Shown piece by piece: positions 1 to 64,000 of a stretch of DNA of 64,000 nucleotides. The notes beneath the pieces were generated by a model. The model was not told the DNA's origin. It did not search any database and was given only the letters and a program-made list of their open reading frames with translations. This stretch comes from Armatimonadota bacterium (GTDB lineage: Bacteria; Armatimonadota; Fervidibacteria; Fervidibacterales; Fervidibacteraceae). The stretch lies in the NCBI GenBank assembly GCA_032160945.1, contig JAVHTL010000003.1; one strand, given 5' to 3'. Position 1 is the first letter of the stretch. The number at the start of each line of letters is the position of its first letter. A program made the position numbers and the translations under genes.

Positions 1-98
1 CCGCGCACATATGGGAACTGGAACCAAAGCAAAGCGAAAACAATCCCTGCCCACCAGCAAGCGACAATGACCAATTGCCTTCGTTGCCGCTCAGTCAT
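1..98 (-). CDS. 5' fragment of a probable membrane protein (runs off window start)
   Basis: Read by eye, not in the ORF track. ATG at 98 follows a GGGGTGA SD-like motif and gives MTERQRRQLVIVACWWAGIVFALLWFQFPYVR, a basic N-terminus plus hydrophobic helix, open to the window edge. Confidence 0.4.
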   Translation of the reverse strand, partial: MTERQRRQLVIVACWWAGIVFALLWFQFPYVR

Positions 99-215
99 TG
101 TCAAGTCACCCCAAGCGAGTTCGGAGTGAGAGTGAACACCCCAAACAAACTTTGCCAGAACAATGCATAAAAGGCAAAATGAAAGCGAGCCGAATTTTCA
201 TTGAGGTGAACGCCG

Positions 216-1034
216 ATGGCTTTCACTGTTGAGGACTTGACCGATTTGATTGCGATTTTGGAACAGCGACCTGAATGGCGGGAGCGGTTGAGGCAAATTC
301 TGCTTGCAAAAGAAATTCTTGAATTGCCCCAACTCGTTGAGCGAATCGCCCGAGCCATTGACAAGTTGGTGCAAGAGGCTGAGGAAAGTCGGCAGTGGCG
401 CAGGAAGGTTGACGAATGGAGGAAAGAAGCGAATGAAAGGTGGCAACAAGTGTTGTCAGAGTTGCAAGAGATGAGAGAGTGGCAACGGGAAGTGATTGAA
501 TGGCAACGACAAGTCACCCGATGGACGGAAGACATGAGCCTATGGCGAAAGAAGGCTGAAAACGATTTTGCTTACTTGAATGGCTCGAACCGAGAGCGTT
601 ACTATCGCGATAAGGCTCATGCTCTATTCGGGCGGTTGGTAAGGCACGGTAGAGATGCCACGATCAAAGTCATGGAAAGGCTACAGGAAGCGTTGAAGGC
701 AGGTCAAATTTCCCGCAAGGAAATGAATGCGCTCAGCGATTCTGATGTCCTTTGGCTCGGCGAATATGGTGGTGTTCCCGTTTTGCTTGTGTGCGAAGTT
801 TCCTTCACGGTCAGTGGTCAAGATGTCATCAAAACTGTCCATTGCGCTGAAATCGCTCGCAAACTCGGTTACATCGCTGTGCCTGTGGTTGCGGGTGCCG
901 AAATTCCCGATGAAGTTCGCGATCAAGCAAAGGTTGTAAATGTCATCATCATGACCGATGGCGAGTTTGACCACGAGTATGCAGAGCAAATTTTGAAGCG
1001 AACGGTTGAAAGGGCAGGTAGCAAACATGCTTGA
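216..1034 (+). CDS. Coiled-coil protein with C-terminal PD-(D/E)XK-like domain (family expanded in thermophiles)
   Basis: GAGGTGA SD. W/E/R-rich heptad coiled coil, then D..V-x10-LLVCEVS..V...DV and VPVVAG motifs. Confidence 0.6.
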   Translation: MAFTVEDLTDLIAILEQRPEWRERLRQILLAKEILELPQLVERIARAIDKLVQEAEESRQWRRKVDEWRKEANERWQQVLSELQEMREWQREVIEWQRQVTRWTEDMSLWRKKAENDFAYLNGSNRERYYRDKAHALFGRLVRHGRDATIKVMERLQEALKAGQISRKEMNALSDSDVLWLGEYGGVPVLLVCEVSFTVSGQDVIKTVHCAEIARKLGYIAVPVVAGAEIPDEVRDQAKVVNVIIMTDGEFDHEYAEQILKRTVERAGSKHA

Positions 1035-1087
1035 CAAAATTAATGTAGCACGAATCGCCATTTAACCTTTCGCTGGAGTGATCACAA

Positions 1088-1969
1088 ATGGAGCAAATGA
1101 ACCCAATGCGTGTCGGAACAAAAATCAGCGAAAGGTTGGCAGGATGGTTGCTTTTGCTCCCACTTTCCATCGCTTTCTGGCTGTTCACTTTAGGCTTAGC
1201 CGTATTTTTCCTGTCCGCTTTTGCGAACACTGCTTATCGTCACTCGTTTGGTGAGAATTTGTTCGTTGTTGCTGCCGTTTGTCTTGTCATCGGAATGTTG
1301 AGTTTTGTCTCTTATGTCCTTTCAGGGAAGTTGCATGATGCATTAGCGGTCTATGAGTTCAATGAACACGGTGTTGCTAAGGAGTCGCCTTTTTACCGCC
1401 AAGAAGCCCGATGGTCGCAAGTTGCAGGCTGGGCATTGTCTATCAATGACCAAACTTGGTGGCTGTTGGACGCTGAAGGTCGCCCATTGCTTAGCCTTGA
1501 ATGGCATCTTTTGCCGTCGGAACAAATAAGGCAAGCGAAAGCGTTTACCTGCAAGCAACTTTTGCAATTCTTACCTTACGCAAAACGGATTCAACCCGGA
1601 CTGTGGCAGCGATGGGGCATTGTTGGGAGCGTGGGAAGTTTGCTTATAATCGGCGGTTTCCTTGGTTGGTATTTGAATCGTCAAATAGAAGTCATTGCAA
1701 TTGGAGCAACCTCGGTGCTTATTGGCGGCGTTCTGTTTGGAGCACTTTATTTGTTCAGCGTGCCTGCCCGTGCTCTTTTCATTGTTCATGGCGATTGGCT
1801 GGGTGAACCTAAATCAGGGGTAGCCGTTCACTTGCCGATGGTTTGGAGACTTATCCCAAAACCTTATGGTATGCTCATTGTTGCCACTGATGGTCAACGA
1901 CTCTTCGTGCCCAAAGAGTTTGAGTGGTTGGTGGAGTATGTGAAAGAGCGGGTGCTTCAGTCAAGTTAA
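1088..1969 (+). CDS. Hypothetical membrane protein (about 4 TM helices alternating with small soluble domains)
   Basis: 293-aa ORF with two pairs of hydrophobic helices and a GGAGTGA SD. Confidence 0.7.
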   Translation: MEQMNPMRVGTKISERLAGWLLLLPLSIAFWLFTLGLAVFFLSAFANTAYRHSFGENLFVVAAVCLVIGMLSFVSYVLSGKLHDALAVYEFNEHGVAKESPFYRQEARWSQVAGWALSINDQTWWLLDAEGRPLLSLEWHLLPSEQIRQAKAFTCKQLLQFLPYAKRIQPGLWQRWGIVGSVGSLLIIGGFLGWYLNRQIEVIAIGATSVLIGGVLFGALYLFSVPARALFIVHGDWLGEPKSGVAVHLPMVWRLIPKPYGMLIVATDGQRLFVPKEFEWLVEYVKERVLQSS

Positions 1970-2268
1970 GTGGTGCGAGCGTGTTCTCTTTGGGCGAAAA
2001 CCTTCTCCCGCTCGTTTTCAGGTGCTACGGCGAAAAAGAGAGTTTCAAGGGCACGCAAAATGGCTTCTTTTTCGTCCTTGCAAAATCCCGACCGAATTAG
2101 CCAGTTGACAATTGCTTTCGCCTTTGGGCTTTCCGCAATTGAGCGTCCAATCAATTCCCAACGGCGGATTTCCGTTGCTCGCTTTAAAACTTCAAGGTCA
2201 TGCTCAAGTTCCTCTGGACCAAGCAACTCTTCTTCGGGTTCATGTGGCGTGTAGCGTTTCTCCACCAT
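1966..2268 (-). CDS. Small acidic protein, candidate antitoxin partner of the PIN protein
   Basis: 100 aa. Its start overlaps the stop of the upstream PIN gene at 2268, indicating translational coupling. Confidence 0.55.
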   Translation of the reverse strand: MVEKRYTPHEPEEELLGPEELEHDLEVLKRATEIRRWELIGRSIAESPKAKAIVNWLIRSGFCKDEKEAILRALETLFFAVAPENEREKVFAQREHARTT

Positions 2269-2828
2269 TATTGCTCACTCCTTGCTTTCTTTACGGCTTC
2301 ATCAATGAGTTCTTGCGAATAGAAGGTCCCGCTTCTACGACAAATTTCCAGCGCTTCTTTTAATTCATCTGGCGAAATCAAGCCTTGTTGCGCCGCCAGT
2401 ATCAAGATGCCGACAAAGCCAGTGTATTCTAAGCCCAATTGCGCAGCCACTGTTCGTGCAGAACGCTCTTCCAGCAAAATGTAACGGGCATTCAAATCAC
2501 CCCGCATCATCAGCACCATTGCCTTTGCTTCGGGTAAATGGGCTTTTGGGTCTTTGTTTCTCGCCAAACCAGCAATCATTTCCGCAACCTTCAACGCTTC
2601 CCGTTCTTCATCCTCGCTCAAACCCACAACAACCAAAAAACCTTCCTTCACCAAATCATCAACTTCCTCTCCCGCTCCGTGCTCTCGCAATTCTGCCACT
2701 TGGTCAGGCGTTATGTAGATGGCTTCGTGAAAGTGTTTCAAGATGTCAATGCGACCGCACTGAAAAGCCGAAAGCAGCGGACCTGTGTTGCTGACTGCCC
2801 GAATTTTGACAATCGCTTTCGTCGCCAT
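2268..2828 (-). CDS. PIN-domain protein, DUF3368-like putative toxin
   Basis: VSNTGPL, V.AEL, GLSEDEE.EAL, ILLEERSAR..A..LGL..TG.VGIL..A..QGLI match the DUF3368/PIN pattern. Confidence 0.8.
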   Translation of the reverse strand: MATKAIVKIRAVSNTGPLLSAFQCGRIDILKHFHEAIYITPDQVAELREHGAGEEVDDLVKEGFLVVVGLSEDEEREALKVAEMIAGLARNKDPKAHLPEAKAMVLMMRGDLNARYILLEERSARTVAAQLGLEYTGFVGILILAAQQGLISPDELKEALEICRRSGTFYSQELIDEAVKKARSEQ

Positions 2829-2846
2829 TTATCAGCACCGCCTAAC

Positions 2847-2947
2847 GCGTCAGTTAAAAGCCGACGCTACATTTTGGAACTTCAACAGTGTTGCCCCTTA
2901 TGGGCGATGGTAGTTAATTTCCGTTGGGGACAAGCCCCGACGCTACC
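2847..2947 (-). repeat. Two GTAG-type REP-like hairpins in tandem
   Basis: Minus strand TGTAGCGTCGGCTTTTAACTGACGC (2847-2871) and GTAGCGTCGGGGCTTGTCCCCAACG (2922-2946). Each is GTAG followed by an imperfect palindrome. Confidence 0.65.
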
Positions 2948-2959
2948 AATTGCATGCCC

Positions 2960-5551
2960 CTAATCCAGCAAACGCACTATCACTTTTCCGATTGCGACTT
3001 TCGTGCTCCCTTTAGACTGCGACCAGCGGCGCGGTGAAATGACAACGGCACCCCGCTCAATTGCCGGAACTCCGTTGAAGTTTTCGTCAGCGACGGAGAA
3101 CAATTGTTTGCCGTCAAGCCATGCAGTTATTCGGTTACCCTCAACGCGGACGGTAACTTCGTGCCATTCGTTGTCGGGCGTCCATTTAGCCAATGCAAGT
3201 GGATTGTCATCGCCAGTGCTGACACCGTTTCGTGCTTTATGCAAATGAATTACACCGCCTTGACCGTGATAGAAGTTGAGAGAGTAAGCGTTATTGACAT
3301 CCGTCCACCTGAAGCCGAGCCAAAAACCGTCGCGCCAATCGCTGCCGAACTCCAAAACTCGGAAACGCACGGTGACCTCATAGTTGCGCCACCAGTCAAA
3401 TCCAATTTTGCTACCCAATGCAATAAAGCCATCTGTTCCGCCATCAGCGCCGTAGTAAATTCCACCTTGTATTTTCCACTCGCCGATCAAAGGCATCCAT
3501 GTGGGGCGCCCGTCACTTCCGTCGGGGTAAAGCGAAAAATCATCGTCATAAGGGTTGCCGGCGAAAGTCACTCTCGCAAATCGGTCAGGTTCGTGAAACC
3601 AAACGACGCATTTTGACCATGAGAGCAAAAGCGGGTCATCCTCTTTGCCTTTGGGTCTGTCAATGCGATAAAGGTTGAGGCGCCAAGAGAGACCGGGACG
3701 CGGAGCGAGGGACTGAGGATGGGCAATCACTGACAACGGGATCGCCATCTCAACAGTCCAACCTTCATCTTTGTCGTCTCGCTTGTTCACAGTCCCGCGA
3801 ACTTTAACTGCGCTCAACCAGCCTTGACAGTTCCATTCAGCGTTCTTCTTGCCGTGCTTGACACCTTCAACGGCGTCGGGAATGAGCAAGTCAATTTCCG
3901 TGCCCAACGGGTTGACTTGAAACTCGTAATAGTTTAAGCCGTCGCCATCGGGATCAATGAACGCCTCAACGACTTCCTCTTCCCAAAGGAAATCGTCCCG
4001 CTGCGTTTTCGTCGCCCAAATGTCATCGTCGGAGCACTCAAAGGCAATGTAAAGGTAACGGTCATCCCAAAGCAGGCGAGCGAATGTCTTTGGGGCACTG
4101 CGACCTTTGATGTCCTTCAGTTCAAGTGGTTCAGCCATTTGCCATTCAGGCTCGTCCAAAACCCCATCAATCCGCAACGGATTTTGGGTTCGGTAGACAA
4201 CAGTGTGAGCGATTGGCGGTCGCTCTTGAACGGTTTGGGCAATCCATCGCAATAAATCTGTCAAGAGTGGCAATTTCGCTTCTGTTTGCCAAAGAGTGTG
4301 CCAAACATAAACAAGTCGCCCCGCAGCGAAATCACCAGTCCGGTATTCCAAAACCGCAGCACCATCACCGTATTCGTTGCCCCTATCGTCACGCAAAGTC
4401 AAAATCGGCGTGTAAACGAAGTCAACACCTTCAACACCTTTCGGCTTGACAATAGGTCGCCACCGCAAGTCGCCTTCTGTAGGGAACGGGATGGTTTCGG
4501 GCAGATTAGGGACAATGTTCTGATTTGGGTTGCGATGGAAGGTCAACTTAATGCCCTGCGGCGGTTTCTCCCAACCGCCACGAACGGGGAGACCAAAGGC
4601 TTCCGCATTGCCGACAGGTTTGCCAGATTGGTCGTAGAAGAACGGGAAAGGTTGCGACGCGAAAACGAGCAAAATCCCACCATCACGCAAAAATTTGCGA
4701 ACCGCTTCAATGGCGTCGTTTTGTCTTCCAACCGTGTAGTAAAACCGCTCGCCCGAAAGATAGAAAGCGACGGGAAAGCGCTGGGCAGTGAAGAAGTTTT
4801 CGTCAACAAGTTGCGACGGCGAAAGCAAAATCCAATGTTCCGTCAAACCTGCTTTGCTCAAGAGCGAAAACAACGGATGACTTTGAGCGGAGTCAGGTGG
4901 CGGGACTGGCAAAGCAGCGACGCGACCTTTCAATGGTGATAAAACCTCCCGTAACTCACGCAGTTGGGCAACAATTTTCTGCTCTTCCTGCCATTGTTCA
5001 CGCCTGCGGTTCAGCAAAGTCAATGTCTCTCTCAATTCGTCTTCGCTATGCATGCTTAAAGTCAATGCAAACAAATCTGCGCCCTCAACCCGAATCGCCT
5101 TTACAACTCGTCCCTCGTCTCGCGTCCCTCGTCCCGTCCGTATCACTGCCATGTCAAGGTGCCAATTGTAAAGCGGCGGGTGAGCAGTGATGACTGGGAC
5201 TGCGTCGGCAAGCGAAAATTTTTGCTCGCTTCCGTCGGTAAAGCGCAGGATTAGGAGAGCATCGGGTTGTGGATTTGCGATCAGCGCAAAAACGAAATTG
5301 GCGCGGGCGTTGACGGGGACATCGGTATCGCGGACGATTGCTTTGCCATTGTTCAAAACTGGGTCAATGATTACGAACGGGATGCCCAAAACCCATCGCT
5401 TGCCGGGAATCAAACCCGCAAACGATTTCGGGTCATCCCAATTGGCATAAAGTGTGCGGTTGCAATGTGGAGCCAAATTGACGATGAAAAATTTTTCGCT
5501 GTTTACACTCAACAACATCGCGAAAACCATCCACCAAACCATCGCTATCAC
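2960..5551 (-). CDS. Secreted multidomain carbohydrate-binding protein (GATase/ThuA-like + CBM9-like + DUF1080-like)
   Basis: Signal peptide. FLRDGGILLV segment, IDGVLDEPEW..A/RLLWDDRYLYIAF/EVVEAFIDP/YYEFQVNPLG (CBM9-like), and WHEVTVRVEGNRITAWLDGK (DUF1080/ConA-like). Confidence 0.7.
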   Translation of the reverse strand: MIAMVWWMVFAMLLSVNSEKFFIVNLAPHCNRTLYANWDDPKSFAGLIPGKRWVLGIPFVIIDPVLNNGKAIVRDTDVPVNARANFVFALIANPQPDALLILRFTDGSEQKFSLADAVPVITAHPPLYNWHLDMAVIRTGRGTRDEGRVVKAIRVEGADLFALTLSMHSEDELRETLTLLNRRREQWQEEQKIVAQLRELREVLSPLKGRVAALPVPPPDSAQSHPLFSLLSKAGLTEHWILLSPSQLVDENFFTAQRFPVAFYLSGERFYYTVGRQNDAIEAVRKFLRDGGILLVFASQPFPFFYDQSGKPVGNAEAFGLPVRGGWEKPPQGIKLTFHRNPNQNIVPNLPETIPFPTEGDLRWRPIVKPKGVEGVDFVYTPILTLRDDRGNEYGDGAAVLEYRTGDFAAGRLVYVWHTLWQTEAKLPLLTDLLRWIAQTVQERPPIAHTVVYRTQNPLRIDGVLDEPEWQMAEPLELKDIKGRSAPKTFARLLWDDRYLYIAFECSDDDIWATKTQRDDFLWEEEVVEAFIDPDGDGLNYYEFQVNPLGTEIDLLIPDAVEGVKHGKKNAEWNCQGWLSAVKVRGTVNKRDDKDEGWTVEMAIPLSVIAHPQSLAPRPGLSWRLNLYRIDRPKGKEDDPLLLSWSKCVVWFHEPDRFARVTFAGNPYDDDFSLYPDGSDGRPTWMPLIGEWKIQGGIYYGADGGTDGFIALGSKIGFDWWRNYEVTVRFRVLEFGSDWRDGFWLGFRWTDVNNAYSLNFYHGQGGVIHLHKARNGVSTGDDNPLALAKWTPDNEWHEVTVRVEGNRITAWLDGKQLFSVADENFNGVPAIERGAVVISPRRWSQSKGSTKVAIGKVIVRLLD
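3694..3721 (+). repeat. Intragenic degenerate heptamer run
   Basis: CGGGACG CGGAGCG AGGGACT GAGGATG, encoding HPQSLAPRPG in the 863-aa protein. Confidence 0.5.
5108..5135 (-). repeat. Intragenic heptamer run (GGGACGA family)
   Basis: TCGTCCC TCGTCTC GCGTCCC TCGTCCC, encoding GRGTRDEGR. Confidence 0.75.
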
Positions 5552-5596
5552 ACCTCACTTGTTGAAGTTGCCCATCCAAATTTTGCGACATTGTCT

Positions 5597-5933
5597 CCGA
5601 ATAAATTCGGCACTCATTTGCTCCGTCTGCGACTGCTGGCTAAAGCCAATGGCATGAATGATGTTCGTTGAGCGTTGCGAGTTGAGTGTTGTGCGTTGAG
5701 CGTTAACAAAACAAACCATGCTACAGACTTTAGCCCGTGTTCGGTGATAAACTCGGAAGGGCAAGCCTCTGGCTTGCTAAAATTTTTCCGCAGGGGCGAA
5801 TGAAATCCTTAGTAATTTTCGGGCAGGTTTCACCTGCCCCTACAAATTTTTGGGTCGGGCAGTAGCCCGACCTTCCGAATGCTTTAGTCGGCAAGGTAAA
5901 TTTTCATCGGCATGGTTTAAAACCGTGCCCTAC
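5597..5933. repeat. Intergenic mosaic of REP-like palindromes and a heptamer run
   Basis: CCGAATAAATTCGG 5597-5610; six CGTTGAG-like heptamers 5666-5707; GCAAGCC-TCT-GGCTTGC 5761-5777; GTAG REP 5821-5844; GGTCGGGC-AGTA-GCCCGACC 5853-5872; GTAG REP 5908-5933. Confidence 0.75.
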
Positions 5934-5934
5934 T

Positions 5935-6759
5935 TTAACCGCGCAATTCAATGAGCACGACGATGCCGATCGCTGACAAAGTTGCAAGCACCAAAATAGA
6001 GCGCCCGATTGGGTTAAGTGCAGCGAGCAAAGCGATCCATAAACTCACTATCGGGAACGAAATGACGAAGGCGATTGTGGCTCTCTTCATGGCTGTTCTA
6101 TCGCTCGCTGCTGCGAGCAAGTAAACCCAAATCGGGGCGCTCAATTCGTAACCGCAAGATTGACATTGCACAGCGAACAATGAAACGGGCGATTTGCATT
6201 GGGGGCAAAACTTTCCCTTTGTTTCCGCTTCGCTTTTCAATTGTTTTGCTCGCACTAACTTTCGCCGTTCCGTTGCATCGGTCGGAGCGAGTTGAACTGC
6301 CCGCTCGTAGCACGCAATTGCGTCATCGTATCGCTTCGCTTCCAAGTAAAGGTCTCCCAGTGCGCTCCAAGCGGCTGCATTTTTGGGGTCTCGTTCAATT
6401 GCTGCTCTGTATCGTGCTTCTTCCTCTTGCTGAATTTGCTTGACTAAACTTTTTTCTGCTGCAAATTGAGCCATCGCCCACAAAGCAACCAAACCTGCAG
6501 CGGCAAGGAACAGAGCGAAAACCAGCGGACTGTTCCAAAGGGAAACCACACCGATGAGCAAACCGGCAACGAAAAGCAAACCCATTGCAGCGTGACTTCC
6601 CGAAAGTTCGCCTTCAACGATTCGCCCAACTATTGCAGCACCCACAATTGACACAACCAAAATCAGAGCAGCGAGCCTAATACCAGCCTCAAATGCTGCC
6701 GCAAAGGCTCCAAACATCTGTCTCATCCCTCCCGAACCGAAAAGGTTTTCGCTGTGCAA
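5935..6759 (-). CDS. Membrane protein with TPR and double zinc ribbon
   Basis: AIERDPKNAAAWSALGDLY...YDDAIACYERAVQLAP (TPR); CPQC..CQSC zinc ribbon; TM helices at both ends. Confidence 0.8.
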   Translation of the reverse strand: MHSENLFGSGGMRQMFGAFAAAFEAGIRLAALILVVSIVGAAIVGRIVEGELSGSHAAMGLLFVAGLLIGVVSLWNSPLVFALFLAAAGLVALWAMAQFAAEKSLVKQIQQEEEARYRAAIERDPKNAAAWSALGDLYLEAKRYDDAIACYERAVQLAPTDATERRKLVRAKQLKSEAETKGKFCPQCKSPVSLFAVQCQSCGYELSAPIWVYLLAAASDRTAMKRATIAFVISFPIVSLWIALLAALNPIGRSILVLATLSAIGIVVLIELRG

Positions 6760-6869
6760 CTTGCATTTACATTTTGCCTTTTCGGGTGTGAGGATGGTCA
6801 GTATAGACGATTTGCTGATGTTGGCTTATCATTTTAACAGCGGGAATTTGCAAGGTGAGGTGAAAGGCG

Positions 6870-8585
6870 GTGCGCACAAGTTGGTGTTGGTTGTTGGTTT
6901 GTGCTTTGTTTGGGAAAGTTTTCGGTCAAGTTGGGTTCAGTGCAAAAACGCCTATCGGAGGCTGGATTCAATCTTCAGGCAACTCAAGCGACTTGACACT
7001 TACTCTCGGCGCCGCAGGCAAAAGCGTCTGGCAGCCTTTTGATGTTGAGCGGTGGTTCAACTGGTTGGAAGAGAGCAATGGTGTTTCAGGAGCACTTTTT
7101 TTGGCGAAATGGTGGCTCTCAGAAAATTGGAGCGAGGCAAAAACTTATTCATTGCCATCATTCTCTGTTTTCCTTAGACCCCGTGAAATGGCTGCAAGGG
7201 GAACTGGTGATAGGGCAACTTGGGAGCATTTGAGTTCGGCAACATTCAGTTACCACCCGACACAGCGATGGGGAGTTTTGGTTCAGTTGCGACACAGAGA
7301 TTTTTTGCCCTTGATTGATGCCTACCCTATGCCAACCATTGAAGTTGCGACAGTTCGTGGCTTCATCGGCACGACAGTTTGGGAGTTTGGGCGAAACTAC
7401 TACCGATGGGGCGTGGGTTTCCTTGGGACGCCTTTGATTTCCGATCACGGTTATCCCCTTGACGGGATTTCTTTCAGCCTTCAAGCGAAATTGCCCATCA
7501 TCGGTCGTTGGAGAATTAGGCAACTTGCTGGCTATTTGCACGGCGACTTGCCAGGGAGGTTTCTCGTCGCTCGTCGTTGGGAACGAAATTTCGGCAGCCG
7601 TTTATCTCTCGGAGCGACAGAGATTAGCCTGTCTCGCTCCTTTTACCCTTTGGTCCTTTTCCTACCCATTTACCCGACTACTCGTTTGGCTGTCCTTAGC
7701 GGTTGGCGAGGCGAAAACAGCGACCAAGTGATTTTTAACTTGGACTTCACTTACCGAACCAGTGGGCTTGACATCTATGGTGCATGGGTCGCTGACGATT
7801 TGAAGTTGCGTTGGTGGCGCAAGGAAGAACGAATTCAGCGAAAACTCGGTTGGATTTTCGGAGTCCAAAGGGAAGAGAAGGAATGGGCTTTAGGTGCTGA
7901 ATATGCTTCCTTTGACCGACTGACATACACTCACAGCGTCCAACCACCTCACATCTATCAGGGCGTTGGATTGGGTTACCCGACTGGTGCAGACTCAAGA
8001 AGCGTTGCCTTTTGGGGTCGGTGGAAATTTATGCCGAAGTTGCAACTGAGTGGAATTTTGACGAGAGTTTGGCTTGATAGAAAGACTCAAAACAGAGACA
8101 ATGAGCGACACTGGGCTTTAAGTTTGCAATGGATTGCCTCACAAAACGCTCTTCTCGCCTTGCACTGGACTCAAGGCTACCCGCCAAAGTGGGGAGTTGG
8201 TGGTGGTTGGTCGGAAACTCAAGAGCGGACGAGGTTTTTGATTTTGGAAGGTCGCTTCTTTGGGTTGTGGTCACAGAAAGAAGAAAAAGCAGAAGAGAAA
8301 GCAAAAGAAATCCCTGCTCAGGAAACGCAACCTGAAACTAAGGTTGAAGGAGAATTCGCGCTGTTGACATCCCTGAGTGGAAGAAAAGGCACGATTTCGG
8401 CTGGAAGCCGTCAAGGAATCAAAGTCGGAATGAAATTGCCTATTGCTGACTTCGCAACGGGCAATTTGCTCGGCTACTTTATCGTGACACAAGTCAGACA
8501 AGATGAAGCGAGCGGGCAAGTGGAAAGTTTGCCTAACAGAATCGTGCCAGTGGGTTCAAAAGTGATTTTAAGCCAAAAGCGATAA
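6870..8585 (+). CDS. Capsule assembly Wzi-like outer-membrane barrel fused to an FlgT-C-like domain
   Basis: Signal peptide, aromatic beta-strands, FGRNYYRWGVG...LISDHGYPLDG and TYTH...GVGLGYPTGADS (Wzi-like), C-terminal ISAGSRQGIKVGMKL. Confidence 0.6.
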   Translation: MRTSWCWLLVCALFGKVFGQVGFSAKTPIGGWIQSSGNSSDLTLTLGAAGKSVWQPFDVERWFNWLEESNGVSGALFLAKWWLSENWSEAKTYSLPSFSVFLRPREMAARGTGDRATWEHLSSATFSYHPTQRWGVLVQLRHRDFLPLIDAYPMPTIEVATVRGFIGTTVWEFGRNYYRWGVGFLGTPLISDHGYPLDGISFSLQAKLPIIGRWRIRQLAGYLHGDLPGRFLVARRWERNFGSRLSLGATEISLSRSFYPLVLFLPIYPTTRLAVLSGWRGENSDQVIFNLDFTYRTSGLDIYGAWVADDLKLRWWRKEERIQRKLGWIFGVQREEKEWALGAEYASFDRLTYTHSVQPPHIYQGVGLGYPTGADSRSVAFWGRWKFMPKLQLSGILTRVWLDRKTQNRDNERHWALSLQWIASQNALLALHWTQGYPPKWGVGGGWSETQERTRFLILEGRFFGLWSQKEEKAEEKAKEIPAQETQPETKVEGEFALLTSLSGRKGTISAGSRQGIKVGMKLPIADFATGNLLGYFIVTQVRQDEASGQVESLPNRIVPVGSKVILSQKR

Positions 8586-8630
8586 TGACATTAACGCCAA
8601 AGCAAAATTGAACAAGCCAATTTTGTGCTC

Positions 8631-9647
8631 TTACTTCTTCGCAACAGCCTTGACCTCTTGAATAATTTCCTTTGCTTCGTCGCCTTCGTTGATGTTTTCG
8701 TGGGTGCCTTCAACGACATCGCAGACGGAATTAGTGTCATTGACAATCAAAACTCGGATTTTAGCGATGGGAGGTAGCGAAACTAACTCGCCGCCAACTT
8801 TCCTGACTGGATAAATGGCGAACTGATTTCCTTTCTGCACTCCGTCCAAACGACCGACATTGATGACGATGTAAGTCGCAGTAACACCTTCAAACTTTCC
8901 CAAGACTTTGCCTCTAATTGGTTCTCGCTCTGCAAGTTTGAGTTTGAGCAAGTTGCTTAAGTGTCCTATCGCCGCTTTGATGGCATTCATGTCCCGTTGA
9001 CGCTGGTTGTCACGACCGAAAAGAATCCCGCCGAAAGGTGTTCCAGCGATTGCAAAAGTTTCGTCTTTATCAGTGGCGAAACTGACGAGTTGAGCAGTGG
9101 TTGTCAAAGAGGTGTTGTCAATGATTTCCAGAAACACCAACGCACCTGACTCGTTTTTTCTCAGGTAGAAACCGCCGATGTCAATTCGGTTTCTCCAAAG
9201 TTGACCCAGTAACAATCCGAGTTGCTTTGCTGAGCGAACCAAATGGACAGTTGCTTTCAATTCAACATTCTCACGCAAAATCCTCCCTTTGGGAGGCAAC
9301 GAACCTTTGTGGACTTCTTCCGACTCCCTCTCAAACTGTCGCTCCTCTGCTTCTCTTCGGACTTCCTGAGTGCTTGCGACAATGGTGAAACCTGCTTCTG
9401 TTAATGCTGCCTTGAGTAAAGGCTCAACGAAAGCGCGAAGGGATGGTTCAGGATAGTTTTCAACGAAGACGGTTACCTCACGCAACAAAATCCTTGCACC
9501 TTGAGGGATGCCGAGTTTGACAGAGGCATTGGCTTCAACGATCGCCTTTGGCACAGATTGAACTTTTGAATTTTGGGCAACTGAAACCCCAATGAACCAA
9601 ACAACCAGCGATAGCGAAAGAACTAACCATTGACGCATGTCAATCAC
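8631..9647 (-). CDS. Secreted CsgG/FlgT-like protein with FlgT-C-like domain
   Basis: Signal peptide, alpha/beta core, C-terminal YIVINVGRLDGVQKGNQFAIY...IAKIRVLIV. Confidence 0.55.
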   Translation of the reverse strand: MIDMRQWLVLSLSLVVWFIGVSVAQNSKVQSVPKAIVEANASVKLGIPQGARILLREVTVFVENYPEPSLRAFVEPLLKAALTEAGFTIVASTQEVRREAEERQFERESEEVHKGSLPPKGRILRENVELKATVHLVRSAKQLGLLLGQLWRNRIDIGGFYLRKNESGALVFLEIIDNTSLTTTAQLVSFATDKDETFAIAGTPFGGILFGRDNQRQRDMNAIKAAIGHLSNLLKLKLAEREPIRGKVLGKFEGVTATYIVINVGRLDGVQKGNQFAIYPVRKVGGELVSLPPIAKIRVLIVNDTNSVCDVVEGTHENINEGDEAKEIIQEVKAVAKK

Positions 9648-9734
9648 CGGCAGGCTCGGTTGGCTTTCAGCCCAATGCCCACCGCCAATAAGTTTGACAC
9701 TGGCGAATTTAAGATTGATGCACCTGCTTTCAAA

Positions 9735-10757
9735 TCAAACTTTCAAGACTTCAACGGGTTTGCCTTGCTTCTCTGCAGATTCAAGAGCCGATAAAGTTAC
9801 AGCGAGAGTTTTGATGGCGTCAGCGTAATCGCTTCGGATGAGAGACTGATTTCTCGTCTTAACCGCTTCAACAAAAACAACGCTTTCGTAAAAGTGACCG
9901 TTGCGCTGATGGCGAATTTCCTCAGTGCGGGTAGGTTCAATGAACTTGACACTGCTCCAAGAAACCTCAGCGATTAGGTCTGGGGTGATAATGTGGACGC
10001 CAGTCGTGTAACCCATACGCAGCATACATGTGTTTGCGATGCAACCTATTGCCCCGTTTTCAAACCAGACATTGACAACGCCGACATCAGGCACATTGAG
10101 GTCGGGCACATCGTGAAGGACCCTCAAAGCCGTTGCAGCGCTGACGCGAACAATATCGCCAACAAGGTAACGGGCGAGGTCAAAAATGTGTGTTGTTTGT
10201 TCAACAATTTGACCTCCCGACATTTCAAGCCTTCGCCACCAGTAAACTCCGGGAAGCCCGCCCATCCAATAGCCCATGACCATCCCGATGGTTTTGCTGC
10301 TGAGGCGCTCTTTTGCCAGGTCCGTGCCGTCAAAGTAGCGGAAGTTGTAGCCGACGGAATTGATTACGCCTGACTTGCGGATGGCTTCAAGAATTTCCAA
10401 TGCTTTGTCAAGGGTGCGGGCGATCGGCTTCTCAACGAAGATGGCAACGCCAGCCTGAGCGGCGAGGATTTCTTGGTCGGTGTGAGCATGGGGTGGGACG
10501 CAAATGTAAACGGCGTCAAGTTGCTCTTTTTCCAACATCTCCCTGTGGTCGGTGTAAGTCTTGCCTTTGAACTTCTCTGCCGAAGCCTTAGCCCTACCCT
10601 CGTCCACATCGCAGAAAGCGACCAACTCCACGCCCTCAATTCGGCTCAAGTTGCTCATGTGCATGTTTGCAATATTTCCGCAACCGATGAAGCCTATTCG
10701 CACCGAACTCAAATCAACCACCTCCAAAGGTTTTTTGCGAGCAAGAGCGAAATTCAA
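9735..10757 (-). CDS. Gfo/Idh/MocA family oxidoreductase
   Basis: IGFIGCGNIA Rossmann motif, VYICVPPHAH, IFVEKP, GGQIVEQTTHIFD. Confidence 0.93.
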   Translation of the reverse strand: MNFALARKKPLEVVDLSSVRIGFIGCGNIANMHMSNLSRIEGVELVAFCDVDEGRAKASAEKFKGKTYTDHREMLEKEQLDAVYICVPPHAHTDQEILAAQAGVAIFVEKPIARTLDKALEILEAIRKSGVINSVGYNFRYFDGTDLAKERLSSKTIGMVMGYWMGGLPGVYWWRRLEMSGGQIVEQTTHIFDLARYLVGDIVRVSAATALRVLHDVPDLNVPDVGVVNVWFENGAIGCIANTCMLRMGYTTGVHIITPDLIAEVSWSSVKFIEPTRTEEIRHQRNGHFYESVVFVEAVKTRNQSLIRSDYADAIKTLAVTLSALESAEKQGKPVEVLKV

Positions 10758-10810
10758 GCCGCATAATTTTTACATGGCTCATTCAAATTTGCTATCGGAG
10801 GTGATTTCCG

Positions 10811-11068
10811 ATGGCGCGCCGACCGAGACCCGAAGCTGAAGAAGTTGAAGTCGTTGAGGAGGAAGTGAAAGAGGAGCCAAAACGCAGGCCTAAAACTTTG
10901 AAGCGATTTGTGACTGAATTGATCGTCAGGACAATCGGTCGCGACGCCACACAACACCTTATCAACGCAGAAATTGAGGTTTTCAAAGCCTTTAGGGCGA
11001 TGATTGACCATCGCATTCGTTCCGCCGAGCGGGCAATGGAGAAGTTGCAAGAGATTGAGGTGCAGTGA
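10811..11068 (+). CDS. Small helical hypothetical protein
   Basis: 85 aa with GGAGGTGA SD, acidic N-terminus and coiled-coil C-terminus. Confidence 0.65.
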   Translation: MARRPRPEAEEVEVVEEEVKEEPKRRPKTLKRFVTELIVRTIGRDATQHLINAEIEVFKAFRAMIDHRIRSAERAMEKLQEIEVQ

Positions 11069-11135
11069 AATTGAGCCACTTTCACAGGTTTAAAGCGTCA
11101 AAACACTTGGGATTACGAGATGCCTTCCGACGCGA

Positions 11136-12278
11136 ATGGAGGACACGATAATGAACCGATGGCTTGTCTTGGCTACCTTGTTAGCGCTGTTCACTTGCAT
11201 AGCGGCGCCTCAATCATCTCTTCCTCAAGAAGTCACCGAGCAGGAAAGGAAGTTGGGAGAGAAAGCCGTCAAGAAATTTGAGCAAGAGGTCAAGATAGTT
11301 AACGACCACCCAATGCTCCCTCAAATTCGGCAAATTGTAGCGAGGCTTGTGCCCGTCACAGAACGCCCCAAAATGTCATACACCATCAAGGTCGTGGAAG
11401 ACAAAGAACCCAACGCCTTCACTTTTCCCGGCGGTTTCATGTATGTCACAACTGGCTTGCTCAATATGGTGGAAAGCGAACATGAATTGGCGGCGGTCCT
11501 TGCTCACGAGATTGCCCACAACACCCGAATGCACGCAATTCGGATGATAGAGAAGGAAAGTCGTTTGAGTATCCCCGTCTTGCTGGCAATGTTAGTAGCG
11601 GTTTTCGTTCGCGGCAAAGCATCCGATCATGCAGCGCAAATTGTGTCCAAAGTCGTTCAAGTTTTAATGTTGGGTTACTCCCGTGACATGGAGAGGGAGG
11701 CGGACGAGGCTGCGTTCGTTTATTTGCGACGAGCGGGATTTAATCCTGTTGGCTTGTTGACCTTCTTTGAGAAACTTGCTCGCTTAGAAAAGCAATCAAC
11801 CCCGCCTCAATTTCTGCCCGGCTATTGGACAACTCACCCTGCACTTGAGGAGCGCATTAACTCTGTCAAGCAAAGGTTAACGGCGTCAGGATTGCCGATC
11901 AACCTAAGACCTGTCACGAAAGCCCTTCAAGTTGAAGTCAAGGAAATGGAGTTCAAGGGGATGAAAGTTGCGGCTTTGTTTCTTGGCGGTGAGGAATTGT
12001 GCAAGTTTGCAAACCTTGAAAATCAAAATGCAATTGAACGGGCGAAAGAGGCAGCAAAGCGCCTTGATGAGGTTTTGGAAATGGGCGCTCAGGTTTTTGA
12101 CTTCCAAACGAAAGCGACTTTGGATGGTGTTGTGGTCTTTGCCGTTTTGAAACCTTTATGGACGCTAACTGCTGCTGACATTGCAATCAATGAGGCATCC
12201 CCAGAACAATTGGCTTTGAGAATTCGCCAAACCATCAACAAAGCTTTTTTCAGGGAAAGGTTGAGGGGAAGGCTTTGA
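11136..12278 (+). CDS. M48 family zinc metalloprotease with C-terminal extension
   Basis: PNAFTFPGG, LAAVLAHEIAH (HEXXH), YSRDMEREAD, THPALEERI; signal peptide. Confidence 0.92.
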   Translation: MEDTIMNRWLVLATLLALFTCIAAPQSSLPQEVTEQERKLGEKAVKKFEQEVKIVNDHPMLPQIRQIVARLVPVTERPKMSYTIKVVEDKEPNAFTFPGGFMYVTTGLLNMVESEHELAAVLAHEIAHNTRMHAIRMIEKESRLSIPVLLAMLVAVFVRGKASDHAAQIVSKVVQVLMLGYSRDMEREADEAAFVYLRRAGFNPVGLLTFFEKLARLEKQSTPPQFLPGYWTTHPALEERINSVKQRLTASGLPINLRPVTKALQVEVKEMEFKGMKVAALFLGGEELCKFANLENQNAIERAKEAAKRLDEVLEMGAQVFDFQTKATLDGVVVFAVLKPLWTLTAADIAINEASPEQLALRIRQTINKAFFRERLRGRL

Positions 12279-12296
12279 AAAGGAGGCTGAAACCAA

Positions 12297-12959
12297 ATGC
12301 GATGGTTGCGTGAAGTTTTTGAGTTTCTGTTTTGGCTGGCACTTTGTTTCCTCATCGGTTGGCTTGCCTATCCCCATTTGCCCGAAAAAGTCCCTACCCA
12401 TTTTAACGCTCAATGGCAGCCAGGTGATTGGATGAGCCGAGAAACAGCGGTTTGGTTCATGCCGTTAATGTTGGCGATTTTGTGGATAGTTCTGACCTTC
12501 TGCCTTTGGTTGGCTTCAACAGAAAAAGGGCAATTGCGCTTAGAGTCATCAGACTTGAAGTTAATTCTTTGGGTTCGGACTCTAATGGCTGCCTTCATGC
12601 TGGCAATATATGGGTCAATTTTAGCAGTGGCTTTGGGTTGGCTCACATCGCCAAGACCTGTCATGTTCCCTGCCATAGGTGTTTTGTTTATTGCTATTGG
12701 CATCATACTGCCCAAATTGAAGCGAAATTGGGTCGCAGGAGTTCGCCTCCCTTGGACGCTTGTAAACGAGGAGGCGTGGAGGTCAGTGAATAAGTTTGCT
12801 GGCTACGGATTTTTGATTCTCGGATTTTTGTTCCTGCTTTCCCCTCTTCTGCCACCTCAAACTGACCTTGCCCTCCTCGGGCTAACTTTTGCCCTAACCC
12901 TTGCTATCATCGTTTTCGCTTATGTAGTCTATCGTCAAGCAAGCAGTGTTGCTTCTTAA
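12297..12959 (+). CDS. SdpI/YfhL family immunity-like membrane protein (DUF1648 N-terminus)
   Basis: YPHLPEKVPTHFN..WQP and KLKRNWVAGVRLPWTLVNEEAWRSVNKFAG. Confidence 0.88.
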   Translation: MRWLREVFEFLFWLALCFLIGWLAYPHLPEKVPTHFNAQWQPGDWMSRETAVWFMPLMLAILWIVLTFCLWLASTEKGQLRLESSDLKLILWVRTLMAAFMLAIYGSILAVALGWLTSPRPVMFPAIGVLFIAIGIILPKLKRNWVAGVRLPWTLVNEEAWRSVNKFAGYGFLILGFLFLLSPLLPPQTDLALLGLTFALTLAIIVFAYVVYRQASSVAS

Positions 12960-13068
12960 AAGCACCTCCATCCCCCGACCACGATGTGCCATAATCAATG
13001 GTAATGATGAAAAAATCTGCTCCGAATGTGGCTAAGTTAGCACTTAAGGTTTGAAGGTGTGATGAGTT

Positions 13069-13311
13069 ATGGATGATGCAGTTAGAGTAAGGCTTCAACA
13101 AATTAGGCTTAGGAAGTTAGACTGTCAGCGCCATATTCGCATCTTGACACAGAAACTGGCAAGTAACCCTCATGACTTATGGACTCGGAAGGAATTGGAA
13201 CGATTGGAAGATTTGCTCTCCAAACTTGAAGAGCAAGAGAGGCAACTTGCCGGCAAAAAAGGAGGTGAGGAAGATGAAAAATCCGAAAGCGAAAATTCTG
13301 GTAGCCGATGA
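13069..13311 (+). CDS. Small coiled-coil hypothetical protein
   Basis: 80 aa, helical, overlapping the start of the downstream receiver gene. Confidence 0.5.
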   Translation: MDDAVRVRLQQIRLRKLDCQRHIRILTQKLASNPHDLWTRKELERLEDLLSKLEEQERQLAGKKGGEEDEKSESENSGSR

Positions 13312-13666
13312 CGACCCAGCAATTCAAGAACTTGTCAGAATCAACTTGGAAGTTCAAGGCTATCAAGTTATCACTACTGGCAATGGTTTGGAGGCTATCA
13401 AGAAGGCTCTTTCTGAGACTCCCGACCTTATCATTCTTGACATCATGATGCCTGAAATTGACGGATACGAAGTTATGAAATTGCTCAAAGGCTCAGAGGA
13501 GACCAGAAAAATCCCCATCATCATCTTAACCGCTTATGCCTCCGATGAAGGTGCTCTCTTCTCATGGGCGGAAGGAGCAGAAGGTTATTTAGCAAAACCT
13601 TTTAACCCTGAAGAGTTGGTAATGCTCGTTGAACGGGTGCTGGCTTTTCCTGAAGACTTTTCTTGA
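13274..13666 (+). CDS. Single-domain response regulator (receiver)
   Basis: KILVADDD, PDLIILDIMMPEIDG, PIIILTA, GYLAKPF. Start reassigned to ATG 13274 after GGAGGTGA. Confidence 0.93.
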   Translation: MKNPKAKILVADDDPAIQELVRINLEVQGYQVITTGNGLEAIKKALSETPDLIILDIMMPEIDGYEVMKLLKGSEETRKIPIIILTAYASDEGALFSWAEGAEGYLAKPFNPEELVMLVERVLAFPEDFS

Positions 13667-13680
13667 GAGGTGAAGTGTAG

Positions 13681-14298
13681 ATGGTGCTTTGGGAGCACGC
13701 TTTTGAGCGTTATTTGGCTTTGGCGAGTTTGGTAGTTATCGCAGTTAGTTTTGCTATTTTGGCTGGCAAGCGATTAACCGAACCTGCTGCCTTGATTCTT
13801 GAAACTCCACCGGAAAAGCAGGTGAATGAACAACTAAGTTTGAAAGTTCATGTCAAAGGAGCAGTTCAAAAGCCCGCAGTTTATAACCTGCCTTTTGGCA
13901 GTCGCGTCGTTGATGCAGTCAAACTTGCTCAACCCCGTAAGGATGCCGATCTGAATGCTCTAAACCTCGCTGATTTTCTGGAAGACGGTCAAGAAGTCAT
14001 TGTGCCAAGCAAAAATCTGGTGACAAATTCTCCTTCTCTCCCTTTGCCCTTGTCTATCTCCTTTCAACATTCGCCCAAGGCAAAATCAAAGGCTGAATTG
14101 CCTAAATTGAACATTAACTTGAACACAGCCACCGAGGCTGAACTAATGCAATTGCCGGGCATAGGTCAATCGTTAGCGAGGCGCATAATTGAGTATCGCC
14201 GAAAAATTGGCGGATTTAAGAGCATTGAGCAATTGTTGGAGGTCAAAGGGATCGGCGACAAGAAACTTGAAAGAATTCGTCCTTATGTTCGTCTGTAA
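13681..14298 (+). CDS. comEA: Competence protein ComEA (SLBB + HhH)
   Basis: VHVKGAVQKPAVYNLPFGSRVVDAV (SLBB); ININLNTATEAELMQLPGIG..LARRII.YR..GGFKSIEQLLEVKGIG (HhH). Confidence 0.93.
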   Translation: MVLWEHAFERYLALASLVVIAVSFAILAGKRLTEPAALILETPPEKQVNEQLSLKVHVKGAVQKPAVYNLPFGSRVVDAVKLAQPRKDADLNALNLADFLEDGQEVIVPSKNLVTNSPSLPLPLSISFQHSPKAKSKAELPKLNINLNTATEAELMQLPGIGQSLARRIIEYRRKIGGFKSIEQLLEVKGIGDKKLERIRPYVRL

Positions 14299-14339
14299 CT
14301 GATGCAAATTCGTCGCGTCAATCCTTGTCGGAGGTGATT

Positions 14340-15425
14340 GTGTTGAGAGCAGTAGTTGTCGGTATCGGAGCAGTAGGTCGTGAGATGGTTCGCTGTTTGT
14401 GGCAATCGGCATTGCCACTCAGCGATGAACCTTTAGTTCTGGCTCGCACCGCTCGCGAAGTCACTATTGACGGAAAAACGATTCAAGTTCAAGAGGCTAA
14501 CCCCGATGCCTTTAAAGGCGCTGACATAGTGTTTTTCGCCGGAACTGAAGGCGAGAAAGGTGCTGCAAAACAGTTTGCTCGCCCAGCGATTGAGCAAGGT
14601 GCAATCGTCATTGACAACGGTTCGGATTTTCGGATGGTTGATGGAGTTCCTCTCGTCGTTCCAGAAGTCAATTCCGAAGATTTGGAAGTGCTGCGAGGTA
14701 ACGGGACAGTTAATTTGCCTGGCGTTGGTGAAGTCCCGCAGCGTTATGTCGCAAATCCAAACTGTTCAACAATTCAGATGGTCGTTGCCCTCAAGCCTCT
14801 TCATGATTTGGCGAGAGTGAAAAGGGTTATTGCGAGCACATATCAGGCTGTCTCTGGTGCGGGAAGCGCAGCGATTGAGGAACTTGAAATTCAGGCTCAC
14901 AAAATTCTGCACGGTCAAAACCCAGAGGAGTTAAAAGTCCATCCCCTCCAAATTGCCTTCAATGTCCTCGCAGGCGCAAATTGGAGGTTTGAAGATGCAG
15001 GATATACCAACGAAGAATGGAAGATGGTTCGTGAGACAAGAAAGATTCTGCACGAACCCGATTTGCCCATCACTGTAACTTGCGTCCGCGTCCCAGTTTT
15101 CAACGCTCACGCTGAGGCAATTTATGTTGAGTTGGAGAAGCCATTGACAGCAAACGAGGCTCGTGAAATTTTGAGGAACTCAAAAGGCATAATTGTCATG
15201 GACGAACCAACTAAGTTGCCAGATGGGAGCAACTACCGAACTTACCCGACACCGTTGGATGCCTCTGGTCGCGACCAGATTTTTGTCGGGCGAATCAGAA
15301 ATGACCCCTTCAACCCAAATGGGCTTTGGCTTTGGGTCGTCTCTGACAACTTGCGCAAGGGGGCAGCCCTTAACGCAGTCCAAATCGCCGAGGAACTTGT
15401 TAGGCGCAAAATCGTTAAGGCTTGA
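14340..15425 (+). CDS. asd: Aspartate-semialdehyde dehydrogenase
   Basis: VVGIGAVGREM, VIDNGSDFRM..VPLVVPEVN, ANPNCST, STYQAVSGAG, CVRVPVFNAH, DNLRKGAALNAVQIAE. Start placed at GTG 14340 after GGAGGTGA. Confidence 0.96.
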   Translation: MLRAVVVGIGAVGREMVRCLWQSALPLSDEPLVLARTAREVTIDGKTIQVQEANPDAFKGADIVFFAGTEGEKGAAKQFARPAIEQGAIVIDNGSDFRMVDGVPLVVPEVNSEDLEVLRGNGTVNLPGVGEVPQRYVANPNCSTIQMVVALKPLHDLARVKRVIASTYQAVSGAGSAAIEELEIQAHKILHGQNPEELKVHPLQIAFNVLAGANWRFEDAGYTNEEWKMVRETRKILHEPDLPITVTCVRVPVFNAHAEAIYVELEKPLTANEAREILRNSKGIIVMDEPTKLPDGSNYRTYPTPLDASGRDQIFVGRIRNDPFNPNGLWLWVVSDNLRKGAALNAVQIAEELVRRKIVKA

Positions 15426-15546
15426 ACAAACTTGTTGCAAAACCTAAGGTTGAAAGTAAGGAAAGTGCATCTTAGACTTTCCGTCGTCCCCACCTTGTGG
15501 CATAGTCAAACATGGCGTTTGGGTTTTCTCGGATTAAGGAGGTGGT

Positions 15547-17520
15547 TTGTCAATGTGGCGATGCGTTCAGTTAATGGTGACTTTGTTCGTAGTTTTGTCA
15601 TCGTTGTCCCTTTCTGTTGCTCAAAAGGACATTCTCAGAGGCATTGTTCGTGCTTTGAAAGAGCCTCACCCCGCAGCAAAATTTCTGGCTCAAACTCCTA
15701 TGTTTGTCGTGACCAACGATGAAACGCTCTTCAACTTGTTCCGAACTCACTTGCCACCAGTTCATGCAGCCGAGTTTGTGCCTTTGAAAGATTTGCCTTC
15801 ACGCATTGACGAGTTGGTAGTCACTGAGCGGAGTGTGGTAGTTATCATTGACCGTTCACGAGGTGACTTGGCGATTGAGCATCGGGGCATAGTCCCCTAC
15901 GACTTGACGCTCATCCGTCGCCAAGATGTCATTATCGCCTGCGATGTCCTGCGTGATTCAAAAGTTACTCGCTACCGAGTCTTCATATCAGCACCTTCCC
16001 ACGCTGGCTTGAAAAGCGCTGTTGAGCGATTTTGTAAGCGGTTGGTTCGTGAGCCACAAGACATGAAAGTGCAGGAAGCAACTCCAGTTCCAATTTGCGT
16101 CGTCATCACCAATGCTGGTCAGGAAGTTGTTAATGCTTTCGCCGAGCGGACGAATGTCAATTTCGTTTGGGCTACGCCTGAGACAATTTCTCGCGTTCAG
16201 GATTTGCTTACGACCGAAACAGAGATTTACCTTTTGCTTCCGCCAGTTCCTTCGGCAATTCAGGAGCGTTTGCCTTTCAACTTGAAACTTCTCGCCCCTA
16301 ACCAAAGCATGGCAGTTCGTAAAAACAAAGGGGGAGATTATTGGCAAGTCCTGCTATATGCTCCATTCCCTCAGGCACTTCAAGGAATTATTCGCCGTTA
16401 CTCAGACATTTCAAATGTGCCTCAAGAACCCATCATCACCACCCACCCTGTCATTGGTTCCGTCAAGCGATTGCTTCTTGTCCCGTTCGGTGACATCCCT
16501 TACTTTCGCGATCGGATAGGGAATTTCCCTGCCCAAGTTTTTAACGCCGTTCAAAACGAGAGGTTCGCTAATGAGACTGTCATGCCCACTAAGCCACCAG
16601 AACCTTTACATGACTGGTCACCTTTCCAAGACGGAACAGTTGAGGGAAAGTATCTCGTTGAATTGGCGAAAGCCAACGGTGCGGACTTAATTTTGACTGG
16701 CAGGTTATCAGATTTTGACACCAACACGGTTAGGACACAAAAGTTATCAAGCAAACCCAGTCCGGCAGCGGACATGAGGATTTGGGAAATTACGACCGTC
16801 CGAGTTGAAACCGCAACTGCCCGCTTGAAGGTTTGGCTTTACGAAGGTCAAACGGGTGAAGCAATTTGGTCAAAAACGGTTACGGGAACAGCGACGAAAG
16901 AATCCGTTGAGAGTGTCCGAAGAGTTGAAGGAGCAAAACCGCCATCTCTTCAACCTGACCGAGTTTCCATGTTCATCTCCGATGAGCGGATCTACACCTC
17001 AGCAGCGATTGCAGCCATCAAGGAACTCTTGATGGCTATGAGGGAGGAAATTCATTGGCTCACACAACCAACTCCTTCGGTCATCGTCAAAGTTGCCCCG
17101 ACATTTATTGAGGGGCTAATCGGTGGAATGGAAATTGACAAGGAAACAACTTTCGTTTACATTGATGTCGGGCAAAATCAAGGCATTAAAGTCGGTGATG
17201 TTTTCCGAATTTACCGAGAGGTTTCCGTTAAGACCGAACGAAAAACAGTAAGGCTTGAAGAAGATTTGGGCGAAGCCATCGTCGTCTCTGTTTACTCTGA
17301 AGCATGTAAGGCTCGTGTAACCATTGGCGCAGACGCAGTTGCCCGATGGAAAGATGCGTCGCTGAGAGCAAGGTTGATAAAGACTTCTGAAAAGCCACAA
17401 ACCGAACAACCGAAGGAACCCAAGCCCGAAGAGGAAACTGAGCAAAAGCAAGTTCCACCCACCTTGCCCGCTCCAGGCGAAAAGAAGTCCTATCTCTTTT
17501 TTGAGTGGTTGGTAGCGTAA
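15547..17520 (+). CDS. Large secreted protein with CsgG-like and FlgT-C-like C-terminal domains
   Basis: Signal peptide; ELAKANGADLILTGRL...TARLKVWLYEGQTGEAIWSKTV (CsgG/LpoB-like); VYIDVGQNQGIKVGDVFRIY. Confidence 0.55.
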   Translation: MSMWRCVQLMVTLFVVLSSLSLSVAQKDILRGIVRALKEPHPAAKFLAQTPMFVVTNDETLFNLFRTHLPPVHAAEFVPLKDLPSRIDELVVTERSVVVIIDRSRGDLAIEHRGIVPYDLTLIRRQDVIIACDVLRDSKVTRYRVFISAPSHAGLKSAVERFCKRLVREPQDMKVQEATPVPICVVITNAGQEVVNAFAERTNVNFVWATPETISRVQDLLTTETEIYLLLPPVPSAIQERLPFNLKLLAPNQSMAVRKNKGGDYWQVLLYAPFPQALQGIIRRYSDISNVPQEPIITTHPVIGSVKRLLLVPFGDIPYFRDRIGNFPAQVFNAVQNERFANETVMPTKPPEPLHDWSPFQDGTVEGKYLVELAKANGADLILTGRLSDFDTNTVRTQKLSSKPSPAADMRIWEITTVRVETATARLKVWLYEGQTGEAIWSKTVTGTATKESVESVRRVEGAKPPSLQPDRVSMFISDERIYTSAAIAAIKELLMAMREEIHWLTQPTPSVIVKVAPTFIEGLIGGMEIDKETTFVYIDVGQNQGIKVGDVFRIYREVSVKTERKTVRLEEDLGEAIVVSVYSEACKARVTIGADAVARWKDASLRARLIKTSEKPQTEQPKEPKPEEETEQKQVPPTLPAPGEKKSYLFFEWLVA

Positions 17521-17582
17521 CTTGTGAAGAAGTTCCTCCAAACCGCTCTCATGTGGCGCTACAATTTTCTCGGTGGTTTTTG

Positions 17583-18755
17583 ATGGACATCCAACTTACT
17601 CCGAAATCACGGTTACCTGAAACTTTACCGATAAGTAAGGTTTGGCAACAAATTTACTGGGTAGTTCCTTTCACTTCGCGAATGGACAGATACTTTTTGC
17701 GAGAGATGGTTGCGCCTTTTTTGATGGGCGTTATGTTTTTCATTGTGGTGTTGACAGGGCATTACTTTTACTGGGCAATCAAATCCATCGTCGGACAAAA
17801 AGCGCCTGCAAAAGATTTGCTTTTGATGGTGGTTTACTTGATGCCTCAAGCAGCAGCACTTGCAGTTCCCATCGGGATGATTTTGTGCACCTGCATTGTC
17901 CTCAACCGATTGGGACGAGAGATGGAGTTAATGGCGCTGCGTGCCAGCAGCGTCAGTGTCCAAAGGATTATGATGCCTTTTGTTGTCGTCGCCATCTTCG
18001 TCACTATTGGCGATTTCTTCCTCAATGACCGCATAGTTCCAGAAAGCAACCGCCGTGCTAACCAAATCCTTTATCGCCTCGCTTACATCAACCCGACGCC
18101 TTTGATTGAAAGCGACAAGTTTTTCAAAGTGAGTGATGACCTTTGGTTCTATGTTAGGCTCGTCAATTACCAGACCAACCGATTTGAAGGCGTCTTAGTT
18201 TACCAGCGCGACCCTCAACAATGGCAGTTTCCAAGGGCAATTGTTGCTCAATGGGCTCAAAAGGAACCGACCAAGAACCAATGGGTGCTACACGATGGGA
18301 TAATCCACAAGTTCAACCCCGAAGGAGACCTCATCGCCCAAATCCCCTTCCGACAGCAAATCATCAACTTGCCTGAAGATTTGCCATTGCTCATCAACGA
18401 CAACCGACGCCCTTACGAATTGTCAACGAGGGAATTGCGACAGCGAATTGAAACTCTGGAGGAAACAGGTCAAACTTCTTACGAGTTGCAAATTGCTTAC
18501 CACTTCAAATTCTCTGTGCCAGCAGCGACTTTAGTGATGACGCTATGGGCAGCACCTTTGAGCATACGGTTTTCTCGTGCAGGAAGTTTCGCTGGTTTGT
18601 TCATTGCGATTTTGGGTGTTTTCCTTTATCAAGGCGCAATGGGTTGGGCTGAAGCCATTGGGCAGAGATACTTTTTGCCACCTTTTTGGGTCGCTTGGTC
18701 ACAAAACTTCATCTTCGGGGTGATGGGCTTGTGGCTTCTTTGGAGAGAAAGGTGA
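17583..18755 (+). CDS. LptF/LptG family LPS export permease
   Basis: MDRYFLREMVAPF, RLGREMELMALRASSVS..RIM.P, EIAYHFKFS-type C-terminal motif (QIAYHFKFSVP); about 6 TM helices. Confidence 0.92.
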   Translation: MDIQLTPKSRLPETLPISKVWQQIYWVVPFTSRMDRYFLREMVAPFLMGVMFFIVVLTGHYFYWAIKSIVGQKAPAKDLLLMVVYLMPQAAALAVPIGMILCTCIVLNRLGREMELMALRASSVSVQRIMMPFVVVAIFVTIGDFFLNDRIVPESNRRANQILYRLAYINPTPLIESDKFFKVSDDLWFYVRLVNYQTNRFEGVLVYQRDPQQWQFPRAIVAQWAQKEPTKNQWVLHDGIIHKFNPEGDLIAQIPFRQQIINLPEDLPLLINDNRRPYELSTRELRQRIETLEETGQTSYELQIAYHFKFSVPAATLVMTLWAAPLSIRFSRAGSFAGLFIAILGVFLYQGAMGWAEAIGQRYFLPPFWVAWSQNFIFGVMGLWLLWRER

Positions 18756-21142
18756 GCAAAAAGGGATATAGGAAATGGGACACGGGACAAGAGAGGTTTG
18801 CTAAGCAAAATCTCGCCATTCGCTATTCGCCACTTGCCATTAACCATTCGCTGTCTGCAATTTTCACGCTGCTCTTTTTGGTTTCCTTTGGGTTTGGGCA
18901 GCAATTGAGTGCACCTTCAACACTGTCCGACAATCTGCTTCGGATTGAAAGCGATTTGCCCATCCGATACTTCCCCAAAGAGCAGGAGTGGCGAACCATT
19001 GATGGTGCAGGAACTGTCAAAATCAACTTCCGAGATTTAACCATTTTCTCACGACGAGCCAGATACAATGAGCGAGAGCGAATTTTGGAAGCGCAGGAAG
19101 GTTTGAGAGCCATCTGGCAAGAGGGCGTTGAGTTTGAAGGCGTAAGGGCAAAGTATTTTCCTGACGAGAGAAGATGGCTCATTGAAGGTGGTAAGGCAAA
19201 TTTTGACCCTGCCTATTTTGGTGAAGGTGTTGCATCACCTCTCTACTTGACTTTGCAAAGGGTTTTTGGGACAAACGAAAAACTGACGGCGCACCAGTGT
19301 ATTTTTTCCTCCTGCGACAAACCGCACCCTCACTACAGTTTGCAAGCCAAATCCGCTGATGTTGTTCCCAATGACAGGATGATTTTGAGGCATGTCGGAG
19401 TTTACATCGGCAAGACGAAATTGCTCGGTATAGGTCGCTACACCGTTTCGCTGAAACCGCGCCGTCGGCAAAATCGTTTGCCAATATCGCCTGATGTTGG
19501 CAGAGACCAATACAATGGCGTGTTCGTCCGAACAAGTGTCAGCCTTCTTGACACTCGCGATCAAAGCGCCGACTTAGTTTTGGATTGGTCGGAACGGAGA
19601 GGTTTAGGCTACGGGATTGAGCACGATTACACAACTCGGCTTTTGCAAGGTGGCTTTAACTTTTTCGTCCAAAAATCACCATTTGCAGGCATAGAACAAA
19701 ATCTGTCTTGGCGACATCAACATCAACTTTTGCCTGGGCTTTTGCTCTCCGCTTTTTGGGACGAGCGACGAAACACACCCTTTGGTGGTCGCAGTTACAC
19801 CAGTTCTTCAAAGCAGTTTTCCCTCAGACAAAGTTGGAGGCAAGGCACAACAGAGTTATCGCTTCGCACCCTCGGATATGGTGGCTTCGGCAACGACCTA
19901 ACTTGGACTTTGACCCACTCCATAGCAACTGGGAAGCAGTCTTTGAACTTGCTTGTCACCATGAGGGAAGCCTTGAGAGCAGGTCAACCGACTGACAAAG
20001 AGTTGAACGAAAGAATTGAGTTGCATCGGCAACTCTCTGACAAATGGGACATGGCTCTCAAGTTTGAGCAGCGGTTTGACCTTGACAAGGACAGATACAC
20101 TGGCGACAACTTCTACTACGCCCTTGACCGAACCCCAGAACTTTCCTTCAACTTTAAACCCCTAAGGTCAAGTTTCCTGCGACCGAACATTTCCATCGGG
20201 TTTGCCCGTTGGAAAGAACCTCAGTTTGCTTTCGCAGTTCAAAAACCGTTGAGCGTAACGCTGGAACGAATTAACATACGAGTTGACTCACCTCAAAGAA
20301 CTTTCAAACTCACTGGCAATTTGTCTTACAGCCACAGCGGAATTTTTGAGCAGTTCTTCTACGGCAACGATACTGCCCAATACCTTTACGCCTACCGAAG
20401 CACATTGACTTGGAGGTTTGGCGGTAACAGCCAAATGGACTTGAGTTACTGGCTTCAAAAGCATCGTGGCTACACCCCTTTTCGCTCCGACACGCTGACA
20501 AGTTACGAGAATTTGGACTGGCGACTTCAAATTTCGCCGTCGCAAAAGTTTTTCTTGTCAGCGACAACAGGGCTTGACATTGAACGAGATTTTTTCCGTG
20601 ACTTGTTTTTGAACTTGCGATGGCAACCATATCAAGGGATGGCTCTTGATTTGTCAACAGGATACAGCATTGAACGGAGTCGGTGGCAGGACCTTTTAGG
20701 GCGATTACTTTTGAGCAAACCCAGTGGCTTGGGTTTACCGACTTACGGGACTTTCGTCAATTACTACGGCTTGCAACCAACACCCTTTGCTGAGGAGCGA
20801 CCCGTCCCACCACCTGGCGGATTTCGTTCTGAGTTAACCTTTCGCTATTCACCAAATCAAGGTCGGTGGAGTCGCATCCGCTTGTTCCTTGACTGGAGCA
20901 TCACGGGAACTTGGAGGCTTGAAGGGTTGCTCGGTTACAGTGGCATATTGCGCAGGATGGACATCACTCAATTCCGAGTGACAAAAGACTTTCACTGCTA
21001 CCAAATTTGGGCGATATACAACCGAGAGCGCCGTGAGTTTCGTTTTTTCTTTGTCATCAAGGCTTTCCCGATATTCCAGCAATTCTTCGGCACTTCCGAC
21101 CAAGGGGCATTCTTGGACACCAGTTTGGGGCAGGTGTATTGA
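18752..21142 (+). CDS. lptD: LPS-assembly protein LptD-like (OstA-like N-terminus + beta-barrel)
   Basis: FSSCDKPHPHYSLQAKSADV, PDVGRDQYNG, long aromatic beta-rich C-terminus, adjacent to lptF/G. GTG start overlaps the upstream TGA. Confidence 0.75.
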   Translation: MSKKGYRKWDTGQERFAKQNLAIRYSPLAINHSLSAIFTLLFLVSFGFGQQLSAPSTLSDNLLRIESDLPIRYFPKEQEWRTIDGAGTVKINFRDLTIFSRRARYNERERILEAQEGLRAIWQEGVEFEGVRAKYFPDERRWLIEGGKANFDPAYFGEGVASPLYLTLQRVFGTNEKLTAHQCIFSSCDKPHPHYSLQAKSADVVPNDRMILRHVGVYIGKTKLLGIGRYTVSLKPRRRQNRLPISPDVGRDQYNGVFVRTSVSLLDTRDQSADLVLDWSERRGLGYGIEHDYTTRLLQGGFNFFVQKSPFAGIEQNLSWRHQHQLLPGLLLSAFWDERRNTPFGGRSYTSSSKQFSLRQSWRQGTTELSLRTLGYGGFGNDLTWTLTHSIATGKQSLNLLVTMREALRAGQPTDKELNERIELHRQLSDKWDMALKFEQRFDLDKDRYTGDNFYYALDRTPELSFNFKPLRSSFLRPNISIGFARWKEPQFAFAVQKPLSVTLERINIRVDSPQRTFKLTGNLSYSHSGIFEQFFYGNDTAQYLYAYRSTLTWRFGGNSQMDLSYWLQKHRGYTPFRSDTLTSYENLDWRLQISPSQKFFLSATTGLDIERDFFRDLFLNLRWQPYQGMALDLSTGYSIERSRWQDLLGRLLLSKPSGLGLPTYGTFVNYYGLQPTPFAEERPVPPPGGFRSELTFRYSPNQGRWSRIRLFLDWSITGTWRLEGLLGYSGILRRMDITQFRVTKDFHCYQIWAIYNRERREFRFFFVIKAFPIFQQFFGTSDQGAFLDTSLGQVY
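18813..18854 (+). repeat. Six degenerate heptamers (TCGCCAT family) in the LptD N-terminal/signal region
   Basis: TCGCCAT TCGCTAT TCGCCAC TTGCCAT TAACCAT TCGCTGT (42 bp, 14 codons). A GGGACA-type run also lies at about 18762-18790. Confidence 0.65.
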
Positions 21143-22971
21143 AAGCGATGGTTTTCGGGCAACCTCAATTTTTGCCTTTGCTCGCTCTCGCCTCTCTGCC
21201 TTTGCTCATCCACCTTTTGGCTCGCCGTCAAAGGCGAATTGTCAAGTTCAGCATGACGAGATTTTTGCAAGAAGTTGCTCAGCAAACGCAGGGCAAAAGG
21301 TGGCTTAGGGAACTTTTACTTTTGCTGCTCAGGACAGGTGCAATTTTGTTCGCCCTTTTGACTTTGCTCCGCCCATATGCACCTTTGCCATTGCCCCTTC
21401 CGCCAGCCCCGACATCAATCGCCATCGTCATTGACAACTCTTTGAGCATGCAAAGTCAAAATCGGAACGGCAAAGTTTGGTTTGATCAGGCATTGGAGTG
21501 GTGCGAAAGGGCAATAAGAGATTTGCCAGCAGAGATAGCCTTGCTCACTGCCGACAAAGTATCAGAGCCAATTTGCGATTTCACAAGGGATTTGCCACGG
21601 AGGTTGAAGGCACTCAATCAAATTCGCCCAACATTCAAAAGTCTGGATTTGGCAACTGCTATTAGAGCAGCGGACACTCTCCTCAATCACCAAGCAGCAG
21701 CGGTTAAGCGCATCGTAGCCATTACCGACATGCAAAGCGAGCCCTTTCGCTCTTTAGACCTGCCCAGACTGAGCAACCCACTCGCCATCGTTGATGTCAA
21801 GCATTCAGAGCAAGTCAGCAATGTTCGGCTCAATGCAAAACTTCGTTTACCCTTAGACCCAAACATTGATGGCTCAATAACAGTTGAACTGCAAAACCTG
21901 AGCCTGCAACCGCTCAGAGGTTCAGTTGTCGCTTCTGTCTCAGGGAAACCTTTTGCCCGAACCGAAGTTTCGTTGCAGCCACAAATGCAGATGAACTTGA
22001 ATTTGCCGATGCCGTCTTGGGTTCTTGATGCCAGCAACGAAAAAGGCACGGTGCAAGTTGAAGTCCGATGGAACTCAGACTTTGACATTTTTAGTTGGGA
22101 CGATTTCCTTTGCTTCACTTTCAAATCGCCAAAGCGAATTCGTGTGGTCAATTCCGTCAAGGAAGGTTTCCAGTTTGTGGATGCAGCGTTGAGAGCATTA
22201 AACATTTTGCCCATTGCCAAGGCGTCTTCCCGCAATTTTGATGCCGTCATCGCATCCGCTCCGACTGATGAAAAAGTGGCTAAAGAATTGGCAGATTGGG
22301 TTCGTCAAGGTGGGACAGCAATCATCATTGCCGACAGCCCTGCTTCGCCTTTTTGGTCAGAAGTTGGTGCTTCAATTCGGCAAGTTCGGAAAAGGGAAAA
22401 GTTGCAGGTTCAGTGGGTTGACGAAACTAACCCAATTTTGAAAGGCTTGGGCGCTTCACTTAAAGGTGTGAAGGCGCAACCAATTTTGAGTTTCAAGGAC
22501 AAAAGGGCAAGTTCAAAGGTGCTTGCGAGCCTGAGCGATGGCACTCCGTTTTTGGTTGAATTTGATGTCGGCTCAGGTAGTTGCCTCGTCTTCACAGCAC
22601 CTTTTAACCCTCAACTCACCAACATCGTTTATTCACCAGCCTTCGTCCCGCTAATTTATCGTTTCGCCAGGTTCGCAACTCATGGTCACGAGTTGAGTGC
22701 GATTGAGGCAGAGGAGAAACCTCAATCATCGCTGAAGCGAACGACCGTTGTGCCCAAAAGCGAAAGCGATTTTAGGCTACCATCGCAAAAAGACATCGTT
22801 GCTAAACTGGGGCAACTTGGTGTAAGGGTTATATCTGCCAACCAATCACCCAAAATTTTGCTTTCCGAAACAAAATTGCGGGACTTAACGAATTTGTGCC
22901 TATTTTTGGTTCTCCTTTGCCTATTGGCAGAGATACTTTTGACTTTCTTCTGGTGGCGAAGGGCAAGATGA
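21139..22971 (+). CDS. BatA-like/vWA domain membrane-anchored protein
   Basis: FGQPQFLPLLALASLPLLIHLL (BatA N-terminus), IAIVIDNSLSM (MIDAS), IVAITDMQ, C-terminal TM helix. Confidence 0.85.
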   Translation: MKAMVFGQPQFLPLLALASLPLLIHLLARRQRRIVKFSMTRFLQEVAQQTQGKRWLRELLLLLLRTGAILFALLTLLRPYAPLPLPLPPAPTSIAIVIDNSLSMQSQNRNGKVWFDQALEWCERAIRDLPAEIALLTADKVSEPICDFTRDLPRRLKALNQIRPTFKSLDLATAIRAADTLLNHQAAAVKRIVAITDMQSEPFRSLDLPRLSNPLAIVDVKHSEQVSNVRLNAKLRLPLDPNIDGSITVELQNLSLQPLRGSVVASVSGKPFARTEVSLQPQMQMNLNLPMPSWVLDASNEKGTVQVEVRWNSDFDIFSWDDFLCFTFKSPKRIRVVNSVKEGFQFVDAALRALNILPIAKASSRNFDAVIASAPTDEKVAKELADWVRQGGTAIIIADSPASPFWSEVGASIRQVRKREKLQVQWVDETNPILKGLGASLKGVKAQPILSFKDKRASSKVLASLSDGTPFLVEFDVGSGSCLVFTAPFNPQLTNIVYSPAFVPLIYRFARFATHGHELSAIEAEEKPQSSLKRTTVVPKSESDFRLPSQKDIVAKLGQLGVRVISANQSPKILLSETKLRDLTNLCLFLVLLCLLAEILLTFFWWRRAR

Positions 22972-23033
22972 AAAACCTACTGAACAAAATCAGCGTTAAA
23001 GAGATGCGCCAAAAGCCTTAGGTTAAATTCCTT

Positions 23034-24014
23034 TCACTTGAGGATTAGCACTTCTGCAAAGCAATGAAGCGTCAACCAAAGTGACGGGAAGCAAAAGATG
23101 AGGGAGCAAAGTGATAAGCCACAAATTATGAGGGCAGAACTTAACGAGTTTTCGGAGATGTTTTTTGCCCGCTGCGATTTAAGCCTTTTAACTCGGTTCG
23201 CCAACTGTTCAGCGGACATGGGAATCCAGATGCTTTGAAGCACCTTCAAGGCAAAGATTAAAAGTTTGGCAGATTTTTCATTACCCGTTGCGAAATCATC
23301 GGCTGCTTTCTCGCTTGCGTCCTGCCACTCTCTTTGAAGCCAAACAGCAAAGGGGATAGGGGCGAAAACTAAAGAAACGATGAAGATGAGAGGGCGAAGC
23401 CAATGGTCACGCCGAACCAAGTGAGCATATTCGTGAAGCAAAACGACCTCCAATGCCGAAGTCGGCAAGCGACGAATTAATTCTTGTGAGACGAAAATTG
23501 AAGGTGAAACCACGCCGACGAGAAGGGCAGGAAGATCGCTGCCCGTCTCCCAGACAGGCAAATTGCTTGGGAAATTAACATTGGCGATGGCTTGGCGGAG
23601 TTTTGGTGATGGCTCAATCCGTTTAATGTATAGTCGTCGGCACATCAAAATCATCAAAATCGCACTTGCTAAACCGAACCAAACTAAGGTGCACCAAAAG
23701 GCAATTTGACTGCCAAAGACATTTGTTGCTGCTGCATGACCGCAAAAGTGTTTTACAGAATGCTCGCACAAGTGATAGTAGCGGACAGAGGTCGCAGGGC
23801 AAAGAAACGCTGAGGTTAGACTTGCAACTGTGAAAGTAAAACCAAAACTTGGTGGCAAAAGCAAAGCAAAAGCGGTCAATCTCGCCCAATTTGACCCATC
23901 AACTTTTCCCAAAGGAGAAAATCTCTTTATCAGCCAAAGAGTTACTCCAGCGGCGAAAATCAAGAAGGCGCTCACAAAAAACCAAAGGACAATGCCTGCA
24001 AGTATCACTTGCAT
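23034..24014 (-). CDS. M56 family metallopeptidase (BlaR1-like, no penicillin-binding sensor domain)
   Basis: ALLVGVVSPSIFVS, VVLLHEYAHLVRRDH, EKAADDFA; adjacent to blaI. Confidence 0.88.
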   Translation of the reverse strand: MQVILAGIVLWFFVSAFLIFAAGVTLWLIKRFSPLGKVDGSNWARLTAFALLLPPSFGFTFTVASLTSAFLCPATSVRYYHLCEHSVKHFCGHAAATNVFGSQIAFWCTLVWFGLASAILMILMCRRLYIKRIEPSPKLRQAIANVNFPSNLPVWETGSDLPALLVGVVSPSIFVSQELIRRLPTSALEVVLLHEYAHLVRRDHWLRPLIFIVSLVFAPIPFAVWLQREWQDASEKAADDFATGNEKSAKLLIFALKVLQSIWIPMSAEQLANRVKRLKSQRAKNISENSLSSALIICGLSLCSLIFCFPSLWLTLHCFAEVLILK

Positions 24015-24020
24015 TTGACA

Positions 24021-24347
24021 TCACCTTCGCTTGCCAACAACTTTAGCCAAGTAAGAAATCGCTGGCTCGCCAAAAACAGCAACAATTCTGTCAATGGCTG
24101 AGTCAACAAACCGCTTCAACAGCGTTTCACGGGGATAGTTTGGGAAGTAGCGGTAACCTTTGCCTTCTTTGACCCTGCTCAAAATTCCCTTTTCATGCAG
24201 CCTCACCATGACAGTCATGACCGTTGTGTATGCCAGACGCTTACCACGCGACCTAAGTTCCAGCCAAACCTCTCTGACGGTCACCGATTTCCTATCCCAA
24301 ACAATGCGCATAATTTCTGCTTCCAGTGGGCTGAACATTGCCATCAC
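24021..24347 (-). CDS. blaI: BlaI/MecI/CopY family repressor
   Basis: SPLEAEIMRIVWDRKSVTVREV..LAYTTVMTVMVRLHEKGILSR.KEG..YRY. Confidence 0.93.
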   Translation of the reverse strand: MMAMFSPLEAEIMRIVWDRKSVTVREVWLELRSRGKRLAYTTVMTVMVRLHEKGILSRVKEGKGYRYFPNYPRETLLKRFVDSAIDRIVAVFGEPAISYLAKVVGKRR

Positions 24348-24375
24348 CAGATAGAACTTTTTGTCACACCTTTCC

Positions 24376-24391
24376 TACGACAGCAATAGTA
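24376..24391. promoter_or_regulatory. Candidate BlaI-type operator (imperfect inverted repeat)
   Basis: TACGAC-AGCA-ATAGTA about 30 bp upstream of blaI. The TAC...GTA core resembles BlaI/CopY operators. Confidence 0.3.
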
Positions 24392-24493
24392 AGTCAATTG
24401 CCCTCATACAAGTTTTTCGTGTATAGACAGGCAAAATTCGCCTGCAAATATTTCGGGCTAACGCTCTTTACTACGAACTTTGTTGGTGACTTA

Positions 24494-24600
24494 TGTAGGG
24501 CGGGGCTTCCATGCCCAGCCGACAAATTTTGTGGGGCAGGACAGAACATGCGCCTTACATGTCGGCACGGGACAGAGCCCGTGCCCTAAATGGCGACAAT
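24494..24600. repeat. Cluster of three REP-like elements related to the 30.5-kb array units
   Basis: TGTAGGGCGGGGCTTCCATGCCCAGCCGAC (24494-24523), inverted TGTAAGGCGCATGTTCTGTCCTGCCCC (24533-24560), GGGACAGAGCCCGTGCCCTAAATGGCGAC (24569-24597). Confidence 0.8.
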
Positions 24601-24642
24601 TTTTTGAATTGGTATTAGTGAAGAAGCCGAAGGTGGTTAAGG

Positions 24643-24864
24643 TCAAGAGGTGGGGGATAAAGGTTTTGTGTGTTGGGTTTGAGAGAAAGAAGAGGGATGG
24701 ACAAATCCATTTTCATCAACTTTCCTTCTTGACAGCCTTCTCCTTTCGTAATCTGGATAGGCTTCTCTAAGAACAGCCATAAGTTCATCAAATTCTTGAA
24801 GAGAAATTCCAGTAAGGCGACGAAAGAGGTTAGGGGACTTTTTGGCTTTTTCTAAGTTGAGCAT
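24643..24864 (-). pseudogene. Truncated transposase N-terminus (IS5-like/DDE_Tnp_4-associated HTH)
   Basis: MLNLEKAKKSPNLFRRLTGISLQEFDELMAVLREAYPDYERRRLSRR resembles the start of these transposases. Similarity then stops and no DDE domain follows. Confidence 0.7.
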
Positions 24865-24951
24865 GGTCAATTTCACCTTTTTACATGAACTTAGGCTCGG
24901 GTTATAATAGTAGCATCGTCAAAGCCATAAGGCAATGACGCAATAAGTTTA

Positions 24952-26307
24952 GTGAAATCGGAGGTGATAGTAATGCAGAAGTCGTCAGTGATTTTGCTCG
25001 CATTGGTGCTTTGTCAATTTGCCTCAGCATTTCAAGTTGTTGAAAAAATCACCAATGGTGGCTTTGAGAGGTTAGACGAGAGACAGTTCCCAGTTGATTG
25101 GAATTTTCATGTCAGTCAAGTAGACGATGCAGTTGTCCGTGTCACGACTGATGCAGCTGAAGGTCGCTATGCCGTTTACATGGAATCGCGCTCAACTGCA
25201 ATTGCTTATGTCTCTCGCTCGTATCGTAGGGGCATGCCTGGCGAATTTGTCCCTGACATTGGCGCAATGTTGCCATTCAAAAAAGGTGCGTTGGTTTTTC
25301 GCTACAAAGTCATCAAGGTAACATCGGACAATGTTCGCGTTTACGCTATCCCGATGAAAGCGGACAATTGGGAAGGTGGCGCTTCGCGTGAGGCTTACAT
25401 CGTCCCAGCAGAATTCTCTGGTGACAACAAATGGCACACTGGAGTTTTGGCTTTTGATTTTTCCGACAAGCCTGAAGTTCGGTCAGTGCAGATTGGGTTG
25501 CGCATTAACGAAGGAGGTAAAATTGCCCCCGCAGCAGTTATCTTTGACGACTTCCGATTTGTTGAAAAAGCAGGTTGGCATTTAAAACTCGTAAGTTTTG
25601 TTTTTATGGAAGGAGAGAACCCCAATGAGCAATGCCATATAATCTTGCTCCTTCAAAACACAGGTGACGAACCTGCACCAATAAATGCCCAGTTATCTGC
25701 CCCTAAAAATCTTGCGATCAAGGCAATTGAAATCCCATCAAGCGTAGAACCGAAAAAAGTAGCATCTTTGAGGTGGGTTGTCAAAGGGAAAATTGAAGTT
25801 GACACTAAGTTCGTTGTCCAGTGGGAATCAATGCCGAAGACCATTGAAACTTTAGAGCGCACTTATTCGGGACGAATATGGCGACCTGTTTGGGATTTTA
25901 ACCGAGATAATGACTCCGAGGCTTGGGGACCTTACAGTCATCTTTCTCCTTTTGAAGTCAAAGGCGGAATTTTGAAAACTCACTCAACGGGAGAAGACCC
26001 TCACATGTATGGTCCTTTAATCTCCGCTATTGCGACAAGGTTTAAGACGCTCGTTTTGAGGCTGAGGATTCAGTTCCCTCAAGGCACTCAACCAATCGGG
26101 CAAGTCTTTTGGATTCGCGCAGATGACCCGAATTGGAGCGAAAGCAAAAGTCTCCGTTTCCCACTCCCGACCGACGGACAGTGGCACGAGTTGAAAGTTG
26201 ACTTGAGCAAGTCTCCAGAGTGGAAAGGAATAATAATTCAACTCCGCTTTGACCCCGGCTCTGGTTCAGGCATAGTCTTGGAACTTGACTATGTTAAGTT
26301 GGAGTGA
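24952..26307 (+). CDS. Secreted protein of carbohydrate-binding-like beta-sandwich modules
   Basis: Signal peptide; ITNGGFE...W (CBM4/9-like); Ig-like middle; WDFN...GEDPHMYGP...GQVFW...DGQWHELKVDL...QLRFDP C-terminal module. Confidence 0.65.
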   Translation: MKSEVIVMQKSSVILLALVLCQFASAFQVVEKITNGGFERLDERQFPVDWNFHVSQVDDAVVRVTTDAAEGRYAVYMESRSTAIAYVSRSYRRGMPGEFVPDIGAMLPFKKGALVFRYKVIKVTSDNVRVYAIPMKADNWEGGASREAYIVPAEFSGDNKWHTGVLAFDFSDKPEVRSVQIGLRINEGGKIAPAAVIFDDFRFVEKAGWHLKLVSFVFMEGENPNEQCHIILLLQNTGDEPAPINAQLSAPKNLAIKAIEIPSSVEPKKVASLRWVVKGKIEVDTKFVVQWESMPKTIETLERTYSGRIWRPVWDFNRDNDSEAWGPYSHLSPFEVKGGILKTHSTGEDPHMYGPLISAIATRFKTLVLRLRIQFPQGTQPIGQVFWIRADDPNWSESKSLRFPLPTDGQWHELKVDLSKSPEWKGIIIQLRFDPGSGSGIVLELDYVKLE

Positions 26308-26580
26308 CAAGGGCAACACTGCTCACGAAACGCTGCCGATGGCAGCGCGCCTAATCCGTGATGAAAAAATCGCTTCAAAATCTTTCTTGCAAATCGTTGC
26401 ACATAACCTGAGAAGTGAAGCGTCATTGGTGGAGACAAGTGAAAGGGCAAAAAGCGCCTTACCACATTTTTCGTGTTAACCTTAAAGCAATGCTAAGGGT
26501 AACTAAAATTTGCGTCTCAATCGTGTGGCAATGTTTTTTACTCGTGGAACTCGTCTTATCACAGGGGGGTTATTCTTTGC

Positions 26581-27531
26581 ATGGGTGAAGCATCGGTGAA
26601 TGTGATGAAATCTCAAGACACCTTGAAAGTGAAACTGGGAATCAACTGTGGCTTTGCAATTAACCGCTTCCCAGAGCCAGAGGTGTGGGCTCGCATAGTT
26701 GGCGAGATTCTCAATTTGCGCTACTGCCAATTTGTCGCCGACTTGCTCAACCCGTTTTGGGAAGATGAGGTCATCTCAGACCAATTGGCAAGGATAAAGG
26801 AAGCAACCCATCGCTACGGAATCGTGATTGAGACGACCTTCACAAGTGCCTTCACGAGGGTTAACCATTTGCTGCATCCAGACCCACTGATACGCCGCAT
26901 GTGGTTCAACTGGTTCAAGCGATTCTTCAAGTTGAGCAAGGAACTCGGCGCAGTTGGCAGCGGGAGTCATTTTGGCATTATGTCTGTAATGGATTGCTCT
27001 GACCCAAAGAGGTTTGATGAGAGGATGCGTGAGGGCGTCAGGCTGTGGCAGGAGTTGACGAAGGTGGCAAGCGACATCGGATTGAAGTTCCTTATGTTTG
27101 AGCCGATGTCAGTCCCAAGGGAAATGGGCGAGACAATTGCAAAGGCAAGGATGCTTTATGAGGCGGTGAATGAGAACGCTGCCGTGCCTTTCTTGATGTG
27201 CTTGGATGTTGATCACGGAGATGTGCTTTCTGAAGACCCGAGAGATATAGACCCATATGCATGGCTTGAAGAATTTGGTAACATTGCACCAGTCGTGCAC
27301 ATAAAACAAAGCCTGAAAGACAAAAGCGGGCACTGGCCGTTCACCGAGGAATACAACTGCAGGGGCATAATACGACCAAAGTTAGTAATTGAAGCGCTTG
27401 AGCGTTCTGGAGCAAGAGAAGTGACCTTGACGCTTGAAATATCGCACCGTGAAAGGCGACCCTATGACGAGAGGGTTGTGGATGACCTTATTGAATCCGT
27501 CCGATATTGGCGAGCCTATGTGAAGGAGTGA
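26581..27531 (+). CDS. eryC: D-erythrulose-1-phosphate 3-epimerase (EryC)-like TIM barrel
   Basis: NRFPEPE, RVNHLLHPD, FEPMSVPREMGETI, LDVDHGDV, DPYAW, VHIKQSLKDKSGHWPFT and LEISHRER match the EryC motifs as I recall them. Confidence 0.8.
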   Translation: MGEASVNVMKSQDTLKVKLGINCGFAINRFPEPEVWARIVGEILNLRYCQFVADLLNPFWEDEVISDQLARIKEATHRYGIVIETTFTSAFTRVNHLLHPDPLIRRMWFNWFKRFFKLSKELGAVGSGSHFGIMSVMDCSDPKRFDERMREGVRLWQELTKVASDIGLKFLMFEPMSVPREMGETIAKARMLYEAVNENAAVPFLMCLDVDHGDVLSEDPRDIDPYAWLEEFGNIAPVVHIKQSLKDKSGHWPFTEEYNCRGIIRPKLVIEALERSGAREVTLTLEISHRERRPYDERVVDDLIESVRYWRAYVKE

Positions 27532-28553
27532 TGGCTGTGAAAGCCTTCGTTCTTGATGCACCTGGAAAGTTTGAAGTCCGTGAGGTTGAAACTCCAAACT
27601 TGGGATGCGGAGAAGTTCTCATTCGTGTTGCAGCCTGTGGCATATGTGGCTCTGACATACCCAGGGTTATGGAGACAGGCGCATACAGGCATCCATTAAT
27701 ACCAGGGCACGAGTTAGCAGGATATGTCCATAGCGTAGGTGAAGGGGTTGATGAAGGGCTTCTCGGAATGGCTGTGGCTGTTTATCCGCTCATACCTTGC
27801 AGGAGATGTGAGCAGTGTTTGAAGGGCTTATTTAACCTTTGCGAGAGTTACGATTACCTTGGCTCAAGAAGGGATGGTGGCTTTGCTGAGTTTGTGCTTG
27901 CTCCAGCGCAAAACATCGTGCCAATACCCAACGGGGTGAATGTTGAACATGCAGCGCTGAGCGAGCCATCAGCAGTTGCTTTTCACGGTCTAATGAGGGT
28001 TGGATTAAGCGATGGCGAAAGCATCCTCGTTCTCGGTGCAGGTCCAATCGGTTTGCTCATTTGCCAAATAGCCAAGTTGATGGGTTCAAGGAATGTGTTC
28101 GTTTTTGATGTGGTTGACTGGAAGATGGAAATTGCTGAGAAGAACGGATGGGCAAAATGCGTGAGCGAGTCAGAGATTGCAAAAGGTTCACTTAAGGTTG
28201 ACATCATCGTTGATGCTGTTGGTGCGCCAAGTGTCCTTTTGACGGCTCTTAAGGTCGCTGGCAAGCGAAGCAGAATATTGCTGATTGGGAATCCACATGG
28301 CAATGTGACCCTTGAGAAGGCTCTCCTTTCAAAGGTGCTGCGAAGCGAACTTCACATTGTCGGGAGTTGGAACTCTCTTTGCGAATCTGAATGGGAAACG
28401 ATTTTAAACTGGATGGCAAAAGGCGACTTGGCTATTGAGCCTTTAATCACACACAGGTTGAAGTTGGAAGACTTGCCAAAGGCGTTTGTTGAGATGAGTT
28501 TGGGAAAGATGCAAGCGGTAAAAGCGCTCGTCATAACTCTTGACAGGAGGTAA
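27531..28553 (+). CDS. Zn-dependent polyol(-phosphate) dehydrogenase, GatD-like
   Basis: CGICGSD, GHE, CRRCEQC..G.FNLC, GAGPIG, HIVGSWNS. TGATG coupling to eryC. Confidence 0.9.
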   Translation: MAVKAFVLDAPGKFEVREVETPNLGCGEVLIRVAACGICGSDIPRVMETGAYRHPLIPGHELAGYVHSVGEGVDEGLLGMAVAVYPLIPCRRCEQCLKGLFNLCESYDYLGSRRDGGFAEFVLAPAQNIVPIPNGVNVEHAALSEPSAVAFHGLMRVGLSDGESILVLGAGPIGLLICQIAKLMGSRNVFVFDVVDWKMEIAEKNGWAKCVSESEIAKGSLKVDIIVDAVGAPSVLLTALKVAGKRSRILLIGNPHGNVTLEKALLSKVLRSELHIVGSWNSLCESEWETILNWMAKGDLAIEPLITHRLKLEDLPKAFVEMSLGKMQAVKALVITLDRR

Positions 28554-28559
28554 GGGAAC

Positions 28560-29606
28560 ATGAAAGCAGCCTTGTTTCTCGGTCTGGAGAGGATGGAAGT
28601 CAGAGAAGTTAAAACACCTTCTGTGAGGAATTCGTGGGAAATGCTTGTGCGTGTAAGGGCGTGCGCTATATGCGGTTCTGATGTGCGGATATTTCATCAT
28701 GGCAATCCGAGGGTTCGTCCGCCAGCAATATTAGGGCACGAAATAGCCGGTGAAGTCGTGGAAGTGGGCGATGCAATAACGCAATTTAAAGTTGGCGACA
28801 GGGTCGCAATAGGCGCAGATGTGCCGTGCGGAATTTGCGAGATGTGCAAACGAGGTCTCGGAAACAATTGCCCAATTAACTATGCTATCGGGTATCAGTT
28901 TCCGGGCGGCTTTGCTGAATTCATACTGCTCAACGAGACAACGGTGAAGTATGGTCCAGTGCATCCCATACCAGATGGAGTCAGCGATATTGAAGCGACC
29001 CTTGCAGAACCACTTGGGTGCTGCTTGAACGCATATGAACTTGCAAATCTTTCGCCGGGTGAGACAGTGGTCGTCTTTGGTCTTGGTCCAATTGGCTGCT
29101 TGCTTGTTGAGTTGGCAAAAGTTCTTGGCGCCGGCAAGGTGATAGCGATACAGCGTTCCAAGAGGCGGCTTCAAATGGCAATTGAGATGGGCATACCCGC
29201 TGATGTGTTTGTGTGCTCCCAAGAGGAAGACCCAGTTGAAAGGGTGCTCAAGGAGACCGATGGCAAAGGTGCGGATGTAATACTGACTGCGTGTGGAGAT
29301 GTGGAGGCACAAGAGCAGGCAGTAAAGATGGTGGCTCATCGTGGTAGAGTGAACTTGTTTGCTGGGTTGCCAGCAGGGACAAGGAAGATAGAAGTTGACT
29401 CAAACTTCATCCACTACAGGGAGGCATTTATCTTCGGCTCACATGGTAGTGTTCCAAGGCACCATAAATCGGCGTTGCAGTTGCTCTCTGGTGGCAGAAT
29501 AAAAGCGGAGCGTTATTTCACTCACAGGTTTTCCCTTGACGATATACTTGAAGCGATCAAAACGGTTGAAAATAGAGAAGCGATGAAGGTGGTGATATGC
29601 CCGTGA
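28560..29606 (+). CDS. Zn-dependent alcohol/polyol dehydrogenase
   Basis: CAICGSD, ILGHEIAG, CGICEMC..GLGNNC, LAEPLGC, GLGPIG, VNLFAGLP. Confidence 0.9.
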   Translation: MKAALFLGLERMEVREVKTPSVRNSWEMLVRVRACAICGSDVRIFHHGNPRVRPPAILGHEIAGEVVEVGDAITQFKVGDRVAIGADVPCGICEMCKRGLGNNCPINYAIGYQFPGGFAEFILLNETTVKYGPVHPIPDGVSDIEATLAEPLGCCLNAYELANLSPGETVVVFGLGPIGCLLVELAKVLGAGKVIAIQRSKRRLQMAIEMGIPADVFVCSQEEDPVERVLKETDGKGADVILTACGDVEAQEQAVKMVAHRGRVNLFAGLPAGTRKIEVDSNFIHYREAFIFGSHGSVPRHHKSALQLLSGGRIKAERYFTHRFSLDDILEAIKTVENREAMKVVICP

Positions 29607-30316
29607 GCGTGACAGTAAAGTTATTTGCTTCAATGATGTGTGCCAACTGGTGCAACCTTGAGCGAGACGTCCGTGAACTTGAGTCGGCTGGGATTGATGG
29701 CTTGCACTTTGACATCATGGACGGGCACTTCGTTCCGAACCTAACGATGGGCTTTGATGTGGTTAGATCGCTTCGCCAAATCACTCAACTCCCTTTTGAT
29801 GTCCACTTGATGATTGAAAAGCCTGAGCGCTACATTGACAGGTTTGCCCAAATAGGAGTTCAATTCATCTCCGTCCACTTTGAGAGCACACCACATGTGC
29901 ACCGAGCGATTAAGCAGGTCAAAGATGCCGGCGTGTCAGCGATTGTAGCCATCAACCCAGCAACACCGCCATGCGCAATTGATTACCTGCTTGATGATGT
30001 TGACGGGGTGCTCGTGATGACCGTCAACCCTGGCTTCTCAGGGCAAGCAGCCATACCGGCTGCTGTTAGGAAGATTGCCGATGTTAAGGAGCGAATTGAG
30101 CAGCGTGGAAGCAATGCCTTCATACAAGTTGATGGCAATGTAAGTTTTGAGTTGGCTCCGACGATGATAAGATATGGGGCAAACATACTCGTAGGAGGCA
30201 CATCAAGCATCTTCTCAAAAGAGTCAAGCCTGAGCGAGAACATTAGAAGGTTTCGCAGTCTCATAGTGAATGTCATTGATGAGAAAGGAAGTGGGATTTT
30301 GAAAGTAACCCCTTAG
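29597..30316 (+). CDS. rpe: Ribulose-phosphate 3-epimerase family (Rpe/AlsE-like)
   Basis: LHFDIMDGHFVPNLTMG, DVHLMIEKPE, AINPATP, VMTVNPGFSGQ, IQVDGN, VGGTSSIF. Confidence 0.92.
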   Translation: MPVSVTVKLFASMMCANWCNLERDVRELESAGIDGLHFDIMDGHFVPNLTMGFDVVRSLRQITQLPFDVHLMIEKPERYIDRFAQIGVQFISVHFESTPHVHRAIKQVKDAGVSAIVAINPATPPCAIDYLLDDVDGVLVMTVNPGFSGQAAIPAAVRKIADVKERIEQRGSNAFIQVDGNVSFELAPTMIRYGANILVGGTSSIFSKESSLSENIRRFRSLIVNVIDEKGSGILKVTP

Positions 30317-30487
30317 TTGCTCAAAGATTTGGCGACGAGCATCGGCAGAGACATCGGCTCGCACCATCACCCCAATGACAGAACGCAAACTCCATCGCAA
30401 TTTCCCTTTGTCAAGGGAGTCAAAGAGCGCCAATATGCCCCTTGATATGTTGCCTGCCCAAAAATGCACCAACGCCAGTTCCTTGAA

Positions 30488-31114
30488 AGGGCGGGGCTTC
30501 CGTGCCCCGCTGACTTTCTAAATTTCGTCGGCAGGGGACAGAGCCCCTGCCCTATATCGGCGACGAAAAAAATCGTCAGATGTAGGGCGCATGCTCCGTC
30601 ATGCGCCGACGAAAAAAATCGTCATGGGACAGAGCCCCTGCCCTACATCGGCGACGAAAAAAAAAAATCGTCAGATGTAGGGCGCATGCTCCGTCATGCG
30701 CCGACGAAAAAAAAAATCGTCATGGGACAGAGCCCCTGCCCTACATTGGCGACGAAAAAAATCGTCAGATGTAGGGCGCATGCTCCGTCATGCGCCGACG
30801 AAAAAAAATCGTCATGGGACAGAGCCCCTGCCCTACATTGGCGACGAAAAAAATCGTCAGATGTAGGGCGCATGCTCCGTCATGCGCCGACGAAAAAAAA
30901 TCGTCATGGGACAGAGCCCCTGCCCTACATCGGCGACGAAAAAAATCGTCAGATGTAGGGCGCATGCTCCGTCATGCGCCGACGAAAAAAAAATCGTCAT
31001 GGGACAGAGCCCCTGCCCTACATTGGCGACGAAAAAAAATCGTCAGATGTAGGGCGCATGCTCCGTCATGCGCCGACGAAAAAAATCGTCATGGGACAGA
31101 GCCCCTGCCCTACA
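30488..31114. repeat. BIME-like tandem array: 6 units (91-98 bp) of alternately oriented GTAG REPs with GACGA-An-TCGTC linkers
   Basis: Unit starts at 30535, 30626, 30724, 30816, 30908, 31001, plus a final partial unit at 31093. Constant part is 77 bp; A-tracts are 7,7,11,10,7,8,7,8,7,9,8,7. A lead REP lies at 30488-30514. Confidence 0.95.
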
Positions 31115-31258
31115 AAGCCCACCAATAACCTTTTGAGTAAAGAGCGATGCTTTATCATGTTGTGAGGCTAAAAGTCTAAGCCAAAATTACTCAACGCAGG
31201 AAGTGGTGAACCAATCTAAACCGAGCATCAACTGGTGGTTACGGTAATCAATTCCATA

Positions 31259-31393
31259 TAGGACTTACGCAGTTGATGTCATTTTGTGTAGGGGCAGACG
31301 ATAGTCTGCCCGAAAACATCCTTTATAAAGGGGTTAAAACTGCCCTTGCGGGCGGCTTAGCAGCCGCCCTTACATCCAACTGCGTAACTCTCA
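31259..31393 (+). mobile_element. MITE copy 1 (TIR GGACTTACGCAGTTG) enclosing two inward-facing GTAG REPs
   Basis: TAGGACTTACGCAGTTG...CAACTGCGTAACTC(TCA). Near-identical to 42574-42702 and 56049-56182; the right end is slightly degenerate. Confidence 0.85.
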
Positions 31394-31423
31394 GAGCAAT
31401 TGATTTTTGACGAAGCCCCGAAC

Positions 31424-33667
31424 TCATTCACTGGCGCCTCTTCTCATTTTCTGCTCAGAGTCAAATCGCTCCACGATCGTTCTGGCAACTTGATGGACAT
31501 AACCCGATGGGTCGTTCAATGCTTTTTTGATGGCATCCAACGCAGGTTTTACCTTTTCGCCCAAATGCCTCATTGCGTTGATGGCGTAAAGGCGAACGAA
31601 TTCGTGTTCGTGGCTGAGCAATTTCGTCAAAGCCGCCAAACCATCATCCCATCCCCAATCGCAAATTGCTTGGGCTGCTGCGATTTGAACAGTTGGCGAC
31701 GAATCGTTGAGCATTGCCCGCAAAGTTTCCACGAACTTCTCTCGCTTCGTTTCGTCTTTACATGCATGGTGGATGCTAACAATTGCCCAATAGCGAACTG
31801 CGGGATGCTCATCCTTTAACGCTTGCAAATAAGCGGGAAGTGCCTTCTCACCTTGTCCATCCAGCATCTTGAGTTGCAGCAACCTTTCCAAAACCCCGCT
31901 TCGGTCAATTTCCGTGCGCCAATCGGGAATTGGTTCTGGTTTTCCATCTGCCGAAGGTAATGGTTCGCCAAATTGCCATCTAACTTCGTCGCTGTCATGG
32001 CAACCCAGCCTGCAAGCCTTAGCAATCAAGGTTTCTCCATTTTGCACCGTCACAGGTTGCGTGTAAAGTTGCCAAAGACCTCGCTTGCCGTCGGCATCAA
32101 TGCGGTAGGCAATAGAAGCACCTTCCGTTTCGCATTCCAGAACAATGGTTGTAGCATTATCGGCTCGCTCAACGATTTGCAATTTCGGCGATGCCGTCTT
32201 TTGCCATCTGCCATTCGGTCGCATCATTTCCGTCAACTCAGGTTCGGGGACAAGTCCGACATCGCCGATTTTCTTCATCCATTTGAGAAGTTCTGCTCGC
32301 ATCGCTTCAAGCACAGAACGATATTGCGGGTCATCAGCGAGGTTGCGAGTTTCATGTGGGTCGGATTGAGTGTCATAAAGTTCCTCAACGGGTTTGGTTG
32401 GAATGAAGAAAAAGCGTTGAACTTCGTTGAGTTTCCCTTCAGCGTTGAGCCGTCGCCACTCTTGCATTGTCGGCGTCTCCTCGCCATATCCAACCTCTTG
32501 AGCGTAAGGCAAATGCGATGCAAAGTTGCGGATGTATTTGAACCGCTTGTCACGAACGGCGCGAATGATGTCGTAAGTTTCGTCCATGCGGTCACGGGCA
32601 GCATAAACGAATTTGCGTGGCGGTGATTTTTGCTGTCCAAGAAATGCTTGACCTTGTATGTGCTTTGGGATGGGAACGCCAGCAAGCGAAAGCATCGTCG
32701 GAGCGAAATCAACGAAGGCAATCAAATCCTCAATGACGCTGCCGGGCTTGATGCGGTCGGGGTCATCAGGATATGCCCACTTTCGGAACTTTTCGGGGAT
32801 GCGGATGATGAGCGGGACGCGGATGCCGGAATCGTAAACCCACCGCTTGCCTCTTGGTATTCCAGCACCGTGATCTGACCAGAACCAAACAATGGTTTTT
32901 TCTGCCAAGCCATCCTCTTCCAACTCGCGCAAAATTTCGCCAGCACGAATGTCCATAAGCGTGACAGTGTCATAATGCTGTGCAATATCACGGCGAACGG
33001 CAAGTGTGTCAGGCAAGTATGGTGGCACAGGTGCTTTCGCAGGGTCATGGCGTGCTTTAGATGGCAACGCTTCAATTCGCTTCAAAAGGTTTGGGTCTCG
33101 GCTTCTGAGTTGGCTTTCGTGAGTGACAGTGATGTTGAAAACGGCAAAGAAAGGTTGTTTTAAGTCGGGACGGTTGCGCCAATGTGCTTTTGGACTGCTT
33201 TCATCCCATGCCGTCAATGGCGCTGCTTCAGCACTTGCCGTTGAAATTTTCGGGTCGTGAGCGAAGTTGTAGTCGGTTTTTGCATTGTTGGTGCAGTAGT
33301 ATCCTGCAGAGCGCAAGTATTCAGTGAAGCAGCGAACGAAAGGTGGTGGGACGGCTTTGCAGCGCATATTGTGAGTTCCGATGCTCGTCGGATACATTCC
33401 TGTGATGACGCCTGAACGAGATGGTGCGCAAACGGGTGAGTGAGTGAAAACATTCGTGAACCTAACACCTTCGGCTGCTAACCTGTCAAGGTTAGGCGTG
33501 AACGCATACGGGTCACCAAAACAGCCCAAAGTTGGACCCATATCCTCACAAGTGATCCAAAGGAAGTTAGGTCGCTCAGGATTTTGCATTAAAGTTTCCA
33601 CCTCCAATCCCAAACTTCTGACAAGCACTAAGCCAATTATGTTGCCAACAAACTCCCTTCGCTTCAA
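31424..33667 (-). CDS. Sulfatase with C-terminal small beta-domain and HEAT repeats
   Basis: PNFLWITCEDMG, CAPSRSGVITGMYP (CxPxR formylglycine motif), FWSDHG, ELYDTQSDPHETRNLA, HEAT-like VRYWAI/VRLYAINAM; N-terminal KRREF resembles a Tat motif. Confidence 0.92.
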   Translation of the reverse strand: MKRREFVGNIIGLVLVRSLGLEVETLMQNPERPNFLWITCEDMGPTLGCFGDPYAFTPNLDRLAAEGVRFTNVFTHSPVCAPSRSGVITGMYPTSIGTHNMRCKAVPPPFVRCFTEYLRSAGYYCTNNAKTDYNFAHDPKISTASAEAAPLTAWDESSPKAHWRNRPDLKQPFFAVFNITVTHESQLRSRDPNLLKRIEALPSKARHDPAKAPVPPYLPDTLAVRRDIAQHYDTVTLMDIRAGEILRELEEDGLAEKTIVWFWSDHGAGIPRGKRWVYDSGIRVPLIIRIPEKFRKWAYPDDPDRIKPGSVIEDLIAFVDFAPTMLSLAGVPIPKHIQGQAFLGQQKSPPRKFVYAARDRMDETYDIIRAVRDKRFKYIRNFASHLPYAQEVGYGEETPTMQEWRRLNAEGKLNEVQRFFFIPTKPVEELYDTQSDPHETRNLADDPQYRSVLEAMRAELLKWMKKIGDVGLVPEPELTEMMRPNGRWQKTASPKLQIVERADNATTIVLECETEGASIAYRIDADGKRGLWQLYTQPVTVQNGETLIAKACRLGCHDSDEVRWQFGEPLPSADGKPEPIPDWRTEIDRSGVLERLLQLKMLDGQGEKALPAYLQALKDEHPAVRYWAIVSIHHACKDETKREKFVETLRAMLNDSSPTVQIAAAQAICDWGWDDGLAALTKLLSHEHEFVRLYAINAMRHLGEKVKPALDAIKKALNDPSGYVHQVARTIVERFDSEQKMRRGASE

Positions 33668-33733
33668 TTTGCATCACGCTCCTATGGCAAGGATGGGCAA
33701 AGTTGCCTGCAGAATTCTCTGACGCATTTCGTG

Positions 33734-33742
33734 TGCTATATT
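33734..33742 (+). promoter_or_regulatory. Putative extended -10 promoter
   Basis: TG-C-TATATT about 30 bp upstream of the S9 peptidase ATG. Confidence 0.35.
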
Positions 33743-33770
33743 ACCATGCAGTAGAGCGAGGTGTTAGGAG

Positions 33771-35792
33771 ATGACTAAGCGCAAAGTTATCGCTGAAGAT
33801 TTGCTGGTGATTAAACTCGTAAGTAACCCTCAGGTCAGTCCTGATGGGACGAAGTGCGTTTTCACGGTCAAAACAATTGACAGCGAAAAGAACCGTTACC
33901 TTTCGCATTTGTGGTTGGCTGATTTGCTCACGGGAGAAGTTCGGCAGTTTACTTTCGGAGAGGTCAGCGATAATGAGCCAAGATGGTCGCCCAATGGAAG
34001 CAAAATCGCCTTCATTCGCACTGACCTGAAAGAGAAGCGCTCGCAAATTTGGCTGATACGAGTTGACGGTGGTGAAGCGTGGCAACTGACGAATTTAGAA
34101 GAAGGCAGCATCGGCGAACCCCTTTGGTCACCTGACGGAAGCAAAATCGCTTTCACTTTCCGACCGACCCATCCCGACTGGACGCAAGAGGTTCGCAAAA
34201 AGCGACAGGAAACAGGCAAGTCCAACCCGCCTCGCATCATCACCAGGCTCTTTTACCGCCTTGACGGTTACGGCTTTTTGGACATGCGACAGCACATTTG
34301 GGTCTGTGACGCTCAAACAGGTGAAGCAAAGCAAATTACCGACGGAGATTACGATGACTATTCGCCTGCATGGTCGCCTGATGGTAGCAAAATCGCTTTC
34401 GCCTCCAACCGAAGTGACGATCCTGAGGAGAAGCCACACGAAGTTGACATTTGGCTCGTCTCACCTGAAGGTGGCGAATTGGAGAAAGTGCCAACTCCGA
34501 CAGGCTACAAAGGCAATATTTCTTGGTCGCCCAATGGTGACTGGATTGCCTACATCGGGCATGAAAGCAAAGATGACCCTTGGAAGCCACGCAACGACAA
34601 AGTTTGGGTCGTTAACTTGCACACAAATGAAGTTCGCTGTTTGACGGAAACTCTTGACCGAGATGTGGGAAATGCGACCCTCTCCGACATGCGGGAAGCC
34701 TTCACAGGTGGCGGGAGACCTGTTTGGAACATGGAAAGCAACCGCCTATTCTTCACTGTTAGCGACAGAGGCAATTGCCACCTTTACACCACTGACTTGA
34801 ACGGCGATTGGCAACCTCTAACCGATGGCGCAATGGACATTTATGCCTTCAGCGCAAACAAAAAAGCATCGCTATTTGTTCTGGCATTGAGTAAGCCGAC
34901 TTTGCCTGGCGAATTGTTCACTTTGTCGTTGCAATCAGCGAGCGTTGCTGTCGCAACCGAGTTGCAGCAACTCACTCGCTTGAACCAAGATTGGCTTAAC
35001 AAGGTTCAATTGAGCGAACCTGAAGAAGTTTGGTTTGAAAGTTTTGATGGGACGAAAATTCAAGGCTGGCTTCTTAAGCCCCCTGACTTTGACCCTACGC
35101 AAAAGTATCCGCTGCTTCTCTACATTCACGGCGGTCCACATGCTCAGTATGGCAACACCTTCTTCCACGAGTTTCAGTTGCACGCTGCAAGGGGCTACAT
35201 TGTGTTTTACACGAACCCGCGAGGGAGTATGGGATATGAGGAGGATTTTGCAGCCGTCATTCGTGGAAATTGGGGAGATGTTGACTTCAAAGACATCATG
35301 GCTGGTGCTGATTTTGCAGTGTCGCTGCCTTATGTTGACGAAACCCGCATGGCGGTTGCGGGCGGAAGTTACGGCGGCTACATGACCAACTGGATTGTCG
35401 GGCACACTGACCGATTTAGGTGCGCCATCACCGACCGAAGCGTCGCAAACAAACAAAGCATGGCAGGAACCAGCGACTTTCCGATGAAGCCTAACGGTTA
35501 TTGGGAAGGCAATTTCTGGGACCGAACGGAGAAACTTTGGCAGCAATCGCCCCTTCGCTATGTTGCCAATGTCAAGACGCCGTTGCTCATCATCCACAGC
35601 GAAGGTGACTTGCGCTGTCCCATTGGGCAGGCGGAGGAGTTGTTTGCAGCGTTGAAGCGTCTCAAGAAAGAAGTCGTGTTCGTTCGCTACCCACAGGAGA
35701 CAAGTCACGGGTTGAGCCGAAGCGGACCTCCTGATTTGCGCCTTGACCGCCTGAACCGAATTTGTGAGTGGCTTGACAAGTGGTGCAAGTGA
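33771..35792 (+). CDS. S9 family peptidase (acylaminoacyl/dipeptidyl aminopeptidase)
   Basis: WD40-like PD40 repeats (WSPDGSKIAF), YIHGGPH, GGSYGG, IHSEGDLRC, ETSHGLSRSG. Confidence 0.95.
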   Translation: MTKRKVIAEDLLVIKLVSNPQVSPDGTKCVFTVKTIDSEKNRYLSHLWLADLLTGEVRQFTFGEVSDNEPRWSPNGSKIAFIRTDLKEKRSQIWLIRVDGGEAWQLTNLEEGSIGEPLWSPDGSKIAFTFRPTHPDWTQEVRKKRQETGKSNPPRIITRLFYRLDGYGFLDMRQHIWVCDAQTGEAKQITDGDYDDYSPAWSPDGSKIAFASNRSDDPEEKPHEVDIWLVSPEGGELEKVPTPTGYKGNISWSPNGDWIAYIGHESKDDPWKPRNDKVWVVNLHTNEVRCLTETLDRDVGNATLSDMREAFTGGGRPVWNMESNRLFFTVSDRGNCHLYTTDLNGDWQPLTDGAMDIYAFSANKKASLFVLALSKPTLPGELFTLSLQSASVAVATELQQLTRLNQDWLNKVQLSEPEEVWFESFDGTKIQGWLLKPPDFDPTQKYPLLLYIHGGPHAQYGNTFFHEFQLHAARGYIVFYTNPRGSMGYEEDFAAVIRGNWGDVDFKDIMAGADFAVSLPYVDETRMAVAGGSYGGYMTNWIVGHTDRFRCAITDRSVANKQSMAGTSDFPMKPNGYWEGNFWDRTEKLWQQSPLRYVANVKTPLLIIHSEGDLRCPIGQAEELFAALKRLKKEVVFVRYPQETSHGLSRSGPPDLRLDRLNRICEWLDKWCK

Positions 35793-35846
35793 AGCCATTG
35801 GTTCAACCCATGCCAATTTTCGGCAATGAGTTTTTGCTCACTGAGT

Positions 35847-37151
35847 TCACGAACCTTTGATGACTGCTTCTTCCCGCAAAGTTTTCATCTCTTCCCACAA
35901 TTCGGGGTAGACGGGAAATTGCTGGCATAACTCAACGACTTCGTTTTTGACCTTCTCAATGTTTTCATCGGTTGGGTCTCGCAGAACTTGTGCAATCCAG
36001 CGACCTATTAGCCTCATCTCATCTTCGCGCATTCCTCTCGTAGTGGAAGCGGGCGTGCCAATTCGTATGCCCGATGCTTTCATAGGTGGGCGTTCGTCAA
36101 AGGGGATGGCGTTTTTGTTGACAATGACATGAGCACGCTGAAGCAATTTTTCAGCATCAGAGCCAGTAAGGTTTGGGTTAAATGGTCGCAAATCAACGAG
36201 CATCAAATGATTCTCTGTTTCACCTGAAACAATCCTGAAGCCTTGCCTTTTCAACTCATCGGCGAGGGCTTTTGCATTGGCGACAGTTTGGAATTGATCT
36301 CGCTTGAACTCTTCCCCCATCGCTTCCTTGAAGCAGACAGCCTTTGCAGCAATGACATGCATGAACGGACCACCTTGAGTTCCTGGGAAAACGGCTTTGT
36401 CAATGCTTTGCGCCCACTCGGACTTGCACAAAATCAAAGCGCCTCTTGGTCCTCGCAAAGTTTTGTGGGTTGTTGTCGTGACGAATTCAGCATAAGGAAC
36501 AGGTGACGGATGAGCGCCAGCAGCAACCAAGCCAGCAATGTGAGCAATGTCAGCCATTAAAAGTGCACCAACTTCTTCGGCAATTTCTCGGAACTTGTCA
36601 AACTCAACGACACGCGAATAGGCAGAATAACCGCAAATGATGAGTTTGGGTTTGTGCTCAATAGCCAGTTTTCGGATTTGGTCAAAGTCAATGGTCTCAG
36701 TGTCTTTGCGAACTCCATATTGGACGACGCGATACAACTTGCCCGATGCCGTCACTGGCGCTCCGTGAGACAAATGACCTCCATGAGCCAAAGCGGGACC
36801 GAGAATGACATCGCCAGGTTCCAAGCAAGCGAAGTAAACAGCCATGTTGGCTTGAACTCCAGCATGGGGTTGAACATTGGCGTGGTCAGCGTTGAAAAGT
36901 TGTTTTGCCCGCTCAATGGCAAGTCTTTCAGCGATGTCAACGAAATCACAACCGCCATAGTATCGTCGCCCAGGGTAGCCTTCGGCATACTTGTTCTGCA
37001 TCGGGTTAGCAAGGGCAGCAAGGACGGCTGGATTTGTGTAATTTTCGCTGGCAATCAAATTCAAGTAAAGGTTTTGACGCTCAATATCGGCGGCGATGGC
37101 ATCAAAAATTTCAGGGTCAACCTCAAGCAAAGCCTCAAATAACCGAAACAT
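35847..37151 (-). CDS. glyA: Serine hydroxymethyltransferase
   Basis: [58 protein letters not shown]. Confidence 0.98.
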
Positions 37152-37329
37152 TCATTTTCGCCCCCTTCTCATCGGTAAGTTATCGGCAACAAAATCATAA
37201 CGCAAAATTCCGCTGCCGTTGCATTTCGCTCATGTCAGTGTCACAATGAAGGCAACCGCAACGAGCCTTTGATGAGTTTGCTCGTTTCGGTGAAAATTGC
37301 CGCTCATTGCGGCGAAAGGAGAGATTGAA

Positions 37330-38178
37330 ATGTCTGTCCCCAAGGAAGCAGTTGATGTCGTTTGGGCATTTTTTGATGCCTTGATGGAGGAGGACGAGGA
37401 ATCCCTCACATCCGTTTTAGAGCCCCAAAGCGATGCAGCAATCCTTTACGAGTTGTTTGGTGAGGCTGCCCTTTACGCTGCCTCCGCAACTTTGCGAGGT
37501 CCTTGCATCATCCGTTTGACGCGAGCACTTGTTTTGGGCGATAGCGTTTGGCTTGAAGGTGAGCAAGTCACACAAGACACTCGCCAAATCATTGGCTATG
37601 TCGTTTTCAAAGTCCAACGACACAACGGTCATTGGAAAATTGCTGAAATTTCACCTTGGAACCTTGAAGCCGTCCATTACTTGAGCGACAGACCAGATCC
37701 GCAAAGCGATTTGTCAGTGGGCATCTTCATGACTTCCTACGGGTTGCAAATTTCACCCAACACAAATTTGGACATCGTTGAGCAAGTTTTAATCGGAACT
37801 ATGCAGCAAGAATACTACCCGCTGACATCCATAGCCCGTGCAGTTAGACTGTGGCGTGATTTCCGAAAGGAAGGGGAATTGGCTGCTCACGACCAAACAG
37901 TTTGGGCTGCTGCTGTCCACCGAGTTATGGACAAAATGGCGCTCATTGACGAACCTATTGAGCAAATCGCTCTGCTCTACAATGTCCCCAATGCCAGCCT
38001 TGCGGATGCGTATAACAGAATCATTCGGCACTTGAACATCACCTACTTTGACCCTCGCTATTCGCCCATCCCTGACCCCAATGAACTTTTGCGCTATGCA
38101 AAAGAGGCAGGCATGGAAATTGAAGAGCAACTGCCACCAATAGCAAACCAACCTTTGCCTGAAGAATCTTCCATTTAA
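37330..38178 (+). CDS. Hypothetical protein: NTF2-like N-terminus + TFIIB/cyclin-like helical C-terminus
   Basis: Start at ATG 37330. C-terminal AVRLWRDF...VWAAAVH...IEQIALLYNVPNASLADAYNRIIRHLNI. Confidence 0.6.
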   Translation: MSVPKEAVDVVWAFFDALMEEDEESLTSVLEPQSDAAILYELFGEAALYAASATLRGPCIIRLTRALVLGDSVWLEGEQVTQDTRQIIGYVVFKVQRHNGHWKIAEISPWNLEAVHYLSDRPDPQSDLSVGIFMTSYGLQISPNTNLDIVEQVLIGTMQQEYYPLTSIARAVRLWRDFRKEGELAAHDQTVWAAAVHRVMDKMALIDEPIEQIALLYNVPNASLADAYNRIIRHLNITYFDPRYSPIPDPNELLRYAKEAGMEIEEQLPPIANQPLPEESSI

Positions 38179-38203
38179 GTGCTGTCAATTGGGTGAAAGG
38201 GCG

Positions 38204-39316
38204 ATGGCAAAACAGGTTGCTTTTGTTGACACCAAACCCTTTTGGGAATTTGATTACGGTCCAACGCATCCGCTCAAAATGTGGCGGCTAAAATTGACGC
38301 AAGAGTTGCAAAGAAGTTTCGGGTTGCTTGAGCAAGTTGAACTTATTGAGCCTCGCATGGCAACCGATAAGGAAGTCCTCGTATTTCACGAACCCGATTA
38401 CCTTCAAGCCCTTGTTGATGCCGATGAAGGGATTTGGTCGCCAAAACTTATCCGCTACGGCTTGGGCACTCCAGATTGCCCAGTGATGGAAGGCGTTTAT
38501 ACAGGTGCAATGCTATCGGCAGGTGCTTCCGCTCAGGCTGCACAACTTATTGCCGAGGGCAAATTCAATATCGCCTTCAACATGGCTGGTGGTCTACACC
38601 ATGCAATGCCAAGTTACGCTTCAGGTTTTTGCTACATCAACGACCCTGTTGTCGCCATTTACAAGTTGCTTCAAAAGTTTGAACGAGTTGCTTACATTGA
38701 CATTGATGCCCATCACGGCGACGGAGTTCAAGTTGCCTTCTACCATAACCCGCAAGTCTTGACAATCAGTTTGCACGAGAACGGACGATATTTGTTCCCT
38801 GGCACAGGTTTTGAGAGCGAGATGGGCGAAGGTGAAGGTTTTGGGTTCGCATTGAACATACCCTTCATGCCTTACGCTGGCGACGATGTTTATCTTCGCG
38901 TCCTTGATGAAGTTGTTTTGAGGGCATTGGAGAAATTCCAACCTAAAGCCATCGTCACTCAACTTGGCGCTGACGCTTTGCACGGCGACCCCATCACTCA
39001 TTGGAACTTGACGACCCACAGTTACTTGCAGGCAATTCAAGCCTTCAAGGAACTCAAATTGCCTTGGCTCGCTTTAGGTGGTGGCGGTTACAACATCGCA
39101 AATGTTTGCCGATGTTGGACATTAGCCCTGGCGACTATGCTCAAAACAGACTTGCCCAATGAAGTGCCAGAAGAGTGGAAACCCCTCGCACGACAATACG
39201 GAATTTACCTTGATAATTTGATGGATGTTGAACCGACGAATTCAACACCGACGGTCAAAGCAGACACTGAACGAATCATCAATTGGCTCAAGGGGAATCA
39301 TCCGCTGCTTCAGTGA
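38204..39316 (+). CDS. acuC: Acetoin utilization protein AcuC / histone deacetylase family
   Basis: THPLKMWR, GGLHHA, SGFCYIND, YIDIDAHHGDGVQ, GADALHGDP, GGGGY. Confidence 0.93.
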   Translation: MAKQVAFVDTKPFWEFDYGPTHPLKMWRLKLTQELQRSFGLLEQVELIEPRMATDKEVLVFHEPDYLQALVDADEGIWSPKLIRYGLGTPDCPVMEGVYTGAMLSAGASAQAAQLIAEGKFNIAFNMAGGLHHAMPSYASGFCYINDPVVAIYKLLQKFERVAYIDIDAHHGDGVQVAFYHNPQVLTISLHENGRYLFPGTGFESEMGEGEGFGFALNIPFMPYAGDDVYLRVLDEVVLRALEKFQPKAIVTQLGADALHGDPITHWNLTTHSYLQAIQAFKELKLPWLALGGGGYNIANVCRCWTLALATMLKTDLPNEVPEEWKPLARQYGIYLDNLMDVEPTNSTPTVKADTERIINWLKGNHPLLQ

Positions 39317-39330
39317 AAATCAAATGCTTT

Positions 39331-39831
39331 TTAGCGCAATCGGAAGAACTGAAGCAGTTGTTGAAGGGCAGGATTGCCCCTTACGGCTTCCCAAATCGCT
39401 CTCTCCGCTTCTTTACGGATAAGGGGTTCTGACTTTTCCAAATCAAAGCGCCATAGGATAACTTTGTCTCTGGTCAGAACGAAAGGCATATTCAAGTTGC
39501 CACTCAAGTTTACAGTGGTGTTACCAATTTTCACTTGCGAGAACTTGATAGAGATTTTCGCAACTTTCTGCCCTTGCTGGTCTTCAATGCCAGTTACTTG
39601 AGCACTTATGCCAGAGAGCATGTTAGCAAAACGAAACAGATTTGAAACTCGCTCCTTGTCCTTGGGAAGCACGAGTTTCTTCATTGCTGTTTCGTCCTGC
39701 CTAACGATGGCATCAGACCACCTTTGTGCAACTTTTTGTGGTGAGTTCATGAAAGCGACATAGACCAAAACAATAACCGCAACAACCAAAATTAGCCCCA
39801 AAACAGTTGCAACTGCTTTGCCCTGTCTCAT
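39331..39831 (-). CDS. Membrane-anchored hypothetical protein (NTF2-like helix/strand pattern)
   Basis: N-terminal TM helix, then SPQKVAQRWSDAI..D...MKKL. Confidence 0.7.
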   Translation of the reverse strand: MRQGKAVATVLGLILVVAVIVLVYVAFMNSPQKVAQRWSDAIVRQDETAMKKLVLPKDKERVSNLFRFANMLSGISAQVTGIEDQQGQKVAKISIKFSQVKIGNTTVNLSGNLNMPFVLTRDKVILWRFDLEKSEPLIRKEAERAIWEAVRGNPALQQLLQFFRLR

Positions 39832-39984
39832 CGTCTCATCACGCTCCCATTCATCACGCTTCCACTTTTAACTGACTGTTTTCATCCTGCGCTAAAATTT
39901 TGGCTCAAGACAATTTGAATTGGTAAGATTTTTGCATCATTTGAAAACCCTTGCTACATCTCGGTGGCATATGGAGAGAGACCA

Positions 39985-40842
39985 ATGGCGAAACGAATTG
40001 GCAATCGCTTCTGGCAAATAGGTTGTCTTGGGACAATTTTGGTTGCGATGGCGATTTTCATTTGGGTGGTTGGCTCAACGAGCCAAATTCCTACTACAAG
40101 CATCATCACACAACGAGCAGTGTTAGTTCTTCATGGACCGCTGAACCCAAATGATGAGGGTATCAAGGCTGCTTGGGATGCGTTAATTGCGAAGTGGCGG
40201 AGTGAGAATGTGCCAGCGTGGCGAGTCTTGGTGTGGCTTGGCATTCCAAGGGAGTTGACGGTCGTCATTTACGATGCACAACCTTCACCATTGAGCGTCG
40301 TTGCTGTTAACTTCCGCAAAGGTTTCCGATGGCTTTGGCTTCCACTGAGAATTTTCGGAAAGGATTACAAAGGTGCTTATTACCTCCCTTCCCATCACTT
40401 CGTCGCTGGCATGATAGGTGGGACTGTCATCTTTGCTGAAGACGAAGTGACTTTCTGTTATGCCGTTGACAACCTTATGAGCGCAAGCAAAAGTGAAAAA
40501 CTGAACTTGAAACTCATGCACAAATTTCGCAACCTATGCGATTTCGTTGGGTTCGTCAATCCTCAACTGCTTTCAGCCAAAGAACATATCCAGTTACCAG
40601 CGAACTTAGGTGAAATCGGGATTGACATAGTTGATGCCAGCGAGTTGGTGTGGTCAGTCTTTTGGATTTGTCAAAGCGAGCGTGAAGTTAAAGCAATGAT
40701 GTATGCTTCAGAGAAATTTGAGAAGGAAGAGGCGGAAACTTGGACACGCAAAGGCGCTCAAGTCTCGTTTCGCAAGCAAAGTAAAGGCTTGTTCGTATGG
40801 TGGGAATTTCGGCTGAAAAACTTCATGGCTCTCTTACCCTAA
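39985..40842 (+). CDS. Membrane-anchored hypothetical protein
   Basis: Open 285-aa frame with an N-terminal TM helix; no family recognised. Confidence 0.7.
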   Translation: MAKRIGNRFWQIGCLGTILVAMAIFIWVVGSTSQIPTTSIITQRAVLVLHGPLNPNDEGIKAAWDALIAKWRSENVPAWRVLVWLGIPRELTVVIYDAQPSPLSVVAVNFRKGFRWLWLPLRIFGKDYKGAYYLPSHHFVAGMIGGTVIFAEDEVTFCYAVDNLMSASKSEKLNLKLMHKFRNLCDFVGFVNPQLLSAKEHIQLPANLGEIGIDIVDASELVWSVFWICQSEREVKAMMYASEKFEKEEAETWTRKGAQVSFRKQSKGLFVWWEFRLKNFMALLP

Positions 40843-40913
40843 GCCTATTGACATCATTTCACACCTTAGCCATAATTGCAACGAGCAAAATTCTAACGAA
40901 GAGGTGATGAACG

Positions 40914-42098
40914 ATGCGAAGGTCAGTGGTTGTTTGCGTTTTGGTTTCGGTTCTGAGCATCATGGCTGTTGGGTTCGGGCAGCAACTTGGACCAAGGTTC
41001 ATGGACAGGTCGTTCCATCGCCCCGGAGCACGGGCGTTAGGAATGGGCGGAGCGTATCTTCTGGCAACGGACGATGCAACGGCAGTTGCGTGGAACCCTG
41101 CTGCGTTGGTAAATGTTAAGCGTTTCACTTTGCCAGTTGAAATCGTTGGGAGAACGAATTTTGATGTCCGTGACATTCAAGACTTGGTTGATGACTTGGA
41201 AACTATTCGCGACCAAACAGATGTTGGTGACCCACAACAAGTTATCGCCGCCATTCAAAATGCTTTCACTCGTGTCCAAAATTTCGCTCGCAGCAGACCT
41301 ACTTTGAGAGCATCCCTTTTACCATTTGGTGGACTTTCGTTTGGTAACTTCGCATTAACCGCTAATTCAGAGGCAATCGTTCAAGTAGATACATGGGTTG
41401 ACACTAATAGTGACCCTATTGGTGTTAGTGGTGGTGCCCCGTTACCTACCCCTAACCTTTATTTTCGTGGTGGTGCCATTGCCCTTACAAGTGTTGGTAT
41501 CGCTAACGCTCATTCCTTACCAGCGGGATTAACTCTTGGCATAACGGTCAGATATGTAAGGGCTGATTTTGCTGGCTTCTTTGGTGGGGCAACTACTAAT
41601 ATCTCTGCAAGAGATCCTGTCATAGGTCAGGACTTTGATCGAGTGGACGAAGCCAAGTTCACCTTTGACATTGGTGCGATTTGGGAACCTCCAGTTCAGC
41701 CACCGATGTGGCGAATTCGCTACGCTGCTGTTGTGCGCAATGTTTTGCCAATGAAGTTCAACTTGCCTGCAACTTCTAACGGTATTCCTCGCCCTGGCTT
41801 TGACTTTTCCTTTCGCCTCAATCCAGAAATTGACCTGGGAGTTTTGGCGGCGTGGAAAGAGCGAACAATCGGAGTGCTTGAACTGCACAATGTTACTCAA
41901 ACCAATGGTGGCAAAAGGACCATCCATGTAGGTGTTGAGCATTTGCTTGGTGGCGATGTCTTTGCTGTTCGCGTTGGCTACGATGACGACAAACCTGTTT
42001 TGGGTTTGGGGATTAACTTTAAACTCCTCAGGATTGATTTGGCTTCAGGACTTAGACCCAAAGAGCGAGCAGGAATCGGGATAAGTTTTCGGTTCTAA
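40914..42098 (+). CDS. Outer-membrane beta-barrel, TraF_2/PorV/FadL-like
   Basis: Signal peptide, PGARALGMGGAY.A..DDATAVAWNPAAL, C-terminal aromatic residue (ISFRF). Confidence 0.75.
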   Translation: MRRSVVVCVLVSVLSIMAVGFGQQLGPRFMDRSFHRPGARALGMGGAYLLATDDATAVAWNPAALVNVKRFTLPVEIVGRTNFDVRDIQDLVDDLETIRDQTDVGDPQQVIAAIQNAFTRVQNFARSRPTLRASLLPFGGLSFGNFALTANSEAIVQVDTWVDTNSDPIGVSGGAPLPTPNLYFRGGAIALTSVGIANAHSLPAGLTLGITVRYVRADFAGFFGGATTNISARDPVIGQDFDRVDEAKFTFDIGAIWEPPVQPPMWRIRYAAVVRNVLPMKFNLPATSNGIPRPGFDFSFRLNPEIDLGVLAAWKERTIGVLELHNVTQTNGGKRTIHVGVEHLLGGDVFAVRVGYDDDKPVLGLGINFKLLRIDLASGLRPKERAGIGISFRF

Positions 42099-42130
42099 AG
42101 TTGCTCAGACATTGAAAATGATGCAAAAGC

Positions 42131-42158
42131 AAAGGGGCAGACCTCACTCTGCCCCTTT
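42131..42158. terminator. Bidirectional hairpin terminator between convergent genes
   Basis: AAAGGGGCAGA-CCTCAC-TCTGCCCCTTT, an 11-bp perfect stem. Confidence 0.7.
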
Positions 42159-42179
42159 AATGCTTCCACAAAGTTTGCT

Positions 42180-42573
42180 AAGCGGCAAAAAAGTTTTCTG
42201 CCGTCACTTCAATAGTTCACTCGTTAATCTGACGGATACCTTCATGAAGGTAACTGCTGACATGTTCAGGCGATGTGAACTCAACTCGCAAGGTTGTTGG
42301 CTCGGCAGGACGATACGGCTTGACATTTGGCGGGTCCTTAGCAACTTCTGCTACAGCAGTTTCTACCTTTCGCCACGCATCCTGCGGGGCAAGGCAACAA
42401 GAAGCAAATCGGCTTATGCCTACCTTGACACAAACTGTCCTAACATTTTCGCCCAAAGTCACTTTCGCTTCCCTGCAAGTTGCTTCATCGCCAGTGAGAA
42501 GCAAAACTGGGACACTGAAGTGACCGCAAACACCAGCACAAATTGCAATTTCTCCCACCAGTTCACCATTGAT
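42180..42573 (-). pseudogene. dppA: 3' half of an M55 D-aminopeptidase (DppA-like), decapitated at the MITE
   Basis: INGELVGEIAICAGVCGHFSVPVLLLTGDEATCREAK...VCVKVGISRF...LRVEF...RQINE*TIEVTAENF. The frame begins exactly at the MITE end and has a premature TGA at 42217. Confidence 0.75.
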
Positions 42574-42702
42574 TAGGACTTACGCAGTTGATGTCATTTT
42601 GTGTAGGGGCGGACGATAGTCTGCCCGAAAACATCCTTGGGGTTAAAACTGCCCTTGCGGGCGGCTTAACAGCCACCCCTACATCCAACTGCGTAACTCC
42701 TA
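42574..42702 (+). mobile_element. MITE copy 2 (129 bp)
   Basis: TA-GGACTTACGCAGTTG ... CAACTGCGTAACTCC-TA with two internal GTAG REPs. Confidence 0.9.
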
Positions 42703-42831
42703 CCCAATTTGCAAACAAAGTGCTCAAAGCAATTTTCGGCAATGCAATTTTAGCCTGCTTGTCAAACCCAAAGCCAGATGATAGTTTCGCCGAAGCAGTC
42801 AAACTGATTGTGTCAAACTGTATTCGGGTGA

Positions 42832-43830
42832 TTGGTGATGTTCTGGATAGGTTATTACCTGCTCGCAACAGTCGCAAGTCAAAGTGACGGCTTCGTGATG
42901 ACAGTGAGAGGTCCCGTTAATGCTTTGGAGTTTGGTAAGGCTTTAGTTCACGAACATATCATCTGCGATTTTATCGGCGCTGACAAAACCGGAAAACATC
43001 GCTACAACCCTGAGGATGTGGTTAGAACCATGCTGCCATTTTTGAGAGAGGTTAGGGAACGAGGTTTTACTGGCTTCGTTGACGCAACTCCCGCTTTCAT
43101 TGGGCGAGACCCCATTGTCCTAAAGAGGCTCTCCGAGTTAACAGGATTGCACATATTGACGAACACAGGATACTACGGTGCAGCGAAGGACAAGTTTCTA
43201 CCTCAGCATGCCTTCACGGAAACCGCCGACCAACTTGCGCAGCGATGGATTTCCGAATGGCGTGACGGGATTGAAGACACAGGTATCAAACCCGGCTTCA
43301 TAAAGATAGGCGTTGACCCAGGACCTTTGAGCGACATTGACAAAAAATTAGTTCGGGCTGCTGCGAGAACTCACTTGCAAACTGGGTTAACAATTGCCTG
43401 CCATACGGGCGAAGCCCGTGCTGCCCTTGAAGTGCTGGAAATAGTCAAAAGGGAGGGAGTTGACCCATCAGCGCTGATCATAGTCCATGCCGACAGTATG
43501 GCAGACGAGCGAGTTCATGAAAGTTTGGCAAGTGAGGGTGCATGGGTTGAGTATGACGCAGTTGGAGCAAAACCAGTTAGCGAGCATGTCAGGTTGATTT
43601 CATCAATGGTGCAAAAGGGTTTTACCGACAGGCTTTTGCTCTCTCACGATGCAGGTTGGTATTGGGTTGGTGAACCTGATGGCGGTAGGTCAAAAATCCG
43701 ACCTTACAAAGCATTGATGGATAAACTTTTTCCTGCCCTGAGGCAAGCAGGAATTGAAGAGGCAATTTGGGAAAAGATACTCGCCCATAACCCACAAGAA
43801 GCGTTCAAGGTTAGAGTGAGACGAAGGTGA
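42832..43830 (+). CDS. Phosphotriesterase-related amidohydrolase
   Basis: LVHEHI, VDATPAFIGRDP, ILTNTGYY, PGFIKIGVD, IACHTG, IIVHAD, RLLLSHDAG. Confidence 0.93.
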   Translation: MVMFWIGYYLLATVASQSDGFVMTVRGPVNALEFGKALVHEHIICDFIGADKTGKHRYNPEDVVRTMLPFLREVRERGFTGFVDATPAFIGRDPIVLKRLSELTGLHILTNTGYYGAAKDKFLPQHAFTETADQLAQRWISEWRDGIEDTGIKPGFIKIGVDPGPLSDIDKKLVRAAARTHLQTGLTIACHTGEARAALEVLEIVKREGVDPSALIIVHADSMADERVHESLASEGAWVEYDAVGAKPVSEHVRLISSMVQKGFTDRLLLSHDAGWYWVGEPDGGRSKIRPYKALMDKLFPALRQAGIEEAIWEKILAHNPQEAFKVRVRRR

Positions 43831-43837
43831 AAGGGCA

Positions 43838-44368
43838 ATGGGAGTAGCAATTAGAAAAGTTGAAGGTTGGGGATGGATTGGTGTAGGGATGACGGAAAAG
43901 GGAGTTGCAAAAGTTGTCTTGCCAAAAGGTTCAAAGTGCGCCGTTGAAAAAGCCTTGAAGCAATTTGAGGACAAGACAAACCAAAAACTTGCTGAACAGT
44001 GCGTTGATTTGCTTTCGCGATATCTGAGAGGCGAATTTGTAGCATTGAAAGATATCCCGATTGACTGGGGAGCAACTGGCGAAACTCATGGCAAAATTTT
44101 GCGAACCCTTTGGAGGAAGGTGGGGATAGGGCGAACAATTACTTACGGAGAACTTGCTCAACTCTGCGGAATTCCAAAGGGATCAAGGTTAGTTGGGCAA
44201 GCGATGGCGAAAAACCCTTTCCCCATCATCGTTCCTTGCCACCGAGTTATTCGCTCCGATGGTTCTCTCGGGAGTTTTTCAGGCGGGATTGAACTAAAAC
44301 GGAAATTGCTGAGGTTGGAACGGTCAATTTCTAAGGCAAAAGCAAGTGAGTTTGGTCACAACCTCTAA
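43838..44368 (+). CDS. ogt: Methylated-DNA-protein-cysteine methyltransferase
   Basis: GRTITYGELA, RLVGQAMAKNPFPIIVPCHRVI, GGIELKRKLLRLE. Confidence 0.95.
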   Translation: MGVAIRKVEGWGWIGVGMTEKGVAKVVLPKGSKCAVEKALKQFEDKTNQKLAEQCVDLLSRYLRGEFVALKDIPIDWGATGETHGKILRTLWRKVGIGRTITYGELAQLCGIPKGSRLVGQAMAKNPFPIIVPCHRVIRSDGSLGSFSGGIELKRKLLRLERSISKAKASEFGHNL

Positions 44369-44378
44369 CCGAGAGATG

Positions 44379-44387
44379 TGTTATACT
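44379..44387 (+). promoter_or_regulatory. Putative extended -10 promoter
   Basis: TG-T-TATACT upstream of the nucleotide-sugar dehydrogenase gene. Confidence 0.4.
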
Positions 44388-44508
44388 TAAGCCCAGCCTA
44401 ACTGACCGGCTGGTTCAAAATAATGTCAAAAGGCTTTACTATTTGTTGGGCGAACTTTCGGGAGGTTTTTGGACCATCGGACAGGGAATAGGTTGAGACC
44501 AAAATGAG

Positions 44509-45789
44509 GTGATTGAGATGGAACGAAGAGACGAAAGTGTTGGGATTGTTGGGCTTGGTTATGTTGGGCTTCCACTTGCCATTGCCTTCGCTCAAAGCCA
44601 AATGAAAGTCATTGGAGTTGATACTTCTTCCGAGCGAATAAGTCTTCTCCTTCAGGGTCGTTCCTACATCACTGACATTCCAGACCAAACCATTGCATCC
44701 CTCCGAGACTTTTTTTATCCCACAAACGATTATGCTGCTTTAGAGGAATGCGATGCCGTCATAATTTGCGTTCCCACTCCTCTGGCTAAGACGGGCGAAC
44801 CAGACATCTCTTACATCCTTTCGGCAGTGGGAAATTTGCGACCTCATTTAAGACAGGGTATGCTCGTCGTTTTGGAAAGCACTACCTACCCTGGCACCAC
44901 TGAGGAAGTTGTAAAACCAATGCTTGAGGAAAGTGGGTTTGAAGCGGGCGTTGACTTTAATTTGGCTTATTCGCCTGAAAGGATAGACCCAGGCAACAAA
45001 AAGTGGACAATTAGCAACACTCCAAAGGTAGTTGGTGGCTTAACTCAAAAGTGCACCGATAGGGCTTGCTCTCTTTACTCCCGCATTGTTAAAGAAGTCG
45101 TCCCAGTTTCATCACCTAAGGTGGCTGAGATGACCAAATTGCTTGAGAACATCTTTAGAGCGGTGAACATCGCTTTGGTCAACGAAATGGCGATTTTGTG
45201 CAGAAGGATGGGGATAAGCGTGTGGGAAGTGATAGATGCTGCATCAACTAAGCCTTTCGGGTTCATGAGGTTTGAGCCAGGACCTGGGATAGGTGGTCAT
45301 TGCATTCCCATTGACCCACTTTACTTAGCATGGAAGGCAAGAGAGTTTAACCAAGAGACCCGTTTCATCAAAGTTGCTGATGCCGTTAACAGGCAGATGC
45401 CAGAGTATGTTGTCGGTCTGATAGCCGACGGTTTGAACGAGCACGGGAAGCCTTTGAAGGGTTCAAAAATTTTGCTCTTGGGAATTGCATACAAGCCAGA
45501 AGTGAGCGATTACCGAGAATCACCTGGTTTGGCTTTAGTTGAGATTTTGCGTCAGAAGGGGAGCATCATCCTTTACCACGACCCTTATGTCCCTGAAATT
45601 CAACTTGACGGTGCATTAATGCGTTCAGTTGAGTTGAGCGAGTTGGAGTTGGCTGAAAGCGACTGCGTCGTCATTGTTACAGCCCACATGTGCTATGATT
45701 GGGAATGGGTTGTAGCCAACTCCAAACTGGTTGTTGACACAAGGGGAGTGACGAGAAACATCAAGGCTCAAAATGTCCTCATGCTTTAA
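44509..45789 (+). CDS. Nucleotide-sugar (UDP-GlcNAc-type, WbpA/WecC-like) dehydrogenase
   Basis: GLGYVGLPLA, IICVPTP, LESTTYPGTT, SPERIDPGN, GPGIGGHCIPIDP, LGIAYKP..SDYRESP. Confidence 0.95.
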   Translation: MIEMERRDESVGIVGLGYVGLPLAIAFAQSQMKVIGVDTSSERISLLLQGRSYITDIPDQTIASLRDFFYPTNDYAALEECDAVIICVPTPLAKTGEPDISYILSAVGNLRPHLRQGMLVVLESTTYPGTTEEVVKPMLEESGFEAGVDFNLAYSPERIDPGNKKWTISNTPKVVGGLTQKCTDRACSLYSRIVKEVVPVSSPKVAEMTKLLENIFRAVNIALVNEMAILCRRMGISVWEVIDAASTKPFGFMRFEPGPGIGGHCIPIDPLYLAWKAREFNQETRFIKVADAVNRQMPEYVVGLIADGLNEHGKPLKGSKILLLGIAYKPEVSDYRESPGLALVEILRQKGSIILYHDPYVPEIQLDGALMRSVELSELELAESDCVVIVTAHMCYDWEWVVANSKLVVDTRGVTRNIKAQNVLML

Positions 45790-45911
45790 CGAAAAGCATT
45801 GCAAGTGTCCTTCGCCTTTTCACTCAAGGTGTAGGCAAATCCCCTCTAATTGCTTTTGCGTCTGAGATTTTAAATCTGTGGATGAAATGAAGGGAAGAGA
45901 GGTAAGCAGAC

Positions 45912-47207
45912 ATGTTGGTTTACGAAATCATCCGCAAAAAATTGGACGGCGAGTTGAACACACCCGAAGAAATTTACCAATTGGTCTCAGGCTTTATTCG
46001 CAACGAAGTCGCATCAGAACAAATGGCTGCTTGGTTGGCTGCAGTTTACATTCGCGGGATGAGTGATGAGGAAACTTGGTGGTTGACTGAAGTAATGGCA
46101 AAAAGTGGTCGGATGATTGATTTGTCGGCAATTGAAGGGATTAAAGTTGACAAGCACAGCACTGGCGGAGTTGGAGACAAAGTCAGTATTGTGGTAGTCC
46201 CATTGGTTGCATCTTCAGGTGTCCCTGTCGCTAAGTTAACTGGCAGGTCACTTGGTCATACTGGCGGAACTGCTGATAAACTTGAGAGCATCCCTAACAT
46301 GAGGCTTGACTTGAGTGAACAGGAGTTTGTATCGCAGGTTAAGCGAATTGGCTGCGCAATCGCTGTAGCAACTGAGGACATTGCTCCTGCCGACAAAAAA
46401 ATCTACGCTTTAAGAGACAAAACAGCCACAATAGCGTCAATTCCGCTCATCGTTAGCAGTATCTTGAGCAAAAAACTCGCTGGTGGTGCTGACGCATTCG
46501 CTTTTGATGTCAAGTTTGGAGATGGGGCGTTCATGAAGCGACTGGAAGATGCTAAAGCCCTTGCCGAAAGTCTCGTTAGGATAGCCAAGTTGGCAGGCAA
46601 AAAGGCTGTCGCTGTCATCTCAAGCATGGAACAGCCACTCGGACACGCTATCGGCAACGCAATAGAAGTCGCTGAAGCCATTGAAGTTTTGAAAGGCAAA
46701 GGTCCTGAAGATGTTCGGAAACTTTGCCTTGAGATTGCTGCTCAAATGTTATGGCTTGGAGGTGCCGCAACCAACCCTAAAGAAGGCAAATCTAAAGCGA
46801 TGGAACTTCTTGAAAGCGGTGCAGCGTTGGATAAGTTCAGGGAATTGGTGACTGCTCAAGGCGGTGACGCCAGAATTGTGGATGAACCCGAAAGACTGCC
46901 TCAACCTTCTTACAAGGTTGAAGTGAAATCTGAAGAAAGTGGGACAATATCTGCCATTGCGACAAGGGAACTCGGATTGCTTGCCGGTCAACTGGGAGCG
47001 ACCCGAATTGGGACTGAAAAAGTTGACCCTTCTGCTGGCATAAAGGTCTTGAAAAAGGTCGGAGAGGTCGTAAGTGCAGGTGAGCCAATCGCTATTTTAC
47101 AAAGCAACAAGGCTATCGGCAACGACTTAGTGGCTAAAGTTAGGGCTTGTTTCAAGTTTGAAGAGGGTGGAAAAATTCCGTCCATTTTGGCGGGATTTTT
47201 CGGATAA
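45912..47207 (+). CDS. pdp: Pyrimidine-nucleoside/thymidine phosphorylase
   Basis: DKHSTGGVGDK, GRSLGHTGGTADKLESI, APADKKIYALRD, SILSKKLA, DVKFGDGAFMK. Confidence 0.95.
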   Translation: MLVYEIIRKKLDGELNTPEEIYQLVSGFIRNEVASEQMAAWLAAVYIRGMSDEETWWLTEVMAKSGRMIDLSAIEGIKVDKHSTGGVGDKVSIVVVPLVASSGVPVAKLTGRSLGHTGGTADKLESIPNMRLDLSEQEFVSQVKRIGCAIAVATEDIAPADKKIYALRDKTATIASIPLIVSSILSKKLAGGADAFAFDVKFGDGAFMKRLEDAKALAESLVRIAKLAGKKAVAVISSMEQPLGHAIGNAIEVAEAIEVLKGKGPEDVRKLCLEIAAQMLWLGGAATNPKEGKSKAMELLESGAALDKFRELVTAQGGDARIVDEPERLPQPSYKVEVKSEESGTISAIATRELGLLAGQLGATRIGTEKVDPSAGIKVLKKVGEVVSAGEPIAILQSNKAIGNDLVAKVRACFKFEEGGKIPSILAGFFG

Positions 47208-47241
47208 AATGGGCAATTTCCCAAACCTTTTGCAAAATTGG

Positions 47242-47270
47242 TTGTTTTTTTCGGCGAAACGGAATATAAC
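47242..47270 (+). promoter_or_regulatory. Putative sigma70-type promoter of the sigma-factor gene
   Basis: TTGTTT-N17-TATAAC. Confidence 0.5.
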
Positions 47271-47348
47271 ATGAAGCGGGCACAAAATTGCAACCCCGAA
47301 AGGGGTTAAAAGAGATAAAGCCACAGTTGATAGAGGTGACCTAGCCTT

Positions 47349-56209: not shown

Positions 56210-56737
56210 GTGAAACTTCAAAAGCGAAAAGTAGCCGTTCTCGTTGAAGACCTTTACGAGAACTTAGAACTTTGGTATCCAGTGCTCAGGTTGCGGGAGG
56301 AAGGTGCGGAAGTTGTGATTGTCGGACCAAAAGCGGGTGAAACTTACAAGAGTAAAGAAGGCTATCCAGCGAAAGCGGACAAATCGGCTGAAGAGGTGAG
56401 CGCCGACGAAATTGATGCCGTGATTGTCCCTGGAGGCTATGCTCCCGACAGAATGCGACGCCACCAATCAATGGTCAAATTGTTGCGTGAGGCGTTTGAA
56501 AGAGGCAAAATTGTTGCTACTATTTGTCATGGTGGTTGGATGCTCGCTGAAGCCGACATCGTTCGCGGGAAAACTGTCACGAGTTTCTTTGCCATCAAAA
56601 CCGACCTTGTCAACGCTGGGGCAAATTGGGTTGACAAAGAGGTTGTAAGAGATGGCAATATTATCACATCACGAGTTCCGTCCGATTTGCCCGCTTTCAT
56701 GAGGGTTGTCATTGAAGCCTTGGCGGAAGTAAAGTGA
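56210..56737 (+). CDS. pfpI: PfpI/DJ-1 family protease/deglycase
   Basis: YENLELWYP, VIVPGGYAPDRMRR, ATICHGGW, GANWVDKEVVRDGNIITSRVPSDLPAF. Confidence 0.93.
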   Translation: MKLQKRKVAVLVEDLYENLELWYPVLRLREEGAEVVIVGPKAGETYKSKEGYPAKADKSAEEVSADEIDAVIVPGGYAPDRMRRHQSMVKLLREAFERGKIVATICHGGWMLAEADIVRGKTVTSFFAIKTDLVNAGANWVDKEVVRDGNIITSRVPSDLPAFMRVVIEALAEVK

Positions 56738-58230
56738 GCGGGGCGACAGTAAAGGAGGAATCTGCTTTGACTGAACCTTTGATTAAGGAACTGAGCAAAC
56801 CAGGGCGGATTGGTGTTTCCTTGCCAGAGCCTGATGTCCCCATCAAGCCCCTTGACGAATTGCTTGGGAAGGAAAACCTTCGCTCTGAACCCCCACCTTT
56901 GCCCGAAGTTGACCAACCGACTGTTGTCAGGCACTTCGTTCGCCTCTCGCAACTCAATTACAGCGTTGACACTCACTTTTACCCGCTCGGTTCGTGCACG
57001 ATGAAGTTCAATCCAAAGGTCAACGAGGAAGCAGCAAAATTGCCCGGCTTTGCCTTTCTCCACCCGCTTCAAGACGAAGAGACAGTGCAAGGGATTTTGA
57101 GGCTGATGAAGGAACTTGAGCGAATGCTTTGTGAAATTGGCGGGATGGATGCTTGCACATTGCAAGGGGCTGCAGGTGCTCAAGGCGAGTTCATTGGGCT
57201 GTTGCTCGTTCGGGCTTGGCATAGACACAAAGGTGAGGATGAGAAGCGAACGAGAATTCTCGTCCCGGATTCTGCTCACGGAACGAACCCTGCAAGTGCA
57301 GCAAGATGTGGTTTCACCGTTGAGAGCGTGCCAAGCGGTCGTGATGGTTGCATTGACCTTGCTGCCCTTGAAAAAGCCCTCAAGCCTGACGAAAAAGCCC
57401 AATTGCCTGCAGCAGTCATGGTCACTAACCCGAACACTTTGGGAAAGTTTGAAGGGGAGATTATCAGGGTTGCGGAATTGACCCACGAAGCAGGTGCTCT
57501 GCTTTACTACGATGGGGCGAACTTGAATGCCATCATGGGCAAAGCCAAACCAGGGGATATGGGCTGCGATATTATGCACTTCAACCTACACAAAACTTTC
57601 AGCACCCCACATGGTGGCGGAGGTCCAGGTTCAGGTCCTGTCGCTGTCAAGGCTTTTCTTGAACCGTTTTTGCCTGTCCCTGTTATTGAAGAGGGCAATG
57701 GAAAATTGCTACTCTCCTACGACCGTCCACTTTCCGTTGGCAAAGTTCACAGTTTTTACGGCAATGTCCTCGTCGCAGTGAGAGCCTACGCATACATCAT
57801 GACCATGGGCGCTTATGGCTTGATGAAAGTTGCTGAAGATGCCGTGCTCAACGCCAATTACCTGATGCAAAAACTTGCTCAAATTTTCCCTGTCGCTTTC
57901 CCTGGTTTGTGCAAGCACGAATTCGTTCTTAGCCTTAAGCAGTTCAAGCGTGAAACGGGCGTTAGGACATGGGATATCGCAAAACGCTTGCTTGACTGCG
58001 GGTTTTACGCACCTACCGTTTACTTCCCCATCACTGTTGAAGAGGCAATGATGGTTGAACCGACGGAAACCGAAAGCAAAGAAACTTTGGACGCTTTTAC
58101 TGCGGCTTTGGAAAGCATAGCCGTTGAAGCAAGAAACAATCCAGAGTTAGTCCAAACCGCACCGCACAAAACTCCCGTCGGACGACTGGATGAGGCTAAA
58201 GCAGCGAGGGAATTGAAGGTTCGTTGGTAA
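56734..58230 (+). CDS. gcvPB: Glycine dehydrogenase (decarboxylating) subunit 2
   Basis: VVRHFVRLSQLNY, FYPLGSCTMKFNP, SAHGTNPASA, HFNLHKTFSTPHGGGGPG, MMVEPTETESKETLD. Confidence 0.97.
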   Translation: MSGATVKEESALTEPLIKELSKPGRIGVSLPEPDVPIKPLDELLGKENLRSEPPPLPEVDQPTVVRHFVRLSQLNYSVDTHFYPLGSCTMKFNPKVNEEAAKLPGFAFLHPLQDEETVQGILRLMKELERMLCEIGGMDACTLQGAAGAQGEFIGLLLVRAWHRHKGEDEKRTRILVPDSAHGTNPASAARCGFTVESVPSGRDGCIDLAALEKALKPDEKAQLPAAVMVTNPNTLGKFEGEIIRVAELTHEAGALLYYDGANLNAIMGKAKPGDMGCDIMHFNLHKTFSTPHGGGGPGSGPVAVKAFLEPFLPVPVIEEGNGKLLLSYDRPLSVGKVHSFYGNVLVAVRAYAYIMTMGAYGLMKVAEDAVLNANYLMQKLAQIFPVAFPGLCKHEFVLSLKQFKRETGVRTWDIAKRLLDCGFYAPTVYFPITVEEAMMVEPTETESKETLDAFTAALESIAVEARNNPELVQTAPHKTPVGRLDEAKAARELKVRW

Positions 58231-58256
58231 ACGGTCTCTGAGACTCGCTTGTATCA

Positions 58257-58285
58257 TTGACACTTGACCAAACTTGATGTAAATT
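58257..58285 (+). promoter_or_regulatory. Putative sigma70 promoter
   Basis: TTGACA-N17-TAAATT upstream of AGGAGGTGA and the TIM-barrel gene. Confidence 0.55.
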
Positions 58286-58319
58286 TTTTGACACAATATC
58301 GCTTAGGAGGTGACAGAAA

Positions 58320-59141
58320 TTGAAATTAGGTTTTGTCGCATTTCCCAAGCCGCCTGAAGAATACCTTGATTTCGCTGTTGAGCACGGCTTTGAGCACATG
58401 GAAATTGACTTGTTCGGACCTCAGCAGTGGTTAAGTAAGTTTCATACTGCTCGCATCCGAACACTTAAGCGCCAAATTGAAGAGCGAAGTCTGACGGTCA
58501 GTTTCCATGCGCCATACACTCTGAACCTTTCCGATTTCATCCCTGAAATCAGGGCAGCCAATGTCCAATATGTTGAGCGCTTGTTGAATGTTGCTTGCAA
58601 TTTAGGAGCGAAGTGGGTGACTGTTCATCCAGGCTACGGGATAGGCATCCCAACCCTTAATTGGATTCGCTCCAAGGCGATGGAGGGTTTGAAACATTCC
58701 CTTGACAGATTGCTTTTGATAGCCGAGAAGTTACAAGTGCCAATTGCCCTTGAAAACATCAACCCTGCCCAACCCAAAAGTGAAATCCTCTTCTTGCTGG
58801 ATAAAGCCGAAGAAGTGAAACAATTGTTGAGCGAATACAATTCGCCGATGCTTAAGTTCTGCATGGATGTTGGTCACGCAGAAATCTCAAGTGGCTTCAC
58901 CAGTTTTTGGGCTGTAGTGAAAGAAAGGTGCATCGCTATGCATGTTCACGATAACGATACCTATCAGGACTTACACCTTGTGCCCGGCAATGGAAGCATA
59001 AACTGGCATGAAGTTCTCACGACCCTTCAACGAGACGGATTTGAGGGTGTCCTAAATGTTGAGTTGTTCCTGGACGAGCACAAGGTTGCTGCCAAAAAAT
59101 TCCTTGAGGCAATTTTGAAAGGGAGAGGGCATGCTTCTTAA
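58320..59141 (+). CDS. Sugar phosphate isomerase/epimerase (AP endonuclease 2 TIM barrel)
   Basis: SFHAPY, VTVHPG, IALENI, CMDVGHA, MHVHDND..DLHLVPGNGSINW, LNVE. Confidence 0.88.
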   Translation: MKLGFVAFPKPPEEYLDFAVEHGFEHMEIDLFGPQQWLSKFHTARIRTLKRQIEERSLTVSFHAPYTLNLSDFIPEIRAANVQYVERLLNVACNLGAKWVTVHPGYGIGIPTLNWIRSKAMEGLKHSLDRLLLIAEKLQVPIALENINPAQPKSEILFLLDKAEEVKQLLSEYNSPMLKFCMDVGHAEISSGFTSFWAVVKERCIAMHVHDNDTYQDLHLVPGNGSINWHEVLTTLQRDGFEGVLNVELFLDEHKVAAKKFLEAILKGRGHAS

Positions 59142-59215
59142 AGATGCATTGACAACGCTTGGAAGCGAGGCTATCCTGTTATTGGCAGTGAAGGTCAAAA
59201 AGGAAGGCGATATTT

Positions 59216-60559
59216 ATGCGCAAGTTTGCAATAGTTGCCGTTTTTGTAGCATCAGTCGCATTTCTCAATGCTCAACCATCACAGCCTCATGTTTGCTATG
59301 TAACGCTCAAGGATGTCGTCATAAATCCGAGCCTTAAAGATTTCCTTCAACGAGCCATTGAGGAAGCGCAGGGAGATAATGCTGAGTGCTTGGTTGTTCA
59401 AATCACAACACCAGGTGGCATGGTTGACAGCATGCAAGAGATTGTTCAGTTGTTTTTGAACTCATCTGTCCCTATTGTGACTTTCGTTGCGCCAAGGGGT
59501 GGGAACGCAGATTCAGCAGGGACCTTCATCGTCATGGCTGGGCACATCGCTGCAATGGCTCCAGCATCGCGAATTGGCGCAGCCCATCCAATCATAATGC
59601 CCATAGCACCGACTTCGCCGGGAGGGGAAGAGCGAGAACCTTCGGAGTCGGAGCGAGTCATGCTTGAAAAAGTCACAAACGCTGTTGTCGGAACTATCAA
59701 AGCCATCGCTGAGGAGAGGGAGCGCAACACAAAATGGGCTGAAAAGATGGTGCGGGAGAGTGCTGTCTTGACCGCCCGCGAAGCCGTAGCGCAAAAAGTC
59801 GTGGACTTAATGGCGGAAGACATCAACGATTTGCTTCAAAAGATTGATGGGCGAAAGGTCAGAACTGTGGCAGGGCTGAAGACACTGCGCACAAAGGACG
59901 CTTTCTTGTATGAGTTCCGTATGACCACTAAGGAGAAATTCCTGCACTTCCTTTCAAACCCAAGTGTTGCTTACTTGCTGCTTTTGATTGCCATGCTCGG
60001 CTTCATCATGGAGATTTACAACCCCGGTGCAATTTTGCCCATCACTGTTGGTGTCATCGCGTTCATTTTGTTCCTTTTCTCTGCAGCGTTGTTGCCAGTG
60101 AATGTCGTCGGTGTGCTGCTGATTTTGGCTGCAGCAGCGTTTTTCATTGCAGAATTGTTCGTCACCAGTCACGGCATCTTGGCAGCCTTTGGGGTAGTTG
60201 CACTTTTGCTTGGCGGTTACATGTTGTTTCCCGAACCTGGAGCAATGCCACCAAATTTCTACGCTTACATCAAAATCGCACCAGGAACCTTGTTCGGTGC
60301 AGGATTGATCACTGGTGGTTTGATGGTTGCAGCGTTAGTCGCTATAGTTCGTGCCCAAAAACGAGAACCTGTTGTCGGACAGGAGTGGTTGGTTGGTCAA
60401 GTCGGTGAAGCGAGAACTGATCTGGCTCCAATCGGGACAGTTTTTGTCAGTGGAACTTGGTGGACGGCTGAAGCCGTTGACGGCGAGATTAAAGCGGGCG
60501 AAAAGGTTGAAGTCGTAGCGATGGAAGGGTTGAGGCTTAAGGTCAGGAAAAAGCCGTAA
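59216..60559 (+). CDS. nfeD: NfeD family membrane-bound serine protease (long form)
   Basis: ITTPGG, FVAP.G..ADSAGTFI, MAPASRIGAAHP, TM bundle, C-terminal OB domain GTVFVSGTWWTAE. Confidence 0.93.
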   Translation: MRKFAIVAVFVASVAFLNAQPSQPHVCYVTLKDVVINPSLKDFLQRAIEEAQGDNAECLVVQITTPGGMVDSMQEIVQLFLNSSVPIVTFVAPRGGNADSAGTFIVMAGHIAAMAPASRIGAAHPIIMPIAPTSPGGEEREPSESERVMLEKVTNAVVGTIKAIAEERERNTKWAEKMVRESAVLTAREAVAQKVVDLMAEDINDLLQKIDGRKVRTVAGLKTLRTKDAFLYEFRMTTKEKFLHFLSNPSVAYLLLLIAMLGFIMEIYNPGAILPITVGVIAFILFLFSAALLPVNVVGVLLILAAAAFFIAELFVTSHGILAAFGVVALLLGGYMLFPEPGAMPPNFYAYIKIAPGTLFGAGLITGGLMVAALVAIVRAQKREPVVGQEWLVGQVGEARTDLAPIGTVFVSGTWWTAEAVDGEIKAGEKVEVVAMEGLRLKVRKKP

Positions 60560-60570
60560 AGGAGGAGTGA

Positions 60571-61365
60571 TTGATAATGCCGAAAGAGTTGGTGGTGCAG
60601 TTGGTCGCTTTTGTCATCGTCTTGGTGCTTGTGCTTATTTCCCAATCAATCAAAATTGTGCAAGAGTGGGAAAGAGGTGTCGTCTTTCGCTTGGGAAGGT
60701 TCGTTCGCGTAACAGGTCCTGGTATTCAGTTTATCATCCCGTTCATTGAGCGCATGATCAAAGTTGACATTCGCGTCTTCACCGTTGATGTCCCGAAGCA
60801 GGAAATCATCACAAAGGACAATGTGACTGTTCGCGTCAATGCTGTCGTTTACTTCCGCGTTATGGACCCGATGGCAGCGCTCACTCGCGTGGAAAACTAC
60901 CTCTATGCAACTCAACAAGTATCACAAACCACTTTGCGGGATGTGGTGGGACAGAGCGAACTTGACGAATTGCTCGCTCACCGCGAGGAGTTGAACCAAC
61001 GACTTCAACGCATTATTGACGCCACAACAGACCCTTGGGGCATCAAAGTTGACATGGTTGCCATCAAAGATGTTGAATTGCCCGATGCAATGAAACGGGC
61101 GATGGCGAGGCAAGCGGAAGCGGAAAGGGAACGGCGCGCTAAAGTCATACACGCACAAGGTGAGTTTCAGGCTGCTGAGACATTGGCTCAGGCTGCGGAA
61201 ATTATGGGGCGACATCCAGGTTCATTGCAGTTGCGCTTCTTACAAACCTTAACTGAGGTCGCAACAGAGAGAAGCACCATCGTCGTTATGCCTGTTCCCA
61301 TTGACATTTTGTCGGCGTTCATCACTGACCGAAGGCGAATTGAAACCCTTCCGCCATCAGAATGA
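60571..61365 (+). CDS. SPFH/stomatin (slipin) family protein
   Basis: ERGVVFRLGR, ITKDNVTVRVNAVVYFRV, QTTLRDVVG, AMARQAEAERERRAK, QLRFLQTL; paired with nfeD. Confidence 0.95.
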   Translation: MIMPKELVVQLVAFVIVLVLVLISQSIKIVQEWERGVVFRLGRFVRVTGPGIQFIIPFIERMIKVDIRVFTVDVPKQEIITKDNVTVRVNAVVYFRVMDPMAALTRVENYLYATQQVSQTTLRDVVGQSELDELLAHREELNQRLQRIIDATTDPWGIKVDMVAIKDVELPDAMKRAMARQAEAERERRAKVIHAQGEFQAAETLAQAAEIMGRHPGSLQLRFLQTLTEVATERSTIVVMPVPIDILSAFITDRRRIETLPPSE

Positions 61366-61399
61366 AAGTTGCAAAATTGTTAGGGGTGAGAAACGAAAT

Positions 61400-61813
61400 A
61401 TGTGGAAACCGCAAACCAAAGAAGCCATCTTGAGGGAAGTCAGAATTAGAGAATGGCGCAAGCATGTGGGAGAAACTTTCATCGGTGCTCTGAAGTGGCT
61501 GCTCACAAATTCCTTGAAAGGCATCGTTGCTACTTTGAGATGGCTGAGATGGCAATCGGCGAAAGTTGCTTGTGACCTTGAGGGAAGCAGGTTGCTAAGC
61601 CAACGCTACGACAAACTTTTGCGTTTGGGAGAAACCGTTTACGCGATGTATCGTGCAGGCGAAATCTCTTGGCAAGGAATTGAACCCCTTTGCCAAGAGT
61701 TGGAGGAAATTGACCGGAAATTGGACGCCGCAAAAATTTTGCCTTTGCAAGTTTTGCCATACGAACCAGAAAGCGAACAGACTTTGCAAATAAGTGCTTC
61801 AGCATCGCAATAA
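61400..61813 (+). CDS. Hypothetical helical protein
   Basis: ATG 61400 after a GGGGTGA SD; 137 aa. Confidence 0.55.
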   Translation: MWKPQTKEAILREVRIREWRKHVGETFIGALKWLLTNSLKGIVATLRWLRWQSAKVACDLEGSRLLSQRYDKLLRLGETVYAMYRAGEISWQGIEPLCQELEEIDRKLDAAKILPLQVLPYEPESEQTLQISASASQ

Positions 61814-61829
61814 AGGAGGTTGGGTGCCA

Positions 61830-62333
61830 GTGGCTTCTTTGGCAGAGGAAGTTCAAAAGCAATTGATCGCAACATTGGCACCCTACATGGGTAAGGTGTC
61901 ATTTGGAAACTTGAGGTTTCAAACATCCGAGTGGGCTGAGGGTGACAAAAAATATGTCAACATCGCCATCGTTTACGAAACGCCCGGAAGTTCCACAAAC
62001 CAACTTAACATCACTGTGGATGAAGCGGAAGGCATCCTAACCTTCGTTGACGGCGAAGTAGAACGACGAACCAACAATGTCAATGAGGCAATTCAGTTTG
62101 TTGAGGGGACTATAAGGGACATCCCTGAGCGCCGTTTGGAAAGGTTGCGGGAAACTGTAAGAAAGTGGGCTGGGCAAGGGCGAAGCAGAGCGGAAGTCCT
62201 TGCTGAGTTGAACAAGTTGCTCCGAGCAGACTTAATCGGAGGCACCATCACCCATCACGAATTGAAAGAGACAATCCAATATTGCTTGCGACTGTTCAGT
62301 GCCACATCGGAAGAACGAGTGGAAACTTGGTGA
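61830..62333 (+). CDS. Hypothetical protein
   Basis: AGGAGG SD at 61814-61819, GTG start; 167 aa. Confidence 0.65.
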   Translation: MASLAEEVQKQLIATLAPYMGKVSFGNLRFQTSEWAEGDKKYVNIAIVYETPGSSTNQLNITVDEAEGILTFVDGEVERRTNNVNEAIQFVEGTIRDIPERRLERLRETVRKWAGQGRSRAEVLAELNKLLRADLIGGTITHHELKETIQYCLRLFSATSEERVETW

Positions 62334-62343
62334 GGCGAAAGGA

Positions 62344-63072
62344 ATGTCGGGTTTGCTTCTTTCTCGTAACAATGGAAAGAAGGTAGGCTATGAAAAGCAA
62401 TTAGACCAGATGAGAGCCAATATGGTGGAGTATCAACTTCGGCGGCGAGGCATAAAGGACGAAAGAGTTTTGAAATCCTTCCTGAAAGTCCCACGCCACA
62501 AATTTGTCCGCCCGCAAGACAGGTGGCAGGCTTATGAAGACTACCCCCTCACCATCGGATATGGTCAAACCATCTCCCAACCCTACATGGTCGCAATCAT
62601 GACCGAACTACTTGAACTTAAGGGCGACGAACGAGTTTTAGAGATCGGGACTGGTTCAGGCTATCAAGCAGCAATCCTTGCAGAACTTGCAAAAGAAGTC
62701 TTCACAATTGAACGCATCCCTGAACTTGCTAAGAAAGCGGAAGCAGTTTTACAAGATTTGGGCTATACAAATGTCAAGGTCATCATCAGCGATGGGTCAA
62801 AAGGTTTACCAGAATATGCCCCCTATGACGCCATCGTTGTTACCGCCGCTGCTCCCAAACCGCCACAACCGCTTTTGGAGCAGTTGAAAGATGGAGGACG
62901 GTTAGTTATCCCTGTCGGAACTCGCAAGTTGCAAGACCTCTTACGCATCACCAAGACCAGCAACGAATTCAGGATGGAAAACTTTGGTCCGTGCTTGTTC
63001 GTTCCTTTGATAGGCGAAGCAGGTTGGCGAGGTGAAAACGAGTTAGAGGAGGGCGAGAGTTATGAAATTTGA
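62344..63072 (+). CDS. pcm: Protein-L-isoaspartate O-methyltransferase
   Basis: VPRHKFV, AYEDYPL.IGYGQTISQPYMVA, VLEIGTGSGYQAA, APYDAIVVTAA, GGRLVIPVG. Confidence 0.97.
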   Translation: MSGLLLSRNNGKKVGYEKQLDQMRANMVEYQLRRRGIKDERVLKSFLKVPRHKFVRPQDRWQAYEDYPLTIGYGQTISQPYMVAIMTELLELKGDERVLEIGTGSGYQAAILAELAKEVFTIERIPELAKKAEAVLQDLGYTNVKVIISDGSKGLPEYAPYDAIVVTAAAPKPPQPLLEQLKDGGRLVIPVGTRKLQDLLRITKTSNEFRMENFGPCLFVPLIGEAGWRGENELEEGESYEI

Positions 63073-64000
63073 ATGGTGTGGACTTCTGACGCTGTTGCTC
63101 ATCGCACCGGCAGCGGCGTTTCAAGCAGGTGCTGCAAAGCGCGATGTTACACCTTCTCTTGACCGCACGGTCTTTATAGCAGGTTTTGGGCATAACCGAA
63201 CGGCAACCGCTGTCCATGACCCCATTTGGGTTCGCTGCCTTGCTATCAGCGATGGCAAAACGACAATTGCCTTCGTTGGCATTGATGTCATCGGCTTTTT
63301 CTACGAGCCAGATGTGGTTTTGGTCAGGCAGAAAGTTAAGCAGTTGGTGAAAGAGCCTGTCATTGTCCTTATCGCCTCAACTCACAACCACCAAGCCCCA
63401 GACACCCTTGGCTTGTGGGGACCAACTCCGATGCAAACTGGTCGCGACGAAGAATACATGACTTTGCTGCGAGAGCAAATTGCCCGATGCGTTGTTGAAG
63501 CAGTTTCAAGCCTTGAACCTGCAACGCTCATTTTTGCTAAAGACGACCGCAAGGAACTTGCCGAACTTCAACTTGACGACAGGTTGCCTTATGTCAAAGA
63601 CCATACCCTTTGCGTTCTGCAAGCAGTTAGCCGTAAAACGGGTAAAGCAATTGGCACCCTCGTCAACTGGGCGAACCATCCAGAAGTTTTGGGCAGTCAA
63701 AACCGAGAAATTACCGCCGATTACTGCTGGGCACTTTACGAACGATTGGAGGAATTGGTGGGTGGCATCGCTGTTTTTTGGAACGGAGCGATTGGCGGTT
63801 TAATTTCGCCTCTGGGTGAAGAACTGAAAGTCACTGACCCAACGACAAGTAAACCTGCCCCTGAAGCAAGTTTCCGCAAAGCCGAATTGATTGGCAGGTT
63901 TGTCGCCGAAGTCGCTGCGGAAGCAGTGAAAGGGAAGCAAGCAATTAAGTTGGAAAAAGGTTCTTTGAGAGCCCTCCTTCAACCCGTGTTTGTGCCTCTG
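63062..64000 (+). CDS. Secreted neutral/alkaline ceramidase N-terminal-domain-like protein (partial, runs off window end)
   Basis: Absent from the ORF track because it has no stop in the window. ATG 63062 gives MKFEWCGLLTLLLIAPAAAFQAGAAKRDVTP...AGFG.NR.ATAVHDPIWVR...IASTHNHQAPDT...NWANHPE. Confidence 0.75.
   Translation, partial: MKFEWCGLLTLLLIAPAAAFQAGAAKRDVTPSLDRTVFIAGFGHNRTATAVHDPIWVRCLAISDGKTTIAFVGIDVIGFFYEPDVVLVRQKVKQLVKEPVIVLIASTHNHQAPDTLGLWGPTPMQTGRDEEYMTLLREQIARCVVEAVSSLEPATLIFAKDDRKELAELQLDDRLPYVKDHTLCVLQAVSRKTGKAIGTLVNWANHPEVLGSQNREITADYCWALYERLEELVGGIAVFWNGAIGGLISPLGEELKVTDPTTSKPAPEASFRKAELIGRFVAEVAAEAVKGKQAIKLEKGSLRALLQPVFVPL

Follow-up and report, generated by a model that had tools for sequence, protein, structure and literature searches.

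Organization of the locus

The window, by which we mean the whole 64-kb stretch of DNA analyzed here, contains a tandem array between two convergent genes, 3′ of both rpe and a gene for a sulfatase with HEAT repeats (Table 1). Tandem Repeats Finder (TRF) returned one strong tandem array (30528–31114; period 92 nt, 6.3 copies, 95% matches, score 1046), to which it also fitted a double-unit period of 186 nt. Dissection of positions 30486–31113 resolved 14 GTAG-type REP hairpins, which form a resident REP doublet and, after it, six units of 91, 98, 92, 92, 93, and 92 nt, in that order. Both approaches agree with the original prediction of six near-perfect 91–98-bp units with oppositely oriented GTAG REPs.

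Each unit has the layout ATYGGC-GACG-A(n)-TCGTC-AGAT, REP1 (plus strand), GACG-A(n)-TCGTC, and REP2′ (minus strand). The first unit starts directly 3′ of the CCCTAY of the resident right REP. All six copies of REP1 and all six of REP2′ begin with GTAGGGC. REP2′ differs from the resident REP2 by two substitutions and has an imperfect stem, and the resident copy brings the minus-strand REP2-type elements to seven. REP1 and REP2′ alternate in orientation six times, with a linker at both kinds of junction, which is the architecture of a BIME. Once the A-runs are masked, the six units vary at two sites only, CTA(T/C), in unit 1, and AT(C/T)GG; between units 3 and 4 the identity is 100%. This bears out the claim that the units differ by A-tract length and a few substitutions. 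Across the twelve GACG-A(n)-TCGTC linkers, n is 7, 7, 11, 10, 7, 8, 7, 8, 7, 9, 8, and 7. Two GACGA-A(7–11)-TCGTC mini-hairpins had been predicted in each unit; the linkers are indeed present with n of 7–11, but that notation counts one A twice (a trivial matter) and the hairpins themselves are marginal (see below).

The left REP of the resident doublet is degenerate. It reads AAAGGGC...GCTGAC, its GTAG having decayed to AAAG. The right REP (REP2) has a perfect 8-bp stem, a CTCTGT loop, the canonical GTCGGC tail, and an ATAG head. These features can be compared with the canonical dispersed doublet of the lineage, whose left half comprises the flank GCTCTTTAC...TTGTTGGTGACTTAT, a TTCCAY-loop left REP, and the spacer TTTCCAAATTTC, and whose right half comprises an inverted CTCTGT-loop right REP and the flank AAAGCCCACCAA...GTAAAGAGC. 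The array ends with exactly this canonical right flank, which indicates that the locus is a resident doublet with six extra units inserted or adjoined. The flank is 70% complementary to 50339–50399 and also follows doublets in contigs L084, L108, and L081.

Table 1. Coordinates of the array, its components, and related features (window positions unless a contig is named)
Feature	Position	Strand	Remarks
rpe, ribulose-phosphate 3-epimerase, upstream flanking gene	29597-30316	+	Pfam PF00834, E=2e-67; 3′ end toward array
Degenerate left REP of resident doublet, AAAGGGCGGGGCTTCCGTGCCCCGCTGAC	30486-30514	+	89% identity to REPs at 24497 and 50374
Canonical 12-nt spacer between untagged ends of resident doublet, TTTCTAAATTTC	30515-30526		Spacer type as TTTCCAAATTTC of dispersed doublets in related contigs
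Resident right REP (REP2)	30527-30555	-	One mismatch to frame
Six tandem units	30556-30646, 30647-30744, 30745-30836, 30837-30928, 30929-31021, 31022-31113		TRF and unit dissection
REP1, GTAGGGCGCATGCTCCGTCATGCGCCGAC, six exact copies	30582-30610, 30677-30705, 30771-30799, 30863-30891, 30955-30983, 31049-31077	+	
REP2′, GTAGGGCAGGGGCTCTGTCCCATGACGAT, six copies	30618-30646, 30716-30744, 30808-30836, 30900-30928, 30993-31021, 31085-31113	-	Two mismatches to frame
Right flank of resident doublet, AAAGCCCACCAATAACCTTTTGAGTAAAGAGC	31114-31145		Inverted counterpart of canonical left flank
Neighboring 135-nt REP doublet, second class	31255-31390		GTAGGGG heads, 17-nt terminal inverted repeats; outside array, same intergenic region
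Sulfatase with HEAT repeats, downstream flanking gene	31424-33667	-	Pfam PF00884, E=5e-35, and HEAT_2; 3′ end toward array
RAYT of the host genome	L102, 8642-9193		Motifs HIHLLV and YILENP; NF047646, 92.8 bits (cut-off 80); PF01797, E=1.7e-10

A second type of element occupies the same intergenic region. This 135-nt doublet of the GTAGGGG class has further copies in the window at 42574–42702 and 56049–56186, and its summed contig depth is ∼500 times that of the flanks.

Two other kinds of repeat were considered and ruled out. A coding repeat is excluded by unit lengths that are not divisible by three, and the open reading frames that cross the array are artifacts because no frame is stable over such units. 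A CRISPR-like array is excluded by the lack of unique spacers. BLAST revealed no similarity of the array to plasmids or phages.

A conserved REP hairpin

The REPs of the array share a 29-nt frame, GTAGGGC-stem-loop-stem-GCCGAC, in which the stem has 8 bp and the loop 6 nt, and so have the size and stem-loop form of REPs. The frame GTAGGGC-N5-YTCYRY-N5-GCCGAC has 16 matches in the window at ≤2 mismatches, compared to 0.00 expected (100 shuffles). This is far beyond chance and confirms the observation. The hairpin was probed by covariation in a set of 100 distinct REPs that had been gathered without any stem constraint. Over the five variable stem pairs, 153 double-change cells were counted, as against 63 ± 6 in shuffled sets; none of 500 shuffles attained this count, and the scores of all slid registers fell far below it. 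The REP hairpin is therefore a conserved structure, its stem maintained by compensatory changes in many genomes, and not merely a conserved sequence.

The distribution of these elements was surveyed in 468 kb of host-like DNA. The sample contains 201 GTAGGG-headed hairpins, a density that is biased upward since the sample was picked by REP content, and the class is thus dispersed. CTCTGT-loop REPs account for 42 copies in the same sample, and 31-mers of REP2 occur at 13–21 times flank depth. Within the 468 kb, neither the REP1 variant nor the GACG-A(n)-TCGTC linker occurred outside the array. Of the two REPs whose genome-wide count had been proposed as a check, the class as a whole is thus abundant, but REP1 is confined to the array in this sample, and the unit is not demonstrably mobile. 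The idea that the array was amplified from a doublet like the one at 24494 stands in part. That doublet exists (24495/24561) and the resident element is of its type, but the REP1 and linkers of the unit have no counterpart elsewhere in the 468 kb.

Beyond the host-like contigs, and with one genome taken per species, the frame recurs often in several Verrucomicrobiota MAGs and in one Armatimonadota MAG among the matches listed. The REPs of the Armatimonadota MAG have the same loops as those of the array, again among the matches listed. About a fifth of the single frame matches listed in this one-genome-per-species search are stemless chance matches. A search of JGI metagenomes for the frame in its TTCCAY-loop version gave 70 loci, mostly from two metagenomes. 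Contigs from these two have a window-like G+C content and carry the 135-nt element, and one of them matches window positions 24493–24691 at 98.5%, which together place their source in the host species or a close relative of it. The contigs that bear the array locus come from hot-spring metagenomes.

Variation in unit number and A-runs between populations

Unit number was judged from contigs and k-mer depth; the figure of six comes from the window assembly together with depth, not from reads. Eight of nine independent contigs for the locus stop inside the array. The sole spanning contig (L001) comprises two units, whose A-runs measure 8, 8, 8, and 9 nt, and its CTAT variant lies in a different unit than in the window. 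A further contig (L003) has at least 2.5 units, and its A-runs are different again. By exact k-mer matching, the depth of the REP1 core relative to the flank was 3.0-fold in run X1, 3.1-fold in X11, and 4.3–5.6-fold in X5. The linker with ten adenines was found exactly in X5, at 1-fold flank depth, and in X25. No run contained more than 52% of the sampled 31-mers of the array.

Some of these data could indicate an assembly artifact in the unit number and in part of the A-run lengths, with only two or three units at the true locus. The breaks in eight of the nine contigs, the two units of the only contig that spans, the modest (∼3-fold) REP1-core depth in X1 and X11, and the incomplete recovery of array 31-mers in every run would all fit this reading, as would a short-read origin for the window, which may be such an assembly. 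We consider it unlikely. The REP1-core depth in X5 is 4.3–5.6-fold, the ten-adenine linker is matched exactly both there at flank depth and in X25, short-read assemblers usually collapse rather than inflate arrays of this kind, and the differences between samples fit real polymorphism. We conclude that the unit number truly differs among populations, from about two to six, and six units are plausible for the source of the window.

On the evidence of contigs and depth, the array thus has the strain-variable unit number of a BIME. The variation in both unit number and A-run length identifies the locus as dynamic. The poly-A tracts were described at the outset as hypervariable, and they do vary both within the array and between assemblies. 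Nor are these properties peculiar to the locus. Tandem REP arrays occur elsewhere in the lineage as well (periods of 33, 51, 112, and 167 nt), and A-run indels are polymorphic beside the RAYT of the host genome (see below), so the REP population is generally prone to local amplification and A-run slippage. Such arrays break short-read assemblies, and unit numbers in MAGs are therefore not to be trusted without long reads. Unit number and A-run lengths are a possible strain marker for hot-spring metagenomes.

The A-runs could in principle form a contingency locus that switches a neighboring gene by phase variation, and their range of 7–11 within and between populations is what draws attention to this idea. 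The array lies 3′ of both neighboring genes, however, which makes such a switch unlikely; it also contains no promoter-like site, and the frames that run over it are unstable with units whose lengths are not multiples of three. We regard phase variation as highly improbable.

Folding and transcription of the array

The array folds far more strongly than shuffled sequences (z = −8.6 as DNA, plus strand; z = −13.0 as RNA, minus strand). As RNA at 37°C, REP1 has a predicted folding energy of −14.7 kcal/mol. DNA-parameter folds at 75–85°C were implausible, an extrapolation artifact, and the high-temperature values given here derive from RNA parameters only. With these, the predicted energies at 75°C are −4.0 kcal/mol for REP1, −6.7 kcal/mol for the resident REP2, and −1.8 kcal/mol for REP2′. 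A palindrome that pairs two GTAG heads is predicted at −10.0 kcal/mol under the same conditions. The 5-bp “mini-hairpins” are predicted to be unfolded at 75°C (RNA parameters). These marginal hairpins are better understood as stubs of two REP tails that are complementary to each other and have an A-rich linker between them, and complementary stubs with an A-rich linker are also a trait of the RAYT-flanking doublets of the lineage.

An RNA contig from metatranscriptome run X15 extends from inside rpe through the first REP to position 30547, which suggests that transcription probably reaches the array. Metatranscriptomes may include DNA. RNA contigs are unreadable inside repeats, and the fate of a transcript within the array is not visible from them. 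Both neighboring transcripts probably enter the array, which may thus affect mRNA 3′ ends as a side effect. The array contains no site that resembles an intrinsic terminator or a promoter and has no match to an Rfam family down to E = 1.

These properties raise the question of whether the array is kept as a structured RNA or DNA element, which might act as a bidirectional barrier to read-through, protect mRNA 3′ ends, or be a site for a nucleoid or topology protein. Its position 3′ of both genes, the strength of its folding relative to shuffles, the REP1 hairpin and GTAG-in palindrome that are still predicted to form at 75°C, and the RNA contig that passes from rpe into the first REPs are all compatible with such a role, and roles of this kind for enterobacterial BIMEs are reviewed in PMC3733652. 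The RNA contig nevertheless runs past the first hairpin and comes from a type of library that can hold DNA, the array has neither a terminator-like site nor an Rfam match, and a unit number that ranges from about two to six among populations speaks against fine tuning for a function. That selection maintains the array as an RNA or DNA structure is conceivable but unsupported, and we consider it doubtful.

RAYT genes in the lineage and in the host genome

RAYTs are HUH/Y1 enzymes that act on single-stranded DNA. The 64-kb window contains no RAYT, as judged by a search of six frames with an HUH...Y..NP pattern and by an HMM built from 99 RAYT homologues and run with filters off. The only HMM match in the window (at 10805, E = 0.029) was rejected as a 25-residue chance match.

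RAYTs are associated with REPs of the array's frame in related genomes, and these REPs often form tandem arrays of alternating orientation joined by A-rich linkers. In a Verrucomicrobia MAG (L049), a RAYT whose homologues are named RayT by JGI and NCBI is bracketed by such REPs, and the RAYT of a second locus (L112) is flanked by them as well. A RAYT represented by contigs L148 and L149 is flanked by an alternating array with a period of 83 nt and GCCGAC-AAAAAATT-CGGC linkers; its source is a hot-spring metagenome and MAG study that also yielded host contigs. The frame REPs at L152 are joined by the linker GCCGAC-GAAAAA-GTCGGC. At L158 and L159, the RAYT-flanking REPs combine the REP2 stem of the array with the CTCCGT loop of REP1. 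The RAYTs of these loci and that of contig L102 form one subfamily of ∼180-residue proteins with 45–72% identity among members. When L148/L149 and other RAYT loci with the array's REP class were compared with host-like contigs by BLAST, only REP-sized matches were obtained and no link to the host genome emerged.

The RAYT on contig L102 has the HUH and catalytic tyrosine motifs and scores above the family cut-off (Table 1). Its best match in the PDB is E. coli TnpA-REP (4ER8, E = 2e-7), and its closest named relative, at 72% identity, is from an Armatimonadetes MAG. Together with the shared REP loops of the Armatimonadota MAG noted above, this makes the host probably a member of the Armatimonadota. 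The depth ratio of the gene that flanks it to the window flanks was a constant 1.10 in three independent runs, from which we infer that this RAYT belongs to the host genome. The RAYT itself is present at about flank (single-copy) depth in X1 and X3 and is absent from the contigs of X11. On either side of the gene lie doublet arrays whose REPs belong to the sister GTAGGGG class and whose A-rich linkers vary in length, and the stop codon of the gene falls inside the GTAG of the downstream REP.

The REPs that border the host RAYT are thus of the GTAGGGG class, as opposed to the GTAGGGC...GCCGAC class of the array. Neither the 64-kb window nor the host-like contigs yielded a host RAYT of the array's own REP class. 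The original suggestion that the array could be a RAYT substrate is therefore supported at the level of the lineage, by the frame-REP-flanked RAYTs of relatives and by a host RAYT with the sister class. A RAYT flanked by the array's REPs, which had been proposed as a check, has counterparts in relatives at frame-matched loci, but the host enzyme has the sister class and the window encodes none.

Origin and growth of the array

The array was proposed to be a BIME-like array of REPs, and the two GTAG hairpin types, their alternating orientation, the linkers, the tandem arrangement, and the position between convergent genes all agree with that description. We consider the array very probably to be a BIME-like cluster of GTAG-type REPs that forms part of the REP/RAYT system of a hot-spring bacterium. 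A RAYT would bind a GTAG-footed hairpin on single-stranded DNA and cut and rejoin the DNA at an inverted REP (CC/TAC, where the slash marks the cut) or at a linker. Cleavage and strand transfer of this kind may have made the first unit and possibly later ones. Once two units were present, their number could have changed through unequal recombination of the 92-nt repeats or through slippage in replication, and polymerase slippage could have altered the A-runs. There is precedent for the enzymatic steps in E. coli, where TnpA-REP cleaves at C/T in inverted REPs and linkers and builds tandem BIMEs by strand transfer in vitro (PMC3333891).

A serious rival for the amplification step is plain slippage without a RAYT. 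On this reading, replication slippage or unequal homologous recombination between neighboring REPs suffices for growth, and the REPs matter only as a substrate prone to misalignment. The identity of units 3 and 4 and the 186-nt double period found by TRF are what unequal exchange would give. Arrays in the lineage have many periods and phases (33, 51, 83, 92, 112, and 167 nt), which looks unspecific, no RAYT of the array's REP class was found for the host genome, and variation in A-runs is the classic outcome of polymerase slippage. Homology alone has more difficulty with the first duplication, because the joint needed there is not accounted for by simple homology. Moreover, the densest alternating arrays directly adjoin RAYT genes, and the E. 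coli enzyme assembles tandem BIMEs in vitro (PMC3333891). For every step after the first duplication, the two explanations overlap. The data here do not separate RAYT-mediated amplification from plain slippage or recombination; we hold growth by the latter alone to be a substantial possibility, somewhat short of an even chance.

A much stronger role for a RAYT can also be envisaged, in which the array is an active hotspot of amplification. A thermostable RAYT would add 92-nt units singly at the CC/TAC of the resident inverted REP by rejoining a copied or excised unit. Since the 3′ end of each unit restores the target, the array would be self-extending, and the A-runs would record slippage or inexact joining in every round. 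When the phase is set to start right after CCCTAC, the end of each unit recreates a CCCTAC site, and this fits repeated addition at the inverted-REP site. It is no proof of such addition, since a tandem repeat can be read in any phase. The presence of the RAYT and the number of units both vary among coexisting hot-spring strains. If the reading were true, the locus would be a natural system in which to see RAYT-driven BIME amplification in vivo; we know of no organism for which this has been shown. We think it unlikely and regard the array chiefly as a by-product of REP dynamics.

Relation to known REP systems

To our knowledge, REP and BIME clusters and RAYTs have been studied almost only in Proteobacteria. 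In the strict sense, enterobacterial BIMEs are marked by Y and Z REPs, S and L linkers, and the binding of IHF or gyrase. The array shares with enterobacterial BIMEs (BIME-2, TnpA-REP/RayT) the alternation of REP types, the linkers, the tandem reiteration at one locus, and GTAG at the 5′ foot of the hairpin. The parallel extends to variation between strains and to gene context: BIME-2 arrays vary in copy number and linkers from strain to strain, and the RAYT gene is bordered by such arrays (PMC3333891). The differences are in sequence and host. On inspection, the REPs and linkers of the array are unlike the Y and Z REPs and the S, L, l, and r linkers of E. coli, and we therefore describe the array as BIME-like, rather than as a BIME in the strict sense. 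It uses one linker, GACG-A(n)-TCGTC, at both kinds of junction. The E. coli enzyme requires a stem mismatch, whereas the stem of REP1 is perfect. The host, finally, is a hot-spring bacterium outside the Proteobacteria.

Pseudomonas REPINs, REP doublets that form hairpins and are mobilized by Group 2/3 RAYTs, are a second point of comparison. The dispersed element of the lineage described here is likewise an inverted-REP doublet with a short spacer, conserved flanks, and many copies, accompanied by RAYTs at about single-copy depth, and this canonical doublet is dispersed as a unit, as a REPIN is. The 92-nt unit of the array is not, since it was found at this one locus only; this points to local amplification and not to a replicating REPIN population. 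The RAYTs also differ from those of Pseudomonas REPIN systems in belonging to a distinct subfamily.

A third comparison is with the clusters of the GTAG REP superfamily (Di Nocera et al., 2013), which include those of Opitutus terrae (Verrucomicrobia). Like the array, these have GTAG hairpins with 6–9-bp stems, occur as tandem dimers, and are enriched between convergent genes; the 29-nt frame of the array is, in addition, shared with many Verrucomicrobiota MAGs among the matches listed. The same source (PMC3733652) describes 24 GTAG REP families, and tandem REP dimers, the occurrence of GTAG REPs in several phyla (Verrucomicrobia among them), convergent-gene enrichment, and REP-flanked RAYTs are all already on record there. 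Armatimonadota is not among the phyla named for GTAG repeats in the passages of PMC3733652 consulted (Proteobacteria, Cyanobacteria, Chloroflexi, and the PVC superphylum), and our literature search for a link between REPs and Armatimonadota found none. Alternating GTAG arrays, array-bordered RAYTs, and strain-variable copy number in a hot-spring lineage, probably one of the Armatimonadota, with a frame held in common with Verrucomicrobiota, widen the known range of such systems. They also make thermostable RAYT/REP pairs available for biochemistry.

Other REPs and Repeats of the Window and the Host Lineage

GTAGGGG-headed REPs, the sister class to those of the six-unit array, also occur within a 135-nt element of the window. 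The element is bounded by terminal inverted repeats of 17 nt (TAGGAGTTACGCAGTTG) and encloses two GTAGGGG-headed hairpins that are inverted with respect to each other. Its summed contig depth was ~500 times that of the DNA flanking the array in three runs, which suggests that there are hundreds of copies of the element per genome.

REPs of the GTAGGGG class, arranged as doublet arrays, also lie on either side of a REP-associated tyrosine transposase (RAYT) gene on contig L102 of the host genome. In runs X1 and X3, the depth of this gene was that of a single-copy sequence; the contigs of run X11 lack it. It therefore appears to be polymorphic among strains. At four loci that are unrelated to one another, the RAYT gene overlaps the REP downstream of it: the GTAG of this REP contains the gene's TAG stop codon.

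Next to a CGTTGAG tandem repeat, the window has two REPs that belong to other classes. The first has a GTAGGGGCAGG head, like the REPs beside the L102 RAYT gene, and the second has GTAGGGCACGG as its head and TTTTAAA as its loop, like those beside the gene for P0134, another RAYT. Within the 24495/24561 doublet, the stretch that separates the two arms contains a degenerate third REP (− strand, GTAAGGCGCATGTTCTGTCCTGCCCC). Because the arms of this middle REP each match a different REP type, it looks like a recombinant.

Positions of the repeats and RAYT features
Feature	Location	Remarks
135-nt element, copy 1	window 31255-31390	
135-nt element, copy 2	window 42574-42702	
135-nt element, copy 3	window 56049-56186	inverted
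RAYT gene	L102 8642-9193	flanks 8370-8640 and 9190-9440
RAYT stop/GTAG overlap	L049 2379-2382	
RAYT stop/GTAG overlap	L102 9190-9193	
RAYT stop/GTAG overlap	L152 about 3165	
RAYT stop/GTAG overlap	L158 about 553	
CGTTGAG repeat and two REPs	window 5666-5704 and 5838-5960	CGTTGAG x5.6
24495/24561 doublet	window 24495-24591	
Tandem REP array	L081 10690-10900	period 33 nt
Tandem REP array	L108 6500-6720	period 51 nt
Tandem REP array	L116 1360-1900	period 167 nt
Tandem REP array	L128 3000-3211	period 112 nt
GGGACGN runs	window 5095-5136, 50994-51035, 52157-52188, 52923-52945, 53591-53619	both orientations

Further tandem REP arrays were found in the host lineage, some of them with a single REP orientation throughout. 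The G/C-rich heptamer runs (GGGACGN) of the window lie within a pair of large − strand ORFs (2960-5551 and 50400-54602), encode the peptide GRGTRD(E/G)GR in two cases, and may represent an intragenic repeat.
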